Shown here: positions 1 through 64,000 of the stretch, piece after piece
Position numbering within the stretch: position 1 is the first letter of the stretch
Layout of the letters: every line of letters begins with the position of its first letter
Assembly (NCBI GenBank): GCA_965208835.1
Contig: OZ242358.1
Coordinates: 2,464,001-2,528,000 of the forward strand
Source: Candidatus Latescibacterota bacterium
GTDB taxonomy: Bacteria; Latescibacterota; UBA2968; GCA-2709665
Length of the DNA: 64,000 nucleotides
Direction of reading: 5' to 3'
Position numbers and translations under genes: made by a program
The notes under the pieces: model-generated
Database searches by the model: none
What the model saw: only the letters and a program-made list of their open reading frames with translations
What the model was told of the DNA's origin: nothing

Positions 1-3
1 GAT

Positions 4-783
4 ATGCGTTTCGTAATGAAGTTGATTCTGATTGGATTGCTGTTGTCGTGGCCGGCGATCGGAAAGGCGCAACTTATGGATCCGGGCGCCGAGAAACCTG
101 AAGCAGAAGGCGGAGATCCGGCGGGCGCCTGGATGGCGGACTCGACGGCATTGCCGGTTTGGGCGTCTCCCGCCCTGCTGGCTCTCGTCGAAAATGAGTC
201 CATCGACGGAACCGTAACCGGAACTGTGAAACTGGATGCCGGATCCGGCGCATACGAGACGGACTACGTCACATCGGTAAAGGTAGCACTGACGATACCC
301 CTCCTGGGTCAGAGCATCGACAGTACTTTTGTCGACACATTCAAGCAAGCGGGTGCGTTCAGCGTTGAGGATGCCAATCTGATTCTGGTGCCGACGGTTG
401 AGGAAGGAGAAACGGCGGTCAGCGATACGCTTGGCTTTTCCACCAGGAACGACTCGCTGTTTTTGATACAGGTCGTACCTCTGCCACCGCAATACGCGGG
501 AATTATGGCGAATTTCGGGCTGGAAGCACCGCTGGCAATCCTGGGCTTCGCGAAGGTGGAGGGGGAATCCGATCCACCAACTCCCCCTGAACCACCGCCG
601 ACAGGAACGTCGGCTGACTTCAATGGCGACGGGAGCGTGGACTTCTCGGACTTTTTAGCGTTCGCCCGACAATACGGGCGAAGCGAGGGTGATGAAGGTT
701 ACGATGCACGGTTTGACCTTAATGGTAACGGATCGGTCGATTTTCAGGATTTTTTGGCCTTCGCCCAGCAATACGGGCAGTAG
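4..783 (+). CDS. Secreted protein with C-terminal paired EF-hand/dockerin-like Ca-binding motifs
   Basis: N-terminal signal peptide, Pro/Thr linker (PPTPPEPPPT), then two DxNGxGxVDFxDFLAFA repeats. Confidence 0.8.
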   Translation: MRFVMKLILIGLLLSWPAIGKAQLMDPGAEKPEAEGGDPAGAWMADSTALPVWASPALLALVENESIDGTVTGTVKLDAGSGAYETDYVTSVKVALTIPLLGQSIDSTFVDTFKQAGAFSVEDANLILVPTVEEGETAVSDTLGFSTRNDSLFLIQVVPLPPQYAGIMANFGLEAPLAILGFAKVEGESDPPTPPEPPPTGTSADFNGDGSVDFSDFLAFARQYGRSEGDEGYDARFDLNGNGSVDFQDFLAFAQQYGQ

Positions 784-806
784 CAGCGAGCGTGGTACCG
801 TCTTAT

Positions 807-1577
807 CTACGGGACGCCGGTCAAGAGTAGGCCGCCGTCCACGGGCAACGAGACACCGTTGACATTGGCCCCGTGTGGGCCGCAAAGGAAGACCACGGTG
901 CGTCCGATATCCTCAGGAGTGCCATACCGATGTGTGGGGATGAAGCTCTGGAGACGTTCCGGTGCGCTGCCCCGCGCGGGTGGTGGCTCGCCGAAGACGT
1001 GTTCGGTATCCATATATCCTGGCAGGATCGCGTTACAGCGAATGCCGAGGGCGGCCAGTTCAAAGGCCATGCTCATGGTAAGCCGCAGAATCCCCGCTTT
1101 GGCTGTGCCGTAGCAGGTGTCGTTTGCCCACACGGACTGTGCGTGTACCGAGGAAATGCTCACAATGCTCCCGCCCTCGCCCCGTTCCGCCATGTTACGG
1201 GCGGCCGCCTGGCTGCAAAGGAAATACCCTTTCAGACAGACGTCCAGCGTGCGGTCCCAGATTGCTTCGGTGATTTCCAGAAAAGGCCTGCTTTCGGATG
1301 CGTACGGGTTGTTGACCAGGATGTCGACGCGGCCGAAGCGATCCAGAAATGCCTCAAACATCCGATTCACCGCCTCCGCGTTTGAGATATCGGCATCAAA
1401 ATAGGCTGCCTCGCGTCCCGCTTTCCGAACGAGGTCCAGGGTTGTCTCGGCATCGGCGTCGCGCTCGATGTCGTTGATACCCACGTCGCATCCGGCATCC
1501 GCCAGAGCCTGGGCTATCCCCCGGCCGATGCTGCGCCGGGCGCCTGTAACGAGTGCTTTCCTGCCTTCGAGCATCAT
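807..1577 (-). CDS. SDR family NAD(P)-dependent oxidoreductase
   Basis: ALVTGARRSIG Rossmann start, DILVNN, YGTAK catalytic YxxxK, VDGG end; start moved to MMLEGRK because the upstream ORF extension runs through a repeat. Confidence 0.9.
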   Translation of the reverse strand: MMLEGRKALVTGARRSIGRGIAQALADAGCDVGINDIERDADAETTLDLVRKAGREAAYFDADISNAEAVNRMFEAFLDRFGRVDILVNNPYASESRPFLEITEAIWDRTLDVCLKGYFLCSQAAARNMAERGEGGSIVSISSVHAQSVWANDTCYGTAKAGILRLTMSMAFELAALGIRCNAILPGYMDTEHVFGEPPPARGSAPERLQSFIPTHRYGTPEDIGRTVVFLCGPHGANVNGVSLPVDGGLLLTGVP

Positions 1578-1675
1578 AAACGTACCCCGCTGGATAAGGA
1601 ACCGGGAATGGCATGCGATATTGACGCATGAAATACGAACTCGATTTTCGCCTGTCAAACGGAAAAAGGGGGAGG

Positions 1676-1768
1676 TTAACCTGGATTCGTCTTTTTTCGG
1701 GGACGTCAATTCGAATGTGTGCGAGTTAATAGAGGCGATTAGACTGCGGATTACCAGGATACACCAGG
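1676..1768 (-). repeat. MITE-like repeat family A, copy 1
   Basis: Reverse complement matches 10950-11041 and 53032-53123; terminal inverted repeat TATCCTGG...CCAGGTTA. Confidence 0.8.
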
Positions 1769-1937
1769 TCACTGGACGTGAACGGAAAATACGTCCTTCC
1801 TGACGACCGTTTCGGCCCGTTTCGGAGAGTCTCGTCGCGGTGCCGTGTTGCGGCTTTTGCGGATTTAAGATTAACGATGCCTTCCCCTCTGATCTGAACG
1901 ATGGTTTCACTCGCGGCCTTACTGCAGGAGAACGCCA

Positions 1938-2639
1938 TTGAAACAGACGGTGACGGTTGCGTTTACTTTCCTTGTGATATGGTCACACCCGGCGACCCCG
2001 GAGTCGAATCCAAACGTAACGGCATTGGAAGACAGTCTGTACGTTGCCGCGGATTCCGTGGTCACGCTGCTTGCGCCCGAACTGCACGTTGCCGCGGCCG
2101 CTATGGAAGCGGGAGAGTATTCGTTGGCGGCGGCGAAACTCAAGGCGCTCGCCCGGAAAGACACCGCAAACGTCGGCGTGCTGCGCATGCTCGCGAGCGC
2201 CTATCTGAGGCGCGAGGCGTACGTAGCGGCCGTTCCGGTTTGCGAAAGGATTGCCATGCTGGACTCCACGGACGCGGGGATCAGGGTGGCGCTGGGTTTC
2301 ATGCATGGGAAGCTTGGAAATGCGGACCGGGCCCTGGAGGCGTATCGGGACGCGATCGACGCGAATGCAGAAACGATTCAGGCATATCAGGGTCTGGGAT
2401 GGATTCATCTGCAGCGGCGCGAATTTCAGGAAGCCCTGAACATGATCGCGAAGTCCACGGAGCTTGCGCCGGAGTACGCCCCGAATTACGTGCTTATGGG
2501 GCGGGTCCTGACGGCGCAGGGATTTTACGTTAATGCCCGGCAGGCCTTTCAGACCGCGTTCAGGCTGGACCCCGGATTGAGGGAACAATACGGCATTCTG
2601 CTTCAGGAGATTGTCCTGAGGCACGGGCTTGAACGGTGA
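1938..2639 (+). CDS. Tetratricopeptide repeat protein, probably exported
   Basis: Signal-like N-terminus, several TPR units (AYQGLGWIH, NYVLMGRVL, AFRLDP); TTG start after AGGAG. Confidence 0.8.
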   Translation: MKQTVTVAFTFLVIWSHPATPESNPNVTALEDSLYVAADSVVTLLAPELHVAAAAMEAGEYSLAAAKLKALARKDTANVGVLRMLASAYLRREAYVAAVPVCERIAMLDSTDAGIRVALGFMHGKLGNADRALEAYRDAIDANAETIQAYQGLGWIHLQRREFQEALNMIAKSTELAPEYAPNYVLMGRVLTAQGFYVNARQAFQTAFRLDPGLREQYGILLQEIVLRHGLER

Positions 2640-2758
2640 GGGACCCGCGAGGATGTTTTCCCGGGTCGCCAATTACGCCGTTTTCTGCAAACGAATTTTC
2701 GGGGGAAGCGGGTTTGGCGCACGTGGGCGGGACGCCGTCCGGAAGGAACGGGCAGGGG

Positions 2759-3517
2759 TTACTTGAGGGAAAAACCGATGGGCATGATCATCCAGACGTT
2801 GCGTTTCTCGCCTTCGTGCTTTCCGGGGCGGAAACGGAACTGGCGCGCGGCTGCGATGGCGTTGTTTCGAAAGACCTCGGGCCCGCTCACGACCTCCACT
2901 TTCACCACGCGCCCCCGCTTGTCCACGAGCACACGGACTTTTACTATGCCTTCCAGCTTATTCTTGGTGGCCGCCGGCGGATATTCGGGTGCCACGATCC
3001 GGATAGGGTGAGGTTTGTACTCAATGTCAAACTCGTCCATCGGCGCATCTGACGGCGGGCCCGTGGCAATCGGCCCCCGGAGGCGAAGATCCAGGGGGAG
3101 CGAATCGAGATCCAGTTCGGTCGTCTCGATCGTGACGTCTTCGGGCACCTCCTCCCCTTCAACCTCGATCGGCACGGCCGGTCGGGGCGGGGGCGGCGGA
3201 CGTTTGGCCTGGGATGTTTCGGGAATCTGTGCCCACTGGACGACGTCGATCTGCGGTTCGTTCAACACCACGGTGGGGATATGTTCCGGGTAGATGAGAA
3301 CGGTGATCAGCATGCAGAGAAAGGATGCACCCAGCGACTTCAGAAGACGGGCCCGGTAGTCGCGCTTGAGGTCCACGTCGGGATTCTTGGAGCGAACCGA
3401 AACCCGAACACCTGTCGGATGATCCTTCAGGAGACGCAGGAACCTCTCCTGGCGCTCACGAAATCGCGCCAGCTGTGCCAGAAGCGAATGACTGAAGCGA
3501 TGGTGAACGATATTCAT
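2759..3517 (-). CDS. Energy transducer TonB family protein
   Basis: Single TM segment, PPPPPRP linker, C-terminal TonB domain (PEYPPAA...EGIVKVRVLVDKRGRV...FRFRPG...PIGFSL); start uncertain. Confidence 0.85.
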   Translation of the reverse strand: MNIVHHRFSHSLLAQLARFRERQERFLRLLKDHPTGVRVSVRSKNPDVDLKRDYRARLLKSLGASFLCMLITVLIYPEHIPTVVLNEPQIDVVQWAQIPETSQAKRPPPPPRPAVPIEVEGEEVPEDVTIETTELDLDSLPLDLRLRGPIATGPPSDAPMDEFDIEYKPHPIRIVAPEYPPAATKNKLEGIVKVRVLVDKRGRVVKVEVVSGPEVFRNNAIAAARQFRFRPGKHEGEKRNVWMIMPIGFSLK

Positions 3518-3805
3518 TGTTCAGATGAATGGGGTTATGGTTAAATTGAGCATATGCCGGCGTCTGGTACCGATTCGTCTGTCGTAATGGCACTCGCTTC
3601 GGTGGATTGGACGCTCAGAACAACGCTGCAGGAGGTTGGACGGATTCGGAATTCTTCCATTTTATACCCGCAGAACGGGAAAAGGTTCCGGGCCGACGGC
3701 TTCCCCCAGCCCGGCCCGGCATATGCTGAGACGACACGAAGATACTCTCGTGAACCATCGATCCATCGCAGTTCCGCAGGTGTCTCTGAAGTGGCAATTC
3801 ACCAG

Positions 3806-3967
3806 GAAGTTGTTTTAAAATTACCGGTGAGTTCCCGAGCGCGAGCGAAAAAGTGGCGGTCAAGGCGGGAAAATCCGCTCATATTAGTCTACACGGGTGG
3901 GTTTGACCAACGCCGACCGGCGCTTTTGCAGCTGGGCGAAGACCGCCGGGAATTTTCAGACAGCATC
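3806..3967 (+). mobile_element. MITE family B, internally deleted copy (162 bp)
   Basis: Starts GAAGTTGTTTTAAAATTACCGGTGAGTTCCC and ends AATTTTCAGACAGCATC, homologous to 27385-27594 and 44261-44470. Confidence 0.85.
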
Positions 3968-4052
3968 TAAATTAGCCCAGACGTATGAAAAGTCAAGAGC
4001 AAACTTGAAAAAAGGGTCGTGGGTCCATCATTACACGGCATGTCGCGGCGTT

Positions 4053-4388
4053 ATGAACGATAGAACGGGCGTACCGGTTCGCATCGACGTGAACAGGGAC
4101 GACGGCGAGATGGAAATCGAGTGGCGCGGCGGCCGCGTCGACCGTCTGCCGCTCTCCGGGCTGCGGCGCTGGTGTCCATGCGCGCTGTGTTCGGACCGTC
4201 GTGAACAGCAGGTTCGGGGCGCCGGCTTGCACATGTTGACGCCCGAGGAGCGCGATGCGACCGCCGAAGTTACAGATGTGGTTCCGGTGGGCCGGTACGC
4301 CATACAGATCAGGTGGGGAGACGGGCACGATACGGGAATCTATACGTACGACTCCCTGCAAAGAATGGGTGAGGAGCTGACGGGTTGA
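4053..4388 (+). CDS. DUF971 / gamma-butyrobetaine hydroxylase N-terminal-like protein
   Basis: LRxxCPCAxC and VGRYAIQIRWGDGHDTGIY motifs. Confidence 0.85.
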   Translation: MNDRTGVPVRIDVNRDDGEMEIEWRGGRVDRLPLSGLRRWCPCALCSDRREQQVRGAGLHMLTPEERDATAEVTDVVPVGRYAIQIRWGDGHDTGIYTYDSLQRMGEELTG

Positions 4389-4561
4389 ACGGCGCCAGCC
4401 AGGACAGCGTCAGTCGCATCTGTGTTTGACGGTTCCGGCATTGTGACGTCATATTCGAGGTACGTCAGGGGAAGTCCGCGGGGAAACCTCATATACGGGA
4501 GAACGGCATGGCTCAGTCCGTTGAGAGTGGTCTGATCGAAGAGGAGACCGGGAATCAAACA

Positions 4562-5431
4562 ATGCAGTTACCCCACAGGGTTCTGGGCAAAACCGGTGTG
4601 CGGGTGCCCATTCTTGGCTACGGTTCGGCACCCGGCGGTATCGGGATGGATGATGATGAAGCCATTTCGCTCTGTCACATGGCTATCGATCACGGCGTGA
4701 CGTTGATCGATACCGCACCCGGGTATGGCCGGGCTCATCTCCAGCTGGGGCAGGTCATGGCCAGCCGCAGGGACGAGGTCTTCCTCGTCACAAAAACGCC
4801 GGCCGACGACGCGGCCAAGGCGCTCTCGATGTTGGAGAAAGGCCTGAAAGACCTGCAGACCGATCGCGTCGACCTGGTTTACGTGCATTCGATGGGCAAT
4901 CGTGACGTGGACCAGGTGCTGGACTCCGATGGCGCGCTCGAGGGCCTGCGGGAAGCGCGCCGGCGAGGCTGGACCCGGTTCATCGGAGTGACGGCGCACA
5001 ACGCGCCCTGGCGCACCGCCCGGGTATTGAAGGAAGCGGAGCTCGATGTGGTGATGCTTGCCATGAACATTGCGGACCGGTACACGTATAACTTTGAGAA
5101 CGAGGTACTCCCGATCGCTCATGAACAAAACGTCGGCGTGGCGGCCATGAAGGTTTACGGAGGTGCGCTGGACATGAACTATGACAAGCCGACGCTATCG
5201 GCCCTCGCCGCGCATGGGCCGCACGATCATGAAGCGGCGTTGCGGTACGCGCTTGGGCTGCCCGGGGTCGGTACAGCGGTTGTGGGGGTATTCTCCGAGG
5301 CCGAATTGGTGCAGAATGTGGAATGGGCGCGGCGGATTACGCCGCTGGATGCGGCGGACAGCCTCGCTGCGGAACGCGTCGGGCGGCAGGTGGCAGCAGA
5401 CTGGGGTCCGCATTACGGAGCAGTGGAATAG
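4562..5431 (+). CDS. Aldo/keto reductase
   Basis: RVLGKTG start, IDTAPGYG, LVTK, DLVYVH, AMK motifs. Confidence 0.9.
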   Translation: MQLPHRVLGKTGVRVPILGYGSAPGGIGMDDDEAISLCHMAIDHGVTLIDTAPGYGRAHLQLGQVMASRRDEVFLVTKTPADDAAKALSMLEKGLKDLQTDRVDLVYVHSMGNRDVDQVLDSDGALEGLREARRRGWTRFIGVTAHNAPWRTARVLKEAELDVVMLAMNIADRYTYNFENEVLPIAHEQNVGVAAMKVYGGALDMNYDKPTLSALAAHGPHDHEAALRYALGLPGVGTAVVGVFSEAELVQNVEWARRITPLDAADSLAAERVGRQVAADWGPHYGAVE

Positions 5432-5447
5432 AGAGCGATCGGGACAT

Positions 5448-6578
5448 ATGACAATCGACAGCCGTGCCCGCGTGCGGATCGCACATAACGGCCGGCGGAT
5501 TCTTCCCATTGTGTCGTCCTCGCTTGTGGTGGTGATTCTGTGTGCATGCGGGGTCGACGAAACAGGGTCGCCGCTGGGAAGTGTGGCGCCCAGGTCCTTT
5601 GGGGCCGTCGGTTCGATGGTCGAACCCAGGCGGGACCATACGGCAACGCTGCTGCCCGACGGCACCGTGTTGGTGGCCGGAGGGATACACGTGGTGACCG
5701 CCGGCGTCGAAGAACCGCTGAAGAGCGCGGAGGTCTTCGATCCTGTCACCGGGCGGTTTCGGCAAACAGGCAACCTGCCCGACGGGCGAAGCGGGCACGT
5801 GGCCGCCTTGCTGAGTAACGGCAAGGTGTTGATCGCCGGGGGAGGCCGGCAATCGCTGGTCCTGTACGATCCCGAGTCCGGTTCCTTTGCTGGCAGTACG
5901 GCCGGCAGCAGAATCCAGCGCCCGAGATCGGCGACGGCGCTTCCGGATGGAAGGGTGCTGTTGCTGGGCGATCTCACCTTCACGGCGGAAATCTACGACC
6001 CGTCAAAAGACGAAATCGTAAAGACCCTCCTGGTGGGCACGAGGCGCATTCAACAGACCGCGACGCTGCTGAACAACGGAGACGTACTCATCGCGGGCGG
6101 CGCCAGGGGACTTACCGAACGCTTCGATCCCGATACCGACCTGTTCTCGGCGCCGGGAAGTGCCAGCCTGCAGGTCGTGAGATTCGGGCATACGGCAACG
6201 TTGCTGAACGACGGTCGTGTGCTGCTGGCCGGCGGCAGCGCCGAGTTCGGGGCGGGCGTTTTCAGCCCCGTGAGCAGCACGGAGATTTTCGATCCCGATC
6301 TCCCGTCATTCCTGGATCAGAGAAGCATGCAAGTGCCAAGGTTCGGACACTCGGCCACCAGGCTGCGCGACGGAAGGGTGCTCATTGTCGGCGGCGCGGC
6401 GGCTGATGCCGAGATCTACGATCCCAATACGCGTGTGTTTCAGTTTGTAGGCGGAGACGCAGGCCGGATCAGGAGCGGCGCAACCGCCACCCTGTTAAAC
6501 GACGGACGGGTACTCGTGGCCGGGGGTGTGGACGAGGATTTCCTGTATCTCGAGCATGCGCTGGTGTACAATCCATAG
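5448..6578 (+). CDS. Kelch-repeat (beta-propeller) lipoprotein
   Basis: Lipobox-like ILCACG, about six HTATLLxDGxVLxAGG...EIFDP repeats. Confidence 0.85.
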   Translation: MTIDSRARVRIAHNGRRILPIVSSSLVVVILCACGVDETGSPLGSVAPRSFGAVGSMVEPRRDHTATLLPDGTVLVAGGIHVVTAGVEEPLKSAEVFDPVTGRFRQTGNLPDGRSGHVAALLSNGKVLIAGGGRQSLVLYDPESGSFAGSTAGSRIQRPRSATALPDGRVLLLGDLTFTAEIYDPSKDEIVKTLLVGTRRIQQTATLLNNGDVLIAGGARGLTERFDPDTDLFSAPGSASLQVVRFGHTATLLNDGRVLLAGGSAEFGAGVFSPVSSTEIFDPDLPSFLDQRSMQVPRFGHSATRLRDGRVLIVGGAAADAEIYDPNTRVFQFVGGDAGRIRSGATATLLNDGRVLVAGGVDEDFLYLEHALVYNP

Positions 6579-6626
6579 AGAAACCAATACGGGCGGATAC
6601 AGCACAACCGAGGCTGAATCACGTAG

Positions 6627-6725
6627 CAGTCCGTTGAAAAAGTCGCTCTGCAGGCGAGGCCGCGCAACGCAGTATTTCGACCACAATGGCCGGCCGCAGA
6701 CCGGATGGATTTTTTCAACGGGCTG
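6627..6725 (+). mobile_element. MITE family C, copy 1
   Basis: TIR CAGTCCGTTGAAAAA...TTTTTCAACGGGCTG; reverse complement homologous to 50028-50189 and 51738-51809. Confidence 0.8.
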
Positions 6726-6919
6726 GTAGGGACGGCCTCTGTTTTTTGTTCCATAGCTCTGGAAGACAGGCCAGCGGTGCCGCAGTTTCCCCGGCTGCCA
6801 TTTCTTCCGGACATCACGGCGGTCGTGTCGGCGACCTCGCCGGTCCTGCAGGGTCGAGCTCCATCCGCTGACGTGACCGTTATCGTCCGTTTGTTTACTT
6901 CAATCCGGTTCAGAATGCC

Positions 6920-8914
6920 ATGAGTCAGCCCGATTCCCGCATCCGACCCCCGGCGGAAGATTCCCCGGTCTCAGACGCGGAAGGATTGCGCGGAACCGTA
7001 GTCGCATTATCGGTTGCGATGCTGGTTTTCGCTTGTGTGGCGGCGACGTTTCTGGAGTTCAGGTCCCGTTCCGCGCATATGGCCATGGCGAATCTGCCTC
7101 TGGCTGTGTTGTTGCCCTTTGTCGCCTGGCTCCTGGTCAACGCCCTGCTGAAGCGGTTTGTTCCCTGGCTCTCCCTGACTTCGGCGGAATTGAGGCTGGC
7201 CCTGAGCATGCTCTGGGTGGGCGGTTCATTTGCCGGATACAACTGGATCACTCAGTGGGTGGGCGCAATGGCGGCTCCAAGGTACTACGCCTCCCCTGAG
7301 AACAGGTGGCGCGAGTTGATATTCGACTACCTGCCCTGGTGGATGTTTCCATCTGATTTTCCCGGAGTCACCGAGGGGTTCTTCCTGGGAATCGAAAAGG
7401 GCGCGGGCGTGCCCTGGGGGGCATGGCTGGGGCCGGTTTTCTGGGCGATGTCCGCCGGCGCCGCGATGACGGCGATCGGGGTGGGGTTGACCGCGGTGTT
7501 TCAGAAGCAGTGGGTCCGGCACGAACGGCTCACCTATCCGCTGGCGCAGGTGCCGATCGATCTGACGGAAGGATTCGACCGGAAGCGAGGCTGGCCCCCG
7601 TTTGCGCGTCAGTGGTTGTTCTGGACGGGCTTCGCGATTTCAGCGGTCCCCCTGCTGTGGAACCTGATTGAATATTGGAGTCCCGGGTTTCCCCGGCTGG
7701 CGATCTTTGACGCGTATTATGGTCCAACCGGGCCCAGGGGCGCGGAGCTGTCCCGCTATCTGCAGCCTTTCTCCTACCGTATGTTGCCCACCTTACTCGG
7801 CTTTACGTTCCTGTGCGACCTGGATATCCTGTTCAGCATCTGGTCGTTGTGGCTTTCCGGACAGCTGGGTCTGTATGCGATGTCCAGGGTTGGATTCTCG
7901 GTGGGCCTCGTGGGGCAGGAGGCGAAACCGCCCACAATTCTCGGTCTGTTCACGCACGGCGTCAGCATGGGCATGGTGGTCTGGACCCTGTGGGCCGCAC
8001 GGGGCCACCTGAAGAGGGTCTTTCGTCAGGTGTTAAGGCCGCGAGACCGCGAAGAGCCGGAAACCGCGATTCTTCCTCCCAGACTGGCCCTGCTTGCAAT
8101 TCTGGCCGGCGGCGTCTATATGGTTTTCTGGCTGAGCCGGGCGGGTTACAGCGTCACTGTCGGCCTGTCCTGGTTATTGCTTTTCTGGGCAAGTATCCTG
8201 GTTGTGATGAAATTTCTGGCCGCGAGCGGGTTTGCCTATCTGTTTCCCAGTTTTCCGACTTCGATCCTGAATATGACCGTGGGCGCGAACCGGATGAACG
8301 AATCCACGCTCGTGGGGCTGCGCCTGGTGAACTGGAGGCTGCTGGCCGGGTGGCGGCTGCCGGCGGCGCTTCCTCACGTGGAACGCCTGGCCGGGCGGCC
8401 GGGCCGTACGGGATGGGTCGTGGCTTTCAGCCTCGTAGCGGGCATGCTGGCGGCGATCCTCTATACGGTATCCATCTGTTACCAGGAGGGTGGAAGCACG
8501 TTTCGCACGTGGTCCCTGGTAGGCGCGCCGCGAGGGATGTACGAGGGGATCGCAAAAGCGGTTGCGGATACGGACCCGGAGGTTACCGATCCGGGAAAGA
8601 TAGGCGTATGGCTCCTCGGCGGTCTGGCCGCGGGCGCTATACAGATAATGCAAAGCCGATTCTCCTGGTGGCCGTTTCATCCCCTGGGCGTCATGCTGAT
8701 GTCGAGTGGCTACGTCCGTCTTTACGTACTTGACATTTTCCTGGTCTGGCTGGCCAAGTTGATGGTCCTCCGCTTCGGCGGCATCTCCCTGTACCGGCGG
8801 GTGAAGCCGGTCTGTTACGGGTTGATTGTGGGTTACGTATTCGCCGTTGGCTGTTCCTTTCTGGTGGACCTGATCTGGTTCCCAGAAGGTGGCCACTATA
8901 TTCACGGGTACTAA
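6920..8914 (+). CDS. Polytopic membrane protein, DUF6785/DUF6784-like putative transporter
   Basis: 664 aa with many TM helices; PWxAWxGP, QWxxxERLxYPL, WWPFHPLG and YRRxKPxxxGLIVG motifs recalled for this family. Confidence 0.75.
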   Translation: MSQPDSRIRPPAEDSPVSDAEGLRGTVVALSVAMLVFACVAATFLEFRSRSAHMAMANLPLAVLLPFVAWLLVNALLKRFVPWLSLTSAELRLALSMLWVGGSFAGYNWITQWVGAMAAPRYYASPENRWRELIFDYLPWWMFPSDFPGVTEGFFLGIEKGAGVPWGAWLGPVFWAMSAGAAMTAIGVGLTAVFQKQWVRHERLTYPLAQVPIDLTEGFDRKRGWPPFARQWLFWTGFAISAVPLLWNLIEYWSPGFPRLAIFDAYYGPTGPRGAELSRYLQPFSYRMLPTLLGFTFLCDLDILFSIWSLWLSGQLGLYAMSRVGFSVGLVGQEAKPPTILGLFTHGVSMGMVVWTLWAARGHLKRVFRQVLRPRDREEPETAILPPRLALLAILAGGVYMVFWLSRAGYSVTVGLSWLLLFWASILVVMKFLAASGFAYLFPSFPTSILNMTVGANRMNESTLVGLRLVNWRLLAGWRLPAALPHVERLAGRPGRTGWVVAFSLVAGMLAAILYTVSICYQEGGSTFRTWSLVGAPRGMYEGIAKAVADTDPEVTDPGKIGVWLLGGLAAGAIQIMQSRFSWWPFHPLGVMLMSSGYVRLYVLDIFLVWLAKLMVLRFGGISLYRRVKPVCYGLIVGYVFAVGCSFLVDLIWFPEGGHYIHGY

Positions 8915-9688
8915 ATGACAGATCGCGCGATGAACAGTCCGGCCATCGACGTCCGCGGCGTGAACAAAGTGTTCGAAAGCGATACCGGGCGGGTGGAGGC
9001 GCTGAATGACGTGAACCTGCAGGTGCCTCGGGGCGTTTTCGTGAGCGTTGTGGGACCGTCCGGTTGCGGAAAGACCAGCCTGATGCGCATTGTCGGCGAC
9101 CTGGAGACGCCCACGTCCGGAACCGTACGAGTGAATGGAAAGTTGCCCGCGGAAGCCAGGAATGCCCGGGAAATAGGTGTGGTGTTTCAGAGTCCCGCGT
9201 TGCTGGGCTGGCGGACGGTCGAAGAGAACGTCGGGCTGCCTGGGGAGATATTCAACGATTCCGAAGTGGCGGCCAGGGCCCTTGAAATGGTTCGAACGGT
9301 AGGACTTGAGGGCTTCGAATCCGCCTATCCGAGGCAGCTGTCGGGGGGCATGCAGTCGCGAGTGGCCATCGCCAGGGCGCTGACGTACCGACCTGCGATA
9401 TTGCTGATGGACGAACCGTTCGGCGCGCTGGACGAGATGACGCGAGAGCGCATGCAACTGGAGTTGCTGCGCATCTGGAGGGGTGCAAAACCGGCCGTGC
9501 TGTTTATTACACACAGCATCCCGGAGGCCGTTCTGCTTTCGGACCGCGTGGTGGTGATGTCGCCCCGCCCCGGCAGGCTCGTGGGAGACGTCGCTGTGGA
9601 TTTTCCAAGACCCAGAAACGTAGAACTGCTTTCTCAGCCACGCTTCGTCGAGATGGTGGCGCACCTGAGAACCCTGATGTCTGGCTAG
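8915..9688 (+). CDS. ABC transporter ATP-binding protein (NitT/TauT, SsuB-like)
   Basis: Walker A GPSGCGKT, LSGGMQ signature, LLMDEPFGALD, ITHS. Confidence 0.95.
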   Translation: MTDRAMNSPAIDVRGVNKVFESDTGRVEALNDVNLQVPRGVFVSVVGPSGCGKTSLMRIVGDLETPTSGTVRVNGKLPAEARNAREIGVVFQSPALLGWRTVEENVGLPGEIFNDSEVAARALEMVRTVGLEGFESAYPRQLSGGMQSRVAIARALTYRPAILLMDEPFGALDEMTRERMQLELLRIWRGAKPAVLFITHSIPEAVLLSDRVVVMSPRPGRLVGDVAVDFPRPRNVELLSQPRFVEMVAHLRTLMSG

Positions 9689-9752
9689 GTCTTCACCGGC
9701 GTCTGGCAAGAGGGACACGGTGCCGCCCGCCAGAGTACGCCCATTGCCCCGG

Positions 9753-10724
9753 TCAGGGAGCCGCGGGAAGCATATCGGAAACGAAGAGCCCGGAAACGTC
9801 GATTTTTCGGTCGATCAGCCCCAGATCGAACAGAATATCCTGGGTGTGCGACCACCGTTCCGCGGTTTGTGCGCCCAGCCCCATGCGTTCCACGTCCGGG
9901 CTCATCAGGATTGGCATGAGCTTCTGGAAATTCGCGCGGTTGAATTCGGCGTCGCTCTCCGGACGCTCGGCCATATATGCCGCCACCGCGTCTTCCGGGT
10001 TGTCCACGGCGTAGCGCCAGCCCTTCATACTGGCGTGTACGAATTTTCGCACGACGTCCGGGTTCTTCTTCAGATAGTCGGAATTGACAATGATATTTGT
10101 GCTGTAGAGGTCGATGCCGTATTGGGCAAATGAGATACGGGTTACCGCTCGACCGCGGAGCTCAACGGTGACGGGCTGGTCTTCGGTATAGCCCAGCATG
10201 GCGTCGACCTTGCCGGCAAGGAGGGGTGCGGGACTGGATTCCGTCATTCCCATCACCTGCACGCGTTCTTCTTCGATACCCACCTTTTTGAGAAAAGCCT
10301 GAAATTCCCGGTGCTTGGTGCCCCCGATATTGACGCCGACCCGTTTGCCAATCAGATCCTCCGGCTTTCGGATGTCATTCTCTTCCAACGCATAAACCAC
10401 CACCGGCGAATGCTGGTTGATCACAGCGAGGGAGACCACGGGGATGTCCCTCGTACGGGCGATCAGGGTGGCCGATCCGCTGGAAACCCCGATATGATAC
10501 TTTCCGCTGCCCACGAGACGCGCCGTGGTAGGCGCACCGGTACCTTCGAGAATCTCAACGGATATCCCCTCGGCTTCGTAGAATCCCTTCGCCTTCGCCG
10601 CGAAGAAACCGGCGTGTTCCATCTGCGCTTTCCAGTCCAGAAGCAGCTGGACCCGTTGTAGATTCTCGGGTGATTCGCCGCAGGCAGCCAGTATTGCAAT
10701 GAAGAGCCAGACCAGACGTTTCAT
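9753..10724 (-). CDS. ABC substrate-binding lipoprotein, NMT1/THI5-like
   Basis: Lipobox LAAC, LLLDWKAQMEHAGFFAAKAKGFY, PEDLIGKRVG motifs. Confidence 0.9.
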   Translation of the reverse strand: MKRLVWLFIAILAACGESPENLQRVQLLLDWKAQMEHAGFFAAKAKGFYEAEGISVEILEGTGAPTTARLVGSGKYHIGVSSGSATLIARTRDIPVVSLAVINQHSPVVVYALEENDIRKPEDLIGKRVGVNIGGTKHREFQAFLKKVGIEEERVQVMGMTESSPAPLLAGKVDAMLGYTEDQPVTVELRGRAVTRISFAQYGIDLYSTNIIVNSDYLKKNPDVVRKFVHASMKGWRYAVDNPEDAVAAYMAERPESDAEFNRANFQKLMPILMSPDVERMGLGAQTAERWSHTQDILFDLGLIDRKIDVSGLFVSDMLPAAP

Positions 10725-10811
10725 AGGATTCCCCCACTGAACGGTTCCGGATTGATGTTTAACCTCAGTTCGAAAATGAATACAGTCAAAATGGCCATGA
10801 AGAGTCTGAAT

Positions 10812-10942
10812 GCGGGTAGAGGGTAGAGGGAAGACGGTAGATGAAACCCTTGCCCGATACTTTATTCCTTCTTGCCTCCGGCAGGAGAAGAGACTCCACA
10901 AGGCAGGATATCTCTCACGTCTACCGTCTCCCTTCTACCCGC
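10812..10942. repeat. Long imperfect inverted repeat built from GGTAGA(G) heptamer units
   Basis: GCGGGTAGAGGGTAGAGGGAAGACGGTAGA pairs with TCTACCGTCTCCCTTCTACCCGC. Confidence 0.65.
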
Positions 10943-10949
10943 TTCCGAT

Positions 10950-11041
10950 TGGTGTATCCTGGTAATCCGCAGTCTAATCGCCTTTATCAACTTGCATATA
11001 TTCGGTTTAACGTCCACGAAAAGCATACGAATCATGGTTAA
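10950..11041 (+). repeat. MITE-like repeat family A, copy 2
   Basis: TGGTGTATCCTGGTAATCCGCAGTCTAATCGCC...CGAATCATGGTTAA; overlaps the permease stop codon. Confidence 0.8.
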
Positions 11042-11829
11042 CGCCGGAGCGGTTCGTGGAAATCGCCCCAGCGTTTGAGCAGAAGTTTTTCCAGACCTTC
11101 CACGATCAGGAAGAGGAGCGTGCCCATCGCGCCAAGCACAATCAGTGCGGCGAACATGAGATCGGTAGCCAGTTCTGAGTTGGCCAGCCGCGTGAGATGC
11201 CCCAGACCGGCGCTGGCCCCCACGAATTCTCCGACAACCGCGCCGATCACACTCAGGGTTATACAGATTTTCAATGCGGCGAACAGGTAGGGAATGGCGT
11301 GCGGCAGGCGGACTTTGATCAGTATCTGGCGGCGACCAGCGGAGAGCGCCCGCATCAGATCCAGAATGAGCGGGTCCACGGCCAGGAGGCCGCGTGTGGT
11401 GTTGATAATGACAGGGAAAAAGGAAATGAGCGCCGCGATGATCACCTTGGGGAACAGGCCGAGGCCGAACCAGACGATAAACAGCGGTGCGAGCGCTTCT
11501 TTCGGAAAGGTCTGGGATGAAATGACGATGGGGTACAGCATGCGTTCGATTATTGGAGAGCGAGCCATGACAATCGCGCCTGCCACGCCGGTGCCAGCGC
11601 CGAGAAGAAAACCCCAGAGCGCTTCCTGCAGCGTCACCCACGCATGGGACAGGAGCGTGTAGCGCGCCGAAACCAGTTTGCCCAGGATTCGCGACGGCGC
11701 GGGCAGGATATAATCTGCGACGTCCCACGCATTGACCAGCAGTTCCCAGATCCCGAGCGTGACGAGAACGAATACGAGGGAGAGGCCGTACTCTCGGATG
11801 AGGACGCGAACGACGGAGACGGGGATCAC
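11038..11829 (-). CDS. ABC transporter permease (NitT/TauT, SsuC-like)
   Basis: ILPAPS, WFGLG, GAVVGEF, GLG motifs and multiple TM segments. Confidence 0.92.
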   Translation of the reverse strand: MIPVSVVRVLIREYGLSLVFVLVTLGIWELLVNAWDVADYILPAPSRILGKLVSARYTLLSHAWVTLQEALWGFLLGAGTGVAGAIVMARSPIIERMLYPIVISSQTFPKEALAPLFIVWFGLGLFPKVIIAALISFFPVIINTTRGLLAVDPLILDLMRALSAGRRQILIKVRLPHAIPYLFAALKICITLSVIGAVVGEFVGASAGLGHLTRLANSELATDLMFAALIVLGAMGTLLFLIVEGLEKLLLKRWGDFHEPLRR

Positions 11830-12203
11830 CGTTCAAACAGAATGATCTGGGCCTGAATCGACCCGGCCTGGTTCTGGTATTCGGGGTTTTCGTTCATTGC
11901 CATAAACAGCGGTCCTTCGTAAGGTGAGAACAGGTCGAAATAGACGCCTGCCGCCAGGGGCGGATTGTCCTGACCGACCCTGCAGATCAGGGCGCCGACG
12001 TTGGTGCCGGGCAGCAGGTACCCGTCACCGGCCAGGAAGCCTTCGATTCCATTTGCGCCGCACCAGTTGATGGTTGCGGGACGCATCTCCGGCGACCAGA
12101 TGCCTTCGGCGGAGATGACGAGCCGTTGGCCCTCCCGTATCCGCAGATACATCTCCTGCCAGATCGCATTTGGCCTGATCGTCTTGTTGATCGTCAGCGG
12201 CAT
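11826..12203 (-). CDS. LecA/PA-IL-like lectin domain protein
   Basis: ISAEGIW, GALICRVG and MNENPEYQNQAGSIQAQI resemble the PA-IL motifs IVAAGW, GALVMKIG and YNDVPGTYGNNSGSFSVNI. Confidence 0.6.
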   Translation of the reverse strand: MPLTINKTIRPNAIWQEMYLRIREGQRLVISAEGIWSPEMRPATINWCGANGIEGFLAGDGYLLPGTNVGALICRVGQDNPPLAAGVYFDLFSPYEGPLFMAMNENPEYQNQAGSIQAQIILFER

Positions 12204-12414
12204 GGGGGCTTCTTTCCTCTTCGCGGGTCTGACAAACCCACCCTGATGGCAGATCGTGTTCCAACCCGGAGACAGATTGCCGGACAGCAACCTGTTTTCG
12301 TGACGGGATACCAGAAGATAGGATCACTGATCGCGAATGTCAAGGCGGGTGGTCGCCCCGAGAGGGGCTGTCGTTCGCATTTGAGAGTTCGCCGGGACTT
12401 CGAAAGGGCGCAGA

Positions 12415-14169
12415 ATGGAATTTCATATGACCCTGGATTTCAGGGACGACTTCACCGCGGCGTCGGTCCCCTGGACCGCCGAACGGCTCCGGGAATATAT
12501 CCGCCTCGTTGCTGATCTGGGTATGCAGGGTATTCATTGGATTGAGATGGGGGACAAGGAGATGGGCAAATGGGATCGGGGTTCGTCCACCGATCTCACG
12601 GGCGGGGCCAGGGCATTTGTGGATTCCGTTCCCGATCCGCTGGCGTTTGTGTGTGAAGAGGCGCACAGCGTCGGATTGAAAGTATACGCGGTACACAAGA
12701 TCAACGATATGGCCAGCTTTGGCCCCGGACGTTTTTATCCATTGGGTACGGCGCCCGACGTGCTGCCCGGCATTCCACAGATCGGCGGCTCGGGCCAGAT
12801 GGCGTTCCGATGGCTGCGCGAGCATCCGGACCGGCGCGTGGAGATTCACCCGTCGTTACTGGAAGCGGAAGGCATTCGAAAACCCGTGCGGACCATTCGC
12901 CTCTGGCACGAAACCGATCGCCTGCAAGGGAATCCGGACATCGAGCTGTTCGTCAGTGAGACGAACGCACGATACACGCCCTACCGGGGCAGCAGCCGGG
13001 TTGACGTTTCCGTGCGGAGGAGAACCCCGCCGGTATTTGCGCCGGCGCCGGAGAGGCGTTTCGCAAAGGAAGGGGAATTCGCCTGTATCCAGATATCCGG
13101 CCTCGAGATATCCCAGCCGTACTTTGGTATCCGGTTTGCCGGTGCAGTCGGCCTTACGAACACACTGACCGCACTCGTGGAAGTCGAAGACGTCTCGGGA
13201 GCGCCCGTGGTCTTTACATGGGGATTCTTCCCCAGGTCCGATTATTCCACGTCTCTCGGTACGTTTGAGGAGGCCGGCATCGGATTTGACGCCAACTGGC
13301 TCATTCCGTTCGAAAACCATCCCGGGGGACACGACTGGCAGCACTCCGCGGGGAGATACCGGCTGAACGTGGACAAGGTGCCGTTTATAGGGATCGCCCG
13401 TGGAAGAAACCGGTTTCTTACGTCCTCGGTCGAACTCGCGTACCCGGACGTCAGGCGCTGGTTGCTCGACATCGTAGCGTATGAACTCGACGCCGGCTGT
13501 GACGGCGTGGACATCCGGGTCGAAAGTCATACGCAGAATATGGATTTCGAGAATTACGGGTTCGGGAAGCCGGTTGTGGAAGCGTTTCGCAATCGTTACG
13601 GCGTGGACATAACGCGCGAGTCGTTCGACAGGGGCGCCTGGAGGGAACTGCGCGGGGAATATTTCGATCTGTTTCTGAAGGACGCATCCGAACTGATCCG
13701 GTCTCGAGGAAAGGAAACATGGATCCACCTCACGGCATATCCAAACATGGACCGGGAGCCACGGCAGCCGAGCCTGTCTCAGATATACTGGAACTGGCGA
13801 AGATGGATGACGGAAGGCTGGGTGGACGTCGTGAATTTCAAGAGGTTTCAGGCGAGAAACCTCTCACCCGGGCATCAGCAGGTAATCGACCGTTTCTATC
13901 GAAAGGCGTTGAACTTCTGCAGTGAACTTGGACTGCGAACGGCCTACACGCCCAATCCGAGATTCGAGGGCATGCGCGAGGAGGATTTCGTCGACATGGA
14001 AATGCGGACGATCCGCCGTATCGCCGGAGACGGTTTCGAAGTCTACAATTTCTATGAAGGTTGCACCTATATTCGCCTGACCGAAAACGGCTTCAATGTC
14101 AACGCGAACCAATTGTGGCGAGAGGTCCGGGAATGGAACCGGAAGGCGGGCCTCCCGCCGCGTTCGTAA
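12415..14169 (+). CDS. Hypothetical glycoside-hydrolase-like TIM-barrel protein (DUF187/GHL10-like)
   Basis: EEAHSVGLKVYA, LAYPDVRRWLLD, DGVDI and NWRRWMTEGWVD motifs. Confidence 0.55.
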   Translation: MEFHMTLDFRDDFTAASVPWTAERLREYIRLVADLGMQGIHWIEMGDKEMGKWDRGSSTDLTGGARAFVDSVPDPLAFVCEEAHSVGLKVYAVHKINDMASFGPGRFYPLGTAPDVLPGIPQIGGSGQMAFRWLREHPDRRVEIHPSLLEAEGIRKPVRTIRLWHETDRLQGNPDIELFVSETNARYTPYRGSSRVDVSVRRRTPPVFAPAPERRFAKEGEFACIQISGLEISQPYFGIRFAGAVGLTNTLTALVEVEDVSGAPVVFTWGFFPRSDYSTSLGTFEEAGIGFDANWLIPFENHPGGHDWQHSAGRYRLNVDKVPFIGIARGRNRFLTSSVELAYPDVRRWLLDIVAYELDAGCDGVDIRVESHTQNMDFENYGFGKPVVEAFRNRYGVDITRESFDRGAWRELRGEYFDLFLKDASELIRSRGKETWIHLTAYPNMDREPRQPSLSQIYWNWRRWMTEGWVDVVNFKRFQARNLSPGHQQVIDRFYRKALNFCSELGLRTAYTPNPRFEGMREEDFVDMEMRTIRRIAGDGFEVYNFYEGCTYIRLTENGFNVNANQLWREVREWNRKAGLPPRS

Positions 14170-14223
14170 CTGCTCCTGGCCGATGGCGTTTGTCATCGCC
14201 CAGGAGCAGGGGAAGGTTGAGCC

Positions 14224-15771
14224 ATGCCGAAACAGGCAATCGACGTGGGATCCGGAAAGCAATTGTTCGTGGATTCGAAGTTCGTCGAATCCAGCGAGGG
14301 TGTCACATTTGTCATGAATCCGCCCTATCAGGCTGACGAACCGGTACTGATGCCCGACGAAACATGGGAACGGCGGCCCGGAGCAAGTTACGGGATCTAC
14401 AGCAGCATTCTCAAGGACGTGGACGGGAGGATTCGCGCCTGGTATCACGTTCGCATCGGCGACTACCGGTCCGGCCGGGACGAAGCCCACGTCGGGTACG
14501 CCGAGTCCGCAGACGGCATCCACTTCACCAAGCCGGTCCTGAATCTGTTCGAATCCGGCGGAACAACGCGGAATAATATCGTCATCCCGGGCAAAATCGG
14601 GGGAAGTTCCGTCTGGATCGATCCTCACGCGGAACCTGAATCCCGTTACAGGAACCAGGCGAAGGTATATTCGCCGCCCGAGGTATGGGGCCACCTGCAC
14701 ATGCACGGATCGCCTGACGGGATTCACTGGAAACTCGCGAGCGACATCCGGCTGAGCCGCGGCGGGTGGGATACGCAATCCATCGTCTTCTGGGACCCGC
14801 CGGTGGGGCGCTACGCGATGTACACCCGGCACTGGTTTGCGCAGCGGCACGGCACCGCCCCGGGCAATCTCAACTACCGCACGGTTCGCAGGCTGGAGTC
14901 CGATGATTTGCGTGAGTGGGGCAATCAGCGAATCGTCATGCGGCCCGACGACGCGGACATGGACACCTATGAAACGCCTTCTCCCCTTTGCCCCGAAGGA
15001 CCGGAAAAACCTTACGGACGGGTACCGGTGGACTATTACGGCGCGTTGGTATTCAAATATCCGGACCCCGACGGTGTGTATATCATGCTGGCCAACGCAA
15101 ACTGGTACTGGTACGACCGCGAGCCGATTGTCACCGTCGTGCGGGACGATATGGGGGTCCCGCGGGAAGAAACCCAGAGAATCTACGGCCCCAGTCGTTT
15201 CGACGCCCGGCTGTCCGTCAGCCGGGACGGCATCGACTTTCAGCGATGCGGCGGCCGCCGGGCCTTCCTGAAGCCCGGCAGTGAGGGCAGCTTCTCTTCC
15301 AGAATGGTGTGGGCGATGCCGCATCCCGTACCGATGGGGGACGAGTTGTGGCTCTATTACAGTGGGAACAACAGGGATCACGACGGCATTGTCGATCCCG
15401 CCGCGGGGAGGCATCTCAGCGGAATCGGCCGGGCCGTTATGCGCCTGGACGGGTTCGTATCGGTGGATGCCGGCTACGGCGGCGGCGAGCTTGTCACTCC
15501 GCCGATTCGGTTTGAGGGGACGCAGCTGGAGTTGAATCTGGATACCGGCGGGGGAGGTTCCGTCCGGGTGGAGTTGCAGGATGATCTCGGCCGGCCGATC
15601 GGGAATTTCGCCGAAACGGACGCGTCCTATCTCTGCGGAAATTCTGTGCGGATGCCCGTGCGATGGCGCGGTGGAACGAACGTCGGCGAATTGTCAGGAA
15701 GGTCGATCAGGATACGTTTCGTCATGCGAGACTGCAAGCTGTATGCGTTTCAGTTCACGGCGCCCGTGTGA
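14224..15771 (+). CDS. Putative glycosyl hydrolase, beta-propeller (GH32/43-like)
   Basis: YAESADGIHFTKP, SPDGIHW and SRDGIDF Asp-box-like repeats, DELWLYYSG, MRLDGFVS. Confidence 0.65.
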   Translation: MPKQAIDVGSGKQLFVDSKFVESSEGVTFVMNPPYQADEPVLMPDETWERRPGASYGIYSSILKDVDGRIRAWYHVRIGDYRSGRDEAHVGYAESADGIHFTKPVLNLFESGGTTRNNIVIPGKIGGSSVWIDPHAEPESRYRNQAKVYSPPEVWGHLHMHGSPDGIHWKLASDIRLSRGGWDTQSIVFWDPPVGRYAMYTRHWFAQRHGTAPGNLNYRTVRRLESDDLREWGNQRIVMRPDDADMDTYETPSPLCPEGPEKPYGRVPVDYYGALVFKYPDPDGVYIMLANANWYWYDREPIVTVVRDDMGVPREETQRIYGPSRFDARLSVSRDGIDFQRCGGRRAFLKPGSEGSFSSRMVWAMPHPVPMGDELWLYYSGNNRDHDGIVDPAAGRHLSGIGRAVMRLDGFVSVDAGYGGGELVTPPIRFEGTQLELNLDTGGGGSVRVELQDDLGRPIGNFAETDASYLCGNSVRMPVRWRGGTNVGELSGRSIRIRFVMRDCKLYAFQFTAPV

Positions 15772-15797
15772 ACGCCGGATAACCCCGGGAGGATGAA

Positions 15798-16256
15798 ATG
15801 GCCGGTTACAACGTCGAGATCAGGACGGTCGGACCCGTCCTGGTGGCCTCCAGGCGCGAATCCATTCCGGACTTCGGCGCCATCGGTTCGTCCATGAACC
15901 GCATGTACAATGAGGTCGTCTCTTATATCGGGGAACAGAACGGGAACATCGTCGGGCCGGGAATCACAATCTGGCACGATTCCCTGGACGCGGAGGCGGC
16001 ACTGCCGGTTGACAAACCCCTGCCGGGTGGAGACGGCGTCGGGATACGGGAGTTGCCGGGTGGCGAAATGGCGTGCCTGGTTCACCATGGCCCTTTCAAC
16101 GGGTTCCGCGGCGCGTACGAGGCCATACGAAATTGGATCCGGGAAAACGGTTATCGGATTTCCGGACCCGGCCGGGAAGTCTACCTGAAGTTCGCGCCCG
16201 ATGGAAATCCGGAGGACTTTGTGACCGAAATCCGGTTTCCGGTTGCGAAAACCTAG
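15798..16256 (+). CDS. GyrI-like small-molecule-binding domain protein
   Basis: HHGPF..AYEAIxxWIxENGY...REVYL...TEIRFPV. Confidence 0.85.
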   Translation: MAGYNVEIRTVGPVLVASRRESIPDFGAIGSSMNRMYNEVVSYIGEQNGNIVGPGITIWHDSLDAEAALPVDKPLPGGDGVGIRELPGGEMACLVHHGPFNGFRGAYEAIRNWIRENGYRISGPGREVYLKFAPDGNPEDFVTEIRFPVAKT

Positions 16257-16289
16257 TGCCCTGTCCCCATCAATCTTTCCGTTGCTTCG

Positions 16290-17120
16290 TTATTCGGACA
16301 TCCCGGCGTGTTTTTCGAGGAGTGCCTTGCTCTTCAGCACGCCCTCGTGGTCGTCGGTCCTGCCCTCGTATTCAATGCCGTAGGGGTTGTCATAGCCCGC
16401 TTCCTTCAGGATCCCGATGGCGGCGGCGCAGTCGATTTCCCGCGACTCACCGTCCGCGGAGAAGCTGAGGAATTTCGCGTGGGTCGCCCAGGCGTACGGG
16501 GCGACCCTCTTCAGGTTTTCCAGCTTGTCGTCGTCCGGCGGCCAGTTGAGGAAATCGGCGAGGACGCGGCAGTAGTCGCTTCCGACGGCTTCCATGACCC
16601 GCAGGATGTTGTCCGCCGATACCGATACGCCCCCGTGATTCTCCATCAGCAGCCGGATACCCGCCTGGGCGCAAAGTTCCGTGAGTTCGCCAAAGCTCTC
16701 GATACACTGTCCTATATGGGTTTCGGTGACCGGTTCGCCCCCGCCGGGGCCGCTGTTGGCCCGAAACGCGTTGCAGTCCAGCGCCAGGCAGGCATCGATC
16801 CATTTCTTGTGGTTGTCAACGGCCAGTTTTCGGTCCGTTTCGTCTGCCGACGCAAGGTCTCCATGGCCGTCTACCGCGACATTCAGGAACCGAACGCCCG
16901 AATCCCGTGCGCGTTGACGCAGTTCGACGAGAAACCCGGCGGCCAGTTGACTCGCAGCGGGGTTGCCCGGGTCGGCGTAGTCGAAGAATGGGCTGTTGAG
17001 TTCCAGCAGACGAATGTCGAATTCTTCAACGGCAAGAGCGGGAAAGTCGAGGAGACGCAAGGGGTTCTCGGAATCCCTGAACCGCCGGTGAATACTCCAG
17101 CCCGCGAGTGAAATCTCCAT
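16290..17120 (-). CDS. Sugar phosphate isomerase/epimerase (xylose isomerase-like TIM barrel)
   Basis: LMENHGG, DFLN, HAK and IEYEG metal-binding motifs. Confidence 0.85.
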   Translation of the reverse strand: MEISLAGWSIHRRFRDSENPLRLLDFPALAVEEFDIRLLELNSPFFDYADPGNPAASQLAAGFLVELRQRARDSGVRFLNVAVDGHGDLASADETDRKLAVDNHKKWIDACLALDCNAFRANSGPGGGEPVTETHIGQCIESFGELTELCAQAGIRLLMENHGGVSVSADNILRVMEAVGSDYCRVLADFLNWPPDDDKLENLKRVAPYAWATHAKFLSFSADGESREIDCAAAIGILKEAGYDNPYGIEYEGRTDDHEGVLKSKALLEKHAGMSE

Positions 17121-17346
17121 GGGGTTGCCTCCGTCGTTGAATCGGGTTTGCACTTGCTTTTGCAGTGGCACGGGAATATAATAACCCGCCGTATGCTTTG
17201 CCAGCGCTTCCGGCTCGTTCGTGACGAGGCCCAGCACCGGGATGGGTAGCGCCATTAGTCGGATTCCGAAGAATTGCCGGATGCCTCGTCAGAGCGGTCT
17301 TCCTCATCCTCGTCGTTCGTCGCCCCCGCTATTGAAAGGACGTCCA

Positions 17347-18915
17347 TTGAAAGGCATGGTTACCGCGCCACAGCCGCTGGCGGTGGATGCCGGGGTCAGG
17401 GTTCTGGCCGATGGCGGGAACGCCGTCGACGCGGCCGTGGCGGCGGCATTCGTCCAGATGGTGACAACGCCGCGCAGCTGTGGCGTCGGCGGCTTCGGGA
17501 TGATGTACATCCATACGCCTGAAACGGATACGATTCTGGATTTCCACGGCAAGGCGGGAGCACGGGTCCGACCTGAAATGTGGGAGCATGAAATCGTCCG
17601 GGAGAACACCACGGGATACGGATACACGCTTCAAGGGCAGGTCAACGAAGTCGGATACCGCTCGGTAACGACACCCGGTACGGTCGCGGGTCTCCACAAG
17701 GCCCAGACGGACTTCGGGACAATGCCGTGGCGGGAGGTGCTCCAGCCGGGCATCGCGGTCGCAACCCGCGGATACGAGGTGACCCGTGCGGCGGCGGCCG
17801 CCTGGAAGCGGATACCCGCTCCTGAAACCACTCCGTGGATAACGGTAGCTGCGCCGCCCCACGAGGGCGGGGGCGAGCTGATCGCCAACCCGGATATGGC
17901 CAGGACGTTTTCGGTGCTGGCCGAGGGCGGCGCCGAGGTATTCTATCGCGGGGATATTGCGGGGACGATAGCCGAAGATATGGAGCGGGGCGGGGGGTTT
18001 GTTACGCTGGAAGACCTGAACAGGTACGAGGTGACGGTAACCTCGCCGCTGGTCTCACAGTACAGGGAATTTGCGGTCGCATCCAACCAGCCTCCCGGCG
18101 GGGGATTGACGATTCTGCAGATGCTCAGGATCCTTGAGGGATACAACCTTTCGGATATGGCCCACCATTCGGCGGAATACGTGTATACCGTGTCGATGGC
18201 AATGAAGGCTGCATGGGCAGACCGGGCGAGTCTGATCGGAGACCCCGCATTTGTGGACGTGCCGGTGGAGGACCTCTTGTGCGATGAACGCGCAGCGTCC
18301 TGGCGCCGGCGCATCGATGCCAGGGACGAGATCACGATCCCGCGATGGCACCCCCAGGAGCCGCCCTGTACCACGCATATCTCCGTTGTGGACCCATGGC
18401 GCAACGTGGTGGGGCTCACCCACTCGCTGGGATCGGGATCGGATGTGATCACGCCTGGATTGGGTTTCATGTACAATAACTGCATGAACTGCTTCAATCC
18501 CGTGCCCGGGCAGGCGAATTCGATCGAACCGGGCAAGTCGAGAACGACGGGTATGGCGCCGACGCTGGTGAAAGCGGGTGACCAGCCCTTCTTCACCGTG
18601 GGTGCGCCCGGGGGTACGCGGATTGTAACAGGGATTCTGCACGCCATTCTGAACGTGATCGACCACGGAATGTCGGCCACCGAGGCGGTCGCCGCCCCCA
18701 GGTTCGATTGTCAGAGCGACGTGATCGTCGCCCACTCCAGAATCGCGCCTTCCGTCTGCGAGGGCGTCAGGGCGATGGGCCACGAAGTCCAGTCGCTGCT
18801 GGACGGCTACGGCGGGATTGCGTCGGTTCACGGCATCATTCTCGATCCGGATACGGGAACCCTCGACGGGGGAGCCGATCCGGGTTCCCCCGGAATGGCG
18901 ATGGCCGTAATCTGA
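17347..18915 (+). CDS. ggt: Gamma-glutamyltransferase family protein
   Basis: GGNAVDAAVA, TPGTVAG, catalytic TTHISVVD, GAPGG, GGADP. Confidence 0.9.
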   Translation: MKGMVTAPQPLAVDAGVRVLADGGNAVDAAVAAAFVQMVTTPRSCGVGGFGMMYIHTPETDTILDFHGKAGARVRPEMWEHEIVRENTTGYGYTLQGQVNEVGYRSVTTPGTVAGLHKAQTDFGTMPWREVLQPGIAVATRGYEVTRAAAAAWKRIPAPETTPWITVAAPPHEGGGELIANPDMARTFSVLAEGGAEVFYRGDIAGTIAEDMERGGGFVTLEDLNRYEVTVTSPLVSQYREFAVASNQPPGGGLTILQMLRILEGYNLSDMAHHSAEYVYTVSMAMKAAWADRASLIGDPAFVDVPVEDLLCDERAASWRRRIDARDEITIPRWHPQEPPCTTHISVVDPWRNVVGLTHSLGSGSDVITPGLGFMYNNCMNCFNPVPGQANSIEPGKSRTTGMAPTLVKAGDQPFFTVGAPGGTRIVTGILHAILNVIDHGMSATEAVAAPRFDCQSDVIVAHSRIAPSVCEGVRAMGHEVQSLLDGYGGIASVHGIILDPDTGTLDGGADPGSPGMAMAVI

Positions 18916-19038
18916 GGATTCGAAGGGACGGGTGTTGGCAGAATACCGACAATACCGGGCTCACTCACAGTCCGGTATAGGCAACCTCTGCATTTGCTCC
19001 CCATCTCCCGCGTCTCGTTCGCGTCCGATTACCTTGAA

Positions 19039-19125
19039 TAACCTTGAAATCGCGACGTCGAATCGCCAGTACTCATTTGCATCAATTCGATTCAACATGT
19101 CCGAAAGTTGACGAGTCAAGGTTAA
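19039..19125 (+). repeat. MITE-like repeat family A, diverged copy
   Basis: Perfect 9-bp TIR TAACCTTGA...TCAAGGTTA with internal similarity (AATCGCC...TTCGA...CGAAA...CGA) to the other copies. Confidence 0.55.
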
Positions 19126-19197
19126 CCGTCCTCAATCACGCAGGTCAACCTGAAGTCTTCCGGCAAAACAACAGCCAAAACCCGGAAAGGAAAAAAG

Positions 19198-20397
19198 ATG
19201 TTCGATACGCTGGAGATGGCGCCCGCGGACCCGATTCTGGGATTGACCGCGGCATACAACGAAGACACCAGCCCCAATCGAATCAATCTCGGCGTGGGTG
19301 TCTACAAGGACGGCGAGGGCAACACGCCGGTTTTCAACTCTGTGAAGGAAGCGGAAGCCCGGATCCTGGACGGTCAGACCACGAAAGACTATCTGCCGAT
19401 TTCGGGCGGGCCTGAATATGCGGCGGCTGTACAGGCCCTGTTATTCGGCCCGGAACACGAAATTGCCACCGGAAAGAGGGCGGCGACGGTTCACGCGCCT
19501 GGGGGGACCGGCGGACTTCGCGTTGCGGGCGATTTCATACACAAGCTGTATCCGCAGGCGAGAATCTGGCTGAGCGATCCGACCTGGGCGAACCATCCAA
19601 ATATCTACAATCACGCCGGGGTGGCCGTTGAGACGTATCCTTATTTCAAGAAGGAGACGAACGATCTCGATTTCGACACAATGCGCGATGCACTGAAGTC
19701 CGTTCCCAAAGGAGATGTCGTCCTTTTGCACGGCTGTTGTCACAACCCCACAGGGATCGATCCCACGCCCGGGCAATGGGAGGAGATCGCAGACGTGGCC
19801 GGCGCGCGCGGCTGGATTCCTCTGGTGGACTTTGCCTATCATGGGCTCGGGGACGGCCTCGAACAGGACAGACGGGGATTGATGGCGTTCTGCCGATCGG
19901 ACATCGAGTTGATGGTGTCAAGTTCGTTTTCGAAAAATTTCGGCCTTTACAACGAGCGTGTCGGCGCGCTTACTCTCGTTGCATCCTCTCCCGAGGCGGC
20001 AAGCGTGTTGATGAGTCAGGTGATGATTTGTATCCGGGCGAACTATTCGAATCCGCCGGCCCACGGCGCGGCCATCGTGACGGAGGTACTCAACGACTCA
20101 GGACTTCGTCTGCAATGGGAGGGCGAAGTGGCTGAGATGAGGAACCGGATCAACCGCATGAGGGCTTTATTCGTGGATACCCTGGAGCGGAGGGGCGTGC
20201 GTCGTGATTTTTCCTTTATCGCCCGGCAGCGGGGGATGTTCTCCTTCTCGGGACTGGACAGCCGGCAGGTGGACACCCTGCGGGAGGAATACGCAATCTA
20301 TATGGTGGGTTCCGGGCGGATAAACGTCGCGGGCATCACCGAGGCGAACGTCGACTATCTCTGCGAATCGATCGCCGCCGTGCTTCGGCAATCGTAA
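19198..20397 (+). CDS. aspC: Aspartate/aromatic amino acid aminotransferase (class I)
   Basis: APADPILGL, LGVGVYKD, HNPTG, SKNFGLYNERVG, GRINVAG. Confidence 0.92.
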   Translation: MFDTLEMAPADPILGLTAAYNEDTSPNRINLGVGVYKDGEGNTPVFNSVKEAEARILDGQTTKDYLPISGGPEYAAAVQALLFGPEHEIATGKRAATVHAPGGTGGLRVAGDFIHKLYPQARIWLSDPTWANHPNIYNHAGVAVETYPYFKKETNDLDFDTMRDALKSVPKGDVVLLHGCCHNPTGIDPTPGQWEEIADVAGARGWIPLVDFAYHGLGDGLEQDRRGLMAFCRSDIELMVSSSFSKNFGLYNERVGALTLVASSPEAASVLMSQVMICIRANYSNPPAHGAAIVTEVLNDSGLRLQWEGEVAEMRNRINRMRALFVDTLERRGVRRDFSFIARQRGMFSFSGLDSRQVDTLREEYAIYMVGSGRINVAGITEANVDYLCESIAAVLRQS

Positions 20398-20486
20398 TGC
20401 CCGCGAGGCGCATCACGCGGCGTGTCTGTTTCCACGTCGGATTCGACCGTGGCGAGACCACCGAAAAAAGCGTGAGTGAGTGAAAG

Positions 20487-21989
20487 ATGGACGATTCGCT
20501 GTACTGGGGAGATCTGCACACGCACTGTGCGATCAGCTATGGTTACGGCAGTCTCGAGAGGGCATTCAGGCTGGCGAACGAGCATCTGGATTTCTGTTCG
20601 GTGGTGGGACACGCGACGTGGCACGACATGCCGGTCGACCGGGCGCGTCACGGCTTCATTATCGACTATCATCGGGAGGGTTTCGACAGGCTGAGGCGAA
20701 ACTGGGCGCAGGTGCAGGAAACGGTTCGGCAAAATAACCGGCCGGGCCGGTTTGTTTCCTTTCTGGGATACGAGTGGCATTCCTGCGCTTTCGGCGACCA
20801 CAACGTCTACTATCTGGACGATGGCGGTGAAATCGTCGAGCGCGACAGCCTGGAGGAGCTGGACGAGGCGTTTGCAGGGCAGGATGTCATGATCCACCCG
20901 CACCATATCGGCTATGGTGCGGGATTCAGGGGAATAAACTGGTCGCATTTCAACGCGGGACGATCGCCGGCCATCGAGGTTTTTTCCGGGCACGGCGGGT
21001 CCGAACGGGACGGCGGCCCCTACCCGATGTACCATACCATGGGCCCCAGACAATACCGCGGTACCGTGGCGCACGGACTTGCGCTTGGTCACCGGTTCGG
21101 GTTCCTGGGAGGTACGGATCATCATGGGGGATATCCTGGGCACTATGGCGAGGGAAGAACCGGCGTGTATGCTCCGGAACTCACCCGGCAGGCGATCTGG
21201 GACGCGATTCGGGCGAGGCGATGTTATGCGGTAACCGGGGATCGCATCGGGTTGCGGTTTTCCGTCAACGAAGCGGAAATGGGCGAGGAAACCAGGGGCA
21301 CAGGCGTCCGCGAAGTCAGGGTGTCCGTCAGTGGAGCCGACGCGCTGGACCGGATAGAGGTCATCAAGAACAACCGTCCCCTGAAACGGGTCTTCGGGCC
21401 CCCGCCCGCGGCGGAACCGCCCGACCCGGTACGTGCGAAGGTCCGGGTTGAATGGGGATGGGGCGACAAGGAGGAGTGGGTGCGGTGGGACGCGGGTGTG
21501 CGTCTGTCGGATGGCCGGCTGCTGTCCGTGGAACCCTGTTTCACCGGCGATCCCGTTCTGGCGCCGTCGGCGGACGGAGCGATTCTGGCACCCGGCGAGG
21601 AGCCCGTTCACGGGATCGTGGCTCAGGAAGAACGCCGGGTGGCGTGGTTTTCCCACACCCGGGGAAACGAGCATCCATATCTGCGTGGCACGAACGCGCT
21701 GGTTCTGGAACTGGACGCCCCGCGCACTGCGGCGCTGGAATTCAATGTCAACGGTACGGCCTGTCGATACCTGCTGGCGGATCTCCTGGCGGGTTCCAGG
21801 AGCGTGTTTATCCGGGGATGGCGTTCCGAGGCGATGCTTGTGCACCGGGCGGTGCCCGAGGCACAGCTTCGGACGACGCTGGAATTCGAAGACGCCGGAC
21901 CGGAGCGTGAGACAGACTTCTATTACGTACGGGTGGCGCAGGAAAACAACCAGTGGGCATGGGCAAGCCCCATCTGGGTCTCGAGTTGA
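20487..21989 (+). CDS. PHP-like metallohydrolase (DUF3604/CehA-McbA-like)
   Basis: YWGDLHTH, GYEW, HPHH, GGTDHH, YYVRV..WASPIWV. Confidence 0.75.
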   Translation: MDDSLYWGDLHTHCAISYGYGSLERAFRLANEHLDFCSVVGHATWHDMPVDRARHGFIIDYHREGFDRLRRNWAQVQETVRQNNRPGRFVSFLGYEWHSCAFGDHNVYYLDDGGEIVERDSLEELDEAFAGQDVMIHPHHIGYGAGFRGINWSHFNAGRSPAIEVFSGHGGSERDGGPYPMYHTMGPRQYRGTVAHGLALGHRFGFLGGTDHHGGYPGHYGEGRTGVYAPELTRQAIWDAIRARRCYAVTGDRIGLRFSVNEAEMGEETRGTGVREVRVSVSGADALDRIEVIKNNRPLKRVFGPPPAAEPPDPVRAKVRVEWGWGDKEEWVRWDAGVRLSDGRLLSVEPCFTGDPVLAPSADGAILAPGEEPVHGIVAQEERRVAWFSHTRGNEHPYLRGTNALVLELDAPRTAALEFNVNGTACRYLLADLLAGSRSVFIRGWRSEAMLVHRAVPEAQLRTTLEFEDAGPERETDFYYVRVAQENNQWAWASPIWVSS

Positions 21990-22103
21990 TGCCATTGGCA
22001 GTCGAGAATCGGATGGGGGATCTCGGTGAGACGGGTCGATGCGGCCGGGTGCAATTCACTTTTCGTTCGGCTGCCGGTGTGTCGTTAGATATGGAGGGCC
22101 ATA

Positions 22104-22877
22104 ATGGTACTCAAAGACCGGGTGGCCATCGTGACGGGCGGGAGTTCGGGCATTGGCCGCGGCGTTGCCCTTGAATTCGCCAAAGAGGGCGCGACTGTTG
22201 TCGTAGCCGACGTCCGGGAGGCGCCGAAGCAGGGCATATATCACGAACAGGAGGTCCGGACACCCACCCTTGAGGAGGTGCAGAGCCTTGGCGGTGAAGG
22301 AACGTTTGTCCAGACCGATATGGGCGATGCCGCTGCCGTCGATGCGCTGGTGCAGCGAACTGTCGACGCGTACGGCGGCCTCGATATACTGGTGAATAAC
22401 GCCGGCATACACATTCCCGGTGACAGCCAGACGCTGTCGCTTGAGGCGTGGGACCGGGTGACGGGCGTCAACATCAGGGGCGTCTTCGTCGCGTCGAAAG
22501 CCGCGATCCCTCATCTGAAACGATCTCAGGCAGGGAGAATAATCAATATCGCATCCGTGCATTCTTTTGGCGGCGGCGGCGGGCCGGCCTATGCGCCGGC
22601 GAAAGCCGGTGTGGTCAACCTCACGCGGGATCTGGCGATGGAGGTGGCGCCGGACGGTGTTACGGTGAATGCAGTATGTCCCGGGTATATAGAAACCGCC
22701 ATTCAGGATTATCTGACCGAAGAACAGATCCGGGATGCGCTGGAGAGGACGCCGCTTCCCCGATTCGGTTTGCCCCGGGATATCGGTCGGGCATGTGTCT
22801 TCCTCGCGTCCTCGGATGCGGAATGGATCACGGGCGTTGCGTTGCCTGTGGATGGCGGCTGGCTGGCGCCCGTGTAG
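22104..22877 (+). CDS. SDR family oxidoreductase
   Basis: TGGSSGIG, NNAG, YAPAK, VDGG. Confidence 0.93.
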   Translation: MVLKDRVAIVTGGSSGIGRGVALEFAKEGATVVVADVREAPKQGIYHEQEVRTPTLEEVQSLGGEGTFVQTDMGDAAAVDALVQRTVDAYGGLDILVNNAGIHIPGDSQTLSLEAWDRVTGVNIRGVFVASKAAIPHLKRSQAGRIINIASVHSFGGGGGPAYAPAKAGVVNLTRDLAMEVAPDGVTVNAVCPGYIETAIQDYLTEEQIRDALERTPLPRFGLPRDIGRACVFLASSDAEWITGVALPVDGGWLAPV

Positions 22878-22939
22878 GGAATCAGGGATGCTGTGCGCTG
22901 CGGATGCAACGCTTCCGCGCGGGACCGGTCTTTGGAGAG

Positions 22940-24007
22940 ATGATGGAAATTCGAGCCGTCCGAGAGGACGAAATCGAGAAGACGCTGGAGCTCCAGCGGA
23001 TGGTATTCCGGCCGGACGAGGGGGCGGGTGCGCTGGAACGGTACCGGACCTACGTGCGGGACGATCCGGGCTATCGGATGGATCAGTCGCGGGTTCTCCT
23101 GGCAGACAGGCGAATCGTGGCGCATCTGCGGGTATGGGACCGGGAGATCCGCGTGCGCGGTTCCGTGCTTCGCGCGGGAGGCATCGGCAGCGTGCTGACC
23201 CATCCCGATTATCGGGGCAGGGGATATGCGCGCGCACTGATGCGGGATACGGAAACGTACCTGCTGAACGCCGGTTACGACGTGGGGCTCCTGTTCACGA
23301 TCATCGGGACGCCGTTCTACCAGGCGCTGGGCTGGACGCCCATCCCGCTGCCGACGTTTGCAATCGATCTGGAGTCTGAGCCCGGCAACCGCCGGTCTAC
23401 CCACGCGCGTGCTCTGGACGTCGACCGGGACCTGGACGCCGTGATGGCGATATACGAGCAGTGTTCCGGTTCCCTGACGGGCCCCGAAGTCAGACCGAAA
23501 CAGTACTGGCGTGCCGGCCCCTCCCGAATACGGGGGGTTTTCCCCGGATGGGGCATCAAGGTGGACTCGGAACTTTGCGGCTATGCAACGTTCGACGCGT
23601 CCGAAGACCGGATCTGGGTGAAAGAAGGATGCGTCAAGCCATCGGGTGACGGCGTGTTTGTCGACCTTGCGCAGTTGATTTGCGAGCGCGCCCGCGGTGA
23701 CGGATTGAAGCGGATAGAGGGCAGTCTTCCCGCCGGACACGGACTGGCAAGTGCGCTCGAGGCGGTCTGTAATTCCACCGCAGCGTGGGGCAGCCACGAT
23801 GAAATGATGTTGAAGGGGATCAACTGGCGTACAATACGGGAAAAGTTGCACGGGGAACCGCGCGGTGGCGCACCGGAGGACGAGGGGACGTTCTGGCGCG
23901 CGTTGTACGGCCAGAAGGCGGCCGAAACGGATGCATCCGTCTCGGGCTGGATGGCATCTCTCCCGAAGTGCGAAGGCCCTTTTTACTGGTGGAGCGATAT
24001 CTTCTAG
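22940..24007 (+). CDS. GNAT family N-acetyltransferase (Eis-like N-terminus)
   Basis: VLTHPDYRGRGYA acetyl-CoA motif A, FYQALGW. Confidence 0.85.
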   Translation: MMEIRAVREDEIEKTLELQRMVFRPDEGAGALERYRTYVRDDPGYRMDQSRVLLADRRIVAHLRVWDREIRVRGSVLRAGGIGSVLTHPDYRGRGYARALMRDTETYLLNAGYDVGLLFTIIGTPFYQALGWTPIPLPTFAIDLESEPGNRRSTHARALDVDRDLDAVMAIYEQCSGSLTGPEVRPKQYWRAGPSRIRGVFPGWGIKVDSELCGYATFDASEDRIWVKEGCVKPSGDGVFVDLAQLICERARGDGLKRIEGSLPAGHGLASALEAVCNSTAAWGSHDEMMLKGINWRTIREKLHGEPRGGAPEDEGTFWRALYGQKAAETDASVSGWMASLPKCEGPFYWWSDIF

Positions 24008-24039
24008 AAACGCCGCCGGGCGGACGGAAGGTGCGCGTT

Positions 24040-25896
24040 TCAGGAGTTTGCCCCACTGATGCGTGACTCGGCCTCGCCGACCATGCCTTCGAGGATTCGC
24101 GCCGCCAGTCGGTCGATTTCCTTTTTCGTCTCCGCCAGACCGTGGCCGTGAAGGTGGGGATTGTCCACCGACGCCGCGGAGACGTAGTATTTGATTTTGG
24201 GTTCGGTTCCCGACGGTCGGGCGGTTACCCGGGAATGGCCGGCGGGGGTGAACGTGAAGGCGATGACGTCGCCCTTCAGGCCCTCGATCGTTCGGATGGA
24301 TCCCGTACTCGGGTTCAGCGCCTGCCCGTTCCTTCTGTCGATGATCTCCACGATGTCGCATCCGCCGATCTGTCGTGGCGGGTGGGAACGCAGGGATTCC
24401 ATGATGTGAACGGTATCCCGGCTGCCCTGTGCGCCGGTTCTGAGTACGGACCGCTGGATTTCACGAAAGTAACCGTATTTCTCATAAATATCGTCCAGGT
24501 AATCCCTCAATGTGCGGCCACGGGCTTTGAGGGTCGCGGCGCATTCGCACAGGAGGACGGCCGCAACCGCGGCGTCCTTGTCTCTCGTGAACGTCCCCGC
24601 CAGATAGCCGTGGCTTTCTTCGGCCCCGAACAGGAATTCGGCGGCCGGCGGAAGATCGGCGATCAGCCTGCCGATATGTTTGAATCCCACAAGCAGTTCG
24701 TCTACGACCGTTGCGCCGAAGGCGCGTGCGATGAGGGACGTCAGGTCGGTTGTGACGATCGTTTTTGCGACAATGGCGCCGTGGGGCAGTTCTCCTCGGC
24801 ATTTTTTTTGTTCAAGGATGTAGTGGCACAGAACAGCCGCGATCTGGTTGCCGTTGAGGGCAAGATCCTCGAGGGGGGCGTTCCACCCGGATCCTGAATC
24901 CGGAACGGCGCAACCGAGCCGGTCCGCATCCGGGTCGCTGGCGATGACCATATCGGCGCCGGACCCGGCGGCTTCCCGAACGGCCGCGGCCAGCGCGCGT
25001 GGATCTTCGGGGTTGGCGACCCCACCCGGAACCGTGGGAAAATCGCCGTCCGGTTTCGCCTGCGACGGGACAACGTGCAGGTCTTTATAGCCGAGGATTT
25101 CCAGCGCGGGCAATATCGACGTCAATCCAACGCCGTGCAGCGGGGAGTAGACCACCCGAATCCCGCGCTCGGGCCTCAGGGTGAGCCCGGCCAGGTGGCG
25201 ATGATAGAGGGTATCGACGGTGGAATCCAGGATTCCGACGAGACCCTGATCAACCGCGTGCTCGAAGTCGATCTTTTCGATCGCGGATACGGAGTTGACC
25301 TCGGCCATGATGCTTCTGTCGTGAGGGGGTACGACCTGGCCTCCGTCGGACCAGTATACCTTGATCCCGTTGTCGCCCGGCGGGTTGTGACTGGCGCTGA
25401 TCACAACGCCGGCCACCGCGTTGGTCGACCTGACCGCAAACGAGAGTTCGGGAGAGGACCGACAGCTTTCAAAAATACTGGCGCGGATACCGTTGCCCGC
25501 AAGAACGGCCGCTACCTCGTTGGCGAAGCGCTGTGAATTGTTCCGTGTGTCGTGCGCGATTACCACGCCGCGGCAGGGTGCGTCGTCGCCGGATTTCAGG
25601 ACGTACCGGGCAATGCCCTGTGCGGCTTCGCCGACGGTACGCAGGTTGATACGGTTCGGACCCGGGCCCATCGAGCCGCGAATGCCACCCGTGCCGAACT
25701 CGATTTTCACGCGAAACGCGTCTTCGAGTTCGTTCAGGTCTCCCGTACGGATCAGGCTTGTAATTTCGTCCATTGAAACGGCGAAACGGGGGTCGGTGAG
25801 CCAGAGCGCGATTTGCTCACCGGCGGTTTCGGACAGTTCCCCCGAAGCGACCCAGAACCGGATTTTTTCCAACAAGCCCATCGGCGTCTTGTTCAC
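24040..25896 (-). CDS. Phosphoglucomutase/phosphomannomutase family protein
   Basis: FGTGGIRG, ISASHNP phosphoserine loop, DPDADR, EESHG, RPSGTEPKIK. Confidence 0.93.
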   Translation of the reverse strand: MNKTPMGLLEKIRFWVASGELSETAGEQIALWLTDPRFAVSMDEITSLIRTGDLNELEDAFRVKIEFGTGGIRGSMGPGPNRINLRTVGEAAQGIARYVLKSGDDAPCRGVVIAHDTRNNSQRFANEVAAVLAGNGIRASIFESCRSSPELSFAVRSTNAVAGVVISASHNPPGDNGIKVYWSDGGQVVPPHDRSIMAEVNSVSAIEKIDFEHAVDQGLVGILDSTVDTLYHRHLAGLTLRPERGIRVVYSPLHGVGLTSILPALEILGYKDLHVVPSQAKPDGDFPTVPGGVANPEDPRALAAAVREAAGSGADMVIASDPDADRLGCAVPDSGSGWNAPLEDLALNGNQIAAVLCHYILEQKKCRGELPHGAIVAKTIVTTDLTSLIARAFGATVVDELLVGFKHIGRLIADLPPAAEFLFGAEESHGYLAGTFTRDKDAAVAAVLLCECAATLKARGRTLRDYLDDIYEKYGYFREIQRSVLRTGAQGSRDTVHIMESLRSHPPRQIGGCDIVEIIDRRNGQALNPSTGSIRTIEGLKGDVIAFTFTPAGHSRVTARPSGTEPKIKYYVSAASVDNPHLHGHGLAETKKEIDRLAARILEGMVGEAESRISGANS

Positions 25897-26163
25897 AGTT
25901 CGGTTCCCGATGATTACGCGCCAATCCCGTTGAACACAGCAACTCGCATGCCTCGCGTGCGACAGCCGGCACCGCGCTTTTTAATATATCGGATCAGACG
26001 CCGCAATCAACATAAAACAGTTTGATTTTCGGAAGCCATTGCGCATATTTTCGACTTGACGTGGGTGTAGCGGTAGATGCAGTCGTGGTTACACCGGCGC
26101 AGATGGAACTTTACAAGGATAATCACGCGCTCGTGATGAAACCCGCATTCCGGGAGGGAAGGG

Positions 26164-26370
26164 TTGTATATGAGAATAGAAACTGATCGGGAAGAAGACG
26201 GCAGGTGGATTGCAGAAGTGCCTGATTTACCCGGTGTGATCGTTTACGGAGACAATAAAGAAGATGCCATTCTGAAAGTTAAGGCATTGGCATTGCGGGT
26301 TCTTGCCGATCGCATAGAACATGGCGAGGAAATACCGGAAATCCGTGATGTCTTCGCAGGATCGGTATGA
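26164..26370 (+). CDS. hicB: HicB family antitoxin (short form)
   Basis: EEDGRWIAEVPDLPGVIVYG motif; overlaps the hicA start. Confidence 0.85.
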   Translation: MYMRIETDREEDGRWIAEVPDLPGVIVYGDNKEDAILKVKALALRVLADRIEHGEEIPEIRDVFAGSV

Positions 26371-26582
26371 ATCGATGGCCTTCAACAAGAGCACGTCAGG
26401 TCTTGGCTGCCTTGTTGCGGATTGGTTGGACGATAAAGCGTCAGTCTGGTACTTCTCATCGCATACTGACGCGGCAGGGTTGGCCGAATTACGTATTCGC
26501 TTTCCATTTGCGGGAAGAAATAGGGCCTCGTATGTTGTCCCGTATTGCTAAGCGTACCGGATTGACTCCCGATGATCTATGA
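26367..26582 (+). CDS. hicA: HicA family mRNA interferase toxin
   Basis: GWxxxRQxGxSH catalytic His motif, EIGPRML..I. Confidence 0.88.
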   Translation: MNRWPSTRARQVLAALLRIGWTIKRQSGTSHRILTRQGWPNYVFAFHLREEIGPRMLSRIAKRTGLTPDDL

Positions 26583-26695
26583 GGTGGGATCGTTGGAGCA
26601 CAGCAATCCTTGCAGACACGACTTCAGTGAATCCGCTCGACGCTCAAGGGAAGGTAAGTGGCCGGAGTGAGGTGGCGGCATAAGGAGTTGGTCAT

Positions 26696-27385
26696 ATGAC
26701 GATGCTCTATCTCCTGCTGTTTTTGTGCGCCCTGATCGTCCTCCTTCCCGTGAGGCTGTGGGTGTGTGGCCGCAACGACGCGGGGCGGGGACCGACCCTG
26801 GATATCCGCTTGAGGCCGTGGATCGGTCTGGCGGGTATCCGGCTCTTCTACATTGACGACGGTTGGCGTGCAGGCCTGCTTCTCGGTTGGTGGACCGTGT
26901 TGGCGGTACCGTTGAGAAAGCGGGAGGTCCGGAAGAAGCAGCAGGGGCCGCGCGCGACAAAGAAGACGGAAGCGGACGTACCGGATGGGTTTTCGGCAAC
27001 GGTTGAACGGTTCGTACGGTCCGGACGGCGTTTGAGGAAGCTGTCATTGCCCCTGCGGCGGTCCGCGTTGCGACTTCTGAATGGCTTCCGGCTTCGCCGC
27101 ATAGAATGCAAGATACAGTTCGGCGCATCCGATCCGGCCACGACCGGCCGGATTTACGGATATTTCATGGCTGCCTCTTCTCTCGTGGGAGCCAGGGGAA
27201 GCGTCAACGTGACGCCCGATTTCAAGACACAGCGTCTGGACGGAGAAGCCCGGGTGGGAATCCGGGTTTATCCCCACAGGTTGATGCTGGCATCGGCTTA
27301 TTTCGGGTGGCGTGTTGCGCTTGCGTGGTATTCGGAACGACGCAGCCGTAGACACCCTGATGAGGGCATTGTCGGGGCTGTTTAG
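26696..27385 (+). CDS. DUF2953 (YtfI-like) membrane-anchored protein
   Basis: N-terminal TM segment, FGASDPATTGRIYG and VTPDF motifs; lies upstream of ytfJ. Confidence 0.75.
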   Translation: MTMLYLLLFLCALIVLLPVRLWVCGRNDAGRGPTLDIRLRPWIGLAGIRLFYIDDGWRAGLLLGWWTVLAVPLRKREVRKKQQGPRATKKTEADVPDGFSATVERFVRSGRRLRKLSLPLRRSALRLLNGFRLRRIECKIQFGASDPATTGRIYGYFMAASSLVGARGSVNVTPDFKTQRLDGEARVGIRVYPHRLMLASAYFGWRVALAWYSERRSRRHPDEGIVGAV

Positions 27386-27594
27386 AAGCTGTTTTAAAAT
27401 TACCGGTGAGTTCCCGAACGCGAGCGAAAAAGTGGCGGTTATGAGGCGCGAGGGGCGCGCAGCGCCGACGGGAAAATCCGCCTATGAGAGGCGAGCAGGC
27501 GCAGCCTCGATCTCGTAAGACGGGTGGATTTGACCAACGCAGACCGACGCTTTTGCAGCCGCGCGAAGACCGCCGAGAATTTTAAAACAGCTTC
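27385..27594 (+). mobile_element. MITE family B, full copy (210 bp) with TTA target duplication
   Basis: Perfect 17-bp TIR GAAGCTGTTTTAAAATT...AATTTTAAAACAGCTTC flanked by TTA on both sides. Confidence 0.9.
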
Positions 27595-27607
27595 TTAGGA
27601 GGGTTTT

Positions 27608-28009
27608 ATGTCAGTTGAGGATCTCATCAGGACGGTGATGACGGAATTCCGGCAAATCGTCAAGGCGGAGACGGTCGTGGGGGAGCCGATCGAAATCGGA
27701 GGCACCGTTGTGGTGCCCGTCTCCAGGATTTCTTTCGGGTTCGGCGCCGGTGGCGGTGCGGACAAGTCGGACGGCGGCGGGAGCGGCACCGGCGGCGGCG
27801 CATCCGTGGAACCCCTGGCATTTGTCGTGATTCGAGACGGAAAGGCCCAGATTCTTCCCGTCCAGGAAAAGGAAGGATCCATCAAGGGATTGTTGGACCT
27901 GGCGCCCGACCTTCTGGCGAAAGTGAAAGCCCTTAAGGAGAAGCGAGACCGGCGAAAAGCCGAGGCGGAAGCCGACGCGGATTCCGGTGACGACGACGTG
28001 AGCGCGTAG
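27608..28009 (+). CDS. ytfJ: GerW/YtfJ family protein
   Basis: TVVGEPI...VPVSRISFGFGAGG...GGGASVEPLAFVV. Confidence 0.88.
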   Translation: MSVEDLIRTVMTEFRQIVKAETVVGEPIEIGGTVVVPVSRISFGFGAGGGADKSDGGGSGTGGGASVEPLAFVVIRDGKAQILPVQEKEGSIKGLLDLAPDLLAKVKALKEKRDRRKAEAEADADSGDDDVSA

Positions 28010-29238
28010 TGAACCGGCTTCTGCTGCTCATTCCGACGTCAACCTACCGAACCCGCGATTTCATGGCCGCGGCGGCCGCACTCGACGTCGCCGTAGTCGT
28101 GGGTTCGGACCGCCGGCAGGCGCTCGCGGGTCTGACACCCGGAAAGACGCTTGCGCTGGACTTCGCAAGACCGGCGGCCTCGGTCGAAAAGATCGTCGCC
28201 TTTTCGAAACGGTACCCTGTCCGGACGGTGGTGGGCGTCGATGACGAGACCGTCGTGCTTGCCGCGATGGCCTGCAGCGCGCTCGGACTTCCGCACAATC
28301 CGGTTCCGTCCGTCAGGGCTTCCCGCTACAAACACCTGATGCGCCAGATGCTTGCCGAGAAAGGCCTGCCCTCGCCGGGGTTCAGGCTTTTTTCAGTTCG
28401 GGACCAACCCGCCGCCGCCGCCGCGGCCGTCGACTATCCGTGCGTACTGAAGCCCGTTTCTCTCTCCGCGAGCCGCGGTGTGATTCGCGCGGATCAAAGA
28501 GCGGAATTCGTGACTGCATTCGATCGGATTCTCGAGTTGATTTCGGAGTCCGCAGACAGCTCGCACGAGGCCGGTGATTGCATTCTGGTGGAGGACTACA
28601 TCCCCGGCCGGGAGGTCGCGATGGAGGGACTGCTTGTCGACGGTGAACTGCAGACCCTCGCATTGTTCGATAAACCGGACCCGCTATGCGGGCCCTATTT
28701 TGCCGAGACCCTTTACACGACGCCGTCCCGGCTTCCTGAATGCGTTCAGGCGGGGATTAAAGGAACTGCGCAGGAAGCAACGCGCGCGCTCGGATTGACC
28801 GTGGGCCCGGTCCACGCGGAACTTCGGCTGAACACGCGTGGGATCTATGTCGTGGAGATTGCCGCGCGGTCCATCGGCGGGCTGTGTTCGCGGGTGTTGC
28901 GGTTTGGCGCGGGCGTGTCGCTGGAAGAACTGATTCTGCGCCAGGCGACGGGTCACGCTCCGGGCGATCTACGCAGGGAAAACGCCGCTGCCGGGGTCAT
29001 GATGCTGCCGGTGCCACGGGCGGGAACCCTACGGCGCGTCCGGGGTGCGGCGGGCGCACGGCGCGTGCCGGGAATTGTCGACGTCACGATAACCGTTCCA
29101 CGGGGCCAGCCCGTTCAGCCGCTGCCCGAGGGGGACCGGTATCTGGGGTTCATTTTTGCGCGCGGGAGGACACCCGAGACTGTGGAAACCGCGCTCCGGG
29201 AGGCCAACGGACTGCTCGAGGTCGTGATCGAGGGATGA
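28009..29238 (+). CDS. ATP-grasp domain ligase
   Basis: YPCVLKP..LSASRGV, LVEDYIPG, HAELR, EIAARSIGG. Confidence 0.88.
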   Translation: MNRLLLLIPTSTYRTRDFMAAAAALDVAVVVGSDRRQALAGLTPGKTLALDFARPAASVEKIVAFSKRYPVRTVVGVDDETVVLAAMACSALGLPHNPVPSVRASRYKHLMRQMLAEKGLPSPGFRLFSVRDQPAAAAAAVDYPCVLKPVSLSASRGVIRADQRAEFVTAFDRILELISESADSSHEAGDCILVEDYIPGREVAMEGLLVDGELQTLALFDKPDPLCGPYFAETLYTTPSRLPECVQAGIKGTAQEATRALGLTVGPVHAELRLNTRGIYVVEIAARSIGGLCSRVLRFGAGVSLEELILRQATGHAPGDLRRENAAAGVMMLPVPRAGTLRRVRGAAGARRVPGIVDVTITVPRGQPVQPLPEGDRYLGFIFARGRTPETVETALREANGLLEVVIEG

Positions 29239-29305
29239 GTGGCTGCGAACAGGCCGGTGGACCCGGGACAGGTTCGATCGGTTTCTTTCTTTATGATCCT
29301 TCAGG

Positions 29306-30733
29306 TCAGACAAGAGCGAACTGCTCTTCGGTGGGCTCCGCTCAGCAGTACCAGGGTTCGGTGAGGCGGGGAAGCGATCGGCGGGTCGGGTCCGCATCGA
29401 TAACGACCCTTGGTGCCGGCCGGTCCAGCATCCCGTGCACATGCGACCTGATCCTGCGGAAGATCTCTCGCCGGGGGGCGTCGCTTTTCTGGAGCCGGGC
29501 GACCAGCCGGGTCAGTTCATTCTGGAGCCGGTCCAGACGGGCGTCGGGATGCGCCCACGGGTACAAGAGGGCTTCCGGCGTGAATGTGCCCACCAGATTG
29601 CGGACCTCGGCAAGTTCCAGCAGCCTTGATTCCCCGGGGATAAGCAGCCGGATGGTGAGTTGAACGGGCGAGACGTGTTCGATCAGGTCCAGTTCGGCGA
29701 GTGTGTTCAGAAAACGGGCATACCCCTCCAACGTGATCCAGGGCGTGAACGGGATAAACGTCGGATTCATCACGAGCCGATGTCTCTTGAAGAGCTCGAC
29801 GACCTCGAAGAAGTCGTCGACCGTGTGCCCTTTGTCCAGCAGCGCGAGAACGCGGTTGTCCAGAGACTCTACGGCGGTCGTAACGAGTGCGCACCCGGTA
29901 TCTCTGAGGAGGGGCAGATAGCGCCCATTCTTCAGCAGATGTTCGATCTTTACGGTGATGTCGTAGGTTAGGTCGGGAAATCTGTGGTGCAGTTTTTCGA
30001 CAAGCGGTACGGCGTGGCCGATTCCGTTGAAGAAGTCGGGATCGCCAAACGTGATGTGTTCCGCACCCGTGGCAACCTGTCTCGCAACGTCGTCCAGCAC
30101 GATCTCCGGTTGTACAATCCGGAACCTCCCGCCGTATACGGGCACAACCGGACAGTGGCGACAGAGATGCTTGCAGCCGCGGCTCGCCTCGGTATAGCCG
30201 ACGGTTTTCAGATGCCCGTCGCCCGTGGACAGCCGTGCGTAGCGGGAAAGGTCCGGAAGGCCTGCACGGTCGGGCGGAAGAAAACGCTGCCTGGCAACGG
30301 AAACGACCGGGTCTTCCTGGTCTCCAAGGGCGCCAGAATCCTCCCGCAGGCGATTGCACAGCTGAAGCAGTCCGTTTTCGAATTCACCACCAAGTATGGT
30401 CTGTGCGCCCATGCTTCTCAGGAAGGACTCGTTGACCGAAGCATAGAGACCGTAGAAACAGAGATGTGCGTCGGAATTCAGTTTACGTACCCTTGAGACC
30501 AGTGGAACAGCAAGGCGCGTCGCGGTATGCATTGGCACGTAAAAGGCCACCAGATCGGCGTCGCGAACGTCGTCAGAAGGGAAGTCGACTATGGAAACGT
30601 CGGCCTGGACCACATCGATGTCCGCCCTCCGCAGCCACGCAGCCGGCGAGGCCAGACCGAATGGCTGTCGACCCAGTTCGTAGGTGGACACGAGTACGGC
30701 TTTGAACGGACGCGATTGGCTTGTGGTCGTCAT
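29306..30733 (-). CDS. CUAEP-tail cobalamin-binding radical SAM selenoprotein (TGA at 29342-29344 read as Sec)
   Basis: CxxxCxxC (RGCKHLCRHC) and N-terminal B12-binding-like domain; the frame continues through TGA as EPWYC-U-AEPTEEQFALV to a second stop at 29306-29308, matching the CUAEP/CCAEP-tail family signature. Confidence 0.88.
29312..29328 (-). promoter_or_regulatory. Putative bacterial SECIS hairpin
   Basis: mRNA AAGAGC-AGUUC-GCUCUU stem-loop begins 13 nt after the in-frame UGA. Confidence 0.6.
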
Positions 30734-30745
30734 GGGTCGCATACC

Positions 30746-30798
30746 AAAACAAACGGCAGACGACGGGGAGGTGCCCCTTGAAGTCTGCCGTTTGTTTT
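30746..30798. terminator. Strong hairpin / intrinsic terminator after nfuA
   Basis: AAAACAAACGGCAGAC...GTCTGCCGTTTGTTTT inverted repeat with T tails on both strands. Confidence 0.7.
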
Positions 30799-30807
30799 CT
30801 GCCGATA

Positions 30808-31392
30808 TTACTTCGAGGTCTGGTAGTAGGGGTTTGTGCCGTCCGCGTGTTCGGTAATGTCGAGAATCTCTTTGATTTCCGGCACGGCCTCCTTGATCAG
30901 GACCTCGACACCCTGCTTGAGTGTCACGTCCACCATGCCGCAGCCCTGGCATCCGCCTCCGAACTGGATGTACGCTTTGTCGTCCTTCACATCGATCAGC
31001 GAGATATGGCCGCCGTGCATGGCCACGCTGGGATTGATCTTCTCGTCGATGATGTTCTGGATCTTCTCGGCGGCCGTGCCTTTCAGATGCGGAGGAACTT
31101 TGTTGGGATTCTCGATTTTGAATCCTCTGCCCATCAGGCTGTCCACAAAGTCCAGCGTAATGTCCTCGGCATAGGGAGCGCTTACCGGGTCAATGTAGAT
31201 ATTGAACCCTTCGAACGGCGTGACGGCGTCGTCGTCCTCTTCCTGACCGCGGGCGACGAACGCGAGCCGGTAATTGGCCTGCAGCGGGGACACCGCCTCG
31301 GCCTTGACGCGAACGCCAACGATGTCCGTTTCCTGGCTCCCGATCAGGTTGACAACTTCCTTCTGCGCGGCTTCGGTAACGGTAATATTCAT
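30808..31392 (-). CDS. nfuA: Fe-S biogenesis protein NfuA
   Basis: Cys-less degenerate A-type N-domain plus Nfu domain INPSVAMHGG...GGCQGC. Confidence 0.88.
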   Translation of the reverse strand: MNITVTEAAQKEVVNLIGSQETDIVGVRVKAEAVSPLQANYRLAFVARGQEEDDDAVTPFEGFNIYIDPVSAPYAEDITLDFVDSLMGRGFKIENPNKVPPHLKGTAAEKIQNIIDEKINPSVAMHGGHISLIDVKDDKAYIQFGGGCQGCGMVDVTLKQGVEVLIKEAVPEIKEILDITEHADGTNPYYQTSK

Positions 31393-31432
31393 ATCGACCT
31401 TCCCCTCGGAGAGATTGGCAGTGGCGGGACGG

Positions 31433-31927
31433 TCAGGATTCCAGCGCCACAGCTGACCTTGCGGGTTGTTCCCGGTCTATCTTTTCCTGGATCTTCATCA
31501 GCGCGGACAGCAGATCTTCGGGTCGGGGCGGACAGCCGGGCACGTAGACATCGACCGGCAGAAACTGGTCCACGCCCTGTACCAGCGTATAGGTATTGAA
31601 GACACCTCCGGACGACGCGCACGCGCCCATCGAAATCACCCATTTCGGATCCGGCATCTGGTCATATATCTTCTTGAGTACCGGCATCATCTTGATTGAT
31701 ATCCGGCCCGATACGATGAGCAGGTCGGACTGGCGGGGCGAAAACCGCACGGCTTCCGCGCCGAACCGGGCCATGTCGAAGCGCCCGGAGAGTGTCGCCA
31801 TCATTTCGATGGCGCAGCAAGCCGTGCCGAATGGCATCGGCCACAGAGACGACTTGCGCGCCCAGTTTATCATCTTTGAAAGCGTGGTAGTAATTACGTT
31901 GTCGCCAAGGCCCGTTTCAAGTCCCAT
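31433..31927 (-). CDS. nuoB: Stand-alone NuoB-like [4Fe-4S] protein (second paralogue)
   Basis: [39 protein letters not shown]. Confidence 0.9.
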
Positions 31928-32030
31928 TGAACACCTCTGAAAGGATGTCTGGATTCGTCCTGTATCTCTTACGACGGCGTGGGCGGGTCCCCGCGATACG
32001 TCCCGCCGGCCCCGCACGTAAGGCGGGTTG

Positions 32031-32510
32031 TCAACCGGAAACCTGAATCAACTCTTCAGTTACGTTCTGCAGACATGCATCCATGGCCTGTTCTTCTCCC
32101 AGCAGGTCGTCCAGAGTGACGCGGCTGAGAAGCTGATCGATCATGGACTGCACAGAGGTCCACAACGACCGGATGGAGCAGTCCACGGAGTGCGTGCACA
32201 GCCCTTCCCGGCCGGCGTGATCTTCACAGAATTCGGGATCGAACATCCGCCCGCCCAAGGCGGCCAGCACGTCTCCCACCACAATCATGTCGGCCGATTG
32301 CGAGAGCCGGTACCCTCCGGACTGACCTCGGGAACTCTCGACAAATCCTCCGAGCCGAAGAAGGCGCATCAGCTTTGCGACGTTCGGGGCGGAGAGGCCC
32401 TCCATGTGGCTGATTTCAGATATGGAGAGGCCGCCGCCGGTTTCTCTCTGCCGCCGACCGATCTGGAGCAGGCACCGGAGACCGTATTCTTCGCCTGCGC
32501 TTAGTTTCAT
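32031..32510 (-). CDS. Rrf2 family transcriptional regulator (IscR-like, three Cys)
   Basis: [18 protein letters not shown] wing, C-x9-C-x5-C near the C-terminus. Confidence 0.88.
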
Positions 32511-32638
32511 GGAAAGATCGCAATCCTGGTCGGGATGGACGCCTGATTCGTTCTTGACGCTGTCGCAGATGTCATGATGCAGTATTTTCGTACAATCGAC
32601 GCCAGGCGTGATCGCGGCGGCCGTTGATTGAGTTCCGG

Positions 32639-33142
32639 CTACAGCAACCCGAGCTCAAGCCTCGCGGCTTCGGACATCATTTCCGGGTTCCATGGCGGAT
32701 CGAAGGTCAGATCCAGGATGACGTCACGCACTCCTTCAACCGACCGGGTAGCGCTTTCTACCTGCCCGGGGAGGATTCCCGCGGCCGGACAGGCGGGGGA
32801 GGTGAGGGTCATCTGGACGTGTGTCATCCCGGAGGCTTCCACCCGGATGTCGTAAATGAGGCCGATATCGTAAATGTTGACCGGGATTTCCGGATCGAAA
32901 ACCGTGCGATGGGCCGCGATGATGTCTTCCTTGACGGCTTCGGTGTCTATTGGGCCGGTGGATTCAGTCTTCCTGGGCGCCGCCTGCTGTTCTTCCGCAC
33001 GTTCCGCGGCGTGCGCTTCAAGCGCGCTCGTGTCCACGGGGTTCGCCTCGTCTTTGGCGCCGGAGTCCGGTACGTCGTCCCTTCGAGCCGCAGCTTCGCC
33101 TTCCTCATTTCCGTAAAGACGGTTCAGCAGTCGTTCTAGCAA
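32639..33142 (-). CDS. sufT: SufT / DUF59 Fe-S assembly protein
   Basis: VFDPEIPVNIYDIGLIY, MTLTSPACP, FDPPW..MMSEAARLELG; TTG start after GGAGGT. Confidence 0.88.
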   Translation of the reverse strand: MLERLLNRLYGNEEGEAAARRDDVPDSGAKDEANPVDTSALEAHAAERAEEQQAAPRKTESTGPIDTEAVKEDIIAAHRTVFDPEIPVNIYDIGLIYDIRVEASGMTHVQMTLTSPACPAAGILPGQVESATRSVEGVRDVILDLTFDPPWNPEMMSEAARLELGLL

Positions 33143-33165
33143 GATGATTACCTCCCGAAGGATGC

Positions 33166-33618
33166 CTACTCGGTGGTCACCGGCGATTTGCTGTCTTCGA
33201 GTGCGGCCTCGAGCGTATGCCACGCCAGGGTCGCACACTTGATACGCACGGGGAACTCTCTCACGCCGGCGAATACGGCCAGCTTGCCGATGCCGTCGAC
33301 GACGGGTTCGGTGGACAAATCGCTTGTTACGAGGTCACGGAATTTTCCAAAGAGCGATTGAGCGTCCTCGAGCGTCTGGCCCTTCACAGCGTCTGTCATC
33401 AGGGAAGCCGACGCTTTGGAGATGGCGCATCCCTCGCCCTGAAAAGCAATATCCGCTATCCTGCTCCCGTCGAGCTTGACATAAAGGCTCAAGTGGTCGC
33501 CGCATAGCGGGTTGTGTCCCTCTGACGTCCGGTCGGCGTCACACATGCACCGGAAGTTGCGCGGACTCCGGTTGTGGTCCAGAATGACCTGCTGGTAGAG
33601 TTCTCTGAGATTGGACAT
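33166..33618 (-). CDS. sufU: SUF system NifU family protein SufU
   Basis: LYQQVILDH, NPLCGD, GCAISKAS, RIKCATLAW. Confidence 0.92.
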   Translation of the reverse strand: MSNLRELYQQVILDHNRSPRNFRCMCDADRTSEGHNPLCGDHLSLYVKLDGSRIADIAFQGEGCAISKASASLMTDAVKGQTLEDAQSLFGKFRDLVTSDLSTEPVVDGIGKLAVFAGVREFPVRIKCATLAWHTLEAALEDSKSPVTTE

Positions 33619-34898
33619 TAACGGAAGACCTCATTGACCGTGTGCAGCGCCCGTACAAGCGTGTCGATGTCTTCATGCGTATTGTAGAACGCGGTGGCCG
33701 CTCGCGTTGTCGCCGGAATGTTGAAATGACGCATGACGGGTTGGGCGCAGTGGTGTCCCGCGCGGACCGCCACGCCGCATTCGTCCACGATGGTGCCGAC
33801 GTCGTGCGGATGGACGTCATCCATCACAAAGGAAATGACGCTGACTTTTTCTTTTGCGGTGCCGATGATCCTCAGACCCGAAATCCCGGAAAGGGCTTCC
33901 GTGGCGTAGGCGAGCAGCTGATTTTCGTATTCGGCGGCGGCTTGCAGGTCGATCCGGTTCAGATAGTCGATGGCGGCGCCCAGAGCGATACAACCCGCAA
34001 TATGGGGCGTGCCGGCTTCGAATCGGGCCGGTGGATCGGCATAGGTGGTTCTTTCAAAGGAAACCTCTCGAATCATGCCGCCGCCTCCCCGGTAGGGTGG
34101 CATCGAATCCAGCAGTTCGCTCCTTCCGTAGAGTACACCGATGCCCGTCGGACCGTAGAGCTTGTGCCCCGAAAAGGCGTAGAAGTCGCACCCCAACGCC
34201 TGAACGTCCACCTTGAAATGGGGGACCGCCTGCGCACCGTCCAACAGTACGGGAATACCGCGTTCGCGCGCCGTTTTCACGATTGAATCGACCGGATTGA
34301 GGGTGCCGAGGACATTCGACACGTGTACGACGGACGCGAGTTTCGTACGCTCGTTCAACAGGGGTTCGAACCGGTCGATCTGCAGCTCTCCCCGGTCGTT
34401 CATTGGAACAACGCGAAGTCTTGCGCCTTTCTCCTCACAGAGCATTTGCCAGGGCACGATATTCGAATGGTGCTCCATCGCGGTAACGAGGATTTCGTCG
34501 CCGGCCTCTACGGTTTTTCGCCCCAGGGTGCGGGCGACCAGATTGATACTGTCCGTCGTTCCGCTTGTGAAGATGACCTCGCGGTCGTGGGCGGCGTTCA
34601 GGAACTGGCGCACCTTGCTGCGTGCACCCTCGTAGGAATCCGTTGCGATCTGGCTGAGATGGTGGACCCCTCGATGTACGTTTGCATTCGCCGCACTGTA
34701 AAAGACTTCGAGGACGTCGAGAACATCCCTGGGCTTCTGGGTTGTGGCGGCGTTGTCCAGATAGACCAGTGGCTTGCCCCGAACGGTCTGGTCGAGGACC
34801 GGAAAGTCCCTGCGGATACGGTGAGGATCGAAAGGCCCCGTGCGTTCGACGAGCGGGCATGTGAGCCGCTCGGCAAGGGCCTGCGCACTTGGACTCAT
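33618..34898 (-). CDS. sufS: Cysteine desulfurase SufS
   Basis: YLDNAAT, SGHKLYGPTG, RAGHHCA. Confidence 0.95.
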   Translation of the reverse strand: MSPSAQALAERLTCPLVERTGPFDPHRIRRDFPVLDQTVRGKPLVYLDNAATTQKPRDVLDVLEVFYSAANANVHRGVHHLSQIATDSYEGARSKVRQFLNAAHDREVIFTSGTTDSINLVARTLGRKTVEAGDEILVTAMEHHSNIVPWQMLCEEKGARLRVVPMNDRGELQIDRFEPLLNERTKLASVVHVSNVLGTLNPVDSIVKTARERGIPVLLDGAQAVPHFKVDVQALGCDFYAFSGHKLYGPTGIGVLYGRSELLDSMPPYRGGGGMIREVSFERTTYADPPARFEAGTPHIAGCIALGAAIDYLNRIDLQAAAEYENQLLAYATEALSGISGLRIIGTAKEKVSVISFVMDDVHPHDVGTIVDECGVAVRAGHHCAQPVMRHFNIPATTRAATAFYNTHEDIDTLVRALHTVNEVFR

Positions 34899-36220
34899 TG
34901 CGCGTTCCCGGCGACTCGCGTCTGTTCGAATTTATCCATGACAATTCGTTCCAGGTAGTTTCGAACGGATTCGGGTTTGATTCTGTTCAGGATGTCGACG
35001 GCGAACGCGTGTACCAGGATGCGCTGCGCGGTAGCGTAACTCAACCCACGCGAGCGCAGGTAAAAGACCGCGTTTTCATCCAGCTGACCGATCGTCGCGC
35101 CGTGTGAGCACTTCACCTGGTCGGCGTAGATTTCGAGCTGGGGCTTGGTATTGATGTCGGCGCCTTCCGAGATGAGAAGGCTCTGGTTGCTCTGGTACGC
35201 GTCGGTCTCCTGAGCCTTCTGGTGAACGTGTATCTTGCCTCGGAACACGCCGCTGGACCTGCCGCCCAGTATGCCCTTGTAGAGTTCGTGGCTGTTGCAG
35301 TTCGGCTCGGCGTGTTCGATCAGGGTATGGTTGTCGATATGCTGCTCGCCGTCGGTCAGATAGAAGCCGTTGACCGTGGCTTCGCAGGCTTCGCCGTCCA
35401 GCAGCGCGTTGACTTCATTGCGCACCAGTCTGCCGCCGACAGAGATGGTGTGCGTCGACAGATCGCTACGGGCGCCCTGACGGCTCTGCATGGTCGCAAT
35501 ATGATATGCCTCCGGGCTCTCGAGCTCCAACTTGTAGTGATCCACCATCGCGCTGTCGTCGGCGATCACTTCGGTTACCGCGTTCGTGAAGTAGGCCCCG
35601 TCGCCTGTATAGGATTCGATGATCGTTACCTGGCTGTTTTCTTCGGCCAGTACGAGGGTGCGGGGATGTGAAATGGAAGGGACGCCGGAAGCGGTTGAAA
35701 CAAAAACCACGTGAATGGGTGTCTCGACAACGGTACCTCGAGGGACGTATATAAAGGCGCCATCCTGTAGAAACGCGGTGTTAAGCGCGACAAAAGCGTG
35801 TTCATCGTAGTCGGCGTGCCGCGCGATATTGCCTTCCACGCGATCGTTCTCGGAGGCCTTCAATTCGGCAAGACTGCACGCCCGCACGCCGTGCGGGAGG
35901 ATCCCCACGCGGGAATCTTCAGCGCAGTAGAAGCCATTCACAAAGACCAGGCGTGTCGCAGTCAGTTCCTGAACCGGGTGAACTGACTTCCAGGCCTGGC
36001 GTGCATCCTCCGGCGTTGTTGTGCGAAACGGCGTACGGACAAGCGGCGCGACATTCGTGTGAAACCACGCTTCGTCCCTTGTGCCCGGAAACCCGAGTTC
36101 TGCGAATCGGCCGATCGCCGACTTGCGAAGCTCGTGCAAGGACGTGGCGGGCTTTCCGTTCAGCCGTTCTTCAGATTTTGCAAATGCCGACAGATAGGCG
36201 TGTGTGCCATCGAACCCCAT
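34895..36220 (-). CDS. sufD: Fe-S assembly protein SufD
   Basis: FVALNTAF, KPQLEIYADQVKCSHGAT, FYLRSRG. Confidence 0.92.
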   Translation of the reverse strand: MGFDGTHAYLSAFAKSEERLNGKPATSLHELRKSAIGRFAELGFPGTRDEAWFHTNVAPLVRTPFRTTTPEDARQAWKSVHPVQELTATRLVFVNGFYCAEDSRVGILPHGVRACSLAELKASENDRVEGNIARHADYDEHAFVALNTAFLQDGAFIYVPRGTVVETPIHVVFVSTASGVPSISHPRTLVLAEENSQVTIIESYTGDGAYFTNAVTEVIADDSAMVDHYKLELESPEAYHIATMQSRQGARSDLSTHTISVGGRLVRNEVNALLDGEACEATVNGFYLTDGEQHIDNHTLIEHAEPNCNSHELYKGILGGRSSGVFRGKIHVHQKAQETDAYQSNQSLLISEGADINTKPQLEIYADQVKCSHGATIGQLDENAVFYLRSRGLSYATAQRILVHAFAVDILNRIKPESVRNYLERIVMDKFEQTRVAGNAQ

Positions 36221-36236
36221 GTTGCTGCTGCCTCCT

Positions 36237-37010
36237 TTAGGCGCGGGCGAATCGGGCCGTGGACTCTTCTCGAATCCAATCGTAGCCTTCAGCTTCCAGC
36301 TTCCGGGCGAGGTCCTTGTCGCCCGATTTGACAATCCGGCCCTTCAGAAGAACATGCACGAAGTCCGGTACGATGTAATTCAGCAGCCGCTGATAGTGGG
36401 TGACCACGAGGACCGCGCCTCCGGGGTTTTTCCGGTGAAGCGTTTTGACGCCATTGGCCACGATTTTCAGGGCGTCGATATCCAGTCCGGAGTCGGTTTC
36501 GTCCATGATGGCGAGCCTGGGTTCGAGCATGGCCATCTGGAAAATCTCGTTTCGTTTCTTCTCTCCGCCGGAGAAGCCCTCGTTGACCGCCCGATTGAGA
36601 AAGGATTCATCCATTTCCACCAGTTCGAGCTTTTCCCTGGAAAGGGTCAAAAAGTCGATGGCGTCGAGTTCATCCTGGCCGCGTGCCTTGCGGAGCTCAT
36701 TGAGTGCCGTGCGGAGAAAATAGGCGCTGTTGACGCCGGGAATCTCCACCGGATATTGAAAGGCCATGAAAACGCCGGCCTGGGCGCGTTCTTCCGGGTC
36801 CAGATCCAGAAGATCCACGCCTTCGTAGGTAACCTCGCCCAGGGTAACTTCGTACTCTTCCCTGCCGGCCAACACCTGGGCAAGCGTGCTCTTGCCGGAT
36901 CCGTTGGGCCCCATAATGGCATGGATCTCGCCGGCCTTGATGTTCAGGTCGATTCCCGATAGGATAACGGTGCCATCGACGCTTGCGTGAAGGTTTTTTA
37001 TTTCCAGCAT
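36237..37010 (-). CDS. sufC: Fe-S assembly ATPase SufC
   Basis: [29 protein letters not shown]. Confidence 0.96.
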
Positions 37011-37134
37011 TCGTGTTCCTTTTGCAAGACTGTACTCGGTTTCAGGGGTGAAGCCCGGTGCGACGGGGCATTATTGAAGGCCGCCGAAGCGCCCGGGATG
37101 ATATTCAAGTGTCGCAGCCTGGTGCGACATGGCG

Positions 37135-38601
37135 CTATCCCACACTGCCCTCCAGACTGATGCCAAGCAGCTTCTGTGCCTCGACGGCGAATTCCATCGG
37201 GAGTTCGGCCAGCACCTCCTTGCAGAAGCCGTTGACGATCATGGACACGGCGTCTTCGGTGGAAATACCGCGCTGGTTGCAGTAGAAGATCTGGTCTTCA
37301 CCGATCTTCGAGGTGGACGCTTCGTGCTCTACCTGGGAGGTCGTGTTCCTTACATCGATGTACGGGAACGTGTGGGCGCCGCAGCGGTCCCCGATGAGCA
37401 TGGAGTCGCACTGGGTAAAATTCCGGGCGTTTGACGCGCCCTTCATAACCTGCACCCGGCCTCGATAGGTGTTCTGGCCGTTCTTTGCGGAGATACCCTT
37501 CGACACGACGGTGCTGCGCGTGTTCCTGCCGAGATGGATCATCTTGGTGCCCGTATCGGCCTGTTGGCGCCCGCTGGTCACGGCCACCGAGTAAAACTCT
37601 CCAATGGAGTTGTCGCCCTGCAGAATGCAACTGGGGTATTTCCACGTTATGGCCGATCCGGTCTCGACCTGGGTCCAGGAGATCTTGGCGTTGACGCCGC
37701 GGCAGGCGCCGCGTTTGGTCACGAAGTTGTAGATTCCGCCCACGCCGTTTTCGTCGCCGGGATACCAGTTCTGAACGGTCGAATACTTAATCTGCGCATC
37801 GTCGAGTGCAACCAGTTCCACAACCGCGGCGTGGAGCTGATTCTCGTCTCTCTGCGGCGCCGTGCAACCTTCGAGATACGATACGTAGGCACCTTCTTCC
37901 GCGATAATGAGCGTGCGTTCGAACTGGCCCGTGTTGGCCGCGTTGATGCGGAAGTAGGTGGACAGTTCCATCGGGCATCGCACGCCCCGGGGGATGTAGC
38001 AGAAGGAACCGTCGGTAAAGACAGCGGAATTGAGCGCGGCGAAGAAATTGTCGTTGTAAGGCACGACCGAACCGAGGTATTTCCTTATCAGGTCGGGATG
38101 CTCCTGAACGGCTTCGGAGAACGAACAGAAAATGATCCCCAGATCGGAAAGCTTATCCTTGAAGGTGGTCGCCACGGAAACGCTGTCGAAGACAGCGTCG
38201 ACCGCCACGCCCGCCAGCATTTTCTGCTCCTCCAGAGGAATGCCCAGTTTTTCGTAAGTTCGGAGGATCTCAGGGTCGACCTCGTCGAGGCTCTGCAGTG
38301 TTTCCGCGTCTTTGGGCGCCGAGTAATAGATGATTTTCTGGTAGTCGATATCCGGATAGTCGACCATTGCCCACTGCCGGCTCTGCTTGCGACGGGTGGG
38401 ATCATCCATTCCGAGCCAGTTGCGATAGGCCTTGAGGCGCCATTCCAGCAGCCAGTCGGGCTCGCATTTCTTCCTGGATATGAAGGCGATGATGTCCTCA
38501 TTCAGACCCGGAGGCGCGGCATCCTGTTCAACGTCTGTAACGAATCCGTACTTGTATTCTCTCGTTGCCAGTTCTTCGATTTCCTGCACTTCTTCGCTCA
38601 T
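37135..38601 (-). CDS. sufB: Fe-S assembly protein SufB
   Basis: [39 protein letters not shown] end. Confidence 0.96.
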
Positions 38602-38686
38602 CCGACGCTCCTTCCATATATTGAAAGGGCATTAGTTTTGTTATTGTTTATACGACGCGACGATAACGTTTCCTGAATTCAGGCTT

Positions 38687-38715
38687 AACATACCCAATCC
38701 GCATCCATGTGTCAA
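38687..38715 (-). promoter_or_regulatory. Putative sigma70 promoter of the suf operon
   Basis: Minus strand TTGACA-17 nt-TATGTT upstream of sufB. Confidence 0.55.
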
Positions 38716-38811
38716 GATCAAAAATGTACGAAAAAGTCAAGTTTAATCCGGTTGTCGTCATGCAGACACTCGCACGGCCGGGAGGATCGATCTCCGAGGG
38801 GTGCTTTTCTC

Positions 38812-38841
38812 TTGACAGAAGCGACCGGATTTCGCTAATTT
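38812..38841 (+). promoter_or_regulatory. Putative sigma70 promoter of the nuo operon
   Basis: TTGACA-18 nt-TAATTT upstream of nuoA. Confidence 0.4.
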
Positions 38842-38932
38842 ATCGCCGTCAGTTCCGAATGCGAAAAACAGCGAATTCTGGTCGACGCGCAATGTTGCGC
38901 ACGACTGCAGTCAGCTTTCCAGGCGAGGCACG

Positions 38933-39352
38933 ATGCTGGATCAATATGCCAATGTACTCATATTTCTCGGTGTCGGCGGCCTCTTCGTAGTGGTCAATCT
39001 GTTCATCGGCAGCCTGATTCGGCCCCGGAATCCCAGCGCGGAGAAACTGAGTACGTACGAGTGCGGCGAAGAGCCCGTGGGTGGATCGTGGATTCAATTC
39101 AATATACGCTTCTACGTGATCGCCCTGGATTTCATCATCTTCGACGTGGAAGTGGTCCTGCTGTATCCCTGGGCGGTCGTTGCAAACGATTTCGGCTGGT
39201 ACGGCTTCGGCGCAATGTCGATCTTCGTGGTCGTACTCCTGCTCGGCCTCGCGTATGCCTGGCGGAAGGGTGCGCTCGAGTGGGTTCGCCCCAAGTTGTC
39301 GGGGCGTCAGGCGCCCGTTCCGGCCTCTGCGGCTGGAAGCCGCGTCGTCTGA
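38933..39352 (+). CDS. nuoA: NADH-quinone oxidoreductase subunit A
   Basis: YECGEEP, FIIFDVE, WRKGALEW. Confidence 0.95.
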   Translation: MLDQYANVLIFLGVGGLFVVVNLFIGSLIRPRNPSAEKLSTYECGEEPVGGSWIQFNIRFYVIALDFIIFDVEVVLLYPWAVVANDFGWYGFGAMSIFVVVLLLGLAYAWRKGALEWVRPKLSGRQAPVPASAAGSRVV

Positions 39353-39493
39353 TCGATTGATCCTGGTCCGGCCCGCCCGCGGCGCTTCGTTCCAATCGTT
39401 TTGCCTGCATTGCTTCACCGGATTCTCTTCGCAGCCCTCCAAGGTATTTGATCTGCATCACGTGGCTGGACGTTTCAGGAGGCAGGTCCGTTT

Positions 39494-39979
39494 ATGGGAA
39501 AGCTCACAGGTCGTTTCCAGGATAACGTCATTGTGACGTCGGTCGATTATTTCGTCAATTGGGCCCGGCTGTCCTCGCTCTGGCCGATGACGTTCGGATT
39601 GGCTTGCTGCGCCATAGAAATGATGGCGACGGGAGCGTCGCGGTACGACTGGTCGCGTCTGGGTATGGTCCCGCGCGCCACCCCCCGGCAGTCCGATCTG
39701 ATGATTGTGGCCGGCACGGTCACTTTGAAAATGGCGACTCGCGTAAAGAAACTGTACGACCAGATGGCGGAGCCCCGGTATGTCATGTCCATGGGCTGCT
39801 GTGCAACGTCAGGCGGCCCGTACTGGCAGCACGGGTACCATGTCCTGAAGGGTGTCGACCGGGTGGTTCCGGTCGATGTCTATGTCCCCGGCTGTCCTCC
39901 GAGGCCGGAGGCCCTGCTGGAGGGCGTAATGAAACTTCAGGACAAGATCCGCATCGATTCCATCGCGAGAGTAAGCTGA
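39494..39979 (+). CDS. nuoB: NADH-quinone oxidoreductase subunit B
   Basis: [22 protein letters not shown]. Confidence 0.95.
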
Positions 39980-40012
39980 GTAGGTTCGCGAGAACGCTCG
40001 TGGAGGCGACCG

Positions 40013-40483
40013 ATGACGCCGCAGGAGATTTTCGACCGGCTTAAAGAGAAGTTCGGCAACCGGGTTCTGGATCTGACCGAGAACGTGGACCCGTTTATTC
40101 GGGTAAGCGCAGACGCAATCGCGGAAATCGGTCTCTATCTGCGAGACGACGAAGCGATGGGTTTCGAGTCGCTGATGTGTCTGAGCGGGGTGGATTATCC
40201 GGAACACCTTTCGCTGGTCTATCACCTGTTTTCCTCGGCGCACCGGCACAAGATAACGCTGAAGACGGATCTGGGTAGAGAGGACCCCAGTCTGCCGACC
40301 GTGGAGGGTGTCTGGCGGGTGGCGAACTGGCACGAACGCGAGACGTACGACATGTTCGGAATCGTCTTCGAAGGGCACAGCGATCTACGGCGCATCCTGT
40401 GTCCCGACGACTGGGAAGGGTGGCCCCTGCGCAAGGATTACGAGGTTCAGGAATATTATCGCGGTATCCGGGTTGAGGTATAG
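40013..40483 (+). CDS. nuoC: NADH-quinone oxidoreductase subunit C
   Basis: WHERETYDMFGI..GH.DLRRIL..W.G.PLRKDY. Confidence 0.95.
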   Translation: MTPQEIFDRLKEKFGNRVLDLTENVDPFIRVSADAIAEIGLYLRDDEAMGFESLMCLSGVDYPEHLSLVYHLFSSAHRHKITLKTDLGREDPSLPTVEGVWRVANWHERETYDMFGIVFEGHSDLRRILCPDDWEGWPLRKDYEVQEYYRGIRVEV

Positions 40484-40486
40484 ACT

Positions 40487-41686
40487 ATGGCAGGGATTTC
40501 ACACGCGGCGACAGAGGTGACGGTGGAACGGCCGGGGCTGCCGCAGGTATCGGACGTGGAGGACGACAACCTCAACAGCGAGATGATGACGATCAACATG
40601 GGACCCCAGCATCCGAGCACGCACGGGGTGCTGCGCCTGGAGATCAGGACGGACGGAGAGATTGTAGAGGAGGCAAAACCCCATATCGGTTATCTCCATC
40701 GTTGCTTTGAAAAGCACGCCGAGAATCTGCCGTATCAACAGGTGATCCCGTTCACGGATCGAATGGATTATCTGGCGGCGATGAATAACAATATGGGGTA
40801 TGTTCTGGCCGTAGAGAAACTGATGGGGCTCGAGATTCCGGAGCGGGTGGAATACATCCGGGTCATCATGTGTGAGTTGAACCGGATTGCCAGTCACCTG
40901 GTTTCGTTCGGGACCTATGGAATGGATATCGGGGCGTTTACGCCCTTTTTGTTTGCCTTCAGGGAACGGGAAGACATCTTCGACCTGTTTGAAATGACGT
41001 GCGGGGCGCGGATGTTGTACAATTACATCTGGGTGGGCGGGGTCTCTCACGACCTGCCGCCGGGTTTCGTGGAGCGTTGCCGCCACTTTCTCGCCGCGTT
41101 CGAAGGAAAACTGAAAGAGTACAACGACCTGCTGACGTACAACAAGATCTTCATCGAGCGGACGGCCAACGTGGGCGTTCTGTCGCTGGCATCGGCGTAC
41201 AGCCACAACATTACCGGCCCGAATCTCCGGGGATGCGGGGTGGAGTGGGACCTGCGCCGGGACGAACCGTATTCAATATACGATCGGTTCGAGTTCGACG
41301 TGCCGAATGGCAGGGGAGAGATGGGGACCCTGGGCGATTGCTGGGACCGCTATATGGTACGGATAAGGGAGATGGAGCAAAGCGCACGGATCGTGTCTCA
41401 GGCGCTCGATCAAATTCCGGAGGGCGGCGACGTCCAGGCCGCGGTCCCCAGAAACGTGCGGCCCCCCAAAGAAGCGGAGTGTTACGTCCGCAGCGAGAAT
41501 CCAAGGGGTGAACTCGGTGTATACGTGATCAGCGACGGTACCAACGTGCCGTACCGGGTGCGGGTGAAATCGCCCTGTTTTACGGTGATGAGCGTATTCG
41601 ACGAACTCGCCAGGGGCCATTATCTGGCCGACATTATCGCCATCATCGGAAGTATCGATATCGTACTGGGCGAGATCGACCGCTAG
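40487..41686 (+). CDS. nuoD: NADH-quinone oxidoreductase subunit D
   Basis: [23 protein letters not shown] end. Confidence 0.96.
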
Positions 41687-41697
41687 GGAACCGCATT

Positions 41698-42873
41698 ATG
41701 CTCGAGTTGGCCGAAACTCTCGTGAATCAGGTGGGCTTTTTGAGCGCCGTGCCGATCGGCCTGGTGACCCTTGCATTGGGGCTGCTCGCCGGGATTGTCG
41801 TCGTAACGCTGGTCGCGGTACTCGGGCTTATTATGGTCTATATGGAAATGAAGATTTCCGCCCACATCCAGGACCGCCTGGGACCGATGCGGACCGGCGG
41901 CTGGCACGGCTGGGCACAGCCGATCGCCGACGGCGTCAAGCTTCTGCTGAAGGAAGACATCATTCCGGCGGCGGCGGATAAAGGCCTGTTTATTCTGGCG
42001 CCCCTGCTGGTCTTTTCAGGAACCCTGGCCATCTTCGTATGCATCCCCTTCGGCGACAGCCTTATTGTAAGCGATCTGAATATCGGCCTATTCTACATCC
42101 TGGCCATTTCGTCGCTGGGCGTACTCGGCATTCTCATGGCCGGATGGGCGTCCAACAACAAGTGGTCACTGCTCGGTGCGATGCGCTCGGCCGCACAGGT
42201 CGTGAGTTATGAGATTCCCGTGGCCATGGCGTTCCTGAGTGTGATCCCTCTCGTGGGTACGCTGAGCACGCAGGACCTGGTCGCGGCGCAGTCAGGGTCT
42301 CTGTATCACTGGTTCGTATTTCGTAATCCGTTTACGTTTCTCGCGTTCATCCTTTACTTTATCGCGTCGCTTGCCGAGGTCAACCGGACGCCGTTCGATA
42401 TACCCGAGGCGGAATCCGAACTCGTGGCCGGCTATCACACCGAATACAGCGGCATGAGATTCTCGTTCTTTTTCGTGGCGGAATACGCGGCGATGGTGGC
42501 CGTGAGTATGGTTGGCGCGGTCGTGTTTCTGGGCGGCTGGCAGGCGCCCTGGGGCGGTTCGTTTCCGGCTGGGCCCATCTGGATGATCGGCAAGGGGCTC
42601 CTTCTGGTGGCCGTGCAGATGTGGATCCGCTGGACGCTTCCCCGTCTGCGCGTCGATCAGCTGATGTTCGTGGGCTGGAAAGTGCTCACGCCTGCCGCTT
42701 TTCTGTGCCTGCTCGGATCGGTTGTGTGGCACTTCGCCGTTCCGGCATGGTTGCAGGAACTCTCCAAGGTCGGGCTGATGGGCGCAATGGCCGTCATTCT
42801 GGCCTTCCTGTTGCGTTCGGCCGCCCAGGGATTGATGCAGGGGCGTTCACAGCGTGCCCAGACGGCATCATAG
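41698..42873 (+). CDS. nuoH: NADH-quinone oxidoreductase subunit H
   Basis: [29 protein letters not shown]. Confidence 0.95.
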
Positions 42874-42927
42874 CGGGGCGGCAAATCTCGGTCAGAATCA
42901 AAGGACTCTTCCTCCATAGGTGATGCA

Positions 42928-43416
42928 ATGGGATCGTATTTCAGGAATCTCTATCAGTCGGCTGCTTCCATCTGGGTGGGGTTGAATATCACATTGAAGC
43001 ATATGTTCACACCATCGATTACCCTTCAATACCCGGACGAGCGCTGGCAGATGCCGGAACGGGCGCGCAACCAGCTGTTCAACGATATAGACGATTGCAT
43101 CGGTTGCGACCAGTGTGCAAGAGCCTGTCCCGTGGACTGTATTTATATAGAGTGCGAAAAAGCCGGTCCCGACGAGGATCTGGGCCTGACGTCCAAGGGA
43201 ACGAAAAAGCGGCTCAAGGTTCTGCGTTTCGATATCGACATGGGGCTTTGTTGTTATTGCGGTCTTTGTACCTATCCGTGTCCGACCGAATGCCTGGTCA
43301 TGACACCGAATTACGAGTCGTCAGTCTACGATCGGACCGACCTGGTCTACCGTTACGCCCGTCCATGGGACTACGAAACGAAACCCGCTGACGCAGAATC
43401 CGCCGAACGTCAGTAG
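42928..43416 (+). CDS. nuoI: NADH-quinone oxidoreductase subunit I
   Basis: Two CxxCxxCxxxCP ferredoxin motifs. Confidence 0.93.
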   Translation: MGSYFRNLYQSAASIWVGLNITLKHMFTPSITLQYPDERWQMPERARNQLFNDIDDCIGCDQCARACPVDCIYIECEKAGPDEDLGLTSKGTKKRLKVLRFDIDMGLCCYCGLCTYPCPTECLVMTPNYESSVYDRTDLVYRYARPWDYETKPADAESAERQ

Positions 43417-43436
43417 CCTCCGGGATTGGTTGTCAT

Positions 43437-43958
43437 ATGGAACTCTCAACGATCGTTTTTTACCTGTTTGCGGCCGTGACCGTGGGGTCGGCGGCCGCCG
43501 TCGTGTTCGTAAGCCGGCTGATTTACGCGGTATTTGCCCTGCTGTTTACGTTTTTCGGCGTTGCCGGTCTGTACGTATTTCTCGATGCCGATTTTCTGGC
43601 CGGCGCGCAGGTATTGATCTACGTCGGCGGAATCCTGATTCTGTTGCTCTTCGGCGTGATGCTGACCAACCGCATCTACGATTTGAATCTGCTGGCCGAA
43701 CGGGTGCAGTTCCTGCCCAGCGTGGTTGTCGTCGGCGCCGGGTTCGCGCTGCTGGTCATGGTGATTCTGAAAACGTCGTGGCCGCTGTCCGGAGGGCCGG
43801 CGCCCGCTTCCAGTACGGCGGAGATCGGCAAGGCGCTGATGACTACCTACGTCCTGCCGTTCGAGGTGGCCGGCATGCTGTTGCTGGCTGCGCTGCTCGG
43901 CGCTTCGATGCTGGCCGGAGGAGGGAAGGGGCAGGAGGAGGACGAGGGGGAGTTATGA
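43437..43958 (+). CDS. nuoJ: NADH-quinone oxidoreductase subunit J
   Basis: QVLIYVGGI, YVLPFE. Confidence 0.93.
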   Translation: MELSTIVFYLFAAVTVGSAAAVVFVSRLIYAVFALLFTFFGVAGLYVFLDADFLAGAQVLIYVGGILILLLFGVMLTNRIYDLNLLAERVQFLPSVVVVGAGFALLVMVILKTSWPLSGGPAPASSTAEIGKALMTTYVLPFEVAGMLLLAALLGASMLAGGGKGQEEDEGEL

Positions 43959-44260
43959 TTGCCCTGGAGCACTACCTGGTCGTCGGGGCCATTCTCTTCT
44001 GTCTGGGAATTCTGGCCGTTGCCACCCGTCGCAATGCAATCAGCATTCTGATGGGGGTGGAGCTCATATTGAATGCCGCCAACCTGAATCTTGTCGCGTT
44101 CGCGCGGTTTACCGATTCAGGTCTGGAGGGGCAGGTGTTTGCCGTTTTCGTGATTGTCCTCGCTGCGGCGGAGGCGGCGGTTGCGCTGGCGATCGTTCTG
44201 AATATTTACCGCAATTATCAGATGGTCAATATCGACAGACTGGACTCATTGAGCGGTTGA
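43955..44260 (+). CDS. nuoK: NADH-quinone oxidoreductase subunit K
   Basis: RRNAISILMGVELILNAANLN, AAAEAAV; ATG overlaps the nuoJ stop. Confidence 0.94.
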   Translation: MIALEHYLVVGAILFCLGILAVATRRNAISILMGVELILNAANLNLVAFARFTDSGLEGQVFAVFVIVLAAAEAAVALAIVLNIYRNYQMVNIDRLDSLSG

Positions 44261-44470
44261 GAAGTTGTTTTAAAATTACCGGTGAGTTCCCAAGCGCGAG
44301 CGAAAAAGTGGCGGTTATGAGGCGCGAGGGGCGCGCAGCGCCGACGGGAAGACCCGCCTATGAGAGGCGAGCAAACGCAGCCTCGATCTCGTATGACGGG
44401 CGGGTTTGACCAACGCCGAACGGGGCTTTTGCAGCCGCGCGAAGACCGCTGGGAGTTTTGAGACAGCTTC
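44261..44470 (+). mobile_element. MITE family B, full copy (210 bp) with TGA target duplication, between nuoK and nuoL
   Basis: Near-identical to 27385-27594; flanked by TGA (the nuoK stop) and TGA. Confidence 0.9.
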
Positions 44471-44490
44471 TGAAGGTTCCGGGAGAATAG

Positions 44491-46569
44491 ATGCCCTTGG
44501 ATTTGCTTTTCATTCCTGTGCTGCCACTGGCGGCATTCGCCGTACAGGCTTTCTGGGGCCGGCGTCTGCCGCGTGGGGGCGACTGGGTACCCCTCGCTGC
44601 AATTTCCATTTCATTTCTGCTATCTCTCCGGTACTTCATCCTGGCGCTTTCGGCCTACGATCCGGGGTGGCGCCTCGAGCTCGATTCGTGGGTCTGGCTG
44701 GACCTGAGCTCCGCGAAGATCAGCGCAGGCCTGCTGGTCGACAATATCACCGCCGTCATGTTGATGGTTGTCACGGTTGTAAGCGGCCTTGTGCACCTCT
44801 ATTCGATCGGTTACATGCACGGAGACCCCCGGTATTCCCGGTTTTTCGGGTTTCTCGCGATCTTTTCCTTTTCGATGCTGGGCCTGGTTCTGGTTGACAA
44901 TTTCCTGCTGCTCTATGTGTTCTGGGAACTCGTAGGGCTCTCTTCATATCTGCTGATCGGTTTCTGGTATGAGAAACCGTCGGCGGCCGCGGCGTGTAAA
45001 AAAGCGTTCCTGGTAAACCGGGTCGGCGACCTGGGCTTTTTCGTAGGGGTAATGATCGTCTTCTGGAAGGTTGGCGCATTCGACTTTGCGAGCGTCTACG
45101 ACGGTGTTGCCAGCGGCCGTCTGAGTGGTGGATTGCTCACGATTGCGGGCCTGTGCCTGTTTTGCGGCGCGGTCGGGAAGTCGGCGCAGTTTCCGCTGCA
45201 CGTCTGGTTGCCGGATGCCATGGAGGGTCCTACGCCCGTCAGTGCGCTGATTCACGCCGCGACGATGGTCGCGGCCGGCGTATATATGGTCACGCGGATG
45301 TACCCGATCCTGACGCCCGACGCGCTCGTGGCGATCGCTTACATCGGCGCGATAACGGCGATTCTGGGCGCAACCATCGCCGTTGCCCAGTACGACATTA
45401 AGCGCGTCCTGGCGTACTCGACCATCAGCCAGCTCGGATATATGATCATGGGTCTGGGGGTAGGCGCGTACGTGGCGGGGTTTTTTCACCTGATGACGCA
45501 CGCGGCTTTCAAGGCATGCCTTTTCCTCGGATCGGGAAGCGTCATCCATGCCGTGGAACATGCGTTCCACAAGACGCACAATGAGAACGACCCGCAGGAT
45601 ATGCGAAATATGGGCGGGCTACGGGAGAAGATGCCGCGGACGTTCTGGACCTTTCTGATTGCGACCGTGGCCCTGGCGGGGGTGCCGCTCACGTCCGGAT
45701 TTCTCAGCAAGGACGCCATACTGGCCGGAGCGCTGGGTTTCGGCGGTTTCTCCCGGCCGATACACTTCCTGCTTCCGCTGCTGGGATTTGCGGCCGCGGG
45801 TTTAACGGCTTTTTACATGTTCCGACTGATCTTTCTCACGTTCTACGGAAAACCCAGAGAGAAAACCCTTGTCGAATACGCGCACGAGTCTCCCGGCGTG
45901 ATGACGATTCCGCTGATTGTGCTGGCGGTTCTGAGTTTCTGGATCTTCTATGCCTGGAACCCCTTGGGCGGAGAGGGCTGGTTTCAACATCTGGTGAAGC
46001 GGCCGGAAGCGGGGCTGCTCGCGGGCAGGGGCGAGGCGTTGCCGGTCGGGCCCGATGCGGAGGTCTATGCAGCGGGTTCAGACAGTGACGCCGCGCACGC
46101 GGCGCACTACCCGGCGATGGTTCTTTCGTTGCTGGTTGCCGGAGCCGGCATCTATACGGCTTACCGGAAGTATTACAACCGGCGGGAGGAAATGATCGCC
46201 CTGGAGGCGAACTTGCTGCAGTCGGGCGGGATCTTCCGGATATTGAACCGAAAATGGTATTTCGATGAGCTGTACGAAGCCAGCTTTGTCCGCGCTGTAA
46301 TGGTCGGGCGAACGGTATTGAACTGGTTCGACGCTCACATTGTAGACGGGCTCGTGAATCTGTCAGCCACATTGACCCGGGGTATTTCCTTTGTCGATCG
46401 ACTGTTCGACGAATGGGTGGTCGACGGACTCGTGAACGCCGTTGCAGGGATCATCAGGTGGGCGGGCAGCGGATTGAGACGCATTCAGACGGGACGCCTG
46501 CAGACCTATGTCGTTCTGGTTATGGGAGGCATTCTGGCCCTGATGGTGATCCGGTTGATGGTTGCATGA
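44491..46569 (+). CDS. nuoL: NADH-quinone oxidoreductase subunit L
   Basis: GKSAQFPLHVWLPDAMEGPTPVSALIHAATM, THAAFKA, IQTG. Confidence 0.96.
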   Translation: MPLDLLFIPVLPLAAFAVQAFWGRRLPRGGDWVPLAAISISFLLSLRYFILALSAYDPGWRLELDSWVWLDLSSAKISAGLLVDNITAVMLMVVTVVSGLVHLYSIGYMHGDPRYSRFFGFLAIFSFSMLGLVLVDNFLLLYVFWELVGLSSYLLIGFWYEKPSAAAACKKAFLVNRVGDLGFFVGVMIVFWKVGAFDFASVYDGVASGRLSGGLLTIAGLCLFCGAVGKSAQFPLHVWLPDAMEGPTPVSALIHAATMVAAGVYMVTRMYPILTPDALVAIAYIGAITAILGATIAVAQYDIKRVLAYSTISQLGYMIMGLGVGAYVAGFFHLMTHAAFKACLFLGSGSVIHAVEHAFHKTHNENDPQDMRNMGGLREKMPRTFWTFLIATVALAGVPLTSGFLSKDAILAGALGFGGFSRPIHFLLPLLGFAAAGLTAFYMFRLIFLTFYGKPREKTLVEYAHESPGVMTIPLIVLAVLSFWIFYAWNPLGGEGWFQHLVKRPEAGLLAGRGEALPVGPDAEVYAAGSDSDAAHAAHYPAMVLSLLVAGAGIYTAYRKYYNRREEMIALEANLLQSGGIFRILNRKWYFDELYEASFVRAVMVGRTVLNWFDAHIVDGLVNLSATLTRGISFVDRLFDEWVVDGLVNAVAGIIRWAGSGLRRIQTGRLQTYVVLVMGGILALMVIRLMVA

Positions 46570-46745
46570 ACTGTTTTTATGTGAATTGCAGGTCGTAACC
46601 GGACGCGGGGACTCCGGAATAGCACGCTGACGATCATTGCGCCGAATGCAGAGCAACGGGACGATTCGGAAAACTGGCGCCATGGGCGGTTCCGCCGCCC
46701 GACCGGGTGGCGCCACGCGATTCTGATGAGGGAGGTAGCCGACAA

Positions 46746-48323
46746 ATGGATCAGTGGATTCTGACACTGTTAACGTTTATTCCAGTGCTGGGAGCGGTGG
46801 TCATTCTGCTGATGCCGGGCAGGGCGGTCAATGCGATCCGCCGGGTTGCGCTGGCTGCGACCGGACTCTGCCTTCTGCTGGCCATCTGGTTGTTTCAGGA
46901 TTTCGACCGGTCTGTACCCGACATGCAGTATGAAGTTCAGCTTCCCTGGATCGAATCGTTCAATATCCAGTATTATATGGGCATAGACGGCCTGAGTGTG
47001 TCGATGGTGCTGCTGACGGCGCTGCTGGGTTTCCTCTGCGTTCCCGCCTCCTGGTCCATCAGCCGTGGTGTAAAGGGATATTTCGCGCTCTTTCTGCTGC
47101 TTGAGACCGGCATGCAGGGTGTGTTCGTGTCGCTGGATTTCTTCCTGTTCTACGTTTTCTGGGAAGTGATGCTGTTGCCGATGTACTTCCTGATCGGGAT
47201 CTGGGGAGGCCCGCGCAAGGAATATGCCGCCATCAAGTTCTTTCTGTACACACTGGCGGGGAGCGTGTTGTTGTTGCTGGTCATGCTCGCATTTTACTTC
47301 AATGTCACCGATCCGGATACGGGAAATCATACGTTCAATATGCTGGTCATGATGGACCAGGCCAACCACTCCGAGTGGCTTCGTGCCGGCCTGATTTTCG
47401 GGTATTCTGCTCCGGTAGTCATCTGGATCGCCATGTTTATCGGTTTTGCCATCAAGGTGCCCCTGTTTCCGTTCCATACCTGGCTTCCCGACGCCCATGT
47501 CGAAGCGCCTACGGCCATCAGCGTCATTCTGGCCGGGGTGCTCCTGAAAATGGGTACCTATGGCATTTTGCGGTTCAATTACCCGATGTTGCCCGATGTC
47601 ACGCGTGACTTCAGCTACTTCCTGGCCGTTATCGGGGTCATCAACATCATCTATGGTGCGCTTGTTGCAATGGCGCAGACGGATCTGAAAAAACTCGTGG
47701 CGTATTCCAGCATCAGCCATATGGGTTTCGTGATGCTCGGCATGTCGTCGTTTACGCCACACGGAATAAACGGGGCCGTATTCCAGATGTTCAACCACGG
47801 CACCATTACGGCAATGTTGTTTCTGCTCGTTGGCGTGATTTACGACCGGGCGCATCACCGCTACATCGTTTACCCCAACGACTACGAAGATCCGGATTTA
47901 CGCGGCAAACTGGGGTTCGGGGGGTTGTGGTCGCACATGCCGGTGTACGGCAGTCTGACGATGGTCGCCTACTTCGCAGCGCTGGGTCTGCCCGGCCTTT
48001 CAGGGTTTATCAGCGAAGCTCTCTGCTTCCTGGGCGCATTCCAGGTCCATCGAACCATGACAATCCTGGGTACGCTGGGTGTACTGCTGGGAGCCGCCTA
48101 TATGCTATGGGCCTTTCAGCGTCTGTTCATGGGGCCGTTCAACGAACGATGGAAAGACCTGCCCGAGATTAACGGCCGCGAGATTTTCTGCCTTGCGCCG
48201 CTGGCGGTCATTGTCATCGTCCTGGGTATCTATCCGTCACCGGTGCTGGATCTGCTGGCGCAGTCGCTCGGAGAGCTTGTCAAAGATCTGAACGGGCCGG
48301 TGATGTCCGCGTTGCAGCCGTAG
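46746..48323 (+). CDS. nuoM: NADH-quinone oxidoreductase subunit M
   Basis: IKVPLFPFHTWLPDAHVEAPT, LKMGTYG, GLPGLSGF. Confidence 0.96.
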   Translation: MDQWILTLLTFIPVLGAVVILLMPGRAVNAIRRVALAATGLCLLLAIWLFQDFDRSVPDMQYEVQLPWIESFNIQYYMGIDGLSVSMVLLTALLGFLCVPASWSISRGVKGYFALFLLLETGMQGVFVSLDFFLFYVFWEVMLLPMYFLIGIWGGPRKEYAAIKFFLYTLAGSVLLLLVMLAFYFNVTDPDTGNHTFNMLVMMDQANHSEWLRAGLIFGYSAPVVIWIAMFIGFAIKVPLFPFHTWLPDAHVEAPTAISVILAGVLLKMGTYGILRFNYPMLPDVTRDFSYFLAVIGVINIIYGALVAMAQTDLKKLVAYSSISHMGFVMLGMSSFTPHGINGAVFQMFNHGTITAMLFLLVGVIYDRAHHRYIVYPNDYEDPDLRGKLGFGGLWSHMPVYGSLTMVAYFAALGLPGLSGFISEALCFLGAFQVHRTMTILGTLGVLLGAAYMLWAFQRLFMGPFNERWKDLPEINGREIFCLAPLAVIVIVLGIYPSPVLDLLAQSLGELVKDLNGPVMSALQP

Positions 48324-48454
48324 TGCCCTGTCCCGTAAATTACTAACCTTTCAGCAACCTGTTTCCGGACTGAATACGAGCAGCCTGAGAGTAAGTTCGA
48401 TAGCCCGGGTCTTCGCCGGATTCGGGGCTGGATGCCGATGGAAGGAACGTTCTC

Positions 48455-49984
48455 TTGGTCGAGGCCATTGAAAACGCGATCGCAGTGAATCTGGACGGCC
48501 TGCAATATATCTGGCCCGAGATTATCATCACGGTCGCAATTATAGGCATCGTGACCGTCGATCTGATTCTGACCGGAAAGAAGAAGGCGTTGTTGACGGG
48601 CCTGACGCTTCTTGTTCTTGTGGTCTGTCTGTTTTCGATCGCGGACCTTTACGACCAGCCGCCCAGGTCGCTGTTCATGGGCATGATCGCCCTGGATGGT
48701 TTTGCCCTGTTCTTCAAGCTTTTAATCGTAGTCACGACCATCGTGGTCACCCTGTTCGGCCTGCAATCCCGGGACATCGACACCGACCGCATCGGTGAAT
48801 TCTACGCGCTCTTTCTCTCTGTCGGGCTGGGCGGCTTTCTGATGGCCGGCGCGACCAATCTGCTGATGATGTACATTGCGCTCGAACTCGTCAGCCTGCC
48901 TTCCTACGTGCTGGCGGGTTATCAGAAGCGGGTGCAGCGATCCAACGAAGCGGCGCTGAAATATGTCGTTTACGGCGGCGTCTCTTCAGGCATCATGCTC
49001 TATGGGTTCTCCTTGATCTACGGCCTGACGGGCACGCTTGATATCTATGCGATCGCGGCGCGTCTGGGAACCACGGCGCCATACGAACTGACGTTGTTTC
49101 TCGGCGCGACACTCGCGATGGCCGGATTCGGATACAAGGTGGCTTCGGTTCCGTTTCATTTCTGGTGTCCTGACGTCTACGAAGGAGCGCCGACGCCGGT
49201 TACAGCGTTTTTCTCGGTCGCACCAAAGGCGGTCGGATTCGCCATGCTGGCGCGGTTCTTCTACGTGGGTCTGTCCGCATTCGACGGCGCTTCGGGCACG
49301 GGCGTCACGTTAGGCGTGGCATGGCCGCAGTTGCTCGCTCTCATTTCGGCCTTTACAATGACATTGGGCAATCTGACGGCCATCTGGCAGCGCAACCTGA
49401 AGAGGCTGCTTGCGTACTCCAGTATTGCGCATGCCGGCTACATGATGATGGGCGTGGTCATGTTGTCGTCAGCGGGCCTGAAGGCTGTGATGTTCTACGC
49501 AGGCGCCTATCTGTTTATGAATCTGGGTGCGTTTCTGGTTGTATTGCTGTTGGCGGAAAGAATCGGAAGCGAGGATATTGAGGATTACCGCGGCCTGGGA
49601 TGGCGGTCGCCCTGGATTGCGTTGACGATGTCTGCGTTTCTGTTCTCTCTTACGGGACTGCCGCCCACCGCGGGATTTGTTGGCAAGGTGTATCTGTTTG
49701 CCGCCGTTGTAGATGGTGGGCTCTACTGGTTGGCGGTCGTTGGCGCGCTGAACAGTGCCGTTTCCTTGTATTATTACGCGAGAATTGTTCGCGCCATGTA
49801 CCTGGAGAAGCCACGTACGGATGCACCCGTCGTTATTTCCCGGTTCGCCACGGCTACTCTCGCCGTGTTGTTTGTGGGTACGTTGCTGTTCGGCGTCTAC
49901 TGGGCGCCGCTGGCCGATCTGGCTGAAACGTCTACCGCGATATTCCTGAACGGAGGTGATGCCGTTCAGGCCACGATGCGGTAG
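48455..49984 (+). CDS. nuoN: NADH-quinone oxidoreductase subunit N
   Basis: SNEAALKY, PFHFWCPDVYEGAPTP, GLPPTAGFVGK. Confidence 0.95.
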   Translation: MVEAIENAIAVNLDGLQYIWPEIIITVAIIGIVTVDLILTGKKKALLTGLTLLVLVVCLFSIADLYDQPPRSLFMGMIALDGFALFFKLLIVVTTIVVTLFGLQSRDIDTDRIGEFYALFLSVGLGGFLMAGATNLLMMYIALELVSLPSYVLAGYQKRVQRSNEAALKYVVYGGVSSGIMLYGFSLIYGLTGTLDIYAIAARLGTTAPYELTLFLGATLAMAGFGYKVASVPFHFWCPDVYEGAPTPVTAFFSVAPKAVGFAMLARFFYVGLSAFDGASGTGVTLGVAWPQLLALISAFTMTLGNLTAIWQRNLKRLLAYSSIAHAGYMMMGVVMLSSAGLKAVMFYAGAYLFMNLGAFLVVLLLAERIGSEDIEDYRGLGWRSPWIALTMSAFLFSLTGLPPTAGFVGKVYLFAAVVDGGLYWLAVVGALNSAVSLYYYARIVRAMYLEKPRTDAPVVISRFATATLAVLFVGTLLFGVYWAPLADLAETSTAIFLNGGDAVQATMR

Positions 49985-50027
49985 AACCGAGTGCCGTCCT
50001 CACGGTCGGCCCCGACGTGGATCTTAT

Positions 50028-50189
50028 CAGCCCGCAGAAAAAGCCCATCCGGACTACGGCCGGCTCTCGCGGCCGAATGACTGCGTTGCGCTCCCTTGCC
50101 GAATCCCCCGAGAGTCGACTCGGTCGCGCGCCTTGTCTTCGGGCACGATGGCTCGGCCTCGTCTGCGGAGCGACTTTATCAACGGACTG
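50028..50189 (-). mobile_element. MITE family C, copy 2 (longest)
   Basis: CAGCCCGCAGAAAAAG...GAGCGACTTTATCAACGGACTG, homologous to the reverse complement of 6627-6725. Confidence 0.75.
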
Positions 50190-50227
50190 AAATCACGTGA
50201 GTTCCGTATCTACAGCACGGACACATA

Positions 50228-50258
50228 ACAGCCCCGCGGTCGTGGACCGCGGGGCTGT
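50228..50258. terminator. Perfect hairpin between the convergent nuoN and PqqD-like genes
   Basis: ACAGCCCCGCGGTC-GTG-GACCGCGGGGCTGT. Confidence 0.75.
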
Positions 50259-50282
50259 ATCTTCAGGACCCGGAACTGAACG

Positions 50283-50708
50283 CTATCCCCAGGCCTTTCC
50301 GCTGGCGCTTCTCTTCTTTTTTCTCAGATCGCTCTTCTCCACCAGAAACCCGAGCAGATTCTTGCGTCCCAGGGTTCTGAGGTAGCTTAATAGAGAGATT
50401 TCAGCTTCCTTTGCGTTGAGCTTGTGGGTTTCGCACAACCGCTTTATCATTGCGGCCACGGACGTGCGGCCGTCACACATATTCCAGACCTCGGAGCCGA
50501 TCTCATCCAGGACCAGCGTTCGTTTTTCAGGAACCCAGAATATCTTGGAGAGGACCTTAACTTTGGTCGTATCCGCGCGCCTTAACGTAATGGTCACTTC
50601 TTCGTCTTTGTTCGTTTTCCATTCCAGCTGGCTGTTCCGTGCAGGCTTGGAATTGAACATCGCTTCCCGGCTGATCTTGGGCTGTTTTTTCAAGGAGAAC
50701 AAGGCCAT
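50283..50708 (-). CDS. PqqD family / RiPP recognition element (RRE) protein
   Basis: LDEIGSEVWNMCDGRTSVAAMIKRL...LLSYLRTL winged-helix PqqD pattern. Confidence 0.8.
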   Translation of the reverse strand: MALFSLKKQPKISREAMFNSKPARNSQLEWKTNKDEEVTITLRRADTTKVKVLSKIFWVPEKRTLVLDEIGSEVWNMCDGRTSVAAMIKRLCETHKLNAKEAEISLLSYLRTLGRKNLLGFLVEKSDLRKKKRSASGKAWG

Positions 50709-50747
50709 AGGGTTTCCGGTGGTTATGAGATTCCGGCGGACCGCCCG

Positions 50748-51716
50748 TCAGGTTGTTGCGTGTTCCGGAACGGCATCCCGGTGGCAGATCACGGAGCGAC
50801 GGACAAATTCAATGTCCGGCGCATCCTTCTGCTTTTTGTAGTAGGCGTGAACCGCGTATATCTTGTTTGCGTGATTGCATGTCCAGACACGGGCTTCCAT
50901 ATTCAGACGCGGTCTGACATTCCAGAACGGCAGAGGCATCAGCAGGCCCCGCCAGCGGCTCTTGGGTTTTCCGGAAAGGAGCAGACCAGGGTGGTTTCCG
51001 ATCTGGGTCTCGCGAAAGTCCAGATTGACCTGCCTCAGGCTCTTGCGAAAGAACTCCTGATACCAGTCCAGAAGCGTGCGTTTTTTCAGGAGCACCTGGG
51101 CGAGGCTGAGCCGGTCGACCTGAAGAATGTCATGGCCGCGCTGAAAACAGAGTCGAAGGTGTCCGGATTTGAGTTCGTAAGATTCAAGCGAAAATAGGGG
51201 AGGGGATGAACACACGAGGTCGTATAACGCCCAGGTCCGGTGACCGTCGGGTGAAGTATCCCGAATTGAATTCAGTATTCGCCGGATATTGTCAACGGCA
51301 TCCTCGTCCTGTTTCGTCCTGACTCTGGCGAACACGAGCCGGTCTGAAGGCGGACTGTAGAAAGCCAGCGCGTGGACCCGGTACTCGGCGTGCCAGGCGA
51401 ATGAGACCGGCGAGCATGCATCGGGCAGATCGAGCCACCCAGCGTCGGGGTTGCGGTTGATGTCGACGCTCTTCTTTCCCTTGCGGGCACTCTCGGCGAG
51501 TCCATCGAGAAAGCGATCCACGATTGGCGCGACTCGCTCGTCGCCCCGGGCATCCTTCCACTCGATTTCCAGTCTTGCCAGCGTGGGGTCATCCAGTCGA
51601 ACGCTGCCTGCCTTGAAATCGCCCGATATCTTGCCGGGATTCCACTCCAAAGGCACTTCGAGCGTCAGCCCTTGCCATCCGAACAGGGACCAGTCTGAGT
51701 AACGTAAAGGCTTCAA
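50748..51716 (-). CDS. Conserved-looking hypothetical protein upstream of the PqqD-like gene
   Basis: Long ORF with FGWQGLTLEVPLEWNPG...RLDD; TTG start after AGGGA chosen because the further upstream extension is MITE sequence. Confidence 0.65.
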   Translation of the reverse strand: MKPLRYSDWSLFGWQGLTLEVPLEWNPGKISGDFKAGSVRLDDPTLARLEIEWKDARGDERVAPIVDRFLDGLAESARKGKKSVDINRNPDAGWLDLPDACSPVSFAWHAEYRVHALAFYSPPSDRLVFARVRTKQDEDAVDNIRRILNSIRDTSPDGHRTWALYDLVCSSPPLFSLESYELKSGHLRLCFQRGHDILQVDRLSLAQVLLKKRTLLDWYQEFFRKSLRQVNLDFRETQIGNHPGLLLSGKPKSRWRGLLMPLPFWNVRPRLNMEARVWTCNHANKIYAVHAYYKKQKDAPDIEFVRRSVICHRDAVPEHATT

Positions 51717-51737
51717 ATAACGCCATCCCTTGCTAAG

Positions 51738-51809
51738 CAGCCCGTTGAAAATGCCCGTCCGGGACGGGACACCATACCTCGCCTGAAGAGCGACGTTATC
51801 AACAGACTG
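51738..51809 (-). mobile_element. MITE family C, copy 3 (short)
   Basis: CAGCCCGTTGAAAA...CCTCGCCTGAAGAGCGACGTTATCAACAGACTG. Confidence 0.75.
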
Positions 51810-52021
51810 CTGGACGATCGATGGAGCCGGATGGATAAATATACGTAACCCGGCATACCTGTCAAGCACTTTATGGTTTATCTAAGTATAGGTTTTGCAG
51901 TGATTTGCAATTGAACTTGGTGGTGGAATGGATGGATTTCAGTTTTGTCGCAACCAGGTGTTCAATGGCAGATTGGCCTGGTATTCGCGGTGGCAAACGG
52001 TCCCACCGCACAAATCAGGTA

Positions 52022-52050
52022 TTGACGAATGAACTAATGTTCACTATATT
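52022..52050 (+). promoter_or_regulatory. lexA promoter with SOS box in the spacer
   Basis: TTGACG-17 nt-TATATT with the palindrome TGAAC-TAAT-GTTCA at 52030-52043. Confidence 0.8.
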
Positions 52051-52143
52051 CAAATGAGCAGTGCTTGTGTCAATGGGCCGAATCGGAACAAGCAGGACGA
52101 TCGTTTCAGGCTTCGAGATCTGGATTGTGGGGAGAGATACACG

Positions 52144-52773
52144 ATGCGTCAGAGGCTGACCGACAGGCAGAGGGCAATTTACGAATTTATCGCCCGAACG
52201 ATAAGAGATGGGGGTGCTCCACCAACGATTCGGGAGACCATGGACGCGTTCAACATTGCTTCCACCAACGGGGTGCGGACCACGCTGGCCGCGCTCGAGA
52301 AAAAGGGCTACATCCGGCGGCGTCCGATGGTATCGAGAGGTATCGAACTCACGGACTACATGGAACGCGACATTCCAGGCGTGTCCGAAACGAGGAATGT
52401 CCCGGTAATCGGACGTGTGGCTGCCGGAGAGCCCGTTCTGGCAACCGAAAACGTTGAGAGCACTGTGGCTGTCGATCGCTCTTTTCTGCCGTCAGAGGAC
52501 GTTTTCGTTCTGCGGGTCAATGGCGAGAGCATGCGCGATGCAGGCATTCTGGATGGCGACTATGTGCTGGCACGCCATCAGGAAACCGCGAGCCCGGGCG
52601 AGATTGTGGTGGCGGTGATCGGGGAGGAGGCAACTGTGAAACGATATTTCCCCGAGGCGGGCCGTGTACGGCTCACCCCGGAAAACGAAGCGTTCGAAGC
52701 CATCGTGGTGCATCCGGGCCGCGACGAGTTCCGCATTGCGGGCAAGATTGTGGGCTTGATGCGCCGGTTCTAA
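52144..52773 (+). CDS. lexA: SOS repressor LexA
   Basis: LTDRQ..PPTIRE, VAAG cleavage site, GESM serine, ATVKR lysine. Confidence 0.95.
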   Translation: MRQRLTDRQRAIYEFIARTIRDGGAPPTIRETMDAFNIASTNGVRTTLAALEKKGYIRRRPMVSRGIELTDYMERDIPGVSETRNVPVIGRVAAGEPVLATENVESTVAVDRSFLPSEDVFVLRVNGESMRDAGILDGDYVLARHQETASPGEIVVAVIGEEATVKRYFPEAGRVRLTPENEAFEAIVVHPGRDEFRIAGKIVGLMRRF

Positions 52774-53031
52774 AAAAAACCAGCGTCCTGAATTTCCGCC
52801 TCTCTCGGCTTCGAGGGGGGTATTTTTGTGGTACATTGAAACGGGCGGTTTTCGTTCCGGCGTGTTGGCGTCTCTTCGCCTGGGAAAGGTCGAGGGGGCC
52901 AAGCAGCCGGAGTGACAGAACCCAGTCACGGCCTTTAGTCCCGATCCGAAAATACGGCGACCCTACGCAAACACCTTAAACGGGGCGTAGAGGTCGTCCA
53001 AAAAGACGTTTTTTCAGTTCATGTCCAACTA

Positions 53032-53123
53032 CCTGGTGTATTCTGGTAACCCGCAGTTTAATCGCATCTATCGACTTGCACATATTCGGTTTTGCGTCCG
53101 CGAAAAATTTCGAAGCCAGGTTA
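53032..53123 (+). repeat. MITE-like repeat family A, copy 3
   Basis: CTGGTGTATTCTGGTAACCCGCAGTTTAATCGC...CGAAGCCAGGTTA; overlaps the dprA stop codon. Confidence 0.8.
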
Positions 53124-54248
53124 GCCTAATCCGGCACGTGCCGGCTTCCGGACGAAGCACTTTCCAGGTCGTTGCTCGGCGACGCCGGCCAACTCCAGCG
53201 ACAGCAGTACAGAAAGCACGCTGGCGGCTGGCATATCCGTACGGTCGGCGATGGTATCGACGTGGGCCGGCATGTCGGTGGACAGGCATTCGTATATCTG
53301 ACGTTCCTGCGTCGAGAGTTCCGGGGGTTCTTCCGCCGGATTCCGGCGGGTTTTCGGCGGCGGAATTCTTGTCAGTTGCGGACGAAGTTCATCCAGTATG
53401 TCCTCCACGGACTGGACCAGAACTGCACCCTGCCTGATCAGTTTGTTAGTGCCCCGGCTTCGGCCTGAATGAACCGGTCCTGGAATGGCGAAGACCTCCC
53501 GGTTTTGGTCAAGCGCCAGCCGGGCGGTTATCAGTGCGCCGCTGCGTTCACCCGCCTCTACGACCAGGACACCAAGGCTGAGTCCGCTGATGATTCGGTT
53601 GCGGCGAGGAAAATTGTGGGCTTCCGCGGATGCTCCCATGGGGAATTCCGAAAGCGTGGCTCCGGTTTCGCTGATGTCCCGGAACAGGTCCCGGTTTTGT
53701 GGCGGATACGGCCTGTCCAGCCCGCTACCCAGCACGGCGACGGTGTATCCTCGTTCGGCAAGCGCCGCCTGGTGGACGTGTGTGTCGATGCCGGTGGCCA
53801 GACCGCTGACCACGGTTATTCCCCGGCGAACGAGTTCTGCCGACATCTGATGGGCAATTTCTCTCCCGTAGGACGTGAATGAGCGTGAGCCAACGATCGC
53901 GACCGTGGGATGTGCACAAACATTTATTTTTCCGAGTACATATAGAATTGGCGGTGGCGCGTGGGTTTCTCGAAGATAGACCGGATAGTCGGGACACTGC
54001 AGCGTCAGCAGATGGACACGGGCATCTTCGGCGCGTCGAAGTTGCTCTTCAGCCCATGACAGGTCGCGATCCGCATGGATCGCATCGGCAAGTTCCGGGC
54101 CAATACCCGGCACCGTGCACAGACGTTCACGGGGCGCCCGTAATATTTCTCCCGGGCTGCAGAATTTTCGCAGCAATGCGGAATAGGCGACGGGTCCGAG
54201 CCCGGAGACCGAATGAAGCGTTAACCAGTCTAGGATTTCTTTGGGCAT
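53121..54248 (-). CDS. dprA: DNA-processing protein DprA
   Basis: AIVGSR, VSGLATGID, FPRRNRIISGLS, SGALITA, C-terminal wH. Confidence 0.95.
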   Translation of the reverse strand: MPKEILDWLTLHSVSGLGPVAYSALLRKFCSPGEILRAPRERLCTVPGIGPELADAIHADRDLSWAEEQLRRAEDARVHLLTLQCPDYPVYLRETHAPPPILYVLGKINVCAHPTVAIVGSRSFTSYGREIAHQMSAELVRRGITVVSGLATGIDTHVHQAALAERGYTVAVLGSGLDRPYPPQNRDLFRDISETGATLSEFPMGASAEAHNFPRRNRIISGLSLGVLVVEAGERSGALITARLALDQNREVFAIPGPVHSGRSRGTNKLIRQGAVLVQSVEDILDELRPQLTRIPPPKTRRNPAEEPPELSTQERQIYECLSTDMPAHVDTIADRTDMPAASVLSVLLSLELAGVAEQRPGKCFVRKPARAGLG

Positions 54249-54462
54249 ATTGGCCTAAGCATCACAATCGTAGACGGCAACCAGGTGTGGTTCGCGGCAG
54301 ATTCAGCTTAGCAGTATGCAAAAGAAATACCAGAAAAAAACCGGGGAATTGCGGCGTGGTAGACGCCATGCGGTGAACGGGACTTTCAGATGCGGCATCG
54401 CGTTCGAAAGGAACTTGCAGGAGGACGGAGCGAGGAAGGGAATTGAAGCCTGGTCAAACCGG

Positions 54463-55977
<1,515 letters not shown>

Positions 55978-55981
<4 letters not shown>

Positions 55982-56931
55982 GTTTGTTCCTTTGCGAGCT
56001 TCATGTATGCCAACCCACCCGCAACACTGAAGGTAGACTGGTTCACAAGGAAATGCCGCTGTGACTCCGGGAGCGTCTCTGTCGTGCAGTTCAAAAAGGG
56101 CAGCAGGGTTTCGAATCCTGGCCCTACCGCTCTCTCGATGCGCTGGCCGAGGGTCTCAATCCGATGATTCTCCCCGCACAACAGAACATGATCGAATTCC
56201 GCGCTGTCCCGGTTGAAGTGGCGCCTCTCATTGAGCCAGCGCCGCAATATGGCGTCGGTTTTTTCCAGGATCGCGTACTCGCGCGAGGTCTCATCCTGCA
56301 ACCCGCTAACCGGCCTCGTGTTTTCCAGGCAGACAGCTTCCGCCGAAACCAGTTTGCCGGATTCCGTCGCCACAAAATAGAGCCAGGGATGTCCACCCAT
56401 GACGGCGGCACCGGATCCGGCCTGGCCCTTCGCCATCAGACAGGCATAATACAGTCCGATAGGTTCGGTTTCCAGCCGATACTTCGTCACGAGAAGCGAC
56501 GAAAGCAATTCCGAACAGAAATCAAGAACCTCCTTGCGGATGGCAATCCAGAACGCTGCCCGTCCCACTGCGATGTAATCGACGACATACCTCTCGATTG
56601 GGTCGACCAGCGTTTGCGCTGCCTCCCAGGTGATGTGTTCCTGCCTGTCTTCGGACGAAGCCAGTTCCAGGTGAGACTTCTGCAGGTGAAAGAAGCCGCC
56701 TCCCAGAGAGAGAACAACGGACCCTGGAACTTTCTGAACCTGTGCGAAGGCATTCTTTAGACCCTCCGCAATGCATTGCCGGACTAGAGGCTGAACAGGC
56801 CAATGCGGTATAACAGGCGTGGCCAGGCGGGTCTCGAAGAGCGCACAGAGCCGGTATCCCGCCGGTGTGCGTTCCAGGCACGCCAATCGAAGCAGGTCGC
56901 CGGCAATCTGAATCCCCGTCGCCCGGGTCAT
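55978..56931 (-). CDS. Hypothetical protein, degenerate PilM/actin-like fold
   Basis: N-terminal GIQI..DLLRL, WEAAQ, VLLCG and C-terminal FSVAGGLA resemble PilM features. Confidence 0.5.
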
Positions 56932-57314
56932 TGACCGCCCACCGTAATCTTCGACCCCAGTCTTTGCAGCGTTTTACTTCCAATACCCTTTACACGGGTC
57001 AATTCATCCACGGACTTGAATGGGCCCCGCTGATTGCGGTCGTCCACAATACGACGGGCAATTTTGGGACCGATACCCGGAAGGCGCGTCAGCTGTCCGG
57101 CTGAAGCCCGGTTCAGATCAATTGGGCCGGCGTGTTGCTCTATAGATTCTGTTTTTTCCGCTTTACCGGGTACCGGTACCGCACCCTTCTGAATGTGAAA
57201 ATCCGGGAGGTCGCTCCCGCTGTATCGCTCAATCAGATTGACCGCCCCTCCGATCAGCAGTGCGGCAGTCAGACCCAGTAATACGAACCGTTCCTTGCGA
57301 TTGAAGGAAAACAC
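56928..57314 (-). CDS. comEA: ComEA-like helix-hairpin-helix DNA-binding protein
   Basis: N-terminal TM segment; IDLNRAS..LTRLPGIGPKIA, GPFKSVDELTRVKGIG. Confidence 0.85.
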   Translation of the reverse strand: MFSFNRKERFVLLGLTAALLIGGAVNLIERYSGSDLPDFHIQKGAVPVPGKAEKTESIEQHAGPIDLNRASAGQLTRLPGIGPKIARRIVDDRNQRGPFKSVDELTRVKGIGSKTLQRLGSKITVGGQ

Positions 57315-57368
57315 ACGTACTCCTTAAGATAGCGAGCCCGGATCAGAGTTGAAAGGCGGGCGGATTTT

Positions 57369-60300
57369 TCAATTGAAGCGGATTTCTCCCCATACTTTGA
57401 ATTCCCAGACCCTGTTGTTCAGGTCCCGGAGCTTGTCCTTCCGGTTTTCGTGCCGGAAGCGGGTCCCGCCCGTAAACTTGCGGCTGAACTCATATTGGCC
57501 CGCAAGGCTGGCGTGCCAGCGATCTTCGCTCTGGCGCACAACGGCCTGTTCAGTTTCGGTCGCTTCCGCGTTTCGGGGAATCTCCCTTTTGAGGTTGGTG
57601 TTGGTTCCGTACTCAAGGGTTAGGTCCAGGTTGCTCTGCAATTTCCTGACGAACTTCGAACTGAGTGAATACCTGAGGGATGCCGTGAACTGGGACGTTT
57701 CGGTCATGGTCGTACCAATCAGGCGTTCCTCCAGTGTCGGCTGTACCAGGGTGGTATCGGATGCCACATTACGCTGGTACCGGAGGTCGCTCTGACGACT
57801 GCGGTTTCTGCGGAGAATCGTGTTCATTCTGTTCTTCCATTTGGCCTGCCAGGCGAGAAGTGGCCTGAACTCGGTTCTCCGCGTATCGCTGGTCAGGACG
57901 TTGTCATCCAGCCCGCCGTCGCCCCGGAGGGTGCGGTTAGTATTATAGTTGAAGCTGAGATTCGAACTGGTGAACAGCCATCTCAAGACCGGAATTTCCC
58001 CGAGGCCGCGCCAGTTTATGCCAAAAGCCGGATACTCCAGTTTCTGTTCTTCCGTATTGGCATTGCCAAAACTCTTCGTATGATTAAACGTCAGATTGGT
58101 ACTGCCACGAAAACCGGCCGGAAGGCGGACTCCGCCCTTAAGAATCGCATTGTCCGTGATGTTTCTGGTGTTGACGCGTGTAATGCCCCCTGATCCGTAA
58201 CGGAGCGAAGTCGTCGTGTCGGTGAGACCGAGTTGGAACTTCAACGCGGGTCGACGCCGCAGGCCGAAGAGATTGAACGTTCGGTTTCGATGGACGTTGA
58301 CCTGTACGGCTTCCAATGCCCCGCCCATTCTTCCAATCAGCCGGATTACGGAAAGCCCGGTCTGGTCCTTCGACGGACGTGCCAGAGAGCGAAAGAGACC
58401 AGGCAGGTTCAGGCTGAACCTGCCGCCGACGCGGCTGTTGTTGCCCGCGGTCAGTCCCCTGCGTTCGTTGCCAATGGGGATACGCTGGCCCCCCGATTCG
58501 AGCCGCTCACGATATCGTGAGGAGTAGTCGGAATTGACGTTGAGCCACTTGGAAACGCGGGGTGTGAAGTTGAAGCTCACCTCCTGATTTCGTGTGGTCT
58601 CGCGGCCAAACTGAAGCCGGGCGAAATCGAACGAATTCCGGAGGTCGCGGCTCACCGCGAGGGAATAGTTGGCGTTCAGGCTTCGAAAGGGAGTCAGTTT
58701 TATGGCGAAACTCTCGTTGACGTTGAAGGTCTCGTTCAGAACCGCGATAACGTCGGACGTGTCGCCTTCGATGGCCGAGAAGGAGCGTCTGTTGATGTTC
58801 TTCCGGTCGAAGCGCAGATTATAACGAAGCGTTGACGGGAGGTAGAAGAATTGGACTTCGTCAAAATAGGTCCCCAGTCCCGGGACCCAGGTGAGGATTT
58901 TAACGCCCTGCTGTCTGGGCCAGCTGACGTCATAGCTGAGACTCCCGTTGAAATTATGCTCTTTGTTGGACCGGCGCCGAGTGATCGCGCCGCTGACCGC
59001 GTTATTGGACAGCAAGTTCATGGACGCGTTGACCCGGTCGAAGAGAAGTCTGGCTATCCAGCGGCGGTCATTCGCCGCTGGACGTTTGCGCAGAGAGACA
59101 TTGAACCGTGAAGAAGCGCGGACCGCGTTCTCCCTGCCCTTCTGCTGTTCGGTCAGTACGATGTCGGAACCCTGTCGGATGCGGGGTACCGATCCGTTCC
59201 GAAGGTAATTGAACCGTACCGGAATGACGGTGTTCCACCTGTCGGGCAGGAATTTATTCAGATTGAATGAACCGTTCATGCTGACCTGGGTTGTCGTATT
59301 GCCCGTGGAGCGCCCCTGGAGATCCTGGAAGTCACCGCTTCTGCGTTCCAGATTCAGGCTCACATTGCCCAGGTCAGCCAGTGTAGACTGAACGTTCAGT
59401 AGCATGGATACGGCGTTTTTCTTGCGGATTCGGTCGACACGGAGTTCATCCAGCCAGATTTCGTTTTCGCCATCCAGAGGAAAATCTCCGGTGTTTCTTA
59501 CGCCGACCACGAATGACTTGATATTCGACAGTGCCGGGTTGCCGCGGACGGTATACGTCCCACCGTGCAGGTCCGCGCGAATCTGACTGGCTTCGCTGTC
59601 GTAGTCGGCCGGGATTTCTCCGCTCGGTAGGGAAATCCTCAGGGTGTCGGACGCCTGTCCGATGGCCTTGAGGTCCGTAAGCTTTGCCTTGATCTGCGTC
59701 AGGACATCGAGCTCGATTCTGAATGTGTTGTTCTCCGGCGACCAGCCCCGATAGACAGGCTTCCTGTACTCATAGAAGTTGAGCGTATCTTCGCCGATGG
59801 GTGAAAATCTTACGAAGAGTTCGATCGGGCTGAAACTGCCCGCGGCCGAATCGGGTTCTGCGGGAAAATTGGACTCGTAGGTGGGTGACGTGGGATTCCC
59901 GCCGTGCGCGAACATGGTCATCAGGCCGTATCGCGTGTAATTCTGTCCGTCGGTAAAGGTCCGTGAAGCCGACACGCTCTCGCCGGGAAAGAGGTCTTCA
60001 AACCGGAGAACGAGCGACCGTTCGAGGAGTTGTCTTCCCGTCTGTGGATCGATCTCGCGTTCGAGGCCGGGCGGAAGTTCGTAGACCTGATTGTCGGTGC
60101 CGATGGTGGCTACCCTGAAGTCCCCCGACTGTTGTCCATCGGGATTTTCATCTTCGAGCCAGTCACTTCCTACGGCGGCAATTGTATAGATGTCGAGGGA
60201 GGTTGTATCGTCGTGTTCGATCCAGATTCGTGCAAAGTCAAAGACACCGGCGAAGGTGGTATCTGGATTGCCTTCGACGGCGCGCGGCGCATTGCTGCCG

Positions 60301-63300
60301 CGCAAGGGAATGCGCAACAGCCTCCAGGGCCTGTCGGAAGGATCCGACTGGCTGCCCACGACGAGCACGGAAGGGCCGTCGTACCCGCCCGTAGCAGGAT
60401 TCCAGCCCCGATCCGACGCGAGGTCGACGCCATAGTGCAGGTAATGGTTTCGGGTATCCAGGATGCCGTTTCGGTTGAGGTCTTCGGAATCGGGTCTCTG
60501 TTCACGCTCGGAATTGTTGTTCTGGGTACCATTAATGCCCGCCGGGTACCGGAAGCGAAGGTCCTCCTGGTCGTCGTCCACGTCCTTGAAATTGTCGTCC
60601 GAAGGATCGTCGGGTACGGTCACGCCGGGGTAGATCAGGCGAAAGACCGAATCTTCCTGGGCATCGGTCAGGCCGTCCAGGCCGATGTCCTCTTCCGGTA
60701 TGGCCACGTCATCGCCAGTGGGAAAACCGGGCAGGGGGCGGTCTTCGGTGCGAAACTGCCCGGGAGGCGGCGGGTTGAACGTCGCGTGGTCGAGCAGCAG
60801 GTCCGCCCGCTCGGAGATCTCACCCAGATCGATATGCAGCCGGCCGGAATTCCCCCTGACCCAGAGCTCGATAAACTTCGACCGGGAAAAGTCCATGCCA
60901 AACAGATAACTCGAAATGCCCGCCCAGGAGTTTTCAGGGAGGCCGCCGGCCGGGTTCCTTGAGGTCTCGGGAAAGCCGTTGGTGCGGTGCGGCTCGAACC
61001 GGACGCTGAGAACGTCGTCGATGATGCTGCTTTCCACGGGAATATCGTCGCGGCTAGGCTGAATCTCGTAGATGGTTATCCGGTCCCGATCCACCAGATT
61101 GTACCAGGTGAGGCGTCCCTTCGGCATCGAGAGGGGGAGCCCGTTCCGGGTTGGGAAGCTTCCGGCGGACCAGTCGAATTTCCACGTCGAGAACGATTTC
61201 CTGCTTTCGGCGCCTTCGAAGTCATCGATGTACGCTACGTTCTTCGTATTCGGGTTGGGAAGGCTCTGAGCGATTTCCATGTCGACATTGAACGCCGATG
61301 GCGCCTGGGTTGAGACAAACGGCAGCCTGTTGGCGAGATCGGTGAGGATTTGCGGCTTGAAGCGGAAGCGGCCGTTCATATCCCAGATCAGGGTTCGCGC
61401 AGGTTCTTCGCCCACGCGGACTCGTTGCTGGGTGGCGCTTTCGCTGCCGTAGAGCAGGCTCAGGCCCACCATCGAGACGTTGTCCCTGAACGGGTGCTCC
61501 GCCCGGATGCCAAGAAGGCTCTTCTGCGCGCCACCCAGACCGAACTGGCTCTTGGATCTGTAGTTGATTACCAGGCTGGCGGAAGGGTCGGCCGCGAGGT
61601 CTGCGGCTTCGCCGACCAATACGATTGTGCCGAATTCATAATCGATGTTGTAGTCCCGCCCACGGGTCAGCGGACGATTATTCAACAGCACTTCCTCGCT
61701 GTTTTCAATCAGGCCTAACCCAAGTTGGAATTTGGTGGCCCTGCGATTTGATCGGATTCGTAGGAAATACTGGCCTTTCTGGGCCCGGGTGGTGTTGTTG
61801 GTCGTGTTGTAGATCTCGGGAACCCGGGTGTCGTCCGACAGCGCCTCTGCGCCGACACCGCGTTCACCGAATGGCTCGAGGTCGGGAAACACGAGGTGGC
61901 CGGTCAGTAGATTGAGTCCGGGCAGATTCGTGCCTCCGTCGATGTCGATGAGGTTGTCCGGTGGCGTGGACTCCGAAGCGCCGTTCGTGTGTCTGTCCAG
62001 GCCGAAGATCTGAAGGTAGGGTGTACCGCTCTGGTTGTCCACCGCCTCCTGGCCGGGCACGTCTCTGAGGATCTCGAGTTCAAAGCCCTCGGGCTCGATT
62101 TCACGGCCGCCCAGGAAATACACGTTTCGCCACGCCAGGTCCCACGTTGGAAATTCCGGCCTTTGTTGTCGGGCGTGAATGAGTTTCAGTCTGATCTTCG
62201 CATCGGGGTCTGAGGGGTCCTGGATGAAATTCAGGTCGCCGAAGATCCGACCGTCGGCCGTCCGGTATGCAACGGCAAGGCTGTGACTTCGCTGGACCCT
62301 CTGGCGGGTCATAATCAGATACCCTCTGGCGTCGACCAGAAACTCGGAGCGGTCCAGTTCGTGAAAAAACCCCTCTTCGATACCCCCGCTCTGCGCATCA
62401 CCCGCATTGGCATCGGGCTGCGGAGCAGGTCCGTCGGACCAGAACGCATATCCGATCCCGCGTCCGGCGCGCTGCTCAATATCGTTGCGATCGTTGAAGT
62501 CATTCAGAAAGACCCGGACGGAATTGATGTCCACGAGATCCGGGCGCCCGGGTTCGTCCGGAAAACTCCGGCGGTATACCTGGTCGAGGAAGAAGTACCG
62601 GTTTTCTTCGTAGTCATAGTCCCTGATTCTATGCGCGATTTCCTCCGCCTGACCCTGGAAGGACTTTTGGTTGCTGGTGCCACGGTCGTGGCTGGTGACC
62701 ACCGTTACGTCCAATCCGCCCAGACGTCCCCGGCCCTTGATTCCGAACAGACCGCTTCCGCTGGACCCGCTGAAGCCTACCAGACGGGTGCCCGGCAGAC
62801 TGAGGGAGGTTCTTCCCGCCTCAATCTCCTGAATGATATCGTCTTCGTCTCCGTCGTAGCGGAATTGCAGCGATTCGCTGATATCGGTCTGGCCGCGGCT
62901 GTCCTGTTGCAGGTTCAACGAAATACGGTCGCCTATGGTACCCTGCACGTTCAACTGGGATTCCTGCTCGAAATTGACGGTAAAGCCCTCTTGCGCCCGT
63001 GCGCGAACAGTCTGAGCCTGTCCGCCCACGGTGGTATTCCTGCCAGACAGATCGATGCGCCGCGATCCGGTAATTTTAATATTGGTATCGCCTTCACCTG
63101 TAATGACGCTCAATGCCTTGGGCACCTTGACGGGTATCTTGATATCCACGAGCGCCCCGCCCATCCCACGGCGAGTTTGCACGGGAAGGCTGAGTTTGTC
63201 GGCGACCACGCGACCAAAGTCGGCGTCGAATTTATATGCGAACAGCCCCTTTATGGTGATGACCGCCGGTATGCCATGAACGACGTCGCCGGCGGTTTTG

Positions 63301-63593
63301 TAAACCATCAGCTTGGCCGCATCCGTTTTGAGCAGGCGGGTGACCGTCCGGGTGAACTGTCGCCGTTTTCGGAAGAGAGGTTGAAAGGCGGTGGTACTGG
63401 AAAACGTGAGCCTGACGGGAGAACGATGGAAGACGTGCGCGGGTGTGTCTCCGAAAGAGAGTTGAATGCCCGGTTCAGCATGGAGCTTGACCGAATCGGA
63501 CAGAAGACACGTGCTGAGCACAAAGGCGAGGACCGGAGGAAGCGGAAGAATCGATCCCCATTGTGATTCTCTGAAGATGTATGGGATCTGCAT
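57369..63593 (-). CDS. sprA: SprA-like very large outer-membrane beta-barrel protein (T9SS translocon family)
   Basis: 2074 aa; YDGDEDDIIQEIEAG, GLFGIK, AYIDDFEG, IWLDELRV, GNP.LSNIK motifs, C-terminal beta strands ending in F-N. Confidence 0.8.
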   Translation of the reverse strand: MQIPYIFRESQWGSILPLPPVLAFVLSTCLLSDSVKLHAEPGIQLSFGDTPAHVFHRSPVRLTFSSTTAFQPLFRKRRQFTRTVTRLLKTDAAKLMVYKTAGDVVHGIPAVITIKGLFAYKFDADFGRVVADKLSLPVQTRRGMGGALVDIKIPVKVPKALSVITGEGDTNIKITGSRRIDLSGRNTTVGGQAQTVRARAQEGFTVNFEQESQLNVQGTIGDRISLNLQQDSRGQTDISESLQFRYDGDEDDIIQEIEAGRTSLSLPGTRLVGFSGSSGSGLFGIKGRGRLGGLDVTVVTSHDRGTSNQKSFQGQAEEIAHRIRDYDYEENRYFFLDQVYRRSFPDEPGRPDLVDINSVRVFLNDFNDRNDIEQRAGRGIGYAFWSDGPAPQPDANAGDAQSGGIEEGFFHELDRSEFLVDARGYLIMTRQRVQRSHSLAVAYRTADGRIFGDLNFIQDPSDPDAKIRLKLIHARQQRPEFPTWDLAWRNVYFLGGREIEPEGFELEILRDVPGQEAVDNQSGTPYLQIFGLDRHTNGASESTPPDNLIDIDGGTNLPGLNLLTGHLVFPDLEPFGERGVGAEALSDDTRVPEIYNTTNNTTRAQKGQYFLRIRSNRRATKFQLGLGLIENSEEVLLNNRPLTRGRDYNIDYEFGTIVLVGEAADLAADPSASLVINYRSKSQFGLGGAQKSLLGIRAEHPFRDNVSMVGLSLLYGSESATQQRVRVGEEPARTLIWDMNGRFRFKPQILTDLANRLPFVSTQAPSAFNVDMEIAQSLPNPNTKNVAYIDDFEGAESRKSFSTWKFDWSAGSFPTRNGLPLSMPKGRLTWYNLVDRDRITIYEIQPSRDDIPVESSIIDDVLSVRFEPHRTNGFPETSRNPAGGLPENSWAGISSYLFGMDFSRSKFIELWVRGNSGRLHIDLGEISERADLLLDHATFNPPPPGQFRTEDRPLPGFPTGDDVAIPEEDIGLDGLTDAQEDSVFRLIYPGVTVPDDPSDDNFKDVDDDQEDLRFRYPAGINGTQNNNSEREQRPDSEDLNRNGILDTRNHYLHYGVDLASDRGWNPATGGYDGPSVLVVGSQSDPSDRPWRLLRIPLRGSNAPRAVEGNPDTTFAGVFDFARIWIEHDDTTSLDIYTIAAVGSDWLEDENPDGQQSGDFRVATIGTDNQVYELPPGLEREIDPQTGRQLLERSLVLRFEDLFPGESVSASRTFTDGQNYTRYGLMTMFAHGGNPTSPTYESNFPAEPDSAAGSFSPIELFVRFSPIGEDTLNFYEYRKPVYRGWSPENNTFRIELDVLTQIKAKLTDLKAIGQASDTLRISLPSGEIPADYDSEASQIRADLHGGTYTVRGNPALSNIKSFVVGVRNTGDFPLDGENEIWLDELRVDRIRKKNAVSMLLNVQSTLADLGNVSLNLERRSGDFQDLQGRSTGNTTTQVSMNGSFNLNKFLPDRWNTVIPVRFNYLRNGSVPRIRQGSDIVLTEQQKGRENAVRASSRFNVSLRKRPAANDRRWIARLLFDRVNASMNLLSNNAVSGAITRRRSNKEHNFNGSLSYDVSWPRQQGVKILTWVPGLGTYFDEVQFFYLPSTLRYNLRFDRKNINRRSFSAIEGDTSDVIAVLNETFNVNESFAIKLTPFRSLNANYSLAVSRDLRNSFDFARLQFGRETTRNQEVSFNFTPRVSKWLNVNSDYSSRYRERLESGGQRIPIGNERRGLTAGNNSRVGGRFSLNLPGLFRSLARPSKDQTGLSVIRLIGRMGGALEAVQVNVHRNRTFNLFGLRRRPALKFQLGLTDTTTSLRYGSGGITRVNTRNITDNAILKGGVRLPAGFRGSTNLTFNHTKSFGNANTEEQKLEYPAFGINWRGLGEIPVLRWLFTSSNLSFNYNTNRTLRGDGGLDDNVLTSDTRRTEFRPLLAWQAKWKNRMNTILRRNRSRQSDLRYQRNVASDTTLVQPTLEERLIGTTMTETSQFTASLRYSLSSKFVRKLQSNLDLTLEYGTNTNLKREIPRNAEATETEQAVVRQSEDRWHASLAGQYEFSRKFTGGTRFRHENRKDKLRDLNNRVWEFKVWGEIRFN

Positions 63594-63883
63594 GCGTGAA
63601 TCGGAATTTCTTGGACGAGGACGGTCCCTCGCGACGTGGTCAGGAGCCGGGGATCAGGATAATAATACCGAACCGCGTGTCAAAGAGCAAGGGAAAACCC
63701 GAACCGAATGATTCATAAATAAGACACTTATAAACAATGGGTTAGGGAGAATATTCCCCATGCCGGACAGGTGAAGGGTTCAGAAAGGGCTACCGAAGCA
63801 AAAAAAATCCGGTATATTCTTGGGTCTCTTGATATCAGTATCTTTAACTCTTTTGAAAACACGCGGTTCCATGGAGACGGGAT

Positions 63884-64000
63884 ATGGTGCTTTCCAGGTA
63901 CGTACTGAAAGAGCACCTCGTGCCGTTTGTGTTCGGCTTATCCGTCATCATGTTTCTTCTGGTCGTTGACCTGATTCTGCAGAAGATGGACCTGATGCTC
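63884..64000 (+). CDS. LptF/LptG family permease, N-terminal fragment (runs off the window; not in the ORF track)
   Basis: MVLSRYVLKEHLVPFVFGLSVIMFLLVVDLILQKMDLML, typical YjgP/YjgQ start after GGAG. Confidence 0.75.
   Translation, partial: MVLSRYVLKEHLVPFVFGLSVIMFLLVVDLILQKMDLML

Follow-up and report, generated by a model that had tools for sequence, protein, structure and literature searches.

A predicted Cys-Sec-tailed radical SAM selenoprotein of family NF040546 in a Candidatus Latescibacterota genome, with a possible ArsL-like chemistry

On the minus strand of the window, a 64,000-nucleotide stretch of a Candidatus Latescibacterota genome (assembly GCA_965208835.1, contig OZ242358.1, positions 2,464,001 to 2,528,000), lies a gene for a radical SAM protein of family NF040546 whose codon 464, a UGA, is almost certainly decoded as selenocysteine under the direction of a SECIS hairpin, as judged from comparative sequence data. 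The gene is a member of a curated, already catalogued family; it is not new and represents no new kind of system. The best overall explanation of the locus, held with high confidence, is an NF040546 selenoprotein; the ArsL-like chemistry that we infer for it is held much less firmly. Added here to the family record are the covariation of the SECIS hairpin, the contrast between the hairpins of Sec and Cys forms, and statistics on neighbouring genes. The features concerned, in window coordinates, are as follows.

29306..30733, minus strand: full coding sequence of the predicted radical SAM selenoprotein, 475 residues with U464, true stop codon included (from translation)
29342..29344, minus strand: UGA predicted to be read as selenocysteine (U464), directly 3' of the Cys463 codon TGC (29345-29347)
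29309..29341, minus strand: eleven codons 3' of the UGA, AEPTEEQFALV (from the sequence)
29306..29308, minus strand: true stop codon TGA (from comparison with same-phylum loci)
29312..29328, minus strand: putative SECIS hairpin, 5' arm 29328-29323, loop AGUUC 29322-29318, 3' arm 29317-29312
30152..30175, minus strand: CxxxCxxC radical SAM cluster motif, C187, C191 and C194 (invariant alignment columns and Pfam)
28009..29238, plus strand: ATP-grasp L-amino-acid-ligase-like protein, convergent, the family's conserved partner (domains, PDB match and census)
30808..31392, minus strand: NfuA-type Fe-S carrier closing a suf operon, upstream on the same strand (TIGR03341 and census)

Selenocysteine at codon 464

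The minus-strand frame at the end of the gene reads TGG TAC TGC TGA GCG GAG CCC ACC GAA GAG CAG TTC GCT CTT GTC TGA and, with the first of these TGA codons taken as selenocysteine, the translation of 30733..29306 closes as ...EPWYC-U-AEPTEEQFALV-stop. Standard gene calling ends the protein at ...EPWYC because the UGA would be decoded under a SECIS hairpin placed within the final eleven codons; the table 11 open reading frame, 29342..30952, stops at the first TGA and extends 5' beyond the likely ATG at 30733. An initial sequence-only reading had noticed both the frame continuing past ...EPWYC and the truncation short of the tail, and both are confirmed. The orthologue of Thermomicrobium roseum DSM 5159, a Sec form encoded on the megaplasmid, is also cut at the UGA in a RefSeq-derived table.

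Machinery for selenocysteine insertion is present in the genome. Profile searches recovered selA (563.6 bits) and selB (361.2 bits) side by side, with a tRNA-SeC(tca) adjoining selB, and selD (358.6 bits), itself containing one TGA. A search of 168 genomes of the same phylum returned exactly one in-frame TGA in 33 of 33 orthologues, and the string TGG TAY TGC TGA GCN GAR CCN is found at 30 of 30 same-phylum loci. Across many phyla the Sec site carries TGA at 99 of 108 loci and a Cys codon (TGC/TGT) at 9 of 108, while among the best 120 protein hits eight run on as CCAEP (CCAEPT...) and 112 end at ...EPW[YF]C. A Nonomuraea sp. carries one of the natural Cys-form (CCAEP) homologues. At the place of the second TGA (29308-29306) each of the 30 same-phylum loci either has one of the stop codons TGA, TAA and TAG or terminates within a few further codons, and this codon is therefore a stop and not a conserved second Sec codon. 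Every check that the sequence-only reading named as a possible refutation of its selenoprotein spoke in favour of it: selA, selB, selC (tRNA-Sec) and selD all occur in the genome, a Cys stands in homologues where this gene has TGA, and AEP is conserved beyond that site. A SECIS-like hairpin follows as well. SelB and tRNA-Sec would decode UGA 464, and the small hairpin within the last eleven codons would direct this decoding.

Bacterial SECIS elements are stem-loops placed just 3' of the UGA according to published spacing rules. The stem-loop read from the letters as a 6-bp stem 13 nt after the UGA is indeed there: AAGAGC, loop AGUUC, GCUCUU, with its first base 13 nt past the A of the UGA, its apical loop beginning 20 nt after the UGA, and a G at loop position 2. 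Among 91 distinct Sec-form sequences all six pairs are formed in 67 and five of six in 24, whereas six of the nine Cys-form sequences form only two of the six pairs; the loop G is retained in 91 of 91 Sec forms versus five of nine Cys forms. Pairing at the hairpin, 86.1% of cells, compares with 43-56% in slid controls, and covariation, 0.302, with 0.194 in shuffles, none of which (0 of 500) reaches 0.302. Stems with compensatory changes include AAGAGC/GCUCUU, AGGAGC/GCUCCU, GGGACC/GGUCCC and CCGGCC/GGCCGG. In Cys forms with a similar peptide the hairpin is lost, and there a synonymous change of CAG to CAA removes the loop G. The stem-loop pointed out in the sequence-only reading behaves as a SECIS element would, covarying among Sec forms and missing from Cys forms.

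Folding of the single sequence does not exceed chance. A 36-nt fold gives -7.9 kcal/mol (z = -1.13), with 30 of 200 shuffles folding as well; folds in longer context show no excess stability over shuffles (z = -0.13 to +0.51), and the minimum-energy folds of 62-nt and 39-nt stretches do not contain this stem. The evidence for the hairpin is therefore taken from cross-species comparison only. Rfam, scanned over 29000-31000 at E <= 10, returned five matches at chance level, none of them at the hairpin, and a scan of 28900-31500 for consensus promoters and terminators gave no promoters and two terminator-like sites, against 2.1 expected. A genuine stop at the UGA, with the downstream conservation reflecting an RNA element (terminator or regulator) in place of a translated tail, would agree with the lack of significance of the hairpin on a single sequence, but can scarcely be entertained given the complete Sec machinery, the same AEP tail in Cys-codon orthologues, tails that other lineages keep open over 11 to about 48 codons, a curated NF040546 profile that spans the tail and is matched to position 467 of 468, and Ala, Glu and Pro codons after the UGA whose first and second bases are invariant in the 91 distinct Sec-form sequences while the third bases vary.

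Family NF040546 and its relatives

Family NF040546, "CUAEP/CCAEP-tail radical SAM (seleno)protein", is reached with 607.4 bits against a cut-off of 500, residues 13-473 aligning with profile positions 2-467, tail included, and a search of the genome with the profile gives 600.8 bits with one TGA inside the match. The hallmarks of the family, a C-terminal Cys-(Sec/Cys)-Ala-Glu-Pro motif and a radical SAM CxxxCxxC core, are both present; together with the full-length match, the ...EPWYC-U-AEP tail and the Sec/Cys alternation at one site, they leave no difference at the family level. The CCAEP/CUAEP radical SAM family named in the sequence-only reading exists and includes this protein. In the portion consulted of the Haft 2022 preprint (bioRxiv 10.1101/2022.07.06.499078), NF040546 is named as a family of uncharacterised selenoproteins with a CU motif. 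A literature search on CUAEP/CCAEP tails returned nothing relevant beyond that preprint and, judged by title among the matches listed, nothing relevant that links ArsL with selenocysteine. A relative is present in at least 592 species-level genomes, and in the protein search every one of the 8000 scored candidates has E <= 1e-20. Within the protein, Pfam places Radical_SAM (PF04055, 47 bits) at residues 184-332; C187, C191 and C194 are invariant across the homologue alignment, and about 25 residues of low conservation lead into the highly conserved tail.

The second-best family is ArsL (NF040542), matched with 280.1 bits over residues 13-405, below its cut-off of 450, and identity to ArsL and other RCCLKC-tail proteins is 31-33%. 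Both have a common N-domain and radical SAM core followed by a Cys-rich C-terminal tail. The tails themselves differ, with WYC-U-AEP... here and ...FKRCCLKC in ArsL, so that the RCCLKC motif is lacking here; about 45 extra residues, missing in ArsL, precede the tail, which offers two chalcogens compared with the three Cys used by ArsL. The gene context differs as well. The arsL of a Pseudomonas amygdali plasmid has arsM, arsQ and arsN in its context, whereas the present gene has an L-amino-acid ligase and NfuA and no ars genes (arsM, arsQ, arsN) among its neighbours. In the available extracts of the ArsL reports, the RCCLKC tail of this arsinothricin biosynthesis enzyme binds As(III), is required for C-As bond formation and binds no auxiliary cluster, and the authors know of no radical SAM enzyme in PF04055 other than ArsL that cuts SAM at the ACP carbon.

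An AlphaFold model of the protein (pLDDT 90.2) finds its best fold match in AprD4 (PDB 6fd2; Foldseek E 2.3e-19, TM 0.67/0.70), with TsrM, MgmA and OxsB also among the matches; a sequence profile searched against PDB chains finds MgmA 9ccb alone (E 5.3e-5). AprD4, a radical SAM 1,2-diol dehydratase, shares the radical SAM core and the Rossmann-like N-domain. Differences include a sequence identity of 17%, an aminoglycoside substrate for which the context of the present gene has no counterpart, and a Sec tail, which the AprD4 descriptions at hand do not mention for that enzyme.

Neighbouring genes

The convergent neighbour has an ATPgrasp_N, ATP-grasp_4 and LAL_C2 architecture, as do L-amino acid ligase BL00235 (3vot), its closest solved relative (E 5.1e-35), and BacD (3vmm, E 1.8e-13). 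No NCBIfam equivalog was reached for it, the best score being 116.6 bits against a cut-off of 625, and BLASTP found no similarity between it and the radical SAM protein. Action of an ATP-grasp enzyme on an acidic protein tail has precedents in LysX/LysW and RimK; such action on the radical SAM protein, whose tail is acidic, was considered and set aside, the LAL-type architecture favouring a free amino-acid substrate. BL00235 makes Met-Gly and Met-Met according to a table in one review, seen in extract. Methionine carries the ACP skeleton.

Neighbours at 108 loci were counted in a tblastn census, preferred to greedy calling of open reading frames, in which longer antisense frames displaced NfuA at high-GC loci; since the loci counted are kin, these counts overstate independent support. 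The ligase gene accompanies the radical SAM gene at 74 of 108 loci, at 59 of them no more than 400 nt away, and in three different arrangements, and the pair is found in Gemmatimonadota, Acidobacteriota, Methylomirabilota, Chloroflexota, Actinomycetota and others. NfuA is upstream at 41 of 108 loci, with the same orientation in 40 of them, and the phylum's other 29 loci all have it there. The NfuA-type protein of this genome scores 163 bits with TIGR03341, below the cut-off of 269, and a homologue carries Fe-S_biosyn and NifU domains; in this genome sufD-sufS-sufU-sufT-Rrf2-NuoB-like-nfuA precede the radical SAM gene on the same strand. NfuA, YggX or aconitase is nearby at 78 of 108 loci. The aconitase/YggX link, essentially one arrangement of 19 loci, may for that reason be inherited gene order.

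Flanks of up to 9 kb could be surveyed at 79 loci, and 19 of these show none of the recurrent neighbours. In a census of 79 loci (this locus plus L047-L126), clusters with ABC ATPase, glucokinase, G6PD, HAD hydrolase, Lgt, cytochrome c or DUF7948 each appear at 12 or fewer and look like lineage-specific gene order. Besides the ligase, the recurrent neighbours (NfuA, YggX, aconitase, suf) suggest Fe-S housekeeping and not natural-product synthesis.

Possible chemistry and role of the Cys-Sec tail

The best lead, though a tentative one, is that the enzyme, in the manner of ArsL, moves a SAM-derived group onto an atom bound at the Cys-Sec tail, with a possible ligase step in addition. The architecture would be of the ArsL/AprD4 type, a Rossmann-like N-domain followed by the CxxxCxxC radical SAM core, its [4Fe-4S] cluster supplied or repaired by the adjacent NfuA. 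The acceptor, for which a metalloid or chalcogen such as As, Sb, Se, Te or S is a candidate, would receive the ACP group and yield a methionine-like gamma-substituted amino acid, which the neighbouring L-amino-acid ligase would couple to another amino acid. In its favour are ArsL as the second-best family, the As(III)-binding tail of ArsL, the fold match to AprD4, the frequency of the ligase gene and the methionine dipeptides made by BL00235. Against this lead stand the score below the ArsL cut-off (280 vs 450), the absence of RCCLKC and of ars neighbours, a tail with two chalcogens only, the 19 loci bare of recurrent neighbours, the Fe-S housekeeping character of the neighbours besides the ligase, and the kinship of the loci counted.

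A canonical 5'-deoxyadenosyl-radical enzyme acting on a small molecule or peptide, with the Cys-Sec tail as a mobile redox arm, is a second possibility, one that we regard as open to serious doubt without thinking it remote. The C-terminal Cys-Sec of thioredoxin reductase forms a selenenylsulfide/selenolthiol couple, and a comparable arm would supply electrons or a hydrogen atom, or else help to resolve an intermediate. The standard CxxxCxxC motif and Pfam Radical_SAM domain, the fold match to AprD4 as a 5'-dA-type enzyme, the roughly 25 poorly conserved residues ahead of the tail, as expected of a flexible arm, and the replacement of Sec by Cys at nine of 108 loci, as in redox selenoproteins, all fit such a function. 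In ArsL, however, the closest characterised relative in sequence, the tail is described in the extracts available as binding the substrate atom and not as carrying redox equivalents, and apart from the ligase no candidate substrate gene is conserved nearby.

A role in Fe-S or sulfur/selenium trafficking, in which the tail, in concert with NfuA and SUF, would bear a persulfide or selenide or else act as ligand to an auxiliary cluster, is unlikely. It draws on the frequency of NfuA, aconitase or YggX (a protein of oxidative-damage protection and Fe2+ trafficking) near the gene and on its position behind the suf genes in this genome. An NfuA beside a radical SAM gene has cluster supply as a simple explanation too, however; the aconitase/YggX association is about one arrangement, the ligase link is more widespread, and the ArsL tail, on the published account as far as available, binds no auxiliary cluster.

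The sequence-only reading had called the protein cobalamin-binding and its tail a possible methyl carrier, and neither description found support. A cobalamin-dependent radical SAM methyltransferase with the methyl group carried on the Cys-Sec tail is very unlikely, even with weak partial hits to B12/radical SAM families (e.g. TIGR04072, 48 bits against a cut-off of 360), precomputed PF02310 hits for some homologues, and TsrM, MgmA and OxsB among the fold matches. Pfam at E <= 0.01 finds only PF04055 in the protein and no B12-binding domain PF02310; the best fold is AprD4, whose homologues, like those of ArsL, bind no cobalamin according to the passages available of a 2026 review; the accounts of ArsL reconstitution, in the extracts at hand, mention no cobalamin. 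The N-domain is probably Rossmann-like and not cobalamin-binding, and with cobalamin binding unsupported the methyl-carrier tail is unsupported too.

Extending the ArsL-like reading to the pair of genes, the radical SAM selenoprotein and the ligase may form a widespread two-enzyme pathway leading to an undescribed methionine-like amino acid and then to a dipeptide, a proposal that is speculative and somewhat improbable as a whole. The 3-amino-3-carboxypropyl group of SAM would be joined to Se, Te, Sb, As or S on the Cys-Sec tail.

The gene should be annotated as a selenoprotein of 475 residues and not as a 463-residue protein with a terminal Cys. The family to which it belongs is large, mostly of the Sec form, and the nearest relative of ArsL. 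Its conserved pairing with an L-amino-acid ligase offers a concrete pathway to test. If the ArsL-like chemistry is true, the noncanonical radical SAM chemistry of ArsL would have its second example in this family, which would also be the first to hold its substrate through a selenocysteine ligand.

The radical SAM gene and its in-frame UGA

The gene under study is placed as follows.

Window 30733 (ATG) to 29306, minus strand: radical SAM selenoprotein gene, frame read from the sequence

Under translation table 11 the ORF terminates at 29342. Re-reading of the sequence agrees with the sequence-only reading that the frame stays open beyond this first TGA, its 3' end being ...ACC GAA CCC TGG TAC TGC TGA GCG GAG CCC ACC GAA GAG CAG TTC GCT CTT GTC TGA. 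Translation with TGA as U gives 475 residues and a C-terminal end of ...LTEPWYC-U-AEPTEEQFALV. The protein matches the NCBIfam equivalog model NF040546, "CUAEP/CCAEP-tail radical SAM (seleno)protein", at 607.4 bits (cut-off 500), and the match takes in the tail, since residues 13-473 align to profile positions 2-467 of 468. The second family is ArsL (NF040542), a radical SAM protein that serves arsinothricin biosynthesis and has an RCCLKC tail, at 280.1 bits and under its cut-off of 450. The nearest database proteins, at 83% identity, are from Gemmatimonadota assemblies and are already so named by NCBI. The family invoked in the sequence-only reading exists and is already known and curated; the profile match places this gene in it as an unexceptional member.

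Searching the genome (a single contig of 5.18 Mb) for selenocysteine machinery recovered selA, selB, selC and selD. By profile score selA (563.6 bits) and selB (361.2 bits) adjoin at 3.5367-3.5400 Mb, and tRNA-SeC(tca), found by ARAGORN, immediately adjoins selB. The fourth gene, selD, scores 358.6 bits.

Genome G000:C1:4401300-4402223 (this genome, outside the window), plus strand: selD, with one in-frame TGA

The selenophosphate synthetase of this Latescibacterota organism is probably a selenoprotein too.

Above-cut-off matches to NF040546 occur in 33 of 168 same-phylum genomes, including 21/21 same-family genomes other than its own. All 33 orthologues hold exactly one TGA inside the match, and TGG TAY TGC TGA GCN GAR CCN is present in 30/30 fetched same-phylum loci, where the roughly 25 residues preceding the motif are poorly conserved and the tail is almost invariant. 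Species-representative genomes yielded at least 592 relatives. Among the best 120 protein hits, 112 terminate ...EPW[YF]C and 8 run on as CCAEPT.... A site census of 110 loci (L017-L126) gave a readable site in 108, L060 and L117 lacking a pattern match; the codon is TGA in 99, TGC in 8 and TGT in 1, so that Cys stands at the TGA position in 9/108 loci, with AEP conserved downstream. Across the 91 distinct Sec-form (TGA-bearing) sequences, the Ala, Glu and Pro codons that follow the UGA never change at their first two positions but do vary at the third, the signature of a translated peptide under selection.

The orthologue of Thermomicrobium roseum DSM 5159 (L127 6947-8460, plasmid NC_011961.1) runs on as TGA-AEPLEDPSGPVASQVRMVDQPLR, so the product on record is truncated at the Sec codon. 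Tail length differs among lineages: several, for the most part with the labels Acidobacteriota or Terriglobia, have about 18-30 open codons in their Sec forms and as many as 48 in one Cys form. L058, L063, L068, L072, L073 and further loci, chiefly with Acidiferrales or Acidobacteria labels, carry 18-30 residues after Sec vs 11 here, e.g. AEPTGDQLAPIAEARKSLRQADAFV, and long tails commonly finish in F-V. From these lengths, the function of the tail may be wider than presenting the Cys-Sec pair.

The hairpin downstream of the UGA

Window 29328-29312, minus strand: hairpin AAGAGC/AGUUC/GCUCUU, first base 13 nt after the UGA

Both the sequence of this hairpin and its distance from the UGA are as the sequence-only reading had them, and its spacing and loop G-U agree with those of the E. 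coli fdhF SECIS. As one sequence it is unremarkable: a 36-nt fold of the region has -7.9 kcal/mol (z = -1.13), longer stretches adopt other folds, and Rfam gave no match at the hairpin. Across loci the stems covary (AAGAGC/GCUCUU, AGGAGC/GCUCCU, CGGAGC/GCUCCG, GGGACC/GGUCCC, GAGACC/GGUCUC, CCGGCC/GGCCGG). Two registers occur, whose loops are 5 nt and 4 nt (AGUU) long. Counting the better register for each sequence, the 91 distinct Sec forms make 6/6 pairs in 67 and 5/6 in 24, whereas the nine Cys forms make 2/6 pairs in 6, and 3, 4 and 5 pairs in one apiece. Mean minimum free energy of a 25-nt piece is -9.4 kcal/mol for Sec forms vs -4.2 for Cys forms. Loop position 2 is G in 91/91 Sec forms vs 5/9 Cys forms, the synonymous Gln codon CAA appearing among the latter.

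With the 5-nt-loop structure fixed for all 91 Sec sequences, 86.1% of cells are paired vs 43-56% with the partner slid, and both-sided changes are seen in 3/6 stem pairs; the 4-nt-loop register by itself scores more poorly across the whole set. The covariation score is 0.302 vs 0.194 +/- 0.012 in shuffles, 0/500 of which reach 0.302, a significance that is overstated because the sequences are kin. On these comparisons, the difference between Sec forms and Cys forms is a stronger argument than the shuffle control. Together with the Sec machinery, the single-TGA orthologues, the alternation of TGA with Cys and the third-base variation, it supports the reading of this UGA as selenocysteine.

Neighbouring genes

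Ahead of the radical SAM gene on the same strand are sufD, sufS, sufU, sufT, an Rrf2 regulator, a NuoB-like protein and an NfuA-type carrier; on its other side it is convergent with an ATP-grasp gene. Neighbours were counted by tblastn in 108 loci: its own, 29 same-phylum (1.5-kb flanks) and 78 of other lineages (flanks up to 9 kb).

Neighbours in the tblastn census (loci of 108)
ATP-grasp ligase: 74; 45 same strand, 29 opposite; within 400 nt in 59
NfuA: 41; always upstream, 40 same strand
YggX: 33
Aconitase: 24
DUF169: 16

The ligase is found in 70 of the 96 loci having at least 1.5 kb of downstream sequence, in at least three arrangements (downstream same strand, downstream convergent, and ligase-nfuA-radical SAM on one strand). 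NfuA is present in 29/29 same-phylum loci and 12/79 long-flank loci (up to 9 kb, own locus included), and 19/79 long-flank loci have none of these neighbours. The ligase has the domains ATPgrasp_N, ATP-grasp_4 and LAL_C2; among solved structures its nearest relative is BL00235, an L-amino acid ligase (3vot, E 5.1e-35), BacD being next.

Several further features surround the gene. A perfect 16-bp inverted repeat at window 30746-30798, whose arms (30746-30761 and 30783-30798) enclose a 21-nt loop, takes up most of the 74 nt that separate the nfuA-like stop from the start of the radical SAM gene, with a U-rich run at the end of its 3' arm in the minus-strand RNA. Its role may be that of a terminator or attenuator setting the gene apart from the suf operon; a consensus terminator scan missed it because its loop exceeds 8 nt. 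The stand-alone NuoB-like protein (window 31433-32017, minus strand; Pfam Oxidored_q6; NF005012 NuoB subfamily, 241 bits) is encoded between the Rrf2 regulator and nfuA within the suf operon, with no other nuo gene seen near, and in 22/108 loci tblastn places it upstream of the radical SAM gene. A GerW-family 'sporulation' protein (window 27608-28009, plus strand; 81 bits, under the cut-off of 116) ends exactly at the ATP-grasp start (GTG 28009), which suggests translational coupling of the two genes. Upstream of it lies a DUF2953 protein (window 26696-27385, plus strand), and two neighbour clusters including the GerW-family and DUF2953 genes recur in 4-5 loci of a first neighbour census.

Fold, likeness to ArsL and possible chemistry

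An AlphaFold2 model from an 84-row alignment has mean pLDDT 90.2 and pTM 0.90, with pLDDT falling C-terminally to 80 (451-460), 63 (461-470) and 40 (471-475). The top Foldseek match is AprD4 (6fd2, E 2.3e-19, TM 0.67/0.70), then TsrM, MgmA, OxsB and MiaB.

ArsL and other RCCLKC-tail proteins share 31-33% identity over 83-89% of the protein's length. In the published account of ArsL, the enzyme breaks the SAM C-gamma-S bond and puts a 3-amino-3-carboxypropyl moiety (ACP) on As(III); its C-terminal RCCLKC binds arsenic and is needed for product formation, yet dispensable for SAM cleavage. Like ArsL, the present protein consists of a core and, behind it, a chalcogen-rich tail; unlike ArsL, its tail comes after about 45 extra residues and holds two chalcogens vs three Cys. 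C92 is also found in the one ArsL aligned, whereas the family-invariant C281 is absent from it. No ars genes are among the neighbours, and the locus differs from the true arsL context, arsQ-arsL-arsM-arsN1. Next to the T. roseum orthologue lie genes for a PLP aminotransferase, an MFS transporter and a GNAT acetyltransferase, which as a group resemble the genes for export and resistance that surround arsL.

The preferred mechanism, held tentatively and by analogy, is an ArsL-like step in which the Cys-Sec pair would hold the atom that receives ACP, the product then being handed on to the neighbouring ligase. ACP transfer to a heteroatom would give a methionine skeleton, and the BL00235 products given in a review table, Met-Gly and Met-Met, fit this analogy, though only as a lead. 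Roughly level with the ArsL-like step stands a canonical 5'-dA radical SAM enzyme whose tail would be a redox arm. The cobalamin binding proposed in the sequence-only reading lacks support, Radical_SAM being the sole Pfam domain and AprD4 the nearest fold, and cobalamin not being bound by AprD4 and ArsL homologues according to a 2026 review; the methyl-carrier tail is likewise unsupported.

The value of this case lies in a correct annotation and a well-defined biochemical target, rather than in a discovery.
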